From: Rhodosorus marinus CCMP1338
Lineage: Eukaryota > Plantae > Rhodophyta
DNA: 64,000 nucleotides
Direction: 5' to 3'
Assembly: GCA_029953675.1 (NCBI GenBank)
Contig: JAMWBK010000008.1
Span: 1,860,001-1,924,000, forward strand
The notes under the pieces: generated by a model
The model's database searches: none
The model's input: only the letters and a program-made list of their open reading frames with translations
What the model was told of the DNA's origin: nothing
Part shown: piece by piece, positions 1 to 64,000 of the stretch
Numbering within the stretch: position 1 is the stretch's first letter
Layout: each line of letters starts with the position of its first letter
Program-made: the position numbers and the translations under genes

Positions 1-1016
1 TGGTTTCTGGTTGGTCCAAAACGATCAGGAAGCGGAGTTCATATCGATCCTCTCGGTACATCTGCTTGGAACGCTCTTATCTCTGGAAGAAAGCGATGGA
101 TTCTTTTCCCGCCAAACATACCGAAAAAGGTACAGAAACCCTCAAGACAAGACTGAAGCCGTAAAACGAAAGCTGAACCCTTTTTCCCCCACTGATCGCC
201 TCCAAGATCGTTAAGGCGAAAAGTCTCAAACGTATTGGAGAAGACGACGAACCTGTTGACTACTTCACAAACATTCTTCCCCGATTGAAGCAATCGGTAA
301 GTATATCGGATTGCTTCACCCATTGAAACGATCGCCAGAAGCTGTTAAACAGATGGTCTAGTTTTTGGTGGATATGACAGATGGGAGATGCGTTGGACTA
401 CATCGAGTTTGTTCAGTACCCTGGAGAGACGGTTTTCATCCCTGGAGGCTGGTGGCACGCTGTATTGAATCTTGATGACACGATCGCCGTTACACAGAAC
501 TTTGTATCATCAAATAATTTTAGAAACTGCTGGTATCAGACACGGAAGGGACGTCGTGGTATGGCTAGAAAGTGGTATAGGGAGTTGAAGAGTAGCCATC
601 CGCATCTAGCGACGGTAGCTGATGAGGTGAACCGTATGCATGGGTATAATATGGAGCGAGAGAGGGAGAGGCATCATGAAGACTATCGTCGGCAGGTTTT
701 TGCCAGACGTGTCAAGGTCGGGGTTGAGAAATATCGACGCAAACTGAACGGCGTGGACCTTGATAAGAGCAGCTCGTCGTCTGGAGATGGAACTGACTCC
801 GACTGGACCAGCTTGAGCGAGAACTTTGACGGTCTCGATAGCGACGAAGAGAACCAAGTAGGAATGACAATACGTCAGCTTCTTGTGCATCCTCCCCAGC
901 AGCAGCTGGATCAGTATACTCCTTCCCAGAACGGGACAGCTGGTTATCACGCCCGCGACGAGTCTTGCAGAACCGAGCATCTACCAACGGCGCCTAGAGT
1001 CTCGGAACTTGGCTGA
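1..1016 (+). CDS. JMJD6: JmjC-domain protein, JMJD6/PSR-like (5' truncated by the window; introns about 130-206 and 297-380)
   Basis: Frame 1 from base 1 reads [38 protein letters not shown] (HxD motif). The later exon reads [30 protein letters not shown]...[12 protein letters not shown], followed by a Ser/Asp-rich tail. These match JMJD6 signature segments. Confidence 0.9.
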
Positions 1017-2067
1017 GTCAACGAGAAAGCAACTATAACTAAACAACAACAACAACACGATGACTACCAAGCAACCAATGTATTCCGGCTGACATATTCT
1101 GACTCGCTCAGAAAGAACCAAGACGATGGCCGTTCTAAAAGCTGCGAGAAGTGGATTTGTCTCCAGTACTGTAGTTGGGAACGTCCCTTTCACATGCTTC
1201 CGGGGCAATCTCTGGCCTTGGGACATCCATTGTATGTCTCCACCATCACGAGTTGGGCTCCATGGTTGAGCACCAAGTAGCGCATGAGCAAAGTTTGGGA
1301 TTTGCTAACAGTACAGAAGCCTACTGTTAGATTATACATCCACGCGACTCCTCTCCAACTCTTAAAGACTTCTCCAGAGGTTTTTCAGGTAGCCATTTGG
1401 CTGCCGAAGAGGATTTCGCGGATTTAGCTGTTTGGTTGAATGAAACAAAAGCTGCCCGTCTTCCAGAAGCGTTCATGTTGGTTTCGAGCTTTGTTAGTTC
1501 TGATCAGTAGGAGGCTTCGAGGTGGCGTTTTACCAGGAGGAGAGCAAATCCTGATATAGTCCTCTCTCAATTTCCATTATCACCTGAGTTTCGTTAGTTT
1601 TTTTGCAGATTGTTCCGTGTGGTTTTACCTCTGTCACAGCTCACGCTAAAGCGATGTGGTCTGTGCCCATCTTCATCATTTAGAAGACGTACGGACTTGT
1701 TTAGGAGGGGGGGGGGAAAGAGTTGGGAGGAGGGTTTCATGTGAAGTCAAAGCAAATATGGGAGATATACTCTTTGCGTCTTCTCCGAAAGTTTGGACGA
1801 GGAGAACAAGCCTTCCAATAACGTGCAAGAGGACGAGGACTGGATTTCATGCCAAAGGAATCGCTAGAGCGAGGGAGGTGAGGATCAGAGTGAAGCTTCT
1901 GGTTGTGCTTTCTGCGCTGAAGATTGGTTTCGTACTTGTGTTGCTTAGGATTGTGATGAATGTGAAGGTCAGGAGGAAGCAGGACGTGATGAAGGTGAGA
2001 AGTGACAGGATCCAAATGTGTTTCTGAAGGTTTTTGGTGAACCTGACCCTATTTTGTTTCTGAAGTT

Positions 2068-2367
2068 GTGAGAGGAAATGTTAGGATTGAGTATTGTACA
2101 GGTTGTCGCTGGCTATTGAGAGCTGGATGGACTGCTCAAGAGTTGCTCACGACGTTTGAGAAGGAGTTGGTGGGGGTGACGATTGCACCTGCAACTTCGA
2201 GTGGGGTTTTCGACGTGTACTTAGATGGTAAGTTGGTGTTTTCGAGGAAGGAGGTTGGGAGATTTCCCGAGATGAAGGAGCTGAAGCAGCTCGTTCGTGA
2301 CCAGATCAATCCAGAGCGTGACTTGGGGCATAGTGATGTCAAGGGTCACAAGCAGAAAACCACCTGA
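2068..2367 (+). CDS. Rdx-family (SelW/SelT/SelH-like) thioredoxin-fold protein with CxxC; probable upstream exon from about 1757
   Basis: VRIEYCTGCRWLLRAGWTAQELLTTF...GVFDVYLDGKLVFSRKEVGRFPEMKELKQLVRDQINPERDLGHSD is typical Rdx family. The ORF starts at GTG just after a ttctgaag acceptor (2065), so the true start is probably upstream. Confidence 0.88.
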   Translation: MRGNVRIEYCTGCRWLLRAGWTAQELLTTFEKELVGVTIAPATSSGVFDVYLDGKLVFSRKEVGRFPEMKELKQLVRDQINPERDLGHSDVKGHKQKTT

Positions 2368-2474
2368 AGGGGGTTCTCTTTGCTTGGTTTCCCGCATTCT
2401 TTGTTTCCTCTGGACTTTGTGAACTTAAAATGAAAAGGCTGGTAGATTGGGGGCTCTAACGAGCGATAGCTTTT

Positions 2475-3559
2475 TTAAGCATGAGCGATGGTCTTCTTCC
2501 CCGCTCTGAGATGAGATATATATACTTTCTGTGGAGTACTCCTGCTCGAAGTTGCCACATACAGCTCCTTCGGGGAGATCGACGTAATGACTCCCAGGAA
2601 CCGTTTCCCAGTGGATTTGCTCTGTACCGCCACTGTATTCGATTCTTCAAATCGCTCTTGCCGTACGTGCAATACACCTCGAGAATAGGTGACTTCTACA
2701 ACCGGACGTCCTCCTCGATCCTTCCCTTGGTCTCCTAAGGCGAAAGATGAACCTCGGAGATTTCAGCTTTGATAGTTCATCCCCAACCCTCCCAGAAGCA
2801 GCATTTTGAACGGAAAGAAACGACGTACTTGCGTTTCCGTACTGAGAAGAGGGCTTGTGCTGAGGTATTGAAGTGATCTTCGGGGGCATTACAGTCTCCA
2901 AGCCTAAAAGCATGGCTTCGATGTCATGTTGAAGCTCATCCCAGGTTAGGGAAACTCTTAGCAATCCTTCCTTTTGGACACCTCCGAGCAGTCCGGCACA
3001 GTAGATATCCTCCGGCGTCGCGTTTTTTCCTCTTCTGTTCAGCTGTTTTCGAAGAGCTAGAGAGGGAAATTCCGGTCTTTGCTCGTCAGTTATCTGAAGC
3101 GATAGAAGCCACTATGGGCGCAAAGTTTCCCACGGCTCATACCTCTGGGAAGAAACGAATACAGCTTCTTTCGTCTACTTGAGAACGAAGAGAATATTTT
3201 CTCACGATAGTATCTCTTGTCAGCTTCGAACTCATCCCAGGCCTGCTTCACCTCTGCTTCAAAGCACTTCTCAGAATTCTCAAGCTGAAATGTCCTGATT
3301 TCGTCCGCCATATGAACTCTGTGCTGTTTCTTCTTCTCAAGATCTTCCAGTTCCTTTAGATATTCTCCATTTTCACCTTAAAAGATCGAGCAAATAACCC
3401 GGCCAGCTTCAGAACCAGTCCAAGCCAGTCCGCAAGCGAACACTACATCTCCTTACCCGCTAGAATTTCCTCATGCTCTTTCTTGAGCGTCTTCAGATCA
3501 TCCTCAAGTTGCTGAATCCTCAGATTCTCATGCTCTTCATCCTGAGATTCCGAAGGCAT
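2475..3559 (-). CDS. Sds3/BRMS1-like coiled-coil protein (Sin3-HDAC complex subunit), multi-exon; 3' end uncertain
   Basis: Manual splice gives MPSESQDEEHENLRIQQLEDDLKTLKKEHEEILA|GENGEYLKELEDLEKKKQHRVHMADEIRTFQLENSEKCFEAEVKQAWDEFEADKRYYREKIF, resembling the Sds3-like coiled-coil pattern. Confidence 0.55.
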
Positions 3560-6261
3560 GTTTCTTCGATCAACACGAGCCACGCGGCTCCCCTAAATGA
3601 AACACAAAAATCAACTCGTTGAAACGAAGGTTCTTCCCTTTGATCCTCAGTCCATCCGACTCTCAATCATCCTTCAAAAAAAATCCGTCCTGAAAACACT
3701 AAAAAAATCCTCCTAAATTACCAAATCCTTAGAGAAGAACATTCTGCCTCGTTCCAATCGATGCAGAACAAATAAGCCGGACACATCGATGCTTCTCTCC
3801 AACCTTCCCCCAGGAAACAAAAACCCTTCCAGTCCTATTGAGCACCACCGACTAGAAAGACTTCAACTATGAACTTCTTCTCTGCAGAAAGATAGCTTCA
3901 GTATCTAAAACTTTCTCCCCGCCATGCATGCCCCGACAATCCTAATCCACCCTGTACCCGTCCTCTTCACCGATTTGCCGAGCAGCTGACTGGAGCAATG
4001 TCGCAGGGAATTCTCTTGAGGCGGCAGTTCTGTTCAGTTCAAGTTGTTTTTTGGAAGTGAATTCGTCTTGGTGGAATCATTAATCCCAGCGCAGTACAAT
4101 ACATCTCTGTGGGAGCATACCCTATGCGACGGAGGGATCGGCGGGTTTACCTCATCACGGTTTTGACGACTTGACGATGGCAATACATCGTTTGCGAGTT
4201 CTAGATGAGCAATATTGTGTATTATAGTGATCGAAGAGGACACCTTACCTGAATGAGTCGTTCTGTTCCACTCCCAGACATTGTAGCTGTTCTTCAAGTA
4301 GAGCCTATGGCTTGCTTAAACGGTCGCACACCTCCAACCCCCCCATTTGTCTGAGCTGAATACAGATCTTTCATTGGCTATCTCGATCGAGCTTGAAATG
4401 AATATTAGATAAGTTTCATCAGTTCGTTTCGTATAAACACTCTTAATTGGCTTAAAGGAAAACAATTCTCGCATGATTGGCTTATAAAGCTATATTTTTT
4501 ATATTTGCGTCTTTCTGATGAGCCGGTTTCCGTGAAAGTCGCGCGCTCGACATAATATAGGGAGATATATACTCAAGTTAGGGCCATTTTCCTATCCTTA
4601 AAACTAAAAAACTCAACATATCAATTTTGGAAGAAAAATAATACATACCTGTTCGAGGTTTTCTGTTTTGGGTATTTTAGGATATGATGGGGCCATGAAG
4701 CAGACGAGGTTGCGGGGACCAACCTATGAGGTAAACAGGGTTGCCGTGGGAGTCTCGACCTACGTCGAGTAGTCCACGCTGTCAATCGACTCTCTACGTT
4801 GAAGTGTGCTTGGTTCGGACTTTCCACCTCCGCACCTACCCAATCGGTTCGATCATCGCCATTGGGGCAAGTTCGCCCTGGAATTCCGCGGGCAGCGTAC
4901 CCGTGAATCCTACCTCTTGTTTTCTCAGGAGAGAGGGGATGATTCTACCATGATTTCGTATCCGTTCTGCAACGCGAGGCCAGTTACTCACTTGCCACTG
5001 CGTGCATCCACCCACCTTTGTGTCCACTGGGAGGGAGCCCGGCATCTTGGCAAAACTGCCCTAGATTCCTCCCGCGCCCCTATCCGACTCGCTCCGTCCG
5101 CAACCTGGAAGCAACTCTTCTAACCGTCCTGGTCAAACCCCGGCACGGCGAGTGGTTTTGACAATTTGGCCATGCCTGTTTTTTGACGGTCAGCCGCTAG
5201 TGCAGAGTATGCGTTTACAGTTCGGATGCTATTTGGCTTCCTGCGCTTAAAACTGACGTTCTCTATGAATGTGACAGCTCATGCAACTGTGCAGATATCC
5301 TCTCGATTCTATACTATGCAGGTAACATCAATGTGCCCCCCCACCAGCGAGTCTCTCCCCTCCTCTAAAAGCTGTCACCGCCTTTACGTTGCAACTAATT
5401 GTTTCAAGAGTAAAATTTCAACGACTGAACTGATGAACGAATCAAAGACGACTTTCTACTCTCTTCGATCCAATAAGGAGAAAGAGACGTTCCTATTCGT
5501 GTAAATTGACAGATCTCTGACACGGACAAATCACTACATTAATTTTTGAATAAAAATAGTCGATGCAGTCTTGTTGAGAGCAAGATTTTACTCAAAAACA
5601 ATTCTTGTCGAAGACGATTTTTTGTCATAAAATAATCTTTTCATTTATAAAGAAAGAAAAATCACTTGTTACACGACAAATATTATATTGACGTCGTGAT
5701 TTCTTTTTTTATTTTCTGACATATTTTTCCATAGGGGTAGAAGATTTGTAAATTCTAGATGAATATTCCAAATAAAGAATGTATGTATCTGAAATTTTGC
5801 CAACTTTTCTTTTAAATTGAAGAAAGAGCAAGAAAAATCCATATATAGGTACAAAATTTGTGATATAGAAACTAAAAAATGTAGATATGTTTCTTGTTTT
5901 TCACCCTCTATGAAAGCTATCAAAAAGTTATGGACGGACCTTGCCCGTATTGCAGTCATTTGAATTGAAATATTTTCTAAGAATTTTTGTGTCTAAAACT
6001 TGGCTGGAAAAGGGGTTTTTGGCGCACGAAGTAGTTTGAAAATTTTGGCTACTTAAGGAGTCTGGTTATGTGGACTGGATGTGGTGCGAGCCGTGGGGAG
6101 GAGTGCGAGAACAGGATGGGAGGAGTATGGAGACTGAGAGATCAGGTCTTGGAAGAAATATGCACTGAATAAAGTGTAAATGAAGTTTCTGCTGGAGGAT
6201 TAGTTTGGTAGGATTTCTTTTGGTGGACGGTGTCGTTTTGGGTACTGAGTAGTTGGCAGGT

Positions 6262-9075
6262 ATGGCAAAACCGGGTAGGCAGAAGAGCCGGACGTGGGAT
6301 CATTTTCGGCCGGTCCCGGGTACATCGAGGATGCGATGTACGCGGTGCACTACTGAGGTTACAGCGAGGCGTGATCGTATGCAGAAGCACTGGGATGGTT
6401 GTGTGGCGCAGCCGCGCGAGTCTGAGCACAGTCTCATTACCAAACCCGGGGACAGGAGAGACGGGGATCCGCGGTGGAATCAACCCGGGAGGAAAAGAAC
6501 GGCGACTTGGAGGCACTTCAAGGACTCCCCGGATCATAAGGGTAAAGCTCGATGTGATAAATGCGGTTACGAATTGTCAGCAAGGGTCGACCGGATGAAA
6601 AAGCATCTCATAATCTGCCGTCCTGAGCTTGGGATTGAAATAGAATCCACAAAAGGCGTTAAACCAGAACCGTCACCTCCAGACCCAGTACAACAAACCC
6701 CCCAAAACGGCCTGGAGAGGACGGCCAGTCGTCGATTGACGGATTCCGACGTGAGGGCTCTCAACAGGACTTTGGGAAGGCTAATTCTCAGACATGACAT
6801 ACACATCGGCCTACTTGATGATCCGGAACTGAAAAAGTAAGAAACCCTCGAAGAGAACCCAGAAAAACCAACAATAGAAGCCCTGTCATTGACACTGACA
6901 TCAACGCGGCGCCGTTGGTGGCGACGAGGATGGTCTTGAACGAATAAGGACAGGCTTCCTCCTTTCAGCTCCTCGTTCTCGGAGAACAGAGATCGCTTAG
7001 GGTCTTACAAGCAACTGAACGTTTACCTTTCTTTTACAGTCTCTGGCATGGTACGGTTTACGTCCCTCCTAGTCGAAGGAGTTGGATGTCGGTGATCGAG
7101 GATCTGTGGAGAATGGAGAAGAGCAAGTCCGAAACTTTTGTTCAGAGGTCTAGGCGTTTAACGCTCGTCACAGATGCGTGTAGAGAACCCAAAACTCCTC
7201 ATTTAGCCAGCTTTATTGCGGTTAATGAGAATGGGGAGAGTGTCATGTGGGATATGTCTCCCGTGTCGGCGGATGTAACAGTAGAGAACGTCGGAGAAGG
7301 ACTAAAGATGAGGCTGAATCGTCTCAGACAACTTGAAAAGGTTGTTGCGGTTACTATGGATGGAGGTGTCATGATGAACAGCGTGCGGAGAGCCCTTGAA
7401 AAGGATGCCGCGTACGAAGGTAAGGATCGTCGTAGAAAAGCTGAATTAGCTCAGGTTGCTGCTTACCGCATCTGATCGGTTCATGTTTTTCCGGGCTCTC
7501 GATCTCTCAGGCGTCATTTTCGGCCACTGTTTGGTACAGCAGACGAGGAAGATGGCCAAGGACTTGCTGATCGCGGGAGGGGACCTGTGGACGAAGCTAA
7601 AGACAGTCGAGCGAATCTGCTCCCAAATTGTTGCCTCGAGCGAGGCGCAAGAGTTTCTACGAACGTTCGAAGGCTACAAGGAAGTAGAACCGCAAGGTGT
7701 CAACGGAAGTGAATGGAATTCCGTGTTGTATTGTTTGATCCGGATCACTCAGAATAGGCCCGCGTTAAAGACCCTGGTCCGTAGAGGTGAGCTAGCGCCT
7801 AGCTCAGCAACTTGAAAGCGTGGAGCTTCGCTCTCAGCAGGCAGATATTTCCCGCTAGGTTTGTCCGTGGGCATTGATTTTGAGGAGAAGGAAGCCATTG
7901 CCGATGAGGAGTTCTGGCTGGCCGTTGAAGGATTCATGCCTGTTGCGAGAGTCTTCTGTTTTCTTCAGGGACTATCTGAGAGTTGTGAGCTGACATCAGG
8001 TACGGCGATTCCGTTGCGTGTTTTAGAATGCTTTCAACAGTGTTGGAGATGAGCTGAGTTGTTGGGTGCTGAATTGGGTTTTTGTGCAGGCTGCGTGGCA
8101 TTTGGATTCTACTGGATTCGGAGGATAGTGCAGACGTCAAAGAACTTTACCGATGTGCAGCGGGAGACGATGACCGAGGCAATCGAAGAGAGAATTCGAT
8201 TGGCGCTTGGGAAGGAAGCATGCGTCTCGTGGTATCTCGACCCGCGGCTGAGGGGTGCGGGAATGAAGGATCGCGATATCCACAAGACATGTGTTGCGGC
8301 GTCAGACATGGCCGTTCGGCTAGGAATCTTTGGGGACGAGGAAGCTGAGAGTTGGAAAGACAACCTGTTCTTGGAATGGCACGACTACAAGGACGGCAAG
8401 GGATCTTTTGATCTCTCCTCTTGCTGGAGTCCGGCAGTGACCAGGAAGCCGGAAAGGTACTTCATCAGCTTGATGCTTTTCGTTTGTTCGTTTCGGACTA
8501 TCACGGTTACTCACAGTCCGTCCTCGTCTGTACCCAGGTTTTGGAAGCTTCATCAGGGCCATTCCGATCACGTTGCGAAGTTGGGCTTACTTGTCACAGA
8601 TTACTGCTGCCACATTTCGGACTGCTCCAGGTCGACCTCTAGACTAACAGCAGAGCAGGTGATGCGAGGTCCAGGTCGTGACCTGGAACGACTGATTGCA
8701 ACGGAGTCCGTGAAGTGGTCAAGCAGAAAGTTGCTAGACGCTGGAAAGATCCAAAGGAGAATGGCGTACCTCATGAGGGAATACCGAGCTCTGCATCCAT
8801 CAAGCAGTGTCGAAGGACCGGATTCTATTTCGAATACCTGGGAGAATCGGGGTATTAGGTCTCGGCCGTCGAAGCAAGTGGAGGAAGAAGACGGCCTCTG
8901 GGAAGATGTTACCGGTTCAGCGGAGGGAGATTTTCTCGACTCAATACTGACAGAATATGGTAGCGAAAATGGAGAGGACATTCTGGACCGGGGGGAGAAC
9001 ACGCTGCTGGACGCCAAGACGGATTTGAGATGTTTCGAGGAGAAGATGGACAGCTTGATATCAGTGGCCAGGTAG
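6262..9075 (+). CDS. hAT-transposase-derived protein with two N-terminal BED zinc fingers, RNase-H-like core and hAT C-terminal dimerisation region; about 5 introns; probably domesticated and catalytically dead
   Basis: BED1 TWDHF..MRCTRC..RMQKHWDGC and BED2 TWRHF..ARCDKC..RMKKHLIIC. Core segments YVPPSRR, LTLVTDAC, VAVTMDGG, GHCLVQ..KDLL, SEWNSVLYCL, EEFWLAV, SWYLDPRL, FWKLH..VAKLG..SDCSRSTS appear in hAT order. GT-AG introns at about 6837-7039, 7420-7510, 7786-7858, 8000-8089 and 8457-8516 join the frames. Confidence 0.8.
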
Positions 9076-9381
9076 TCGCTGAGGCGGATACACTGCCGAC
9101 TGCTCTTACCCGTTGGCGCTGTCGACGTCTAGCCGTAGTCTCTCTATGAGAATGGGATACTGACGGCAGGTCAGAATCTACCTCGCGATGACGCAGAAGG
9201 GTCGAATGGCGCGCTCATATCCGCCCTGGAAACTCGCCACCAGCCCGAGCAGGGGGAACCAGCTCTTTCGCCCGGGAAGAGCCTCCCTCCCTTGGAACGT
9301 GTCCGCGATAATTGCTCAAGTTATTGTTGAAGAACATGGAAGGAGGAAAGGTGCTTTGAAAGGGGACTGGCTGTAGCTGGG

Positions 9382-9482
9382 TATTCCGGCGATAGACGAG
9401 AGGAGTCCACTATGTTCGGTGTCTAGTCATCTTATTCCAGCGATAGAGGAGAGGAGTCCACTATGCTCGGTCTCTAGTCATC
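9382..9482. repeat. Tandem direct repeat, 2 x 50 bp (period 51)
   Basis: tattccggcgatagacgagaggagtccactatgttcggtgtctagtcatc versus tattccagcgatagaggagaggagtccactatgctcggtctctagtcatc: 4 mismatches by eye. Confidence 0.9.
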
Positions 9483-10493
9483 CCCCACTGCCGCGGAGAG
9501 ACGCATTCTCTTGCTAGAGATTCTGGTATGCTTAACTGACCCTTTTCCAAATCGTGGGAGTGGGACTATCAATTTGTTCGGAGCCTTGGGGCGCAGCAAC
9601 GACGTAAGTGGAAAGGTGGTTCGTACAAGTTTCTACTCGAGCTGGTACAGTTTACGAAATCTGGCCTGGGTGGTCTGAATAGAAGAGGTTTGGTAGTATC
9701 TAAAGAACGAAACCAGTGTACAGACAAAACAGGAGCAATGGAAGAGCTGCAGGCCTTTCTTGCTCGGAGCTATGGAAACGGACAAGAGCAGGCTTTCAAA
9801 TATGTGGCAACCATTTTTATCGGGAAGTTTGGACGCCATGGAATCAGCATCCATTTCTATCGCAGCCACCGCCCGCTTGCGACCAAAACGCCTCCACCAA
9901 TAAGCGGCGACCACGAGCATGCCACGGACGGCCACCAACATTTGCTGAGGAAGTTGATAGGAACATTCCTAACTATGATCCCTGTGTAGTAGAAAATGAA
10001 AAAGGCTCGAACTCTAGGGTTTTCTGGTCCCCACCATCTAAGATCTAGATTTGTTTCTGCGACAAAAAAAAAAATGAAAACTTAACAACGCCAAAAGCGG
10101 AGATTGCCCCCGCCTCACGGAGGCGCATTTGCAACACGCATCTTGTGTAGCCACTTCAAGAAATGAGTCGCGACCGACAGCTTTTCATACCAAAGCCCTA
10201 ACTTTGCGTCGAAACTCGGGCCGCGAGAGCATGGTCTCCTCGGAGCTTTTGTACTCGCATTCAATCACAGCAAACCCCCCCCTTTCCTTTTCAGACGGGC
10301 GGATCGATGGTTTTTTCAAATTAATGAAGAAAATTCGCCGTCCTTAAGCAAGGCCGCATTATCGACCATTTGTTCTTGACTGAAGAAATTAAACTCTTTC
10401 AAATATTTTATTTAGTTTTCTCAATGAGAGCCTTTCGCTAAGGGGGTGGAAAACGAATTTAGAAATATTGCATGGGGGTTAGGAGCTGTTCGC

Positions 10494-10937
10494 TCAACAA
10501 ACGGATTTCGATTTAGAAACATTGCATGGAGTAGGCGCGTTCACTGGCACCTTTTTTTTGGGAAGGTTTGGGTTGTTGTACAAGGCCCGGCTCGTCGCGG
10601 GGGAATTGGGGAGCTCAGGTTTTCCTTCTCGAGTAAATACCAGTCTCCTAAAGCTGGCGGAATTGATAGACTCGTTTGCTACTCGAGCGTTAACGGGTAC
10701 CACCTGCTGTTGGCGACGAGTACAATCTCTTCTTATTAAAGAGTGGAGCCAGACTTGAGAACGTGCAGCCCTCAGAATCTTGCGAGGCAGAAGTGCGACA
10801 GGTCGGATGCTGAACAACAAGGCGCTCTCGTAAACGACGCTGAGACAGGCTTGACACGCCTCCAACACTCTCACACCCACAATCGTCTTTGTAACACAGC
10901 ACAGAATCCAGCTACTCAAGGCTTCTTGCTGAAGCAT
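10494..10937 (-). CDS. Unidentified protein-coding segment (faint resemblance to an L7Ae/RPP38-like fold)
   Basis: 147-codon open frame ending ...LPKKKVPVNAPTPCNVSKSKSVC*. No diagnostic motif; the resemblance is weak. Confidence 0.2.
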   Translation of the reverse strand: MLQQEALSSWILCCVTKTIVGVRVLEACQACLSVVYESALLFSIRPVALLPRKILRAARSQVWLHSLIRRDCTRRQQQVVPVNARVANESINSASFRRLVFTREGKPELPNSPATSRALYNNPNLPKKKVPVNAPTPCNVSKSKSVC

Positions 10938-12360
10938 ACAACTTTCGTCTCTCTACCATCTATTCATCTCGTACCTCCAAAGGCGCCGTTTAGATCGCTG
11001 GTTGCTTTGGTGCAGGGCTCCTCTTAAGGCTCTCGTTCAACAGCCTCCAAAGCCCGAAGAACTGCTTGGATGGCGCGGCTGTTTAGGTGGCTGAGCTCTT
11101 ATCCATCCCGTCTATAATCTCCCAAGGCGCAGCTCAAATGCTGGCTGCTTTGGAGCTGGGCTCTCTCTACCTGAAGGGCTCCTAGGGGGCGATCTGGTCT
11201 AACGGCCTCTATAGCCACTGAGGTGCCTTGTATTAGAAATCCATTTTGTTTTTGATCACAACCATCATTCCCTCCTCAGGGGTTACGGCGGGAGGAGATC
11301 TTAATTCCGTCTAGAAACCACCACCACCACAGAAGCTCCGACAAAACAAAAATTCAAATGATTCAGGAAAGACATGCAAATCGCGACTCTACCGCAAACT
11401 CTACAAAGAGTTGGTAAGCCTCGCGTAATGAAATGCGACACCTTTCAGAAACTACCAAAACACAAAATAAACATACTTAAAATATTGTATTTTTCATGTC
11501 TAGTTTTTTCTTTTTCATCTCGGACCATCAGTTGAAAAAGAATTGCAGTAGAAGCAGAATCCACCTAATTATTAATTTATTATGATATCTAGAAAATTTT
11601 GAACCTATACAAGGGGGGGAAACGTATCTTGACACGAAATTTATATTTGAATGTTTTCTTCACCATTTTCTGTAGTACAAAAAAGTGATTAAAAATTGAG
11701 ACATATATCCAGTTCTTCTTCAGGTTAAAAAAATGGATGAAAATGTTCTTCGAATATTTGCATTTCAATTGTCATAAAAACGAGGTTACCAGCAAAAGTA
11801 CTTCTGAAGTGGAAGAGGAGGAAGGAGGATGGGGAGGGGTTGGAAATTAATCAATAAACGAGTCAAACCATTTTGAGTATTCTATCAGAAACGGGGGGGT
11901 GGGTCGGGATTCCTTTATATAATATATAAAAGAAAATTTCTTGTTTAGATGAAAGAGACTAGAAAGGGAAATCCCCCCGGTAACGACCACTGCGAGATCA
12001 AATCATGGTCTTTCGTTTTTCATATACAAAAGACGATACCTTTACTGGTATTATCATTTTTTGAAATATTGAAAATATTATATCGTCTATCCAGTATAAC
12101 GATTAGAACGATGTGGGGTGGGGTGGATCCCGGCAAGGGCATCCAGTTTTACTCACTCTTTCACAATTTTAACCAAATTTGTTTTTGTATCCAATTTTTT
12201 TTTTTTTGCAAAGTATCTCAAAACCTTGAAAAAAGTAATTCGTGGTTTAATAGGTCCAATTCCATCTCACCTTGCGTGATTTACCCATCAAGACGTCCAA
12301 CCCCCCCATGTTTCAAGCGGCTGTCACCACTATCGATTATTCAATTAAAAAATAAATATA

Positions 12361-12830
12361 CCCAATCAAAATCTCCCATGTTAGTTCCCACAATATTGAA
12401 AGTGTTTAGAAAAATAAGGGGTCCTGGTCAGATATCCTTTTCAGCATTTGTTTTCCGTTTTTAATATTGTGTTTTGGAAATATTTATTACAAAAACCGTT
12501 AATGGGGGGTTTGTGAGCGTTTTTAGTGAACCTGTCAGATTAGTTTTGTTTGTTTTTTGAGGGTCTAGTGGAAAACTAACCACTCTCACCCAATAAACCC
12601 AATCAAAATCTCCCATGTTAGTTCCAACAATATTGAAAGCATTTAGAAAAATAGAGGGTCCAGGTCAGATATCCTTTTTGGCATTTGTTTTCTGTTCTTG
12701 ATATTGTGTTTTGGAAATATTTAAGGGACCATCCGTTTAGTGGGGGGTATGAACATTTTTAGTTAACTTTCTTGTATTAGTTTTTGTTTGTTTTTTGAGG
12801 GTTTAGTCGAAAACTAAACACTCTAACCCC
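12361..12830. repeat. Diverged tandem duplication of an about 235-bp AT-rich unit upstream of glutamine synthetase
   Basis: Copies 12361-12591 and 12598-12830 both start cccaatcaaaatctcccatgttagttcc and share ggtcagatatcctttt, atattgtgttttggaaatattta and ttttgtttgttttttgaggg..gaaaactaa.cactct.accc. Confidence 0.92.
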
Positions 12831-12973
12831 AACTGGGAGGAGAGTGAGAAAAATGTGGGGGGGGGGTGGTTTGGACGGGGCCAACGCGGAAGTAACATTG
12901 GTAGGTTGGTTGACATTGAATGTCAACGGGTTACCACAGATCGTGAATGGAAAGGGAGTTTCCCCCGATGAGG

Positions 12974-12981
12974 TATAAATA
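12974..12981 (+). promoter_or_regulatory. Putative TATA box of glutamine synthetase
   Basis: TATAAATA about 160 bp upstream of the ATG at 13133, followed by a G/A-rich leader like other genes here. Confidence 0.5.
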
Positions 12982-13132
12982 AGCTGAGCATGGGAGGAAA
13001 GAGCGAATGGAAGAGGAGGGGGGAGGGTTTGGTATCTCAGAGAGTTTTGGGCTGTAGGAAGACCTTGTTGAGCCGTCTCCTTGTTCTGTCTCTGTGTTAG
13101 TTGTTCTGTGTGATTTTGCGGCGAGCGGAAGG

Positions 13133-14392
13133 ATGTCTTTGAAAAAGCTAACGTTGCCGGATAATGTTTGTATTGCGGAGTACGTCTGGTTGGATGGGTT
13201 TTACAAGCTGAGATCCAAGGCGAGAACGCTTGACGAGGTCCCGACCTCTGCGGAAGATCTGCCGGAGTGGAACTACGATGGATCGTCCACTGGGCAGGCT
13301 CCGGGAACGGACTCTGAAGTCATCCTTAGACCCCAGGCGATCTATAAGGATCCATTCCGTGGTGCACCTCATATACTCGTCATGTGTGACACATACAACC
13401 CTCAGGGACTTCCTCTCGAGACAAACCAGAGGCACGACTGTGCTATCGTCATGCAAAAGGCCAAGGATCTCCTCCCGTGGTTCGGGTGTGAGCAGGAATA
13501 CTTCCTGATCGATAAGGCTACCGGCAGACCACTTGGATTCCCAGCGGAAGGGTACCCACTCCCTCAGGGTCCGTACTACTGCGGTGCTGGGGCCGGAAAG
13601 ATCTTTGGGCGCGATGTTGCGGAGGAGCACTACATTGCGTGTCTTTACGCTGGAATCAAGATGAGCGGAATCAATGCCGAGGTCGCTCCAGGCCAGTGGG
13701 AGTTCCAGATTGGTCCCGCTGTCGGCATGGAGGAAGGGGACATGATGTGGATGGCCAGGTATATCCTCGATCGAGTTACCGAGAACTACAACATGACAAT
13801 TTCCTACGACGCAAAGCCAGAGAAAGGTAAGCTTCGGCTCGAACAGATTCAACCTCAGGATTACGGACTTGGCATTGATCAATTTGGTCTGTTTCTGGCT
13901 TGCAGGGGACTGGAATGGATCCGGAGCCCACACCAACTTCTCAACTCAGCCAATGCGTGACGAGGGTGGCTACGAGGGTGCTATTATTCCCGCCCTTGAG
14001 CGCCTTGCCCTCAAGCACAAGGAGCACATTGCTGCATACGGCGAGGGCAATGAGCACAGGCTCACAGGGACGCACGAGACTTCTAGCATGGATAAGTATG
14101 TAGAGCTGACTTCCACTTTTAATGGGGGATCTGCCTTAAGTGTGGAGCGGAGACTGACCCAATTTTCTTGTGTCGATCTTTTCACCCGAATAGATTTAGC
14201 TATGCAAAGGCTGACCGTGGAGCGTCCGTCCGAATTCCGAACACCACTTATGCTAGTGGTAAGGGCTACTTTGAAGACCGCCGCCCGTCGGCATCGATGG
14301 ATCCGTACGTTGTTACAAAACTGCTGGTCAGCACCTGCTGCGATATCCCACTTCCGACAACCAAATTCTCTGAAACGCGGGCTGAACACTAG
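13133..14392 (+). CDS. GLN1: Glutamine synthetase type II, probably cytosolic; introns 13827-13905 and about 14096-14193
   Basis: [93 protein letters not shown]. No transit peptide. Confidence 0.97.
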
Positions 14393-14585
14393 GAGCTGTT
14401 CGGTTTGGTTTTTCCATTCTAGTGCTCCCTTGTTATATTTGAAAAAAGCAAAATGCTCATTTTTAAAGGAGACGTGTTGGCCGAGGTCACACATATACAG
14501 CCGTATTCGCATTCGAAGTCCAGTAGATTCTTTGCAACCTGCCTGGCCTAATTCCCCATCGGCCCTCCGGGCATCCTCTCCTTGA

Positions 14586-16360
14586 TCAAGAGATTGGCTT
14601 CGCCCTGTATCTCCATCTACTCACGATCGTCTCCACTGAATTCGCACTTAGGTGGGCAACTTTCAAGCTGCAGCTATCGAAGGGCGCGATACTCACCGAA
14701 CCGGTGCACAATACTTTGAGCACCTCTTCCTCCCCTGAGGAAGCTAGGTCATGGCAACGGCTCAAAACTGCTGTTTTGTGCAGCACACTGCACCCAATCT
14801 ATGCTAGCTGAATTGCGTATGATTTCTCAAAATTTCCGAACACTTCCATATGCGGGCTGGCGGATTCAGGAGAACTCTTTTATCTTTCTCCTACTATCAA
14901 CGCGGACAAAGCACCTGCGAGGGCTTGCTGGTTCCTATCTGAGGCCTGGTTTCGTGCGCTTTCCTCGTCCAGGACCTTGACTGCTCCGTCTAAGACACGT
15001 TTGCTCACATTTCCACCGGTTTTCGCTGCCAGTCGAATAGCAGTGAGAGGCTTTCCGAGCTCGGCTAGCGAAGTGGCTAGCATGTGCAGGGCGTCGACAT
15101 CTTCCGCCCAACGCGCGTTTCTACGCGCCATCTGGTCATAAGCTGATAGGACCCGTACATAGTCTTTTCGGCTGAACCTTTCAAGTCATGTACGTTATCG
15201 GAAAGGTGGCGTGCGGTCAGCAGAAAGCCGCGAATCTTTGAGGCCGGACGTTTGCTCCGGCAGAACACGATTGGTTTTCATTTGAGCGTTAGCGAATGGT
15301 TTGGGAAAACCGGGACGTTCGGAGCGCGAGCTTACCAGTGCCTTATCAAGATCCTGTAGCTTCCCTTGGTTGGCTTTTCGGCCACGTTTACCATTGTATT
15401 CATGACCTCCAGAAACGAGTCGTGCTCGCGCCTGCATGAGTGCATGTGCAGCAGGGCATTCATCATGTGGATGTTGACCTGGACTCGTTTGGACACCACT
15501 TTCTGGAAAACTTGTGTTGCTTGCTGATACTCTCCTGCTAGCGAGAGGGCCATGAGCACTCTAGAGTAGTCAAGCTCGCTAACTGCGGAGCGCTCGTCGA
15601 GAGCTTGAAAAAGTCTGGAACCAGCGCGAAACTCAGAGCGCGAAGAAGACAGGGGGCATGTCCCAAAGGAAAGGGAGAAGATGCTGCGCGTACCGTGTGC
15701 AATCCGGAGCACTTCCCGCTCTCGAATACGCGCTCAGCAAACAAGACCGAATGCGATTCCTGTCGGAACTGGGTAAGCGCTCAGAGTCCTGCTCGACTTG
15801 CTTGATGACTTCCAAGTCGCTGGCGAAGCCAATATTGCGAGCAATTGTGGAGAGCGACTGCACGTCCATCGCCACGGTGTCATCCGACCTGAATTCTCGA
15901 TATAGATCCATCCTGCTCCTGGGACTGAGGCCCTTTTTTTCCATGGCACACAGGAGGTGAGCATAGATTTTGCTAGTTCTTGGAACCTTCTCCTGTTTCA
16001 GTTGGTAAAGGATCCATGACAGCCTGCGGACGTCTGCCCTCATTGCCATCATTCGTAGAATCCGAGGCTGTTGGACAACGCGCTTTTAGCGGCTCACTTC
16101 AAGGAATTCGCGGCGGAAGCTTCTTCCATTCAAACCTCTGGTGACCTTGGGGCCTTGAAGGGGCCAGTGGTTTGCTCAAGATGCTTCCTAATAGTTTTCT
16201 CATCTTCCTGAATCAGTCTCTCTTGAATCTCTTGGAGTACATGAGCGCGGCAATCCCAGTCAATACATTCTGGCCTTGTGAGGGTGTTCCTTTGGCGAGT
16301 GTCACGACTACAGTTCCACCCAGCTATACGCCCAGGGAAGAACCTTTGAAGCTTGTCCAT
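14586..16360 (-). CDS. Pentatricopeptide-repeat (PPR)-like protein, multi-exon; ends approximate
   Basis: Helical repeats such as DYSRVLMALSLAGEYQQATQVFQKVVSKRVQVNIHMMNALLHMHSCRREHDSFLEVMNTM..KPTKGSYRILI and IYAHLLCAMEKKG..MDLYREFR. GT-AG signals link the ORF pieces (e.g. CACTG|gtaagc at about 15335). Confidence 0.7.
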
Positions 16361-17555
16361 AACCAGTTGAAGTTTGGGACGAAGAATCTAAGCTGATCAA
16401 TCTTAAGGTCCCTCCAGCAGACAGCCCTCTTTGACGCACTTCCACGACAACTTCTCTGAAAACTTTTCACTTTTCGCAGCGCGACCTAAAATACGTAAGC
16501 CGATCTCACCTAATTCAATTAAAATTCGTGGGCCATAATGTGCTGAACTGGAGTGGCCAACTTGACAGAGCCAAAGTCAAGTCTTCTGTCCGAGTTTGCT
16601 GCGCCGCTAGAACGTCACGATGAGTTAGTTCTCGATCCGAAGGTTCAGACAGCTGTCTCAGGATGCCACGAGTTTGAATTTGGATGATTTTGGAGGCAGC
16701 GCCCAGTTCGATGTTCGGCTGATTCATTTGGGAAGGTGGGCTTTGAGATCTTCTTGGAGCGTCGTGCCACACCAGCCATGGCTGTTTGCTCGGATATGAT
16801 CGCGAAGAAGAGAGGCGAGCTGGTGCAACCTTCACCTTCGCCGCCGACCGAACCGCGGTCTGCTAAAATGGGTGGGGGCGATCAGCATGACTCTCAGTTC
16901 GTACTAAAGGAATCACGTCAGAACGCAGTACCAAAGTATCATCATATTTAGACCTCGTGGATCTACCCCTGCAAGTTTCTTCCTCGGCTAAAACCTCCCA
17001 ATGAGGTGGTGCGCCATAGGCCGTCAGTCCCAATCCAACCCTCGGCTTGTGCCAGAACACTGTAATGACTGTGTTTCAATCCAATACCCAATTAATAGAT
17101 TGAATCAATCATTATTTTGTCGCCGTCCACGGTCGGCTCCGGTCGGCTGGCTTGCTTTCCGAACTTCTTTTGTTTTCAATAGAATTTCCGGTAATTTAGC
17201 CCGCTTGTGTTAACAAGCATAAACGAACATGAAATATCGTGTATAATAAGAGATATTCTTGTGTATAATGAAAATAAAAATGGGAGTTTTGACGTAATTG
17301 CGTTATGTATTAAGAGAGTGGATACGGCCGTCAGGTATGGGGACCGGACGGTCAGTGAAAAATGGATATTTTTTATTGGCCAACTGTTCGGGTTCCGTTG
17401 TTACCCGCGTCAATGTTAAGTTTCCATTTGACGGTTTTCAATGGGATAAGGTGGCGGACGGGGAGAGGGTTAGAGTCGGGGGAAGGACGGAAGTTTAGGT
17501 TTGGAAGATTTCTGGTGAGGATTGCACTGGATTAGGAAATTAGGAATCAGGAACT

Positions 17556-18993
17556 ATGGCGAAGAATAAGGAGAAGGAAGATAAGAAGGCTCTGGCCGAG
17601 GTGGAGAAGTCGTCCAAGTCATCTGTGAAGAAGGATTTGAAGAAGAAGAAAAAGAAGGATGTTGTTGATAACACCAAAGTTTCCAAGGACAAGAAAGATA
17701 AGACGGTGAAGAAGAAGGATAAGAAGGAGAAGAAGAAGGATAAGAAGGAGAAGAGGGATAAGAAGGAGCCCAAGGAGAAGAAGGATAAGAAGTCAAAGAA
17801 GGAGCAGAAGGCTGAGGAAGAACTGGCGAAGAGTAAGCTGGAAAAGGATGAGGACATGGAAAGTTCGGATGACGAGTCCGAAAAGTCTGAGGAAGTCATT
17901 GAGAAGTCAAAGCCTGGTGAGTCCCTCGGCATCAGAATCTCGACCTGTTTGTGCCAATGCTCTTAACGCCGGATAATGTTGTTGCCCGTTGTTTTCTCAG
18001 CTGTAGAAAAGAAGGATAAAGAGGACGCGGAAGATGAAAGTAGCTCTGAAGAGTCTGACGAGGAAATGAACGGAACGAAGGACGATAAGGAAGAGGATGA
18101 TGAGGATGATGCCGACGCCGAAGGAAGCGACGATGACGATGACGATGAGAAGTCGGAAGGCGACGATGAGGAGGAGGACGAAGATAAGATGAAGATTCAC
18201 ACTCCTGACAGCCACAAGAAACGCAAGTTTGACAACAACGAGGAGTCTACACCAGCGAAGAAAACAGACTTTGGAGACGGCGTCACAAAACTCTTTGTTG
18301 GCAATTTGCCGTTCAACGCCACCGAGGATGACCTTTACAACCAGTTCAGTACTTATGGAGAGGTCACCGATGTCTTCCTCCCCGTGCACAAGGACACCGG
18401 TAACAAGAGAGGTGAGCAAAGCTTTCTTTCTTCTTGTCAATCTCTGATTTTGACTTTTAGGAGTCCTCTTTCTGAACCTTAAAAACTGTTTGCATGCCCC
18501 TCCCGACCAGGATTTGGTTTTGTCACATTCTCGGATGCTGAGCATGCCAATAAAGCCTGTGAAATGGATGGCTCAGACTTGAATGGTCGTCAGATCAAGG
18601 TTAACCTGTCTCAGCCAAGAACTGAGGGAACAGGCGCATCCCCTCGAGGAGGTCGTGGTGGCGGTCGAGGTGGCTTTGGTGGTGGTGGCCGTGGTGGCTA
18701 TGGCGGTGGTCGAGGTGGCTTTGGTGATCGAGGCGGCCGGGGTGGAGGAAGAGGACGCGGTGGTGGTCGTGGAGGTAAGCTTTGTTTTTTCCTGCACAGT
18801 CAAGCATCTTGTCCTGGTTTTGTCTCTGATCCAGTGTGACAGGTTTTCGTTAACGTGGTTGTCGTGTGATTGCTAAATAGGATTCGGAGGCGGTAGAGGA
18901 GGACGAGGTGGAATCGGAGCTCCTCCGAGATACGTTGCCGAAGGATCGGACTCAAAGCCGCAGAATAGCAAGATCACATTTGGGGATGATTAA
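17556..18993 (+). CDS. Nucleolin/Nsr1-like protein: Lys-rich and acidic N-terminus, one RRM, RGG/GAR tail; 3 introns
   Basis: KDKK repeats, a D/E tract, KLFVGNLPFNATEDDL (RNP2), spliced KRGFGFVTF (RNP1), MDGSDLNGRQIKV and GGRGG repeats; ends KITFGDD*. Confidence 0.82.
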
Positions 18994-19129
18994 CTGTATC
19001 GAACCAGTTTCTGAAAAGAAAACACATGTTCACTATTGCTGATTTTACTCGAACTCGACTGGGAAACTACACAATTGTTGACTATTTAGTACCTCGGAGA
19101 CTGTTCTCTTTCTCGGACATGTACTGCTT

Positions 19130-20600
19130 CACCGAACAACCCGCTCTACTTTTCCTAATAAGTCTGATATTAAAGCCGTGAACGGCCAGGAGAGAACGGA
19201 ATCACTTCGGAGCTCGCGGAGCTCGCGGCGGATAGAGTACTGTCGCCGCGACCATCGATCAGTCACATCTTGGAGACCCAGTTTGAAATCTTATTCGAAG
19301 TCGTGGACTGACAAGAATCTCTTTCAGCTCATCAAGGCCCAACCTCTGCACGTTCTTAGAGACGACTTTGCGATTAGAGGGCGGCTGAGGATCGTTGGTT
19401 TCGCGGGCGTGGTCGGGTTATGAAATTTTGCTAGGACAGTATATACTCCTCAAGACCGAAGCGATCCGAAGGCATTCGTCAAACGAGTAGGACCGGAGGC
19501 TGCAGAAATCACTGCTTTGTAGCCGGAGATGTCCCTCGTCAGCATATTCAGACATCGAGTGATGAGTTGTTTGTCGACTCTGATTCACCTCCTAGTTCAG
19601 CCCTGATTGGCGGTCACGGTTTCAACGCTCTCAACATTGCCCTACAGTAGATCATGCTCAAAGAGGTCTGAAAAGGCGCAGGACCCTTGGGCTTCACTTT
19701 CAGCAAGGCCAGAGCTTGGTGTTTCCAACACGTCCACAAACCAGCTTGAATTGCTGTCTTCGTGAAGACACTTCCAGAAACGTTTTTTTGGTCCCTAGTA
19801 GCTTCACATCCCGGGTTCCGACCGTTAAGGAAGGAGGGAGAGAGATGTTCGATAGCTCTCGCTAGCCTCGTTTGCTCGACGGCATCACGTGGCTTGCTTT
19901 GGTTTGAATGAACGACATTTTGTGAGGACTACACACTCACAGAAAGCGTCTTTACCACCAATTCTTGGCGTCTCTTCCGAACGATGGTATAGATATTCTT
20001 TCTCTTTTGCTAGTCGTCAGTTTCCTCGGTTGTGAACAGGACAACGCCGTCTTCCTGTGCTACAGTGATAGACTCTTCAGGATCGGATCGATTAAGGTCG
20101 AGCAGGATAAAATTGACCTTCGATCGTTCGTTCGTAGTCAACAACTGGCGATGCTCTTGTAGGTGGTAGGACTTGCTGGACGCTCTCCCTCATGTTTCCT
20201 ACCAGAGCCAAAGCTACGATGCCGGGTCCTACTGAAGGTACACAACGTTCACGGCTTGATTGTGTTTGTGGGATAGCTTCTTTACCCGTTGACTCACACA
20301 GGATGGGTAGCCTTCCCGGTCCGAAAGCCTTTTGCGTACGTTCAGCATTTGGATTCATTCGATGTGCGAGCACATGCACTCCGATCAGGATTCAGGAGTC
20401 AGCTCAGGTACTACTAAAATGTCGTCTTCAGTAGGAGAAAGTCTTATCAATCGGATCTGTGCCATAGCCACTCGGCTTCGTCCAAGCAGAGTCGGAAGTA
20501 GCAGTGGGGTTGACTATGGCATGGTTGGCGTTGCCAACGCAGGGTTAATGCTCCTGCCTTCAAGGCTTTGACATCGGTTGGAATGTAGCGAGGCTTGTGA
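19130..20600 (-). CDS. Unidentified multi-exon gene (extent approximate)
   Basis: Protein-like fragments with flanking splice signals, e.g. last exon FKLGLQDVTDRWSRRQYSIRRELRELRSDSVLSWPFTALISDLLGKVERVVR*. No family recognised. Confidence 0.3.
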
Positions 20601-20762
20601 GAGAAGTGAACTGGCTGATGAGGTTGCTGAAGAGCCAAGATCGCTGCAGCTCTGTTTTTTTTTTGTGGGGCGGGGGGGAGGGCGGAGGGCGTTTAGGTTA
20701 GCGGGTGTATGGAGAGGCTACGCTGTTAGAGGGAGTTTGGTGACAGAAGAGGATTTAGGAGA

Positions 20763-22246
20763 ATGGCTCTGAGGAACGTATCAAAAATTTGGAAGCCTTC
20801 GAGTGCGGTAGTGATTTGCTTGGGTTTTGTTCTGGGTTTGGTAAGTTTGTGTATAGGATTAGGAGTCTATAGCTCGCTGAGTCGATGTGGAGGCGTGAAG
20901 GAGAAATGGAAAGGGGTGGAGAAGGCGTTGGCAGATTTGAGAAGAGCTGGGCGTCTGGAGAGTCTGGATTCCGCGAAGGTGACCGATGAGACCTATAGAA
21001 AGGCCTGGTATAAAAAGTACGATGAGATTTCATCAGTCGCCAGTGTTCTTAGGCATCGGTCTGACGACTTTCAGAGGTCAGCGGCTGGAACGTCCAATAT
21101 TGAAAGATGCGCTGTCACTCCCGAAGCAGCTACGTGGGAACATTCGTCAATGTCAAGAGTGGGTACAGATGGGGTGTTGTTCAGTATCTTCGCAGCGATT
21201 GGAACTCGAACGAGAATCGTACGTAGTTTAGTACTTATTCCAGTGGCTTCTTCTTGGAATCCTTAGCCTCGTTTGGAGATAAACTCTCACATTCGCTTTT
21301 TCACCTTTCTGGAAAGGCTGTGGAGGTGGATTCGGCTTCTGGACAGGGACTATACATGTCGCTAGCGTCATTGACTTCTTTCCTGAGTTGGGACGTGTAC
21401 ATGTATTTCCAGGCCTGGTCCGGCTATGCTTTAGGAAATGAGCTCCTCAACAACGCCGCGAGTACCTCGAGGAGGGCGCAATCCTTTTCTACGGCTCCGA
21501 AAGTTAACGTATCTGAAGTTGGCACCGCAACCAGCAACTTCAATGAGGTGCTGAAAGGCAGTTTGGTAGCAGGAGAGATTGACCTTTTGTGCTTATTCAC
21601 TGAGGCGAATGACTACAAGATATGGAAGAGGTGAGTTTCGATTCACTTCTTGTTGTTTTCCTTATTCTGGGATGGGCGAAAAGAAAATATTTCGCTGACT
21701 GAAGTCGTCTGGATTCATCTGCCCTCCAGCTTAGATGGAGTCGCACCTAGGGTTGTTTTGGTTACGTATCAAGAGTACTGGGGCCCTGATGTGGCGGTGA
21801 TTCGTTCTTCTTCTGGCAAACCGAGACCTGGCCACGATAGTCGAGATACGAAACGTCGGCGTCTCTTCATCGGGGCCAGCCTGCCGGCATTGATCAAGCT
21901 CGCCAACTCTAAAGGGTATCGACTCTTCTATTGCCTCTCCAATACCCCTATTGCCGTTTTCGTTTTGGACGATCCCACAACGCAGGTAGGGCAAAACTCC
22001 GGTTCCCAACTCCACTCCGCTGGGAGCCCAGGAAAATCTCACCATGTTCTTTATATACTCATTTTCACTGGCGCCCAAAAAAAACAAACACCAGATATTG
22101 AAAACACTTCCAGCAGCAGACTGCTTTCGGAAGAAAGCGCTCGATCCAGAATGGATGAAGGATATGGCTGCCCAGTGGGACGAAGCGCAAACTTTCGAAT
22201 GGATCGATCTCTAAAAGGACAGGCGTCACCAATTGAAAAAAGTTAG
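20763..22246 (+). CDS. Type II membrane protein with a degenerate FkbM-like (Rossmann) methyltransferase domain; multi-exon
   Basis: N-terminal TM VVICLGFVLGLVSLCIGLGVY, a stem, then EHSSMSRVGTDGVLFSIFAAIG, AVEVDS, NFNEVLK..GEIDLLCLFTEANDYKIWK, PRVVLVTYQEYWGP and FIGASLPALIKLANSKGYRLFYC. These parallel the YSQNGEDG / FDLLSIDIDGNDYWVW / PRVVVIEYN / GASLAAL..L...KGY pattern of that family. Confidence 0.6.
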
Positions 22247-22982
22247 TCGAGACAAAAAAAGAAAAAACCACCTCGTATTTTTGAAAATCATAACGGCTAA
22301 TTCCATCCCTTATTATTTCTTCTAAACATAATACTTTTTAATTTTTGAAATTCTCTTTACCTATCAGGAACACTACTAGAATCTGACCAACCTTAGGGGT
22401 AGAAATTGAACCATGATCAATTTTCTTCAATACTACCCTACCCCCAAGAAGGCACAACTAAAGTCAAATATGGTTTTTATATAACCCCATGAATTGTAAT
22501 ATTAAAAACTATAATATAAAAATATAGTACAATTATAAAGTATTTAATATAATTTTGTTGTTAGAATCAGGGGTTGCTTGAGCCCACAATAAAAAGGATT
22601 ATGAGAAGTTTGTTATCCTGGTAGAGGTGTTTTAGAAAAGAAACGGGTATTTTGCTTGTTTTGTACCCCCTCCTCCCTGAATCTCTTCGTCTTCGATTGC
22701 TTGGAGTGTTTCCGAAATGGAGAAGGGGATAAGTGTTTGGAGCGAGCGCGTATTGGGTGGCGACTAGCTAGCTGGGGATATTGTGATTAGACTGAGGGTG
22801 GTGTTTTCTCTGGTTTTGTCAAAACTTTATTGGCGTTACAATTTTGTTTTGGTTTGAAGAAGTATCGAGCGGAGATTCGTATGAATTCTGGTTGTTGATA
22901 AGGTTTTGAGAAGGGGCGGGGGAACGGATGGGGGATCGATCGTAGTTTGGGAGTGTGCGGAGTGTGCGTGAGGAGAGCGGTG

Positions 22983-22984
<2 letters not shown>

Positions 22985-23014
<30 letters not shown>
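22985..23014. repeat. (GT)15 microsatellite 15 bp upstream of the Rho GTPase ATG
   Basis: Direct read of the sequence. Confidence 0.97.
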
Positions 23015-23017
<3 letters not shown>

Positions 23018-23029
23018 GGTTGTAGCAGA

Positions 23030-23809
23030 ATGGGAGAGGATTCTGGGAGCATCAAGATTGTCGTGATCGGGGATGGATCTGTGGGGAAGACGTGCATGCT
23101 GATATCCTACGCGAAGAACAGATTCCCGCTGGATTATGTGCCAACCGTTTTTGATACGTACTCTGCGGTTGTGCATGTAGATGACACGCCCAGGAGGATT
23201 GAGTTGTGGGACACTGCGGGACAGGATGACTACTCCAGGCTTCGTGCGCTGTCCTTCTTTGGAACGGTAAGTTCAACATGGTAGAGCGTCTCTGGAGGAG
23301 GAAACGTACTCAGGTAGAGTTCGTTATTTTATCTCCTTGGATAGCATATCTCCATTCTGTGTTTTTCCCTCATCGCTCCCGCGTCGTTCAGCAATATTGA
23401 GTTCAAATGGAGGGAAGAAATCCTTCTTCGAGCACCTGGAATCCCAGTGATTCTCGTAGGAACCAAACTGGACCTTCGAGACGACCCAGTTCAAGTGGAG
23501 AAGCTGAAGCAGAGGGTAAGAAATATTGAGATTATAAACTCCTCCTGGCATGAGCATCGAAATCACAAACGATCTGGCTGACCACTGAATATGATACGTT
23601 CGGCGACGACACAGAATCAGACGGCAATCACCACAAAGCAAGGTATCGACCTCGCTCGCCAGATTGGCGCAGTCAAGTACATGGAGTGCTCAGCGCTAAC
23701 TCAGCAAGGGCTCAAGGATGTGTTCGATGAAACTATTAGAGCAGCAATCAAGAGGGAACAAATGAAACAGAGGGAAATGCAGAGATCGGGTTGCTGCATA
23801 GTATCATAA
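23030..23809 (+). CDS. Rho-family small GTPase (Rac/ROP-like); 2 introns
   Basis: [38 protein letters not shown], spliced [53 protein letters not shown]; C-terminal CCIVS. Confidence 0.95.
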
Positions 23810-24967
23810 ACAAACAACCTATGCAACTGTCCTTAATGACCTCCGCAAATATCTGGACATGATGTTTGTAAATCAGAATCTACAGGGTGAGAAGGGAACG
23901 AGTTAATAATCGAGGATATAGGCGGAGGTCAATACTGCGAATGGGGCACGAGACCACGTCATCACACCTGTTAGTGGCATCAGTCCTTAGTGCGACTTGT
24001 ACACTCCTAGCGCTTTGGTAAAAGAGAAATCGGTTTCGTCCTCTGAGCTTTGGTATCAAGTTTTGCTCTCAGGCTTCTCACACGTCGCACTGCTTGAAGA
24101 TGTCCAGGCTTTCAGGTTTCGCGGAGCGATTGCCCGATTTGGTCAGTTTTGAAATAAAGCTTGGAAGAGCTGTGAGAAGTACTCCAGTCTGCAGGGGAGC
24201 TCTTATCGTGCATCGATCCTCTGAGCCTGCCTGGGCTGAAGGACACATTCATTGAAGTCAAATTCTTTTGTTTGGAGCTTATACTGAAACAAGCTTGTAG
24301 ACTCGTGTTAACTTGTCAACCTGGAGGCTCCACTGGTCCTTGGAAATCTATCTTGTTTGTGTTGCAAGGACTCAGGAGATTGATACTAAAATAACAGCAT
24401 CATCTCTGTTAATGTATCCCCTACCTCAAAAGAATCGAGTTCCGAGAGGCAGCTCATCACCGTTCGAGAACAGAATTTGTTCTTGCAAGATGACCGCTCT
24501 CTGCAGTTTGACACTGGAGCGGGGGGAAAAACATAGGTTCCCAACAATTACGGGAAAGGTGGGGTTGGGCTAATCGTGCAAAGGCCTAGTTCTTGAGCAA
24601 TAAGGCTGCGCCTGGGTCACGCTATCCAATTCGATCTTGCACTTGTCCCATTTATCAACGTCCCAAAGAACTTCATGTTTCGTTCACAATCTCGGTTGCA
24701 CTGCATCCACTCCACGGTACTCGGAGCAAAACGGCGAAAGCCCTGTTTCTCATGCAGTCGTGAATCACAACGCGAGCCTGGGAATCGGGTCCCTCTTTCC
24801 AAAGTTAGAGAGGCAAGCAACCGCTTATCAGGCGTCCCCGAGTCTCCTGGTTCCTAGTGCTTCCTCACAAGGCGCCTAGCTTGCGTTAGTAAAAGATACA
24901 AAAGTTACTCATCAGGGCGCTCATCAGCGGTGGGGTATTTCACTGGAGTCTAAATTGGCAACAGCAG

Positions 24968-25515
24968 TTAGCTCTGAAGAGTTCGTCCCTCCACTGGCTG
25001 AAGCTTGCGTCTGCGAAGCATTCCCCGGGTGTTGCCTTCCCCAGTTCCCAGGCAAACACCGCAGATCAGTTCTCCTTTCCCTTCACATGTCGGACAAACT
25101 ACCCCCTTATATCGCAGTCTGACATCGCTATTCGCCGTTGCACGCCAGAATCCTGTTCCAGAGCAAAGGTCGCAGACCACCATACCCTGCATCACGACAG
25201 GAACAAAGATAATTAGCGATGGATCCAGTTGAAGCCAAGGAAAAAGTGAAATGCCGAGAAATGCCTCACCTTCCCACCACAGTTTTTGCAAAAATCCTCG
25301 CCATCCTCACCCGCCGCTCTAACATCCTTCGCACAACCCGTCAACACCACTCCAAACCCAGCCGATTTAACGATATCAAGAAAATTCCTCCTAGAACATG
25401 TCGAGCCTTCCTCCTCCAAACCTCTCACAACTTCGACCCTCCTTCTACACGCACACACTCGTCTACCACCCTTCGCAACGCCAACATACCCACTTATAAA
25501 TCCAATCATCCCCAT
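24968..25515 (-). CDS. PSA2: DnaJ-type zinc-finger-only protein, PSA2-like (thylakoid lumen, PSI assembly); 1 intron
   Basis: Transit-like leader, twin-Arg SRRNFL plus a hydrophobic stretch, four CxxCxGxG repeats (CKNCGGKG, CDLCSGTGFW, CPTCEGKG, CGVCLGTG) followed by GNTRGMLRR, like the NNKGLLRR of PSA2. Confidence 0.75.
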
Positions 25516-27172
25516 CTGTCCTCACAAAATTTTATCCTGATCTCTACTAGGAACCTATACTGACTTGTCTAAGCCTTTCGTAATTCAATTCGTATCCTCA
25601 AAAAAACCCATACACTACCTTTTCAATCACCCAAACCTCTGCTCTCCCAACTCTTCTCACCCGCCTCGAGAGCTAAAACCACTTCCACTAAACCTGCAAA
25701 TCCACTTATCGGTCAATAACCTCAATAAATTACCATAAAAACAAATGTTCCGGGACCGAGACAAGCGAGATATGTGGTGGCGAATGTTACCTAGTAAAAA
25801 CTATAAACTTTCAGACTTGGCCTGGTCGTGGTTTTCGTGGTTTACGATTTGAAATTCTTAAATAAGGACTATTTGAGTACATATTTGGGTATATACTTGG
25901 ATTATTGATGTATTAAATTGTATCTAAGTTCTAGAAAAAGAATTCTGGACGTAGATTTTTCTTTTTTTGTCTGGATGGAAGTGGAAGCGGCGGAGAGGTC
26001 GCTGGTGGTTCGGGGTTGGGCGATGACGGACTGGCTTGGGAGAGGATTTTGAGGGTGGCCCGGCTCTTCCCGTTTGATTTTCTTGATTAAATTGGGGAAG
26101 TACCGTGTATTTGAGGTGCTTACGACAGCGCGTTGTGAGATGTCGCTTTGACCCGGCGATTCCCTTGGATCAGGCTTTATCAAATCGCGATTGTAGCCCA
26201 TCATCTCATTTAGCATAGGGGCCTGGGCAAGAAGTACCCCACTCACCGGTACATTTCTGAGTTAGGAATGTCACGACTAATCCGGTACGCAAGCTGTCCG
26301 GCTCAAACAGAGACCAGTAGATCCTAGCGAACATCGCGTAGACGTTTCACGGCGTGTTCAACGGCGAATGATATGCGATCGATCGCTACGCACAGCCTGT
26401 GAACACGCAAACCGACGAAGCTTTTTCAACGAAGCGCGATCCAGATGGAAATCTTGGAGACGAATACATCGTCCGATCACAGCACAGCTTCAGTAAGCGG
26501 TGGTTGCATTGCCAAAGAACTGTCCTACTACAATCCCCAACTCTTGTGGCGTAGTACAAACGCAGTACGACTTACGAAGAATACTAGTGGAACAAAAAGA
26601 GTAAATCATATCTTCCCCGTCACATTTCTTTCAGGGGTCCCACAATGCTACCCCTCCATACAAAACTGAGATCGGTAAATAATATATTTTAGAAATAATT
26701 AACCCTAAGAACAGTAACGCACACGCGATACTACAAGGGTCCAATGACTATACATTAATTCTCTCGGCATTTTAATCCATTTCTGAACCCCGGTGATCAA
26801 CGTACAAAAATATCTCATCGTATTTTTGTCTCAAAATACTCTATATCTCCCAATATATTTGAATATGTTTATTTTATTATCGTATATATAGTATATCTAT
26901 TGAAATAAAGGATGTCCGTTTGGATATGATAATTTTGCGAAGAGAATTTTTTTGTGTCGGTAGCTCGTTTTCGGTGGTGGTTACTATTGGGTCGGAAGGT
27001 GTTAGCATAGGCACTTCCGACTCTTTGCGGAGAAAAGAAGGGCAAGTAGTTTGTATGTGTGAAAGGGGTTGGAAGGTTGGGGGAGGTTGGGGGAGGTTGG
27101 AGAGGTTGGAGGAATGTATTTGTGGACGGAGAATAGGGGTTTTGGATGACGAGTTACTTGGGTATTTGTTAT

Positions 27173-27180
27173 TATATAAG
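27173..27180 (+). promoter_or_regulatory. Putative TATA box of the SNF1 kinase gene
   Basis: TATATAAG 63 bp upstream of the ATG at 27243. Confidence 0.5.
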
Positions 27181-27242
27181 TGGGGTGTATAGATTGGACG
27201 GGCTGGGGCGTTCTGCCCTTGGTGCTTTTGGAGTGGGTCAGG

Positions 27243-29288
<2,046 letters not shown>

Positions 29289-30027
29289 ATTAACACCCTC
29301 TACTAGAGATCCTCGCATAGGAGTCCCCAGATGGTGGATGATTCCCAGGCTGACCTAGGGTATTAGAATCCCGAGAACGGGATCTGAACTGTTCGGGGAG
29401 TGCAGGAAACGGTTGTAATTATATTATTTGATCCTTCGCGCAAGACAGCGCAACACCCTCTGTGGGGAGCTGCGGAGTAAAGGCTACGGGGTGGGCGAGG
29501 TAGAAACGCCTTGTTCGAGATTCCTGCAGCTGAGTGTTACGAATAATCAACTCGTGCACGACGGGCAGGGAACACGTCGAAGAAAATACTCGTCAGGTCC
29601 TATTTCCACTTGGCAGCTGTTAATAACCGAACGTTTTTGAGTCCGTCCGGTTGGAAGGGTGGTTTTGAAGTTTAGCAACGGACGAAAATGGGAAGCCTAT
29701 TGCATTAGCTCAGTCTTACTACTGTCATCCTGGACTGTTGAGCTGCGCACTCCATATCTTCGCTCATACTCTTGTGGTGGAAATGCCGGACGGTGATATG
29801 TCTGATCAGAATTTGCAGACTGGTGGCCTGTTCTTTTCTCGCCGTATTCATATATTTGCTCCGCTTCTAACAACAAATCACAATGCAGGCTTGGGAGGCT
29901 CTGGGTTCTAAACCATTGTCACGGTCCACCCTTTCGTCCCAGCGGGAAATTCTTGTTGCTCCTTCGACTAAGAAGATTTTTGCTCTAATAACTCTAACCT
30001 TGTCCTGGAATCCTCCCGCGAACATGT

Positions 30028-31929
30028 CTACTCTATGCATCCGATCAGCCAATTCATGGCTCCTTGGAACTGAACCGCGGCCTCGGGCGACAAGTCTCTA
30101 GGTATACAGACTCGCTTTCTCTCGTATTTGGCCGCGTCCACAACTTTCTTGCTCACAACATCTCGAAGGTCTACTTCGCCACTACCATCAATCAACGTCC
30201 TGATCGCGAATCGGAACGCCAGGTCGATCTGGTCGTGGAGTTCCTGATTTTCGCGTTCGCCTAGTCCACGGAGCGCGTCTCTAACCACAACCTCATGATG
30301 ATTGATGAACTGCGCCGCAGCGGAGTACCGCGCACCTAGGGTTGAGTCGTCACCTACGAACCAACACGAAAACAGGAACAAAAAGACCAGAGCGGGGAGG
30401 GCATTAGCTTTCCACCGGGGCGGGCTCCCAAGCCTAAGACGAGATTGGTTCACGACGTTCAGGATCAACATACTGCTGAGCTTCGCCATGAGAGGTCCGT
30501 TCTCAATCTGCTCGCGAATACTCTCTGCCCCAACTGCTTTCTTGCACGGCCCGATCTGTGGCGGAAGGTTTCGTACCAGCGAATACGTATCAGACATCAG
30601 GGCTGAGTACGAATGTCGTCTTCTCATCGCCTCCATGAACTTCTTCAGGTTCGGGTGCGCTCCTGTTGATGCATTGAAAATGGCAAGAAATAGGACTTGG
30701 TCATTAGTACGAACATCCACTGGGCAACCACACCCATCGCATCATATTTGGCAACCAACCATCCGCAAACAAATCGATGCCTCTCCAGTACAGTAGTGAC
30801 GCGCACTGGCGCTCGATAAACGGCGCATACATGAAATCAGTTACAGTCGCTGACTCTCCCATGAAGTACGGCCCTTCGAACTCTTCAAGCAGCGCTTCAA
30901 CTTCCTCGAGCGTAGAGTAGAGTTCAGCTGTCACCTTCTCCTGATTTCCACAGAGATACAAACCAGTCAGAACATCAGTACAAATAATCGCAACACAGAA
31001 ACACATTGTTTCCGCGAGTAGCGCTTTTCGCTTAGCACTCTCGTCGAACCTGTTGGGTATCCGGTGCTCTCAGGCACCGAAGCCATCGCTGGGTTAGCTT
31101 TTTCTCAATGCCGAGGTGTCTTTCGACTGTTCGCTTGCCTTCCCCATCTTTCGGAAGCAAGGGGTTGGTGTCCGGGAACTCCTTCTCGAGTTTAAGCATG
31201 ATCTGAAGTGACTCAAGCTTGTACCGCCTTCCGATCTACAATGCAGCGATCGACAATAACAGTACTCATTAGAAGCACGCAATGATTGTCCTCCGAACAA
31301 CACTGTAGGGAGCACAAAGAGTATAGAAAGCGTACCTCGAGCAAGGGAAGGGAGCCCGAGCCGTTAATTTTCAGATACCAACCGGGTTGGCGACCGTAGC
31401 ACTTGAGATTGACCTTCTTAAATCTGTAGGGCACCTTTTTCTCTTCGAGATAGATCTGAACTCTCTGGCAGTATGGACACCTGTACACGAGCAAGAAAGG
31501 ACAGTCAATTTCAGACAATCCGTTTCCGTTGCAGGCGTCCAAAGATTTTCCTCAAACTCAGACGCCGACGTGCTACGCCAAGCTGTTTTCTTACCAGTAC
31601 GATGTGTCTCTGTAGAAGACGAACTGGATGTCTTCTTCAGATTGACCAAAGAGTCGGACACAATCCCGATCCCACGGAGGAGTAACCTTAGCTTCCCCAT
31701 TGACGTAATCGGGATTAAGAAAGTCGTTGGGAATCTTGAGCGCCAGATCCTGCCAGGAAGGGGCTGCCGGCGCTGCCTTCGTTGGCCCAGAGGATTGTGT
31801 CATGAATACAATAGACGCCGCTCTCGGCTTTGGGGCCCGAAGCAGTGCGCGATCATACTTGCTACAGCCCGGGAGACCTCCTGTCCCCCGCAACCCGCAC
31901 GGTGAGGCCACCGTAAATCCAAGACCCAT
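30028..31929 (-). CDS. Plastid-targeted glutathione S-transferase-like protein with CPYC active site; multi-exon
   Basis: Transit-like leader, then FYRDTSYW|CPYCQRVQIYLEEKKVPYRFKKVNLKCYG..WYLKINGSGSLPLLE, EEFEGPYFMG...TDFMYAPFIERQ, SDTYSLVRNLPPQIG and RVCIPRDLSPEAA, matching the cyanobacterial/algal extended GST family. Confidence 0.85.
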
Positions 31930-34261
31930 ATTTCCTAGTCCACGTAAACCCTCAATTATACTAAACGAGACGAAAGAAAAACAACGAAAAGGTCGAAAAC
32001 TCCAACGTCCTCGACTTCCCGCTCAATAAGCGTCGCAATCCACTCTTCAACAAACAAACCCCTACAAAAAAACACAACACACTCGATCCTCTACCTTCTA
32101 AGGTCCTTATAAACCTTCCTGTTCAACGCCAAATACCTCCGGAACGTAGAAAACCCGACTACCACCGTGCTTCCCTCCTTAAAAGGCTGCCCACCCATAT
32201 CATCTCGCGGCTCCACATCCACAATCTTAAATAGCATCGGAAAAGAGTTTCACGTCATGAAAACCAAAGCCCCTCAAAAGTCCAACCCCATTTCCACACT
32301 CCCCAATATGCCTCAGTCAAAAACTACTCCTAAATAATTCATGAATTCAAATATCAGTCAAAATAATTGGATCTGGAGATGGAACTCAAGTGGCCCCCCA
32401 AATCCAAGATTTCATTTCCTTCGTTTCTTGCGCATTTTCGGGGGCCCTCAATATAGCCCAATGCGCTCTCAGGGCGATGTCAATCAAAATAATTTTGAAT
32501 TGAGAAATAATAAACCTTCGTTCGTCATTATCTTACTATACGATGTATTTATTGGTAGTCATGAACTAACATTTTGATTTATTTTTGGTTTATCAGTCAT
32601 TATCAATGATCCACCATTTGCGGATATTAAGAGCGAGGAGAATTGCGAGAAAATCGAGAATCTAGTATAAGTCAGTCAATATTCGGTCATGTTTAATGAA
32701 TATAGATAACTTTTAAGAAGACAGCAGTCATTATATGCCTTAGGACTGGAGTTGAATGTTCTCATTTTTGAATGTGTGGAAAGGCGGATTGAAATACAAA
32801 AAATTGCAGATATTTAGCCAATGAGATTTCTAAAAGAGGCATTGAGTGTCATCTAACGTATTGATCCATTGTGCTACAAAATGCCCGCTAATTTGTATTA
32901 TTGATATGTAGTATGTCTTTGTATTTATGACAGTTAATCGGTACACGAAATATTGGGCATTTTCCATTGAATTGTGAGATATGATTTCACTACGTTTTCT
33001 CTTATGTTGGGGGGGGGGAGGATAGCGGTTTCGAAGAACTTATTTACGAGGGTTTCTGAGGGCGCGCCTTCATCTGGAGTCATTTAGATCTTTGGGGAAG
33101 GGGGTCGTTGGTTTCGCCAGGATTGATCGGGATGGCTTTTCATGCAGTACTGGACTGGAATCGTGACCCTCCAATAATTCCATTCACGCGATGAAAGGAC
33201 CAACTCACACGCGAAGTCTGCGATCGTGACGATATTTTTGCAGTTTCCTCGCTCGTGATGGTGGCAATGACCACTGCTACCCGGCTTCTGAAGACGTCAA
33301 GGAACGTGTTGGTTCCGAGCAATCCTTCAACGATTCAGGCCGTGGACGTCGCATAAGCACCAAGGAAGCTAATAGAGCCTCATGCTCATACCCTCCCTAG
33401 TACGTTCTCGAGACCACCAACGCGGATCTGGGATCTCCTTAGCCATAGCTTTGTTTGGCATCCTCGCGTATCCTTTGCACTACACACTCCGTAAGCTGAA
33501 GTAAAGGTAGAACAGTAACCTCACGATTGGGTCCACAGGGCATCCCAGCGAGCTGACATATTGCACGGTATGGCTGACGCCCACAAACCAGCCCAAAAGA
33601 ACCTTCGGACTTTTTTTTGGCCAATCGCTTTTATTCAAAATACAAAACATACACGTTTGTCTGTTCCAACATTGAACAACTGTTCCACGAACGCCAGCCT
33701 CGTTTTTTCGTGGTTTATTAGAAGCCCTTTCTTCCTGGTGTGTAAAATAACTGAAAATCATAACATGAATGTTAAGGAAATGCTCGCCGGAGGGTAACAA
33801 TGGGCAAGATTTCTGGCCTGCAAAATATGTTTTAAAATTCTTGTTTCTCAGAAACCCTGGATTTTTCGCCCTCCTCGGGGAGGAAGATGTGCTGCAACCA
33901 ATTCATGCCAACTTGGCTTGCTGGGAGGCCGCGGGGGGGTTGGGGGAGTGAAAGCTTAACGTTTATGTGGGTGATGTGGTGACGACTTGAAAAGCATAGG
34001 TACCCGCCATATAAGGCAAGAACCTTTTTCTGGCGTTGTGTTCTCAACTGAGATCTTCGTGGGTTGCTATACGTTGCTGGCTGTGGTTCACCACTGGTCG
34101 GTTGGGTAGGGTATGGCCGGCGGGTAGCCCTTGCCTGCTTGCAGATAATTTATGACATGGACGCGACCCCATCGTTATCTTAGAAGCGCGTCCGTGAGCG
34201 GGGATTTGCTTTCTCTCGACGAAGTGATGCGAGCTTTGTCTTCAGCTGAAACGTGGCGGAG

Positions 34262-36709
34262 ATGAAGTATATCGTTTTGTTGTTTTCAGTGATCGTTCTT
34301 GGTTGTTTGGGTGACTTCCAGGGGCCAAGAAATGTAAGCATCCTGTCGCGGTACCCGAGGAACAATGCCACAGCGGTGTTGGCCTCGTCCTCCCTTTTCT
34401 TCATGAGGAAGGGTAGGCCACCTCGCAGAAACATTGACCGACTTGAGTTTTGTTTTGATAGTGCCGTCATGCTACTGAAATCGGATCATTTTGTTGGGTT
34501 TTATTTTCCAGGAAAAACCTCAAGAGTTGAGGACGCCCATCGTACAAAAGGCGAGCTCCTTCCGGAAGTATCACTCAACCCATCGCCGCCAACTCGGTAG
34601 GACACCAAAGTTTCTGTTTATTGTTTTCTACAGAATGACAGCGAATCTACAAATTTGCTTGTTTGTTCCGTATTCTCTGATCAAGAATTTCTCAATGCGG
34701 TCACCACAGCAGGAACGCCATTGGACTGTGTGCGGCGGTAACCTCGTCGTCGTTTTTCTTGCTAGAGATGCAAAAAACATGCGGAAAGTTGTCGAGAAGA
34801 GGCAGGCGGGCTCGAAAAGCTCGTGGTGGAGAGGTCAAGGTGCGAGAGGATTGGTGCCCAAGAGAGGACGATTTCAGACATTTCTTTTATGCCGGCGGCC
34901 ACGAAGAGATTCTCAAGGAAGAGGGGTGGAGAACAAAGTTCAGGAACGCTTTCGTGAAAGTCAGGAACACGTTCAAAGGAGAGGAAAAGACCACGGACGC
35001 ACCGGTGGAAGGTGTAGATTCTTGTTTAGCTCCCGCTGATCTGGGCAGCGCTGAAGAGTGTCTCTACGTAGATGCCGAGGATGAACCTCAACAGCCAGAT
35101 GGGCTTGGAGATCCACCCAGTTCTGAAGCCCATCCTCCCTGTTGTATGGTTTCAAACTCTGGAGTGTGGAGAGCGAGAATCCTCTCCCAAAGTACCTGGG
35201 AGGACCGTAGACTTGTTTTATGGAGAAAGAGGGAGATGCTCATACTCACAAGAAGTAGGAAACGAACGGAGCGCTTCCTTTGTGCTCTAGAAGCACAGCT
35301 GGAGAGTCACCTCACAACCGAAACTACCTGGACAAGAGTGGACGGAGAAGGTCGGCCCACGAGTCCAAAACCTCGGAAAACTCCGAAACCAGTCCTCCCT
35401 TCCGTCGAAGGCTGGGACCAGCGGGTACGTTTATTTTTTTGCATGTGTTGCCTTAGCTTCACAAGGACTTGTTTCCGTCGTCTCCTCTGCGATTATGACT
35501 TTTCTTTGTATTCTCATTTAGCTGGAGAGCCACAGGGTAAATTTCGCCTCGGTGGACCTGGGCGCTCGAGTTTTAGACTTCAGTGGTGGCTCCCTGGGAG
35601 TGAGCAACATCCTTCGCCGGGACGCTGACTCGTACATGCTATGCCCCTGCCGGGATCGTCTCCGCTTTGTAGTCGTGGAGCTGTCCGAAGAGATTGTCGT
35701 GGAGGCAGTGGAGATCTCAAACCAGGAGTACTACTCATCATCGCCTGAGCAGGTCCTTCTCCTGGGGTCGGGTCGGTATCCTTGCGAAAAGTGGAAACGC
35801 CTTGGATTGTTCGATTTTGACTCAGTGATTCAGAAGCAGGCCCTCGTTCTGGAGAATTCATCAATTGCGCGATACCTCAAGATAGTATTCATTGGAAATC
35901 ACAAGAACGCTTACTACTGCCCCATAACCGAGGTTCGAGTGCATGGGAAGACATTAATCGACGACTGGAAAGAGGCAATCGAAATAGAGCATGCGGAGGA
36001 GCCGGTTACGACAGAATCTAATTCGTTGCTTTCTAGGCGATTTCCGTTCCCTCCGCTGTTACCTCCTCGGGAGGGTCGATATGACAATATATTTCGTCGC
36101 CTTACGCAAACCATCCGCTCGCTGCACTTCAATCAGACGCGTCTCCAAGAAGCTATAGATGGACAGATTGACAGGTTCGAGTCAGACTTGAGGGGGCTCA
36201 AGTATGACTCATCGCTTTCCAGAAGGGAAGTGTTGAAAATGAGCGAACTGGCCTGGTCAGCGAACACACGCCTGATGAGCGAGATGGCTACTTTGAAGCG
36301 CCTCACCTCCTGGGCGTTTGCGTTTGCAATCATAGCTCTGATTGCGCTGGTTTTCAGTGTGCTTCTTCAGATGAGATCATATCTGCTGGGAGCGCCTGAT
36401 GAGGTGTTGGGCCGATCCAGGAACTCGATTGCTGAGCGTCCTGGTCCTGGGAGGAATGGTGTGGGAAATTCTCGGCCTGTGGACGAGGGCAAGAAAGCTC
36501 GAAGGAAGAAAGGGGGTCAACCTGAGAGACGGTCCAGCCAAAAGTCGATGAAGCCCCCTCCGAACGGAAAGAACCGTAGGCCACCTTCCGTGGACAGATC
36601 TGCTGGAAGTTTACAGCAAAAGCCTGCTCGACCTTTGCCAGCTCTGCCACCGCTGTCCAGGCTAAAGAGCAAATCTGCTCAGGACGTCGCCGCCCTTCTT
36701 AAGGGTTAA
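34262..36709 (+). CDS. Mid-SUN (Sad1/UNC-like; SLP1/SUCO-type) protein. The SUN exon is about 35540-36709; joining of the upstream exons from 34262 is tentative
   Basis: NFASVDLGARVL..SNILRRDADSYMLCPC..FVVVELSEEIVV..VEISNQEYYSS..LLGSGRYP..W..YLKIVFIGNH..YYCPITEVRVHG, then a coiled coil, a TM (WAFAFAIIALIALVFSVLL) and a basic tail. A signal-peptide-like MKYIVLLFSVIVLGCLG lies at 34262. Confidence 0.85.
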
Positions 36710-37635
36710 GAACGTTGTATCTTGGCATCTGGTGATCGATGCGCGACCGTCAACCGGTGGACTCAAAATACTTGGCCTAGCTAACTTTTGTATTTATGAA
36801 CCTGTGTATACGAAGACGTGAAAGGAGTCTAGGAATCTGTGTCTTATTATTCCGCCATGGATGTGGAGCAGCCAGTGGCATCAGCACAGGTAAATTGGTC
36901 ATGAACGTTGAGAATGGATGGAGTTGGCGTCGTCCCTGCATACCGACAACATTTCCTTAAGTAAATTGAACGCGGCTCGATCGCCTACGAGAACCAATGT
37001 CGGGAAGGTCACTTTCCAGTTTCGAACTGGAGGAGCAGCAGGTAAACTTGAAAACCTTGTGCATAGTTCCATCCTCTTGTCATGATTTGCCTCCTTGTCG
37101 GCCGTCATCCAGCAACTGACGCATCGTGCTTGAGCAGCAGCTTTCGTAGCGCATGAGAGTTTTCCGGTTTCGATGAGGGGGACACTGGGGAAGCGTTTCC
37201 ATCTGCGTTGTTGCTCTCATCTGTGCATGATAGGCACAAAGTACGCTCGGTATCGTGCTATCTTCTTTGGTTCTCGTGAAGCCAAAAAAATTCTGGTCTC
37301 AGACTTTATGATGTCCCTGGCTTCTGTGGCAGTCTTGAACTATTTGAAAGACTTTGCCGAACGAGGTGGCAGGCGAAACTGCATCCAGGGTTTTCTAAAA
37401 TCGCGATTGTCCATCTTTACACAGTTCAGGACCCAAACCCTGAGGATGGTGAAAGGCACAATATATTCCAGGCTTCTGGACTGGATTCGAGCTCGTCGAC
37501 GGGGGAAAACTTTGTTTCCACAGCTCTCGAGCTCTAAAACATCTCACGAGCAACTTGTTAACTACATAAACAGGGTATAACTATCAAAATAATAAGATAT
37601 CAACCTTGAGGTTGCTTAGCGGGGAAGCTTCTTTG

Positions 37636-39252
37636 TCAGGGTCTACCTAAAAGGTTGTAGAGAGCGGCCCCCGGGCCTTCTTCCACGGTCCTCAACCAGG
37701 AGAGGGGCAACATGGAGATCTTTTTCACCTTGGTGACATATGCTCTCTTTGTGAAGTTGTCATATCGATTAGCTTCCAGTTGAGTCAGAATTCCGCCATA
37801 GATATCCATGCTAGCCCTAACCGGCAGGCGAGCATCGGGTGCGAGCATCGCTATGCCAGCCTCGGCCTGCTGAAAGTAATCCCTGCAGCCAAAATAACCC
37901 AGAACGTAAAGCATTCAGAATCCGCAGCTTATTCGAACAACATGAGCTGCTGAGCGAAAGAGCTCTTGACTCACCTAGCCCTTGCTATCTCAAACTTCAT
38001 CAAATCGATGTAGTTTTGGTTGATAACACCGTTGAACAAATCTTCTTCTGTGTAGTTGAACTTCTCCATATCCTCTTTCGGAAGGTATATTCTTCCGCGT
38101 CCGGCGTCCTCCCCGACATCCCTCAGGATGTTTGTGATCTGCAGCGCGATTCCCAGAGCCACCGCAGGTTTCTTTGCTTCATCCAATGCCGCCTTTCCAG
38201 GAGTTGCAGTTCCCATGATTGGCAGCGTCATAAGCCCGACCGTTGCTGATTCGATTTCAAAGACACAAGCGCTCAGTTCAAGATATTTCGGATACTTAAT
38301 ACGCATCACATTTGAGGGACTGTTAGCTTACCAGCAACCCTGTAGCAGTACAGGTACAGCTCTTGCCAAGTTTCATAGCGGGACTTCTGAAGATCCATCT
38401 TCATGCCCTCTACCATGTCGAAGAATGGCTGTGATCTGAGAAGCGGAAATTTCTGTACAACATCTACCAGGGCAAGGTCCAGAGCATCAAACGCTCGGCC
38501 AGCAAAGATCTCATCAATCCTTTTCTCCCACTCCGCCAGCACTTCTCTTACTTCGTCATCATTCCCTTCTGCACGAGGACCGTCTGGACGAAGCGCAGAC
38601 ATTAAATCATTGGTTAGTGAGCGGTAAACGAAACAAGATCTCGTCCCCTCGCCCATCCCCGGGGCCCTGGGGGCCCTGGCTCCCCTCTTCTTGGCTCACA
38701 AACGTACCAACGATGTCATCTGTCCTCCTGCACCACACGTAAATAGCCCACACAGGCAGCCTTTTCTCTTCCGAAAGCAAACTGGTTCCCAAAAAGAAAG
38801 TTTTCGCATACGATGCGGTAATTCTCTTGCATTCCAAGTACGCTTTCTTTAAAATCCGTTCACGCTTAGTTTCAAAGCGTTGTTGCTGTTCTGAAAACGA
38901 CAGTTTCCGTACTGCAGATGTCGCAGTCGTGTCCCATGGGACTGGGTCCAAACTCGAAGCTCGCTTGCGTTCAGTTATTTCGAGACGATTCGTCGGCTCC
39001 TCCTAACAATGATGAGAACCAGTCAGACCCAACATCACCCAAAGTTGACAAACAGGAGAATCGCTCTGGAGGCCGCTGACAAAATGCGAGATTACGCGAA
39101 ATGAAAAGTGTACAAAAGCATACCGATGCTTTCTCCGTGATATCTCTGGAGACGACCATTCTGACCGGACGGCGGTTTGACGTCGAGCCGCTCCATCTCG
39201 CTCGACTTCTCTCGTATTGCCCTCGCGCAAAAGTACTCACAAAGGCAACCAT
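37636..39252 (-). CDS. PSY: Phytoene synthase, plastid-targeted; multi-exon
   Basis: YAKTFFLGTSLL..VWAIYVWCRRTDDIV, DMVEGMKMDLQKSRYETWQELYLYCYRVAG, ALGIALQITNILRDVGEDAGRGRIYLP, SMDIYGGIL..NRYDNFTKRAYV; leader MVAFVSTF. Confidence 0.97.
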
Positions 39253-42200
39253 CCTAATCCCCCAAAAGAACTCAAACCCGATTGTTCCGTTCTTAACACT
39301 CAACACCTTCCCATCGATCTTCTTAGCAGCCACCACGCATTCCCATATTCTACGCTGTACAAACAAACTCCCTCACTGAACGTCTATATTTAAGCCTGGA
39401 AAAAACCACAACCCTCCTACACCCTCAATCGTTCTCACCTACGGAGACCCAAACTCGCTCAACCCAAGAAAACTCCCTCAGCCCCCATTCCCCCTTCCCA
39501 CCCACCCACCCCTGCCCCGCCCTCCCTCCTTGAATTCCACAGATTCCTGATCTTAAACGAGTTCAATAAAGATTTAACTCATCCAACTCCTCCTCAGCTA
39601 TCGCTCATCTCCCCTCTCTCCTCTCTCAGCAATCCCCACTGCCCTCCTTTGCAAAACTCAATGAGAGCAATTGTTGTGAATCCAAACCAAAACCGGGTTT
39701 TTTCCTATCCTCTCACGGTAAATCAATAAAATGAATATTTTTCAACACGCCGATTACGTCGAAGGAACTGTGGAGAGTTTGGGCCAATGTTACACATTTT
39801 CTTTCTGTGGATAAAATTAACGCTCAGGATATTATTTCAATCTAAAAAGTGAACGGAACCATTTCTCATTGAAACAAGAAACTCAATTAAAAAGTTATTT
39901 CACTATAGACCTCTGCATTTAGATCATCTAAAAACTTCCTTTTATCACGTACCTCACATACTGAGGGCAAAAAAATCGGTCTAGCTCACGATCTAAAGTT
40001 TAAACATATTCTCGTGGGGTCGGAGGGTGCGGCTTTTAAGTCAATCGGCAATGGTTTTCTTCCCTTTTTTTTTTCTATGGTTTTGGTTATTTTCGAGCTC
40101 TTTTGGTGATCTGGAGATTATCCCTCCAGGGGTAGCAGAAGCCCTTTAAGGTTTTTTACCTTAAATTGAAAACTGCTCTTGAAACCCTGGCTTTAATTCT
40201 GTGATTCGAGGATATTCTTTTTAGAAATTCTGGGTTGGGGGAAGTCTATGGATTTATCTACTATTTATTGTTTTTCCGTTGTTGCTAAAACTAAATTGCT
40301 GGCTTACCCCTTTCGTTAACCAAGTGCTGGAAATGGAACGAGTTTGGAGGAAAGTAGTTTAAGGGGGGGTGTTTTTATGCTAAATACTGGATCCAACCCT
40401 TTTTTACGAATTAAAAGCCAATATATGAATATGTGAAATATAGATGTATAGGGGTAGGATTTTGTGAACCGCCTGTTTCTCGATTCCGGTGATGAGGTCT
40501 TATTGTCGAGAAGAGTTTCCGCAAAACTGGCTATATAGGATATCCTCGCGAAATTTATAGATAAAGTGGTTGCTGCTCTTCGTTAGTTGTAGATACTTTT
40601 CTAGCGTATGGACGGCTATTGGAGTTCGTTTCTTATGCGCGTAGCCTAATTAGCGGATAAGAAGTTGATAGGAGCCGACCTTCGGCGTATAAAAGGTTTG
40701 TACTGGATTAAGAATAATATAATTAGCTATAAATTAAATAAAATACTGTTTGAAAGCTGTTCGTGGCTATTTGTTTCATTTTCATTCTTTCGATGGCTTT
40801 AAGACCTTTCCTTTTTATTAGAAAAAACTAACAATGCATTTATGGAGTGGTGCAACGGTGAAGGGACGTCTCTTCCGCCGCTAATTTGTCCATTTTAATC
40901 CAATTAAATCATAGAAAATGATCTGTACACGAATCATTTCTCGTATTACTGTTGGCGTATATTCATTGGGTATCTTGAGTGAAGTGGCCTATCATCCAAC
41001 CACAACGAATCATACTTGTGGCCAGGGATTGGACTGTAAGCATGTCGTCTGTGCTCACCTCTGCTGATCGATAGCTTTCTGCACGCAAAGCGCAATTTTA
41101 TGTCTCTTCAAAGCGATCATAGTCTTCGTCCCCAATATGCAAACTGGCTACCAATGCGTAGTCAATAGGGTCAGCATGTTTATGCGACAAGCACCGGCTG
41201 TTCTTTTGGCGAAAGAACGACTCCTTCAGCAAAAGCATGAAATCAACCCGCTTGATCTAATCGGACCGGGGAGCTGATGACGGTCAGGAAGGAGCGGACG
41301 CTTTAACCAGTGCTTTCACTAGGCATTGTGTACGCGACATCTACACTGTCCTTGAAGCACCTCTATCACAATACTCAAGAAGAGGCCGAAAATACTCTTC
41401 CACGAAGGAGGAGAGCTCGTGTAAGAACGGAATCGCAGGAGCGCCGTCGTATGGAAGCTCGAAGGATGGAGGAACAGAGCCAGATTTGTATGCAACATGC
41501 CTGAGTACTTCCAAGGTGGTGGTACTCTCTGCTTCAGGCGGGTTGTTTGCCCCGTTTTATCTACCATCGAACGGAAAACCTTGCCATCCAAGCCACTGCG
41601 CTATTCTCACCCTATAAGCACAAGCAAGCTTTGAACACACCTTCATGAGCCACTTCAAACCATCTCTATCGTTTCACTTTTATGCTTTGGCATTCCTTTT
41701 AGTAGGGTTGTGCCAAGTGGGTGGGGCTCTTCGCTGTTTACGACCCGGAAGGGCTTAAACCCCCGAAAACAAGTGGGTCTAGAGGGGTAACAGCGAAAAA
41801 CCCGACCCACTTAACACAACCCTACTATTAGGAACCCTAATGCCCATTCAGAACAGACGAGTTGTGTCCCCCCGTAGATGTATTAGTTTTCGTTCTTTCG
41901 CCAAGAAAATGGTGGGCAGCAACGGACTAATCAATTCGACCGATGCAGATTTGCAGGTTTCTGCTGAAGAGCTGTAACAGACCCGTTGTGCGGTAAACTC
42001 CATCTGACGACAAGGATTTTTAATAAAGCGTACGTAAACGAAAGTGTCCTGCGAAATTTGGAGAGGGTCGGCCCTCTGCTCAGGTAAAGAAAAGGAAAGC
42101 CAAGCAGGCAGGATATTGCAGATCACGGATGTAAATGCAAGGGCTGCGAACGAAGCCAAGCAGTGGAGGATCAAACTTGGGAGGGCAACACGGCGTCGGC

Positions 42201-43069
42201 CGCTTCACAGAGCGGCAAAGGGGACCCCGTGGGACAGGTGTCGAAGACAACCCTATTTGTCTTGGATGGCATCGGAGTGGGAGTGGACAGGCCAACACGG
42301 GAGATGTTGAGGACGTTTTCAAGATCGTCGTTTATTCAAGGGCCTCGCGGTTCACGAGGTCAGGAGGGACATTCCATGGGCGGAGCGCTGGCTTGTTGTT
42401 TGATGATCTCTTCTAGGCGCTCCACACCTTCCCTCTTGAAAATGTCCTCAGAATCTGCCTCTGTTGCCCTGTCCAACCTCAACCCGATGCCATCCTAGAC
42501 GAATAGTGCCATCGAACACGCGTTAGGGTTGTTTTCGGCATCTTTCCGAAGGCGTCGCCTTTGCCGAACCTTCAGCTGCTCTGTGACGCGACTGATTGTT
42601 CTCACACCCCAGTTCTCAGTGCTTTAGATACAGTAGCTTCTGAGCTTTTCCGAAAGCATTTTGCTCAGTCTCTGGCGTTTTACCCTTTTTGCACTTTCTA
42701 CACTTTTCTTCACTTTTAGGACTCGTATTTTTCATGTGGTACCCCTCCAGGTGGACTCCAGGTGGGAGTGCCGCCCCCTGAACCATGACCATCATGAGCT
42801 CAGCATCGAGGCTATCTACCAGCGCCTTCGAACGCTTGACAATCCGACCGGTGGCTAGAAAGACTAGGTGGAACCTAAGTCTCGCCGATGTTGCTCGTAG
42901 AACGGAGGCTTGGCGTGGTTGAGTAGATTTACCCGACAGAGGGAATAGTCCTGAGCATCGCGTTTTTCTTTTTTGACCGGAGTAGTGTTTGGGCAGAGCT
43001 CGAGATGAGAACTGTAGATACATCGTTACTCTAGGTGAGAATTGTTCAGGCAAGTTTTTTGGGGTAGTG

Positions 43070-43569
43070 ATGTCGGTCGCTCGAGGTGTGTACTCCGCTC
43101 GGATTCGGGAGAAGGTGAGCGAAAAGTCCGGTGAAATTCGTTGAGGAGAACTGCAGCAGGGACTGCTTGAGACGAGACCTTTCCGAAGGAGAACGAAACT
43201 CTTTCTGACAAGCGTTGATTTGCTCGTTCTTCGAATGTAGTTGACACAAGCGTTGAACCCGAGTAGATTGGTCCTAATCGATGAATCACATAAGCATGCT
43301 GGGCACCGAGAGGATTCAGGACTTGGCGAGACGCACTTTAGGTGAGTACGGATAGGTGCAAGAATCCCAAAGTGCCTGTGGGCTTAAACAGACTTCGGCT
43401 CTCTCCAATTAGGCTCGAAATAGTATCCAGCAGCTTTGAAGGTGAGCGGCTTGTCGCTCGGCACAGGAAGGTTTACGACATTTTAAAAGACGAACTAGAT
43501 GAAAGGGTGCATGCGCTGTCACTGTCAACAAAGACTCCCGAGGAAGCTCCTGAGGAAGCGACAGAGTGA
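43070..43569 (+). CDS. BolA-family protein (BolA1-type); 2 introns
   Basis: Splice gives MSVARGVYSARIREK|LTQALNPSRLVLIDESHKHAGH..GETHF|RLEIVSSSFEGERLVARHRKVYDILKDELDERVHALSLSTKTPEE. Confidence 0.9.
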
Positions 43570-43889
43570 CTGTGCGGCGTGAGCCGCAATTCCTCGGAAT
43601 TCTTCGAGAAGCTTACTTGGTACAGTTCACGTGGTGGTTGTTTTTAATAGCGCGAGGCCGTCAAAGCCATTGCTTCCAGCTTGGGCCGGGGGCCGGGGGG
43701 GATCTACATCGAATGGTAGGCACGTAACGGAAACCCGTATGGCGTTTGCCGATGGTTGAACGCGCATATGTAATTCACATAGGTGAATAACAGGGCACGA
43801 GTTGGCTAGCTTGTGCTAAGATCATATAACACCATTACCGTAAGCCACGTCGGATCAATACAAAGTTTGGCGACATTAAAACTTACATT

Positions 43890-44337
43890 TCACTTGGAAC
43901 GGAAGGTGATTCTACCTTTTGTAAGATCATACGGAGAAATTTGAACGTGAACTTTGTCCCCAACCAGGATACGGATGAAGTTCTTCCTAATCTTTCCGGA
44001 AATGTGCGTCAACACTGTCTGGCCGTTTTCCAGTTCCACTCGAAACATGGCATTCGGGAGAGACTCAGTCACTACGCCTTCCATCTCAATGAGGTCACTG
44101 TCGCTCTTTGTCTTGGGGGTTCTCTTCTTTCCCATGACAATCGTGGCTTTGCTCGAAGCCTAGAAAACAACAAAACCCACAGAGAAACAAGTCGTATTTC
44201 GTCAGAAAAATTATACAAAAACCTTTCCATATTCTCACAAAGTGACCCAGCAGCCATCTCACCTTGGCTGTTCTCTGACAAACCCCTCCATTCTTCCCAC
44301 GAAGTCCAAGTCCAACTCCAAGACTAACAAACGCCAT
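43890..44337 (-). CDS. infA: Nuclear-encoded plastid translation initiation factor IF-1; 1 intron in the transit peptide
   Basis: [64 protein letters not shown]. Exon 1 [25 protein letters not shown]|gtgaga splices in frame to [12 protein letters not shown]. Confidence 0.95.
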
Positions 44338-46008
44338 GATTTTCTTTCTCAACTGAGTTCGTCAAGACCTTCAAACTCGTCTCTCCCCCCTCCACTACAC
44401 AAAAGCTACTCCTTCAACAAACTTCAACGTCAACTGTCCTCAACCACAATCAATCCTTCCTCCCTCCGTCGTCAACTGAACTTCTCTTATAGCAATGAGC
44501 TCCAAGCCACCAAAAAGTAGCATGGGGTGGTATCATTTCCTCTCTGAGGAGGACGGCTTCCCGGAAAAAATTACAACCAATGTAGCCTCGAACTCACAAT
44601 CTCCTCCAGTGCCTCTATGTTGGTAGAATTTTCTCCGCCCAAACGAGACTACAAGCAAAATTTTTCGGACTCCATTATAGTTACGATAATACCTGTTTTT
44701 AAAAAATCAAAATATTCTGAAAAAGGAGGAAAAGCTTTCTAGAATAGAACTACAGAAGATTGAAAAGTTTTATATTAAGCTTCTAGTTTCTTGATAAGGT
44801 ACATATTTCTATTTTATGACAATCATTATTTTCATACTGGGTACTATTATCATACTTTAAAGCTCGCGCTTAGTATTTAGATATTTTTAAACCTGGCTTT
44901 TTTATCATGACCGTATTAATTAATTTATAATATTATTCATTAGTTTCGCTATTGTAAAAGTGATACATTCTCTTCCTTGTATAAATATAATGTGTTTAAT
45001 ATTCATTTTGTATATATATTAAATACCAATAAAACGAACAGGTCATATAGGGTGACAAGTAAATGAGTTGAAGCTCGATTCTTCATTACACCGGCCGGTG
45101 TGGATGTAGGCGGCAAAGTCGCAAATTAAGGATCATACAGCAACAAGACTGTCAATAGTCCCGGTGCTACAAACCGGACGTGAAGGTTGAACGCTAGCTC
45201 TTTTACAGCTAGAGCTAGATGCTGCGCCTACGCTAAAAGGTTGCTCTACGAGCACAATACGTTACATTCAAAAGGACTCCGCCCTGTTCTTTTCTCGAGA
45301 AACCCATGACTGATGTATTGACTGTTACTGAGAGCGTATACTTTTTAATGTACGATTTAATGGTTTTATAACTGAAAGAAACAAACCATTTATTGTAATG
45401 CACCTGATGGAGCCTACCTTTTTTGACCGCCTGTTCTCGGCACAGTTCTGCACATCATGCACGGATAGAACCGTGTTGATGAGAACAGAGCTAAGTTCTC
45501 GCGTTTGTAGGATCTGCAGTGACTAGGGTTCGAGATCACTACGGACGCCATCTCGAGGTGGACTTGGCTGAATACGAACCCGACTCCGAAAGGACTCTCT
45601 CTAATGAACCCTGTACATCGTGTGTTGTGTTATGTTCACGTCGGTGCTGTCTTGTTTGTTGACGTGTCGTTTGATACATATCGACAGCATTTCGAACCCG
45701 ATCAAAAAAAGATCCGCAAAAACCCGTACCTAGGCGAGGCATTTCCCTTAGAATTCCGACATAGCAGGACGGCCGTGCGTGAATATGAGACAAACCCGCT
45801 ACCGCTCTTCAGTTCCAGGATCCCGAAAATGCCATAAGGCATAAAACCAGGAAGAAGGGTGTCCAGGTGTCCTCCTCAACATCAAATAGCCAGTTAGATA
45901 GCCAGATCAATCTTTCCATCTCAGAGAGTACCAAGCACTCCGCACACAACACGCGAGCCCGCATCGTTTGCCAATCGATCATCAAACGGGCAAACACATA
46001 CCTGTAAG

Positions 46009-46652
46009 TAAGGTTGTCATCCCCGTCCGATAAGAAAAAAAGTTCCGATTGCGCCTGATCAAAATATCAGACGGTCCGATAACAAACCTGTATTGAGTAA
46101 AAATAATGAATTTTTGTGTGGGATCTCGTCCTATATAAGTTTATCTGACCTTAATAGAAAAGAAAAAGTAAGCTTTGTCGAATAAAAGGTCCGACAACGA
46201 CCGATTGCGTCCAATATTTTTCAATGATTTTTCATCTTTTTTGAGGAAAGGTTATACCCCTTTCAGGTGGATCGCAAAGGGGATTTTGACTTGTTCAACC
46301 AGCGGGTGACAGCCTGTCTTTTCCAGAAATAATCATAATTCATTGCATGAGGGCAGCTTGACAAGCCGAGAAGTAATCATGATTCATGATATCCGAGTGA
46401 GACCCTGTCATGCCAAGAAGTAATCATCATTCAATACCGTGCCGGAGATGATTGATTATTAGACTAAAGTTGATTGAATATTAGACAATTTATCGGAGCC
46501 ATTTATCGGACAGTAGTCTGACCTGGTTTGTTCCGAGAATTTCAATCAGACATCCGGTAATTTTATACTGAGTTTAAATAGTTTATCCACTTCGAAAGTT
46601 TATCGGACGTTTATCGGACGTTTATCGGACGGTCCATGGACAGACAACACTA
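46009..46652. mobile_element. Non-autonomous TIR element (MITE-like, hAT-like ends), 644 bp
   Basis: Left end TAAGGTTGTC and right end (rc) TAGTGTTGTC, both followed inward by CCGTCCGATAA. CTGTAAG lies at both 46002-46008 and 46653-46659. TCCGAT(A) motifs cluster on the left and TTATCGGA (rc) motifs on the right. No ORF. Confidence 0.7.
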
Positions 46653-47101
46653 CTGTAAGCTTTCTGTAATTTTTCCTATTTCAATTCGATCAATTTTTCT
46701 TCTTAAAAATGAGAATTTCCTATTGCATAAATCGATTCTGCTGGTGTTTCAGTGGGAACAAAGCGTATTCTGAGATGAGATATCCTAGTTGATACGGAGG
46801 AGTGATTCACGAGGGCGCTGTCCTATATCTGCTGCTCTGCTTTCTTTCCGCAAAGAGGGTTGAAAGTGGTTATGAATTTGGAGGCGACTCTCTGTATCCT
46901 TCTTGTGTTGGCCACGCGTCTCGCATTGCTCTTTGTTGGTGATTCTGTCTGGTATTGACTGAGCTGAGGAGTATCTATATATAGAGCAGGTGGGGTGCTG
47001 TTGGGGTTGGGGAGGAGGAGGAGGAGCTGTTGAGATTGTCTGGTTCGCACGACTTTTTTTCTGTTGTTTTTATAGTTTAGACTCTTTTGTGTTTTGGTAG
47101 G

Positions 47102-49240
47102 ATGGCATCTGGATCTGCTGATGTGGTTCTAAGAACCCGGGAAGTGAGTTTGTATAACTCCGGTATGGGACATTTTGTGTTGGGAGCATCTGTTGAAGGG
47201 TCGGCGAGGTGCTATCTGTCTGTTCCTTCTGATAGTATTTCTGATGTCTTGAAGACTTTGACAGCGGAAGACGTGTCTGGTGATGGTGCGATAAGGAGTA
47301 TTGCCTACGAGTCGATGAAGGTTGATTCGAGCGGACCTGAGATTGATATTAAGCGATATGGCACGTTGGCGAATCTTCTATCGGATACTCAGGGCGCAGA
47401 GGTAACGATTAAATCTGGTACTGGGTCAGAGTCAGTTGAGGTGAAAGGGAAGATCATGGGAGTTCAGACTTTTCAGGGTGAAGCGGAGGACGGCGGAAAG
47501 GTGAAGGAGGAGGTGAACATAGTACTGATGAATGGCGAAGGATCCGTTCGTTTCTTCAATCTGACATCAATTAGCTCGATCAATTATGAGGAGAAAGAAC
47601 TACAGAAGCTGATCACGCGGTTTTTGGTGGACTCAAGTAACAATCTGAAGACCTTGAACCGGAGAATCACGATAACCACCCGGGGGGAGGGAACCAGGGA
47701 GGTTCTTGTTGGCTATGCGATCGAATGCCCCGTGTGGAAGGCGTCATATAGGGTAACATTCAGTTCTGATGAGGAAGATATGCAGATTCAGGGTTGGGCG
47801 ATCGTCGAAAATGTATCAGACAGTGATTGGGAGGACGTATCGCTACGGCTCATATCGGGAGTTCCGGTTTCGTTTCAGCATGATCTGTTCTCTGCTCGGT
47901 ACAAGAGGCGACCAATGATTGAAGCGTCCAAATCTGCTGGTTACAAAGTCCCTATTCTAGAGGAGGTGGAGGACAAGGCTAAGGAGGAAAGCTTGAGTGA
48001 TGAGGATGATGACATTGAGTGTTACGCAGATGAACAAGAGGGAGGCTTCGGTGGATCGGGTGCCGGAAGGAAGAAGAAGAAGGGTGGCATGTTTGGTAGC
48101 GCCCCGGTGATGCGTCGTGCCGGCGCGCCTAATCCCGCTCCTTTCGTGGGAGCACGGGCAGCTTTCGCATCCGAGGCATCCGATGTGCGAGACCAAAGGT
48201 TCACTGCTGGAAGGACGAGAAATGGTGGGGCGGACGTTCGAACACAGATGGCCGACATTGGACAACTGTTCGAATATGAAGTGAAGGAGAAGGTCTCGCT
48301 GCAGAAAAATCAGTCGGCTCTGGTGCCGATCCTGTTCAGCGAGCTCGCTGGTGAGAAGGTGTCCTTGTATAACAAGGCGAATCATGGGCTGCACTCCTTT
48401 CGGGCGATCCGAATGGAGAACTCGACTGAGTGTGTACTGGAGTCGGGACCGGTCAGTCTGTTTGAAAACAACCATTATGCTGGAGAGGCGATGATAAGCT
48501 CCATAACGCCGAAGAAGGAGGTGCTAATGTTGCCGTTCTCAATGGACCTGCGGCTATTGATCTCTGAGAAGAGGCAGAACCGGGTGGCGGATATCACAAA
48601 GGTGCAGTTGAGCCAAGCGGCAGTATTGATCCATCGAAAGCGAGTGGAGACCACAGAGTATTCTATTCGTAACCGTGGAGATGAGAAGGTGATCTTGTAC
48701 GTCGAGCATGGGCACAAGGAGAAGCAGGGGTACAGCCAGGGAGATATTGTGGGCGGAAAACTTTCTGAGAAGACTGGGAGCTACTATCGAATCCGGGCGG
48801 AGATCGAGTCAAGCGAGAAGAACTCGACTGTGAAAGTAGAGGAGGAGAGAGAGGTCGTAGAACGCGTTGGGTTCGGTGCAGAGATCCTTCAGCAAGCGAA
48901 CAAGTGGTGTTCGCGGATGCTAATCACGGACGACCTTCGGAACAAGATCAATAAGCTCTACGAACTGTGGATAAGACGCGATGTGCTTGTGCAGCAACAA
49001 CGCAATCTGGAAAAGGTCGTGACTGAAAACCGAAAGGATGTTGAGTCGGAGCGTGAGACCCTGAGCAAGTTGGAAGGCACAGCCGCGGCTGCCAGCCTGC
49101 AAGCTGAGGTGGTAACCAGACTGAGAGGAGCGATGGAAGCACTAGACGCCACCAGAAAGAAACAGAAGGAGATAGCAAGTATGCTAGAAAAGAACGACGT
49201 CGAGAGGGGAAGGATTGTGTCTTCGGAAAGCGCGAGCTAA
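47102..49240 (+). CDS. Intronless DUF4139/DUF4140-like protein, bacterial-type architecture, with C-terminal coiled coil
   Basis: 712-codon uninterrupted ORF: VSLYNSGMGHF..ISDVLKTLT, YAIECPVWKASYRV..IQGWAIVENVSDSDWEDVSLRLISGVPVSF, LFEYEVKEKVSLQKNQSALVPI, ENSTECVLESGPVSLF..YAGEA. Confidence 0.8.
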   Translation: MASGSADVVLRTREVSLYNSGMGHFVLGASVEGSARCYLSVPSDSISDVLKTLTAEDVSGDGAIRSIAYESMKVDSSGPEIDIKRYGTLANLLSDTQGAEVTIKSGTGSESVEVKGKIMGVQTFQGEAEDGGKVKEEVNIVLMNGEGSVRFFNLTSISSINYEEKELQKLITRFLVDSSNNLKTLNRRITITTRGEGTREVLVGYAIECPVWKASYRVTFSSDEEDMQIQGWAIVENVSDSDWEDVSLRLISGVPVSFQHDLFSARYKRRPMIEASKSAGYKVPILEEVEDKAKEESLSDEDDDIECYADEQEGGFGGSGAGRKKKKGGMFGSAPVMRRAGAPNPAPFVGARAAFASEASDVRDQRFTAGRTRNGGADVRTQMADIGQLFEYEVKEKVSLQKNQSALVPILFSELAGEKVSLYNKANHGLHSFRAIRMENSTECVLESGPVSLFENNHYAGEAMISSITPKKEVLMLPFSMDLRLLISEKRQNRVADITKVQLSQAAVLIHRKRVETTEYSIRNRGDEKVILYVEHGHKEKQGYSQGDIVGGKLSEKTGSYYRIRAEIESSEKNSTVKVEEEREVVERVGFGAEILQQANKWCSRMLITDDLRNKINKLYELWIRRDVLVQQQRNLEKVVTENRKDVESERETLSKLEGTAAAASLQAEVVTRLRGAMEALDATRKKQKEIASMLEKNDVERGRIVSSESAS

Positions 49241-51829
49241 ACTGGCAAGGAATGATCCAATAGGCGCCAACGTTTCAACCGCCTCCCCGATACTGAGCGA
49301 GAAGTGCAATAGGGAAGGTCGGGCCTTTGGTTTTTCTCATGATGGCCTAAACGCTGCTCGTCAATCTTACTCCGCCAAAGTATTGTATCCAGCTCTAACA
49401 AGCAGATTGCTCGTTTGCTGTCTTACGCGAGAAGTGTCCCCTATGGCCGATGGAGAAAGCGGATCTGTTTCAGACGCCAGCAACTCAAAACCCGTTTGTA
49501 GCGATCGTTTCACGGTGAGGTGGGGAAATTTCCAAGTGTCCTCGCTCAAGGCCAGACGCGTACTCGTGCGGAGTCCTTAGTACAATGTAGTACACAGAGT
49601 TTATTATCGTTTCAATGTACCGTAACCTTTACTAGGCAGCTGCCCACTCCAGCGCAACAGTAGTTCTATCACTATCTGAGCGGAAAGGTCAGGGTAACCC
49701 CGCGACCGGGGTCTCATGCTACGTTCAAACAAAAAAAGCAGGGACCAGTGGAATGTCCAACTGGTTCACAGGCAAAGCTCCTCCTATCGAAATCTCAGCG
49801 TTCCAAAGGGTTCTGTTCAACTGAACTCGCACCTCGCTCAGCTCGTTCGTTGGTGGAGTAGATGTTTGCAGTGCGGGTGACCAAGCCTTGGTATGGTGTG
49901 TCGAGACTCTCGAGAGAGACACGCAACACCGCCCGAACACCGGAATAGAAAACTAAAGGGGACAAGATGCTACCACTGCGTGATCTAAGTATTCGTGAAA
50001 GCAAAGTATCGGATGGGTTGTCTCCGCAGGTAAATGGCAGCCAACAATGACGGTGACCTGCACAAACAAGATGAAAGTTACCCAGATAACCAGCCGTATT
50101 CGGGTAGGAAGACTCGTCGTCTTCAGCAATAATACCGGCAAGGGTCCACAATGGTGCAACTTCAGCAACACGGACGCTGTTCTCATCAACCATCTCGACG
50201 TTGTCAAAACTCGCCGCAACTAGAGAGCCTGGAATGCTAACGTAACGCCAGGTCGCCAGCTTTCTGGTAGACCACACACGAACGAGATGGTTGGCTGACT
50301 GCTTACTTCACTTTGAGACCCCTCTGTTTCCAGCTTAGGACTTGTTTGCTTTCGGGTTGTGAGGAATGCCGCTGGAAGAGTAATCGAAGCTCAGGCTTTT
50401 CAGGGTTTCCTTTTTAGTGCGCCATACACTTCTGCAGGCTTGCGCCACGTCCTCGGAACGCTATTTCGCCTGGAAAATCTAGGCCGTCCTCACCTGCCAC
50501 CTGCCCCACAACCGTTTTAGCACTTGTTCCAACAAACCCGCAACAGATCTTTCCCCCCCACAGGCTGGTCGTACCAACTGCTAAGACAGTCAAAATCATA
50601 TCCAGGAAACTTATTTACAAAATACAAGAGAAAAATGCTGGTATAACGGAGGATCGCCCAATGCCTATATATATTTTCACAAATCAACTCTTCGAAAAAC
50701 ATTTTTCTCATAAAAACACAACTCTCCGTGCGTGGGACGCGTGGCGTTTTATTATTCCATAATCTAGTATTTTCATCAAATTATTTCACGTTTCAATATG
50801 AGAGCGTTGCCTGAAAAAGTAGAAAAGTAGTTTAAAAAATGTTGTTCTCTGGGTGCACCGCATTTTCAATTCTTTCGAATTGTTTTTCCATTTCCAGAAC
50901 TTGTCCTTTCCAACGTTCATCCAAAGCATAAATTGTTTTATTGATATAATTAACTAGCATGTCTTTTTCGGTCTATTTTATTCTCGTAAACGATTTACAG
51001 CGGTTCGTCTTTCATCAGCGTCTGACGTGAAACTCCTTTCTTAGAAGATACAAAAAAACAAAACAAATTACTCCGTTCGTTCACCGTACGAAAATATTTC
51101 ATAAAACAAATCTGTAAAGTAGCACATCCAGACAATATAAAAATTTATTAATACATGCAGTCATTGAGCAACCACTGAAGATCTGCTGCCAAAAAAATCA
51201 CAATTCATTTGACTCCACCAAAATATTTAAATATTTTACAAAACAAAATCCCAATGTGGCACATCCAGGACAAAAACATTGAAGAATATATTATAAATTC
51301 AATATTTGATCAACTACGAAATATCTCCCAAAGCTGTGCTTAACATGCAAAGCGGATCACATTGTACCTTGTACTGTCAAAGAATAAGTTTATTCGTCAT
51401 ACTTTATTTATTTCAATTAATATCTTAAAAACGAATAAATTCGTGATTAAGTATGTGACTCTTAAAAATGATATGGTCTTGTTAGTACTACCGTGCATCA
51501 GCATCAGCTTTGATCCGTTAAGCAAAAATTGTTGGATTGGCTTTGGGATTACTGGCTGGGCAAACGGGGAAGGCCTGTGTTGATGGGTATGGTTTCATAA
51601 CCATTTATCGTTCTGTTGTTGTGGGTAGGATTGGGTTGTGGATCACTGGCTGAGCAAAAAGGGAAGGTATGCGTTGATGGGGATGGTTTCATGAACTGTT
51701 TCTTGCTCTGTTTTTTCAAAGGGAAATCAGAACTTTGGTGAAGTCCGCACTTCTGATGATGAAGAAATGCGCAAGCGCGGCGGTCCTTTGAAGTTTTTCT
51801 ACTGGAGGTCAGCGTGGTAGTTGGAGGAG

Positions 51830-51837
51830 TATAAATA
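51830..51837 (+). promoter_or_regulatory. Putative TATA box of ABCG copy 1 (GAGTATAAAT context also at 55808-55817 before copy 2)
   Basis: The same 10-mer precedes both paralogues at similar distance. Confidence 0.55.
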
Positions 51838-51955
51838 ATGAGCGTGGAGGTGGGGGTTTGGGAGTTTGGGTCAGCCAGGAGGACAGAAAAAAAGTAACGA
51901 CAGAGAGAAAGTGAGAGAGGAATTGCGAGGAGATTTTGCTTCATTGAGCAGAACA

Positions 51956-53829
51956 ATGGCTGACATTGTGGATACAGATGACGGAATTATTACCAAGCAG
52001 GTTGACGACCTGGAGATGGGCTACGAGACAATGGAGACGGGCATGCCGACGATGAGCACCATGTTGGAGCCCGTTCATCTGCAGTGGAAGAACTTGAGCT
52101 ACGCGGTCAAGGGCAAGAATGCGAAGCCGATTCTGCAGCCGATGAACGGCGATGTGAGGCCCGGGCAGATGCTCGCGATTATGGGTTCATCTGGTGCTGG
52201 GAAGACGACGCTGCTCAACCTTCTGGCAGGGAGACTGTCTTCGTCGAACAACGTTGAGACCGGTGGTGAAGTGTTTGTTAACGGTAATAAACGAGACTTC
52301 AAAACTTTCGGAAAGTACGCGGCTTATGTAGAACAGAGCAACAACATGTTCGAGAAGCTTACTGTTGTCGAGCAAATTGGATTCTCGGCGGCCCTGAGGC
52401 TTCCGATGGAGGTAGGAAAACATAGACGCCAGATCAAGGCTGAGGAAATCATCAACGAGTTGGCCTCAAGAACGTGAAGGAATCGATGATTGGAGGTGAG
52501 GGTACTCGGGGAGTGAGTGGAGGAGAGAAGCGAAGGGTGAACATTGGAACGGAGCTTGTGACGAGTCCGTCGCTCATCTTCCTGGACGAGCCTACCTCGG
52601 GCCTGGACTCGTTCAACGCCCTTAACGTGATGCAGTCACTGAGGGCCCTGGCGGCGCGTGGAAGGACTATTGTCACCACGATCCATCAGCCAAGGTCGAA
52701 CATTTTCTCTCTTTTCGACCAGCTACTGCTTCTCTCGAAAGGAGAGGTTGTGTACTTTGGCCCCGCCAACAAGGCGGTTGCTTACTTTTCGCGGCTGGGT
52801 CACGCGTGTCCTCCCGAATACAATCCCGCGGACTTTATGATCGATTTAACTTCTTCGGACACGAGGACGACTCAAAGGGAGCAGGAAACCGCTGAGAGGA
52901 TTGAGATACTGGCTTCGACGTACTTGGAATCGGCGGAAAACGTTGGCATGGTTGACGATTATGAGGAGCCCGATCTGCTGGGAACGAAGGAGGATGGAAA
53001 GTTCTCCAAATACAACTCTTCTTGGACGAAGGAGCTGCGGTACCTGCTGAAGAGGTCGTTCATTTTGATGATGAGGGACAAGGCAGAGAACATCACTCGA
53101 GTGGGCATCTCAGTCATCATGGGCCTGTTGCTGGGACTGATCTGGGTTGGTGTGGGCTACGACTATTGGAGTGAACCAACACCGGACCGGTTGAGCGCTC
53201 TTATTGGCGCCCTTGCGTTCGTCTCCATCAACGAATCGTTCAATGGTGCCTTTGCGGTCCTGTTTGTCTTCCCGATGGAGGGGACGATCGTGTTACGAGA
53301 GCGGGCGAGCAGAATGTACAGGGTATCTTCGTACTTCGTGGCAAGGACGCTTATTGAGGTTCCGAGAACGGTGCTTGTGGTCTTGATATTCACATCGATC
53401 AACTACTTCATTGTTGGGTTCAGGATCGAAGCTGGAGCTTTCTTAGAGTATACGGTGATCATCGTTCTGATCTCGTGGGCATCGGAGAGCTTGACCATTT
53501 GCGTCTCAACGTTCGCCAAAGACGCGCAAGTGGCATCCTCGGTTGTTCCCGTGTTTATTATCCTGGCGTTCCTGTTCTCCGGATTCTTGATCGATCTGTC
53601 GCTCATCCCAGTGTGGCTAAGCTGGCTGCAGTACTTGTCCTGGATCAAGTACGGACTCCTTCTGATCATGTACTCACAGTTCGCCGGTGACGTCAGTGAA
53701 GAACTCGTGCTGGCGCGGTACGGGAATGTTTCCCGGGGAGCAGCGTACGCCGGCTTGATCGCGTGCACAGTTGTCCTCCGTATTCTGGGATATGCATTCC
53801 TCCGACTTAACAAGCCGAAGAAGAGCTAA
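51956..53829 (+). CDS. ABCG/White-family half transporter, intronless, with one apparent 1-bp deletion at about 52462
   Basis: GSSGAGKT Walker A, VSGGEKRRV signature, IFLDEPTSGLD, TTIHQP, NPADF and a six-TM domain with ERASRMY. Inserting one G at 52462 restores ELGLKNVKESMIGG. Confidence 0.88.
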
Positions 53830-55921
53830 ATCGCGATGTCGTGAAAAGTCATTCAAACGGAGCAATACAACGACGCTTCCTGTTCATTATTTTCACTATT
53901 TTTTCGACAGATTTCCTTTCCAAGAGTCGATCTGGGCAAACCTTGAAATTCTGTATCTTAGTTTACCTTTGAGGAAACACAGCTGAACGCAAACTTATTC
54001 GAAGTTCATATCAATGTTGCCGATCCGAAACTCTGAACTCGGATAGCATTGTGGGGGGGATGTACCCAGACACCCGAACTTTGCTAGGGTCAGCAAGATC
54101 ATTAGGCGTTCAAATGGGCTTATAGACGAAAGCTTCTCAGCCTCTATGGAGACGTGTTCATTGATCCCGATCGATGTGTTGGGTTTGTTTCCGTTCCCTT
54201 ACCTATGGAGCCTTGGGCAGGCAGTCGTGGTTTTCATACTGAGCTTGTTGCAAACCGAGAGCGTGAAGAGCAAACAAGCGTGAATATCAACTTTTGCGAG
54301 GTCGATGAACAGCTGAAGATCTGTAAAATTCGATGCGAATGCGTTTTACGGATCTCTTCATACTTGGGTACACACACGGATCCCGTAGGTTACCCCGTTG
54401 GCCTTAGTATTGGAAATCTTAACCCTCCGTTCGGTTCCTGTCCGTTGAAGCCCTTGTTTACCTATCCTGTGTTGGATCATGGCTGGCTTGTAAAAATTGG
54501 CATGCTCTAAAATGGACCCTGTCGTGTAGGGGTCCAGGAAACGTTCGGCTTCTGCGCTTGAAGAAGTATCTCGTGCTTTCTACATTCGATCACGCTGATT
54601 TTCTTCAGATGGTAGACCATTTTAGTGCTCAACTGCCATCGCACTTTCGGCAGCTTCACTGAAGTTCACCGTAGGCCCATTGCGGAAACTATGAGGAGAA
54701 GGACGCGTGGCTTGATATCATTTCATGAACCGAAATTGGAATTTAGGATATATTTTTGGTGTTAAAAAGTCTGCCGGATTGAACTTTGCACGATGTTGAG
54801 GATCAACCCTAAAGAACGAGGGTGCAGTTCGACCAGATTCTGTAACACAGCTAGTCCAGCAAGCACTCGAGAAGGATGGCGCTGAACACTCTATCCTTCG
54901 TTCTTTCTTTTAGTTCCCCGATTTTACATGAGACGGCTGGATACGCGGGGTTAGGCGTATATGTTGGGGAGCATAATAGATCTTGGGCTTTCGCTACAGT
55001 ATGTTTCCTAAGGGAAGCAAGCTCACATTCCCCTTCATGGTCAACTGATAGCCTATGAAAAAGCATCCACCTTTTACTCTTTAGAGGCAAAGGCTCCACT
55101 TCTTTGATACGAAAAGGCCTTGGGCAAGCGTGAGGATGGACTCTGCTCCCATGTCATGATCAAACATATTCGCCTTCCGAGATTTCTAGAGTTGGAACCA
55201 GCTCAGCACAGACCGAGAAGTCCTACACCCCCCCCGTGGAGAAAGTAGCTTACGTCTCAAAATACCCATTTTTACTGCAGAAACTAAAGACGCATCCATC
55301 CCGACGAATTGTTCCCTCAAAAGGATATAGAAAGTCTAGGTTTGTACAAATCGCCCTCCGAATTACATTTAGCCATCACCTACAAATATGCTTAAATATC
55401 TTCATAAATTCATATTAATGACCGATAAATCCTATGACAGTTAAAATGCTTATATTTTACTATAGTACGTAGCATGTGATTACTAGCCCTCTGATTGGAA
55501 ATGCAAATTCGTTCAATTAGTCATGCTGTCAGTTACTCCTTCTGGAAATCCGAAATGGATCGATTCTTTGTATTGTTGAAGAAATTTTGATGTTCAGCAA
55601 TATCGATGTGATGGTCGTGAGGTTCACTGGAACCGAGCAGGATATGCGGGCGGCTGCTCAATATGGTTGGGTCTGCTAGGGTTTCTCTTCCACGGAATTT
55701 TTTTGATTCTGAAGGCAAGGATTTTCTTGATGAAGGAGCGAGATTCTCTGCTGCAGCCGGTTTTTCCGGGAGGTGCGAGGGTTACATGATGGGAATGGTC
55801 TGGAGTAGAGTATAAATGGTGGGAAGAGGCTGGGGGAGGGTGTTGATGGAGGTAGATGCCATCAGAGTAAGGACGGGCAGAGATAGAGTGGAACCTTTTT
55901 TTTACGACTTAACATTGTGCT

Positions 55922-57754
55922 GTGACTGATGTGATTGACAAAGCTGACGGGATTGTGGCTGAGGAGCACGAGGATTTGGAGATGGGCTACGGCCATTATG
56001 AAGGTGGCCTACCTACGATGAGCACCATGTTGAGCCGGTGCATCCGAGCAAGAACGAGAGGCAGATTCTGCCGCCGATGAGTGGCTATGTGAAGCCCGGG
56101 CAGATGCTCGCGATTATGGGTTCATCTGGTGCGGGGAGGACGACGCTGCTCAACCTTCTGGCGGGGAGACTGTCGTCGTCGAAGAATGTTGAGACTGGTG
56201 GAGAAGTGTTTTGTAACGGACAGAGGTGTAACGTCAAAACGTTCGGAAAATACACTTCGTATGTGTAGCAGAGCGACAACATGTTCGAAACGCTTACTGT
56301 TGTGGAGCAGATTAGATTCTCGGCTGACCTGAGGCTTCCGATGCAGGTTGGAAAAGATCGGCGCCAGAATAGGGCCGAGGAAATCATCAACGAGTTGTGC
56401 CTAAGGAATATCAAGCACACAATGATCGGAGGCGAGAGCGTTCAGGGAGTGAGCGGAGGAGAGAAGCGAAGGGTGATCACTGGAACGGAGCTGGTAACGA
56501 GCCCGTCGCTGATCTTCCTGGACGAGCCTACATCGTGCCTGGACTCGTTCAACTCACTCAACGTCATGCAGTCACTGAGGAGTCTGGCGGAACGGGGAAG
56601 GACTATTGTCACCACGATCCAGGAACCCCGGTCGAACATTTTCTCTATGTTCGATCAGCTACTGCTTCTCTCTAAAGGGCAGGTTGTGTACTTTGGACCA
56701 GCAAACGATGCGGTTGCTTACTTTGCGAAGCTGGGCCACCCGTGTCCTCCCGAGTACAATCCCGCGGACTTAATGATCGATTTGACCCCTGCGGACTCGA
56801 GGACAACCCAGAAAGATGAAGAAACTAGTGAGAGGATTGAGATGCTCGCTTCGACGTATATTGAATGGACGGAAAGCGACGATCTACTGGCCGTTTATGA
56901 AGAGCCTGCTGTGCGTGGGCACGAAACATAATGGAAAGTTCTCAAAGTACAACTCTACGTGGACCAAGGGTCTATGGTACCTGCTGAAGAGGTCGTTCAC
57001 TTTGATGATGCGGGACACAGCTCAGAACATCACCCTCGTTGGCATCTCAGCGATCTTGGGTGTGCTGCTGGGATTGATCTGGATTACTATTGGGTACAAC
57101 CATCAGCCCGACCCCACCCAGATCGGTTGAACGCGCCATTCGGCGTACTCGCCTTCGTCGCTATCAACCAATCGTTCAACGGTCCCTTCTCCATCATGTT
57201 CGCCTTCCCGCTGGAGAGGACCATTGTGCTGCGAGAACGTGCCTGCAGAATGTACAGGGTCTTTTCCTACCACGTCGCGAGGACGCTTATTGAGATTCCG
57301 AGAACGAGTCTGATTGTCTTGATATTCACAGCAATCAACAACTTCATTGTTGGATTCCGAGTGGACGCAGGAGCTTTCTTCGAGTACACATTTATTGTCT
57401 TCCTCATCGTCAGGGCATCGGAGAGCCTGACCATCTGTGTTTCAACTTTCGCAAAGGATGCGCAAGTAGCGTCTTGGGTTGTCCCCGTGTTTGTCATCCT
57501 AGCATTCTTGTTCTCTGAATTCTTGCTACCTACAACTAGTACCTGTGTGGCTGAGCTGGCTTTAGTACCTGCAATGGATCAAGTACGGACTGAGTCTGAT
57601 CATGTACTCACAGTTCACCGGCGATATGAACGAGGGCATCGTGTACGGAAACGTTTCGCGCGGAGCTGCGTACGCCGGTCTCGTCCGGTTTACCATTGTC
57701 CTCAGGATTCCGGGTTATGCCTTCCTCCGTCTCAACAAGCCGAAGAAGAGCTAA
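55922..57754 (+). pseudogene. Decayed tandem duplicate of the ABCG gene
   Basis: Colinear with copy 1 but ATG>GTG, a deletion after TMSTML, a premature TAG at 56266, frame changes at about 56910, 57110 and 57530, Walker A K>R, D-loop G>C and H-loop HQ>QE. Confidence 0.85.
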
Positions 57755-58302
57755 AGCTTGACGCAAGGCCTTCGTTGAAACTCACTGACGAATTATTATT
57801 CAATATTTGTTCACTACTCTACTCGTTCTATACAGAATCTGTGCCGGAGTTCATGTCTTGCACTCGCTCAGGAGACTTCTGATGGCTGATGTCTCCGGTT
57901 ATCCTCAACCAATGTACTTAGCCCGTAATGCGGAGCTGAAAATGAAACTCTCCGAAGATGATTAAAGTCGATGTAACTGGACCCGAACTTCGAGTCAGCG
58001 ATTGGCGCTGAGCGAAGTCCGCTTTGCATTGTTTGTACTGATGTTGTGACCTCGACTCGAGAAACCTGATTGAGATCACTACGAGGTAGGGATTCGAGCA
58101 GGAACAGAGTCTACCTTAGTGGATACTTCACAGAGCATGTTTCTGCTAGAGTCCAGTCTGCTACCCCGTCAAGGGAGCTCCCTACTGTTCTGACTGCCCT
58201 TGCGCCAGAGTCAGCGGTTGACCCTAAGGTTTACTATACTATACCATGGGCACTCTGTACTGACCCGTACGATGTTTCCTGACGTCGAGGTGTTCTGTGA
58301 TT

Positions 58303-58712
58303 TATCTTACCAAGAGCTGCTGCATAGCTTCCTGTTTCTGTCAACTGCCACGTACTGGTGTTTCCAGACTATCAAGTTCTAATCGCTTTCATACCAAGCC
58401 GCTGAAACCTCGCTCTGTTCCTCGCAACTGCGACGAATCTGATAAGCCCTTAATCGTTTCCGTGATCGTTCTGATTCTGACAACTACATGTGCTGGCGTT
58501 CCTAAATCTATCAAGGCCTTAGACCCGTTCTTACCAAGCCGGCGGAAGCTCGTACTTTTTTCTGACAACTTCTTGTACTAGCACACACCTAAAACTATGA
58601 AATTGATCTAAAAACCTCTGGACCATTGCCGTGACCGTTCTTACCGAGCTGCTCCAGTGCTCGTACTATTTCTGACAAGTACTTGTACTAGCCATTCCCA
58701 CAGCTATGAAAT
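58303..58712. repeat. Degenerate direct-repeat array (best pair about 58525-58603 and 58635-58712, period 110)
   Basis: ccgttcttacc.agc..gctcgtact..ttctgacaa....ttgtactagc..ctatgaaat occurs twice, with more diverged tcttaccaag/tcataccaag and ttctgacaac copies upstream. Confidence 0.7.
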
Positions 58713-58973
58713 CATTTCTATTGAGCTCTTAGCAATTAGAATTGCTTTGAAGCTGCGCGTATCTCAATGGAAGTTTTGTTTAACCGTTGGAGACCGCTTT
58801 TGATAAGTAGGGATTGACGAGGGATGGGAGGAGGGAGGGGAGTAGGGTGAGGACGGGTGGTGGGTTGGGGTCTGAAAGATTTTGAAGTAGAATTGTATGT
58901 TTGTGTATGAACTATTGAGTATTTGTGTGGCATTTGATTAGGAAGGGGTAAGAGAAAGGAAAAGCTGAGCACA

Positions 58974-60227
58974 ATGTCGAGTCATGGAAAGAAGAAACGG
59001 AGTGAAATGGACGCGATGAATGATCCTGAGTTTGCTCTGGAGATTGCTTTGGGTCCGGCGTCTACTGACCTTAAAGCTCAGGAAAAAGGTTCTGGAATTG
59101 AATTCAAGAAAATGTGCTTTGATGAGAATGTCAAGTATTTGTTCAAGTCCGCTCATCTGTCGGCGGACGACTACAGGATATACGACGGAAAGGGAGGTAT
59201 GTTCACCTGCGGTCGCTCACCAGGGCAGGGGTGAGGGGAATCAACTACCTCCGTGTATGATGATCCTGATTTTCTAACTCGTTCTTGTTTGGTGTTCTGG
59301 TGCCTTGAAAATAGGGAAAATGATCCTTCATAGTCACCATCCAGGGAAGGATCCCTTCGAATCGCTGGACCCGTTGGGAATGGCGACCAACCACCATCCT
59401 TACAACAGGAAGAATAACATGATGCCAACTGGGGAATGGAATGCTCATTGTGATGTAACGGGTTCACACGGATTTCCGAGCTTCAAAATTCGCCCAAAGT
59501 CGGTTTCCAGGCACGGAAGACAGTACATCTCGTCAAAAGACGGCCACTGCTTTATGAATATGTGCAAGCAAAGCAAGCTCAAAACAATGAGTGTTCGGAC
59601 TTCCTTGGACATCTGCGATGGAGATTCTTCCGTACGTGAAGCTATGTCCTCTTATCCGTGGTTGCAGCCTCTTTCAACGCTTGCCAACAGCCCTCCAAGC
59701 CTCTGACTCTTACATCCGTTGTTCATGATTTTTAGGATCCGGTCTACAACGTGCAGACTGATCTAGCTGCAAGGACGGTGGTCGTGAGGAATATGAAGGA
59801 CGAGCAGGTCATGTTCATGCAAAAGTCATCGAAGGCATTAGTTCTGAATGTTGCCACCGGTCATGGCAGTGAGAGTATCATAGAAATCGCCGCGGGATGT
59901 GATGTCACAGCTATGCTAGCGATCGTCTATGGCATCAAGCAGGTAGTGCTGAACCCCAGAGTTCTCGGGGTTGTTCAATAACAACATTATATTGACCTCC
60001 GGAATGGTCTGTCCGTCTAGGTTGGAGAATCCTATATGAAGGACGCAGTGGAGAACTATGTCCTGGATCCTGCTAAAGATCAGGCTATGGATTCAGCCAC
60101 TGGGTATGTAGAGCAGAACTTTGGGACGTTGGGTAAGGCGGCGGTCAAACTCACAAGGGATAGCAGCAACCACGCAACAAAGGCGGCAAGAGAGTACCAG
60201 AAGTTCCATAAGATGTTTTATTCTTGA
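58974..60227 (+). CDS. Tubby-C/LURP-one-related fold protein (tentative); about 3 introns
   Basis: Spliceable exons YLFKSAHLSADDYRIYDG..., FKIRPKSVSRHGRQYI, VYNVQTDLAARTVVVRN..VMFMQKS..ESIIEIAAGCDVTAMLAIV. The last motif resembles the LOR C-terminal strand-helix. Confidence 0.45.
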
Positions 60228-60712
60228 ATGGTTGCACTTTTGCTGTGACAAGGATCACCAACAGCTAGTGCAAAAGCTACGAGCTGCTTAGTTGGAAGAG
60301 AGAGAGCGAGACTTCCCTTTGTACTTTAAATAAGGGTTTTTAGAATAGCATCTCACGAAGCCCAAACGGGAGCAACGAGGATGACCCTGCGCATCCTGAG
60401 AACGCGCCTTCCAATGAAAACAATGAGATGCATGCTAGGATCAACACCGGCGTGTCCCAACACCCCTATCGCCGATTTCTGAGGATAACGTTAGGACGCA
60501 AGATCCCGGGGCATGATCAAGAAGCTGCCGGTAGTTGGAAGTCAGCCAGCAGAAACCCAGTACCACCTTGAGGCGCTCCTTGAAAACACAGAGTGTGTTG
60601 CTTGCCTTCTCCTTCGCGAAGCGTTCCCTCGGATAGTACAGGCAGGCCTCATAGACGGGAAAACATTCCTATCATCGATGCCAAGTACACTGGTCGGCTC
60701 CGTGTCTCAGAC

Positions 60713-61253
60713 CTAATGGTGAGTCCTTGGGCGTCCAAGGCTCGATCTAAACTGGGAACGCTTGTCCGGCGAACAAGGTTTGACATGACGTGGTCGTTCC
60801 TGATTATCGAGTTTGGCGATTTGTCGATCCCATCCGGCTGTCGTCTGCTGGAGATGAACACGAAGACAGCCAGATGGGATCGATGGACAGGACACCGCTG
60901 ACTTCAAACAAGAAATACATTTAACGGGAAACGAAAACAAACTGTTGGGTACCTTAAAATCCTCCTCCAACTCGAAACTTTGAATAGTCCTTGTCGGTCT
61001 TGCCTTGTCTCCTGCTGCGTCCGTTGCTTCTCTTGTTCTGCTTGCTTTGGAGGTCGGGCGAGGGTTTGTAATCGGCTTTACCGTCATCATCACCCCCGCT
61101 TGACTTTAGAATGATCACAGTCACGAGCACCACTACCGGTACAGCAATCGCCGCCGCGATGAGAAGACGTTTTGAGCTTGATTTGGGTTCGTCTGGAATT
61201 TCTTGTGCAGAAGCAATGGCATCATCTGGGCGAGGTCGTAAAGAATAATACAC
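60713..61253 (-). CDS. Unidentified single-pass membrane protein; 3' end uncertain
   Basis: MYYSLR..KRLLIAAAIAVPVVVLVTVIILKSSGG: one TM followed by a polar region and a GT donor at about 60954. Confidence 0.5.
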
Positions 61254-61314
61254 ATTAGCTTCACATGACTCAGAGCGATCTTTTACACCGTGTTCTTTGC
61301 CTGGCGAGCGAGAC

Positions 61315-62271
61315 TTAGGCTCGGACTACGAAATGCATTGAGATGTTCTGCTTACACGAGGCAGTTTTGAGCTTTGGTGCTAACTTTGGGGATTTTTGAG
61401 GGAGTTTACTCTCGGCTACCTCGATGGCCTTCGCGACCTCCTCGACAGATAGACTGGACTTCTGCGTTGGCTGTTCTTTCTGGAATACTTCTTGAGTTCT
61501 CACGACCGCATGAGCGGCCTTCGCAAGTGACGCCATAGTCGTTGGTTTCACTTGCTGCTTAGGCTTGGAGGCTGAGTTTGAAGACGCCCACTCAGATATT
61601 GCTAGTTCTTGTAGATTGGTGGACAGGTACTTCCCGGTCGTAGTACCCGCATGCCAACCAAGTCTCGACTGTGGCCCCGCCTGGGCTGTTAATGCTTCTC
61701 CTATGTCCACGCGATAGCGAAAACTATACTTTCCAGGGGGAATAACAGCTTTCCCCATCCACTGATCTCCAGATTTTTCTAGCTGCACGTCCGCATCGTT
61801 CCAGTTGCCATGCACCGCAACGTGCTTCGCATATGTCACGTCGCTGTAGGTGAACTGCACGGACCCGTCCTGAAGCTGCTTCGCTCCCGAGGAGGATCCT
61901 ATCTGGGAGGCCACATTCTTGAGAGCTGCACCGCCGAACTTTGTACTCGAGAACCGATTAATTGACCGATCCAAAACCTTCACTTCGAGATTCCCTTTGC
62001 TCAACACTCTGCCGTCCAGAGACAGTTCATATTTCCTATCGCCAGTCGGAGCGAACACTATTGCGCGGAGTTTTCCGTCGTCATCAAGGTCAAGTGTCAC
62101 CTTATCCCGCAACCAATCCCCCTTCAGCACTGCCCGTCCCTTCTCCTCACACGAAAACTCACATGCCCACAACCCACTCTTCACACTCTCCTCAAATCGA
62201 TCTGTCCCAAGTTCAACCACACCCAATTGCCTCACACTCATCCTAATAATCTCCAAAATCCACCCATACAC
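61315..62271 (-). CDS. Protein with central CBM48/AMPK1_CBM-like glycan-binding module
   Basis: VQFTYSDVTYAKHVAVHGNWNDADVQLEKSGDQWMGKAVIPPGKYSFRYRVD fits the CBM48 pattern. The start may be the second Met (MSVRQL, 62241). Confidence 0.75.
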   Translation of the reverse strand: MYGWILEIIRMSVRQLGVVELGTDRFEESVKSGLWACEFSCEEKGRAVLKGDWLRDKVTLDLDDDGKLRAIVFAPTGDRKYELSLDGRVLSKGNLEVKVLDRSINRFSSTKFGGAALKNVASQIGSSSGAKQLQDGSVQFTYSDVTYAKHVAVHGNWNDADVQLEKSGDQWMGKAVIPPGKYSFRYRVDIGEALTAQAGPQSRLGWHAGTTTGKYLSTNLQELAISEWASSNSASKPKQQVKPTTMASLAKAAHAVVRTQEVFQKEQPTQKSSLSVEEVAKAIEVAESKLPQKSPKLAPKLKTASCKQNISMHFVVRA

Positions 62272-64000
62272 ATACCCAAAACGCCGACTACCAGATCACA
62301 AGCCCAGCCAAACTCAAAACCTTCATCCCGACACCACTCCCCTCCCTGCTCCCCCACCCCCAACCCCCCAAAAACTCAACTGGTACAGTCACAACCCTTT
62401 TATCCTCCTAAATCAACTACTCACTACAGAGACATCCAGCTCAGATACCTCACCAGCCAACTTCACTGACCACTTCCAAACTTCCTTCCCCCACCTCCAC
62501 CCCCGCACCTCCACGTCCTCGTTCACCAGCCCAGCTCTTCGGGCAAACCCACCCCAATGAATAGCTCCCTCCTCCTCGAGCTCCTTTACTTCCCACCTAT
62601 AAGGGTTTTGCACCAATACCAAAATATCCTAACTTAAGTAAATATTTGACCATAATAATACTCTAAACGGGATTTTTATAGTATTATTGAATAAATATTT
62701 AGGACTGAATGTGGATAAGGTAAAGCCGTTACTAAATGTATTTAAAAAATTTAAAACTTTGGACAGCTGTCCTGTTCGAGATATCTTGTTTCCTTTAAGT
62801 AGAGAGATCATTGCCCTGATTTAAACGGTGGATGACTGCGACTTTGTGTTTGTGTGGAATGAGTGAGTAAGAGCTGGCTTGGATTTAGGGCAAGACACCG
62901 GTAATCTCGTTAGACACTTTACGATGACCCGTACTGATCTGAGTCTAGTTTCCCCTGAAGGCATTGGGGATTTCACTCCGGCACTGATCCCCCCAAGTGG
63001 GGAAGAGCTCGTTTTGCTTTGACAATCGATTCAGTAGGGAAGGTCTTAGGTTGCGTCAGGGGATGCTCGCAACAACTGGCCAACAAGAGAGGGAGAAGGC
63101 TCGAGCTCTCACAAACCGGACTTGGACTGATTCATGGCCTGGACAACTGGGGAACTTTCTCCGGTAAGCCCAGACCAAGGTCCCGTGCGGATCGCAAGGT
63201 GTTCATGATAAGCGATTCATCTGCACCGGAATTGGGGTCGAAACGTCTATGATCGCAGTGGTGTCTCTGTAATCCTTCTCACTACTGCTCCAGTTTTCTG
63301 TAGAGAGACAAGCTTCCCAGAGTTTTGGGGCAGCCTTGATCCGCTTACTCAATTAAGTGTGTCCATTCTTTTGATCATAGTAGTCGTGCAGCGAGATTGC
63401 GGAGGAAACGGTGGAAACCCAATTCTGAGTTTCGGTCCTGCTGCTGACATATCACAGTAGGGGAGTTTTTATCAACTCCGAATGAACAATGTCCTTAGGA
63501 GAAGACCGCAACTTGTTTCAATGAAAGCCATATCTGTTTTCTGTATTAAACTTGAAGAACCATGAGCGTCGACGCATACGCCTGTACGCCCTCGAAAGCA
63601 GTTCATATGCTAGCAGAGCCTTTCTGTGATGATCCACGGGTCGAACAATAAATACTGTGGTGGATCCCCACCGCCGGAATTTGAGACTAGCCTCTCGTGC
63701 GGTGGCTAGATACTGCTTCAGCTATGTCCACCTGGATGTTTCCGATTCAGTCACATGTCATCATCCTCAGGCACGGGAGTCGAGAAAATGCAGGAATCCG
63801 CTCCATCGAATATTGTCTGATCTCGAGAAATTTCCCCGCTGTGACCTGACCGATGAAGACCCTCGCCGTCAAAAACTACGGAAAGGTTGGGTCTCGGTTC
63901 TGAGAAATGTGGGTATGGAAGCTTCCATCTGGCTTACCAGCTAGCTTCTGAAATGCGCTCTTCTCGAGTATGCAGCAGATTCGCGTGAGCTGTGGTGCTT

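Follow-up and report, generated by a model that had tools for sequence, protein, structure and literature searches.

A hAT transposase-derived gene with twin BED fingers in the red alga Rhodosorus marinus, probably domesticated and nuclease-dead

Described hAT-derived genes and the Rhodosorus locus

Angiosperms (SLEEPER), animals (ZBED) and yeasts are all well known to have domesticated hAT transposases. The vertebrate ZBED proteins (ZBED1, 4, 6 and others), in which a hAT-derived body is joined to one or more BED fingers, serve as transcription regulators. Active hATs are represented here by the reference transposase Hermes of Musca domestica. The plant SLEEPERs are nuclear, hAT-derived DNA-binding proteins (PMC3499209). 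Red algae are described, in a passage of PMC6811547, as having a highly reduced gene inventory. Full-text literature searches turned up no work on red-algal BED-finger proteins, nor any paper that treated domesticated hATs of red algae or oomycetes in its title or abstract.

The locus analysed lies within a 64-kb stretch of R. marinus CCMP1338 DNA, referred to as the window. It is best explained as a single-copy host gene derived from a hAT-superfamily DNA transposase and working as a DNA-binding regulator, to which we assign a probability of roughly 0.78. Like DAYSLEEPER and the other SLEEPERs, the gene is hAT-derived, carries an N-terminal BED region and a body ending in a region that aligns to the hAT dimerisation domain, is missing transposition residues and is not flanked by hAT repeats (PMC3499209). 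The SLEEPERs, an angiosperm family defined also by its motifs 1–3, carry a single C2H2 BED finger and a hATC domain that can be recognised, and their coding sequence is without introns (PMC3499209). The Rhodosorus gene differs in its pair of CCHC BED fingers, its five coding introns, its acidic tail and extra terminal helix, and in having no hATC domain that Pfam detects. The SLEEPER family has been reported absent from gymnosperms, mosses and algae (PMC3499209), so the Rhodosorus gene is no orthologue of it; no SLEEPER-like protein was found among its closest relatives. Nor was a specific tie to the vertebrate ZBEDs seen: the gene's nearest relatives come from oomycetes, placozoans and fungi, and a profile of the family plus hATs (A2) matched the BED domains of ZBED1 and ZBED2 weakly (2ct5, E 0.02; 2djr, E 0.29). 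Compared with Hermes, the fold matches (Foldseek E 2e-10, ∼540 aligned columns) at ∼11–13% sequence identity. The Rhodosorus protein differs in having two BED fingers and ∼115 extra C-terminal residues and in lacking transposon ends; in Hermes the dimerisation domain is the last part of the sequence, whereas the Rhodosorus protein adds a terminal helix.

Gene model and hAT ancestry

The six-exon translation (Table 1) was identical to the annotated protein of the locus, NDN08_006399/KAJ8903084.1 (P0002), a "hypothetical protein" of 758 aa. Database labels for the gene are limited to 'hypothetical' or 'BED-type domain-containing' protein. About five short GT-AG introns keeping one frame had been predicted from the DNA; there are exactly five, and their junctions were matched by the annotation and by transcripts of a second Rhodosorus lineage, sister to CCMP1338, whose protein is 91% identical. 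All five splices were spanned by the MMETSP transcripts P0003 and P0004 from this second lineage, which supplied the spliced transcripts by which the original prediction was to be checked. In P0003, a full-length transcript product of 760 aa, every junction was crossed without indels. The partly spliced transcript contig L001 lacked intron 2 at 7419/7511 and retained intron 1, as did P0006 and P0007; intron 5 was retained in P0001, P0008 and L002. An alternative in-frame acceptor of intron 3, which would add 7 aa, was ruled out, since annotation and transcripts use 7858/7859, reading VRR|GLS. The neighbours are ordinary host genes (upstream SMC, JmjC, Rdx and Sds3; downstream glutamine synthetase and PPR), and open reading frames in the unannotated 4 kb downstream of the gene gave no Pfam matches.

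Table 1. Features of the Rhodosorus gene, with positions in the window
Feature	Position	Strand	Description
Exon 1	6262..6836	+	aa 1–192: start codon, both BED fingers, disordered linker; identical to P0002; A4 HMM matches twice
BED finger 1	6283..6402	+	aa 8–47; zinc ligands C26, C29, H43, C47; pLDDT 92–93
BED finger 2	6490..6618	+	aa 77–119; zinc ligands C98, C101, H115, C119; pLDDT 92
Intron 1	6837..7039	+	203 nt, GT..AG, phase 2; retention gives stop TAA 6838–6840
Exon 2	7040..7419	+	N-terminal helical domain and RNase H-like core strands 1–4; D237 (7173–7175), D299 (7359–7361)
Intron 2	7420..7510	+	91 nt, GT..AG; precise removal in L001
Exon 3	7511..7786	+	Strand 5 and start of helical insertion domain; C325..Q328 (Q codon 7537–7539), E386-W387 (7711–7716)
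Intron 3	7787..7858	+	72 nt, GT..AG; unused in-frame acceptor 7837/7838
Exon 4	7859..7999	+	Insertion domain (FW..L...LSE block)
Intron 4	8000..8089	+	90 nt, GT..AG
Exon 5	8090..8456	+	Insertion domain with family-invariant L507-D508-P509-R510 and G515
Intron 5	8457..8537	+	81 nt, GT..AG; retention truncates protein ahead of dimerisation region
Exon 6	8538..9075	+	hAT C-terminal dimerisation homology, S610 (8626–8628), acidic disordered tail, terminal helix, stop TAG 9073–9075
Acidic tail, predicted disordered	8800..9000	+	aa 668–734; pLDDT <50; composition from sequence
C-terminal amphipathic helix	9025..9069	+	aa 743–757, DLRCFEEKMDSLISVA; pLDDT ∼80

Profiles were built from Pfam-validated hATs only (A4), from the family plus hATs (A2) or from the family only (A3). 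Both tandem BED fingers read from the DNA are real. Finger 2 was called by Pfam (zf-BED PF02892, E 4e-7, aa 82–116); at finger 1 Pfam found no domain, and the A4 HMM, which matched both fingers, found it with an i-E of 3.9e-7. The two are 44% identical to each other, and AlphaFold predicted a strand-strand-strand-helix fold for both with pLDDT >90.

No hAT domain was found by Pfam in the whole protein or in three separate segments, finger 2 being all that was returned; the hAT dimerisation domain PF05699 gave no Pfam match even when the C-terminal segment was isolated. No match was obtained against the PDB with the protein by phmmer or with the family-only profile A3. Hermes was reached in the PDB only with true hATs in the profile, by profile-profile comparison or by fold. 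As Pfam and the family-only profile are blind to it, the hAT link can be made only through intermediate sequences or by comparing profiles with profiles. The A4 HMM matched exon 2 (E 1e-15) and exon 3 (E 3e-7) as well as exon 1, and hhalign of the family against the Pfam-validated hATs gave a probability of 99.95% and an E of 2.3e-38 over 537 columns (query aa 73–641). In that alignment aa 581–641 correspond to residues 495–559 of P0029, called Dimer_Tnp_hAT by Pfam; P0029 and P0023, both Pfam-validated hATs, were also matched by phmmer at E ∼1e-7.

The AlphaFold model, whose input alignment included true hATs, had a pLDDT of 76.5 and a pTM of 0.69. Its strands and helices succeed one another as in an RNase H fold; D237 lies at the end of strand 1, and D299 comes after strand 4. 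The 10 best PDB matches by Foldseek were all Hermes transposase (E 2e-10 to 2e-7, target TM 0.47–0.64), and the next match had an E of 0.02. The full hAT architecture has been kept: BED finger(s), N-terminal helical domain, RNase H-like core into which an all-helical domain is inserted, and dimerisation-homologous C-terminal region. The gene thus descends from a hAT-superfamily transposase, with its BED finger duplicated in tandem, and the ancestry that had been read from the hAT core blocks was backed by the A4 HMM, hhalign and Foldseek alike.

Catalytic residues, mobility and selection

Hermes residues were mapped onto the Rhodosorus protein by sequence and profile alignment, together with the whole-fold Foldseek match, as follows: D180 to D237, D248 to D299, C265 to C325, H268 to Q328, R318 to E386, W319 to W387 and E572 to S610. 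The map is identical in both Rhodosorus lineages. The DDE triad is incomplete, D237 and D299 being kept and the third position occupied by S610. Likewise, the CxxH and R-W motifs keep Cys and Trp, while His and Arg have become Q328 and E386. Among the validated hATs, Glu is present in all those reaching its column, and the His and Arg columns have one or two exceptions. The RNRL motif following the Glu is eroded to GRDL. Every motif reading of the original prediction was reproduced by alignment (VTDAC as D237, TMDGG as D299, CLVQ as C325..Q328, SEW as E386-W387, and SDCSRSTS containing S610), and by sequence and profile alignment the third catalytic position, which it had singled out for checking, is indeed non-acidic.

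Judged by these residues, the protein would no longer be able to cut or join DNA, and it is probably a nuclease-dead, domesticated, hAT-derived DNA-binding protein. A domesticated protein might instead have stayed an enzyme, acting as a nuclease or recombinase through D237, D299 and another acid and cutting host DNA at defined sites. Kat1, a hAT-derived protein of yeast, acts as such a domesticated enzyme in mating-type switching. Both Asp residues, the CxxH Cys and the Trp matching W319 are kept in the two Rhodosorus lineages under purifying selection, and an acid, D608, stands two residues before S610. The fragment P0020 (SDCERLWS), however, has the same Asp alongside a retained Glu, so that D608 is ancestral and not a compensating replacement. 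As S610, Q328 and E386 moreover stand where almost every validated hAT in the alignment has the conserved residue, and RNRL is eroded, a surviving enzyme is considered very unlikely.

Copy number was examined in the 64-kb window and in protein databases. The window contains the gene once, and its 90% cluster holds one genome protein. In a library of 1.84 billion proteins, all matches above 42% identity to the query were fragments of the same gene, and a word-indexed homologue search, whether started from the single sequence or from the family alignment, gave nothing beyond the gene's own cluster. In the stretches that separate the gene from its flanking host genes (3560–6261 against 9076–13130), a search for inverted pairs of 12 nt or more accompanied by an 8-bp duplication gave no candidate, which bears out the reported absence of terminal inverted repeats (TIRs) and target-site duplications. 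An inverted pair at 5522–5545 and 10318–10341 (75% match) was rejected as a TIR, having no 8-bp duplication and being at chance level.

Between the two lineages dN/dS was 0.108 and dS 0.279 over 630 codons, a comparison leaving out the C-terminal 140 aa. This ratio, proposed beforehand as a check, is far from 1. Divergence was ∼7.5–8% in exons and ∼22% in introns (24% in intron 1), about three times more, and the only exon indels were two of 3 nt. The contigs of the second lineage are 1.2–1.6 kb long, and their upstream alignment to the CCMP1338 locus spans 54 bp. Purifying selection on the gene is strong, and no transposon ends flank it.

These data bear on two further explanations. An autonomous hAT transposon, mobile now or recently, would account for the full-length transposase architecture with introns, which is like that of many plant hAT elements (PMC3499209). 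This explanation is highly improbable and largely refuted: the single copy in the window has no TIR with an 8-bp duplication between its neighbours, the catalytic Glu, His and Arg are replaced, and a lineage at dS 0.28 (dN/dS 0.11) shares both the substitutions and the intron positions. The single BED finger seen by Pfam would fit a pseudogene or decaying relic, or else a BED protein whose body is hAT-like by chance. This explanation is refuted by the spliced transcripts, by an open frame over six exons in two lineages with a dN/dS of 0.11, by the hhalign match over 537 columns and by Foldseek, whose only strong PDB matches are Hermes. Splicing, dN/dS, the lack of TIRs and target-site duplications, the absence of dispersed copies in the window and the Ser in the Glu column thus support the domesticated hAT that had been proposed from the DNA.

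As a domesticated regulator, the gene product would be a sequence-specific DNA-binding protein whose two CCHC BED fingers read DNA, as its architecture suggests. The transposase-derived body may supply dimerisation or oligomerisation and a protein scaffold, and the acidic disordered tail and conserved terminal helix may recruit partners. Overall, a role as a transcription or chromatin regulator in the manner of DAYSLEEPER or the ZBED proteins would be expected. The gene adds a candidate sequence-specific regulator to red algae. As a jumping gene turned host gene it is a real but fairly ordinary case, which offers useful annotation and no new principle.

Relatives in the LDPR-x-x-G-x-G clade

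The closest relatives belong to an unnamed 'LDPR-x-x-G-x-G' hAT clade (17–26% identity, E down to 8e-14), to which the gene points as one transposase scaffold fixed in distant eukaryotes. The oomycete members are BED-type hypothetical proteins, among them those of Achlya (OQR92324.1), Saprolegnia (XP_008610929.1), Lagenidium (DAZ93437.1) and Pythium (TMW59033.1); further members are from Trichoplax (XP_002111742.1) and a chytrid (KAJ3089056.1). Like the Rhodosorus gene, the clade has the invariant LDPR..G and F..W..P..FW blocks and a C-terminal helix, the last being common to the oomycete and Trichoplax relatives (alignment columns 1150–1200). The oomycete genes also have eroded catalytic residues, but are without introns. 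The catalytic Glu lost in Rhodosorus is present in the members from Trichoplax and the chytrid, the former having D, D and CxxH as well, so these two may be real transposases.

An independent origin of the domesticated gene in the algal lineage, as first proposed, is plausible from sequence comparison. It is no more than plausible because the clade also holds oomycete genes that are eroded and immobile, and several of these have the H-to-Q change too. Alternatively, the red-algal and oomycete genes could have had a common ancestor already inactivated (H268 to Q), spread by endosymbiotic or horizontal transfer or of great age. The C-x-x-Q-Q motif is found on both sides (CLVQQT in Rhodosorus; CVVQQT, CLAQQS, CMIQQT, CMTQQS and CMAQQS in oomycetes), as is the clade-specific C-terminal helix. 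Moreover, the Achlya and Saprolegnia members are syntenic orthologues and therefore immobile, and each has two BED fingers. A shared inactivated ancestor is nevertheless quite unlikely. In a neighbour-joining tree Rhodosorus was placed outside a group of oomycetes plus Trichoplax (72%; separating bootstraps 68–72%), and Trichoplax retains its catalytic residues. The catalytic Glu is kept in several oomycete lineages and lost in Rhodosorus, so that erosion is mosaic. The five introns of Rhodosorus have no counterpart in the oomycete genes. Finally, finger 1 is in each case most similar to finger 2 of the same protein (67% identity in Achlya, 44% in Rhodosorus), which indicates that the twin fingers arose separately in Rhodosorus and Achlya.

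A broader form of the same idea, in which the gene is the red-algal member of an old, unrecognised clade of hAT-derived host genes inactivated before its red-algal and oomycete members separated, as the C-x-x-Q-Q signature would then signify, is likewise regarded as unlikely. Such a clade would be marked by LDPR..G..G, F..W..P..FW and the C-terminal helix, and would comprise immobile, eroded genes fixed in Rhodosorus and, as at least four subfamilies, across every major oomycete order. If true, either the domestication was very ancient or genes passed between the lineages of red algae and stramenopiles. Within the oomycetes synteny was seen for Achlya/Saprolegnia only, the Phytophthora and Pythium loci having no common neighbours. 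Transcript contig L003, from a JGI sample (3300016967) other than that of L001, was considered as an orthologue and proved to be only a family fragment of ∼110 aa.

Gene structure, splicing, and selection

A single protein-coding gene spans window positions 6262-9075 on the + strand. Its spliced translation is identical to KAJ8903084.1 (P0002, 758 aa; locus tag NDN08_006399, labelled 'hypothetical protein', Rhodosorus marinus), on contig JAMWBK010000008.1 of assembly GCA_029953675.1, the CCMP1338 nuclear genome (PMC10250338). A second Rhodosorus lineage (protein identity ~91%) is represented in the 90% identity cluster by MMETSP transcript products. The original prediction of about five GT-AG introns keeping one frame held: introns 1 to 5 measure 203, 91, 72, 90, and 81 nt, all are GT-AG, and every junction (ELKN/LW, YE/G/VIF, VRR/GLS, TS/G/CVA, PER/FWK) is crossed gap-free by P0003, a full-length 760-aa spliced transcript product of the second lineage. 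In L001, a partly processed transcript contig, intron 2 is excised exactly at 7419/7511 and introns 1 and 3 are retained. An acceptor at 7838, proposed by eye, was rejected, since annotation and transcripts use 7859 instead; this unused in-frame AG lies 21 nt upstream of the used one and would add AGRYFPL.

Selection was assessed on L001 and the Logan contig L002, both from the second lineage, which jointly align to window 6208-8690. Between the two Rhodosorus lineages dN/dS was 0.108 (dS 0.279, dN 0.030; Nei-Gojobori, 630 codons), with 0.07 for the BED region, 0.31 for the linker, and 0.10-0.11 for the core. Given this ratio, the greater divergence of introns (~22%) than of exons (~7.5% of sites), and exon indels limited to two 3-nt events, the gene is functional and not a relic.

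Intron-retention transcripts were also found in the second lineage, for intron 1 (6837-7039; P0006, P0007) and intron 5 (8457-8537; P0001, P0008). The former meets an immediate stop (TAA, 6838-6840), giving a predicted 194-aa protein of two BED fingers only, and the latter yields 591 aa that lack the dimerisation region; either incomplete processing of the RNA or regulated short isoforms may account for them.

Exons of the gene, and its residues matched to those of the Hermes transposase
Feature	Residue	Window position	Strand
Exon 1		6262-6836	+
Exon 2		7040-7419	+
Exon 3		7511-7786	+
Exon 4		7859-7999	+
Exon 5		8090-8456	+
Exon 6		8538-9075	+
Hermes D180	D237	7173-7175	
Hermes W182	C239		
Hermes D248	D299	7359-7361	
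Hermes C265	C325		
Hermes H268	Q328	7537-7539	
Hermes R318	E386	7711-7713	
Hermes W319	W387	7714-7716	
Hermes E572	S610	8626-8628	
Hermes R573	R611		
Hermes F575	T613		
Hermes S576	S614		

hAT ancestry and the catalytic centre

Pfam matched BED finger 2 alone (aa 82-116, E = 4e-7) and no other domain in the protein, isolated segments included, so the by-eye claim that all hAT core blocks are present required independent support. The 44 matches from a full HMMER scan (1.84 billion representatives) included P0023 and P0029 (E ~1e-7), which are DUF659 + Dimer_Tnp_hAT proteins by Pfam. An HMM (A4) was made from 11 Pfam-validated hATs only (DUF659 in 10, Dimer_Tnp_hAT in 6). Against the six-frame translation of the 64-kb window, it gave two separate matches in exon 1, to finger 1 (3.9e-7) and to finger 2 with the sequence after it (3.4e-15), and further matches to exons 2 (1e-15) and 3 (3e-7), with none outside these three exons. 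Aligned by hhalign, A4 and the profile of the gene's own family (A3), which contains no member with a Pfam hAT match, gave a probability of 99.95% (E = 2.3e-38; 537 aligned columns, query aa 73-641).

In the AlphaFold2 model, built from an alignment that included true hATs (mean pLDDT 76.5, pTM 0.69), two strand-strand-strand-helix fingers precede a β1-β2-β3-α-β4-α-β5 unit; then come a long insertion made up of helices alone and, towards the C-terminus, a further helical region. With Foldseek, each of the ten top PDB matches was Hermes transposase (E 2e-10 to 2e-7, target TM 0.47-0.64, 509-553 aligned columns), and the first match thereafter had E 0.02. The family profile alone gave no match to PDB sequences. 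Independent support for hAT ancestry thus exists. Both tandem BED fingers seen by eye were also recovered, finger 1 through A4 and finger 2 through A4 and Pfam, and both fold in the model. The transposase-derived body is conserved, and part of it (aa 581-641) aligns in hhalign with the hAT dimerisation domain of P0029.

Residues were mapped from sequence, using the combined alignment, its match to Hermes, and the column table. This reproduced the motif readings made by eye, including CLVQ for CxxH. The E572 column holds Glu in every validated hAT reaching it, and the H268 and R318 columns hold His and Arg, respectively, apart from one or two sequences each. The post-Glu RNRL motif reads GRDL in the Rhodosorus protein, and the second lineage is identical at every mapped position. 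D608 lies two residues before S610; because the fragment P0020 has Asp there alongside its retained Glu (SDCERLWS vs SDCSRSTS), D608 is, judging by the alignment, ancestral and not a replacement for Glu. On this sequence mapping, the catalytic centre is broken, as read by eye.

Evidence against mobility, and proposed function

The flanking annotated genes are Sds3, ending at 3559, and glutamine synthetase, beginning at 13133. Between them, a search for inverted pairs (12 nt or longer, 2 mismatches allowed) with a flanking 8-bp duplication found none, in line with the original reading; the best generic inverted repeat matched at 75% only, without duplication, and was rejected as a TIR. Neither tblastn nor two HMMs detected a second copy in the 64-kb window. 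In the protein libraries, the identity cluster holds one genome protein, and all matches above 42% identity to the query are fragments of the Rhodosorus gene. Judged from locus and libraries, the gene is not a mobile element.

Both intergenic flanks (3560-6261, 2.7 kb; 9076-13132, 4 kb) seem long for a gene-dense region. Upstream, the 2-kb bin 4001-6000 is AT-rich (42% G+C); downstream, the four longest ORFs had no Pfam match. A 50-nt unit occurs in two tandem copies at 9382-9482 (92% identical, spacing 51 nt), ~300 nt past the stop codon, a position probably within the 3′ UTR or shortly after its end. The immediate upstream neighbour, Sds3, encodes a Sin3 corepressor component.

The observations made by eye were thus confirmed and their interpretation as a domesticated hAT transposase is supported, a further case of an already known kind. 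DAYSLEEPER carries a single BED finger, its dimerisation domain is functional, and it lacks both the residues required for transposition and flanking repeats (PMC3499209); the Rhodosorus protein likewise has BED fingers, lost catalytic residues, and no flanking repeats. Membership of the SLEEPER family was ruled out, as SLEEPERs are reported absent from algae, lack coding introns, and have a single C2H2 finger (PMC3499209). The acidic tail (aa 668-734; pLDDT <50) is poorly conserved and is followed by a conserved terminal helix. We infer that the BED fingers would bind specific DNA, the hAT-derived C-terminal region would mediate self-association, and tail and helix would recruit partners; together with the DAYSLEEPER analogy, this suggests a putative transcription or chromatin regulator.

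Relatives and proposed independent domestication

The closest relatives belong to an unnamed clade in which L-D-P-R, G515, F564, W570, and P578..F581-W582 are invariant. It comprises oomycete 'hypothetical' or 'BED-type' proteins of at least four subfamilies (Achlya, Saprolegnia, Lagenidium, Pythium, Phytophthora, Nothophytophthora), a Trichoplax protein, a chytrid protein (Phlyctochytrium), and metagenomic fragments. A short helix at the extreme C-terminus is conserved clade-wide, Rhodosorus included (query DLRCFEEKMDSLISVA, Nothophytophthora GLEKIQSAMKSYLSVA); the Hermes sequence stops at the dimerisation domain. The catalytic Glu and the RNRL motif persist in the Trichoplax and chytrid members, as does CxxH in Trichoplax. 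Oomycete members show mosaic erosion, several having C-x-x-Q-Q as in the query and some still the Glu.

The copies of Achlya hypogyna (L006 10001-12091) and Saprolegnia diclina (L007 10001-12058) have two BED fingers, are intron-less, and lie in a common gene order (Lipase_3, hAT-derived gene, unnamed gene, PAP2, PAP2, PhoD). They are therefore considered immobile orthologues, independent evidence that the clade becomes domesticated; Phytophthora and Pythium copies had no neighbours in common. The oomycete two-finger genes look like a domesticated hAT gene family, for which our literature search found no describing paper.

In a bootstrapped NJ tree (469 columns), Rhodosorus was sister (68%) to Trichoplax + oomycetes (72%). 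The twin fingers of Rhodosorus and of the Saprolegniales had separate origins: finger 1 is closest to finger 2 of its own protein (44% in Rhodosorus, 67% in the Saprolegniales member Achlya). Together, these observations make independent domestication in the algal lineage the simpler reading; an early inactivation common to the Rhodosorus and oomycete genes is less likely.

A Cupin_8/JmjC gene lies <10 kb from the hAT-derived gene in both Rhodosorus (L005 2873-4755, i.e., window -866 to 1016) and Achlya (L006 21535-22091), probably by coincidence, as distance and side differ. Finally, a ~110-aa family piece (28% identical to aa 419-517; LDPR decayed to VDQR) lies inside otherwise unrelated sequence of a transcript contig with 51% G+C (L003 951-1520, JGI sample 3300016967, not the sample of L001); it could be the remnant of decay or an exapted piece.
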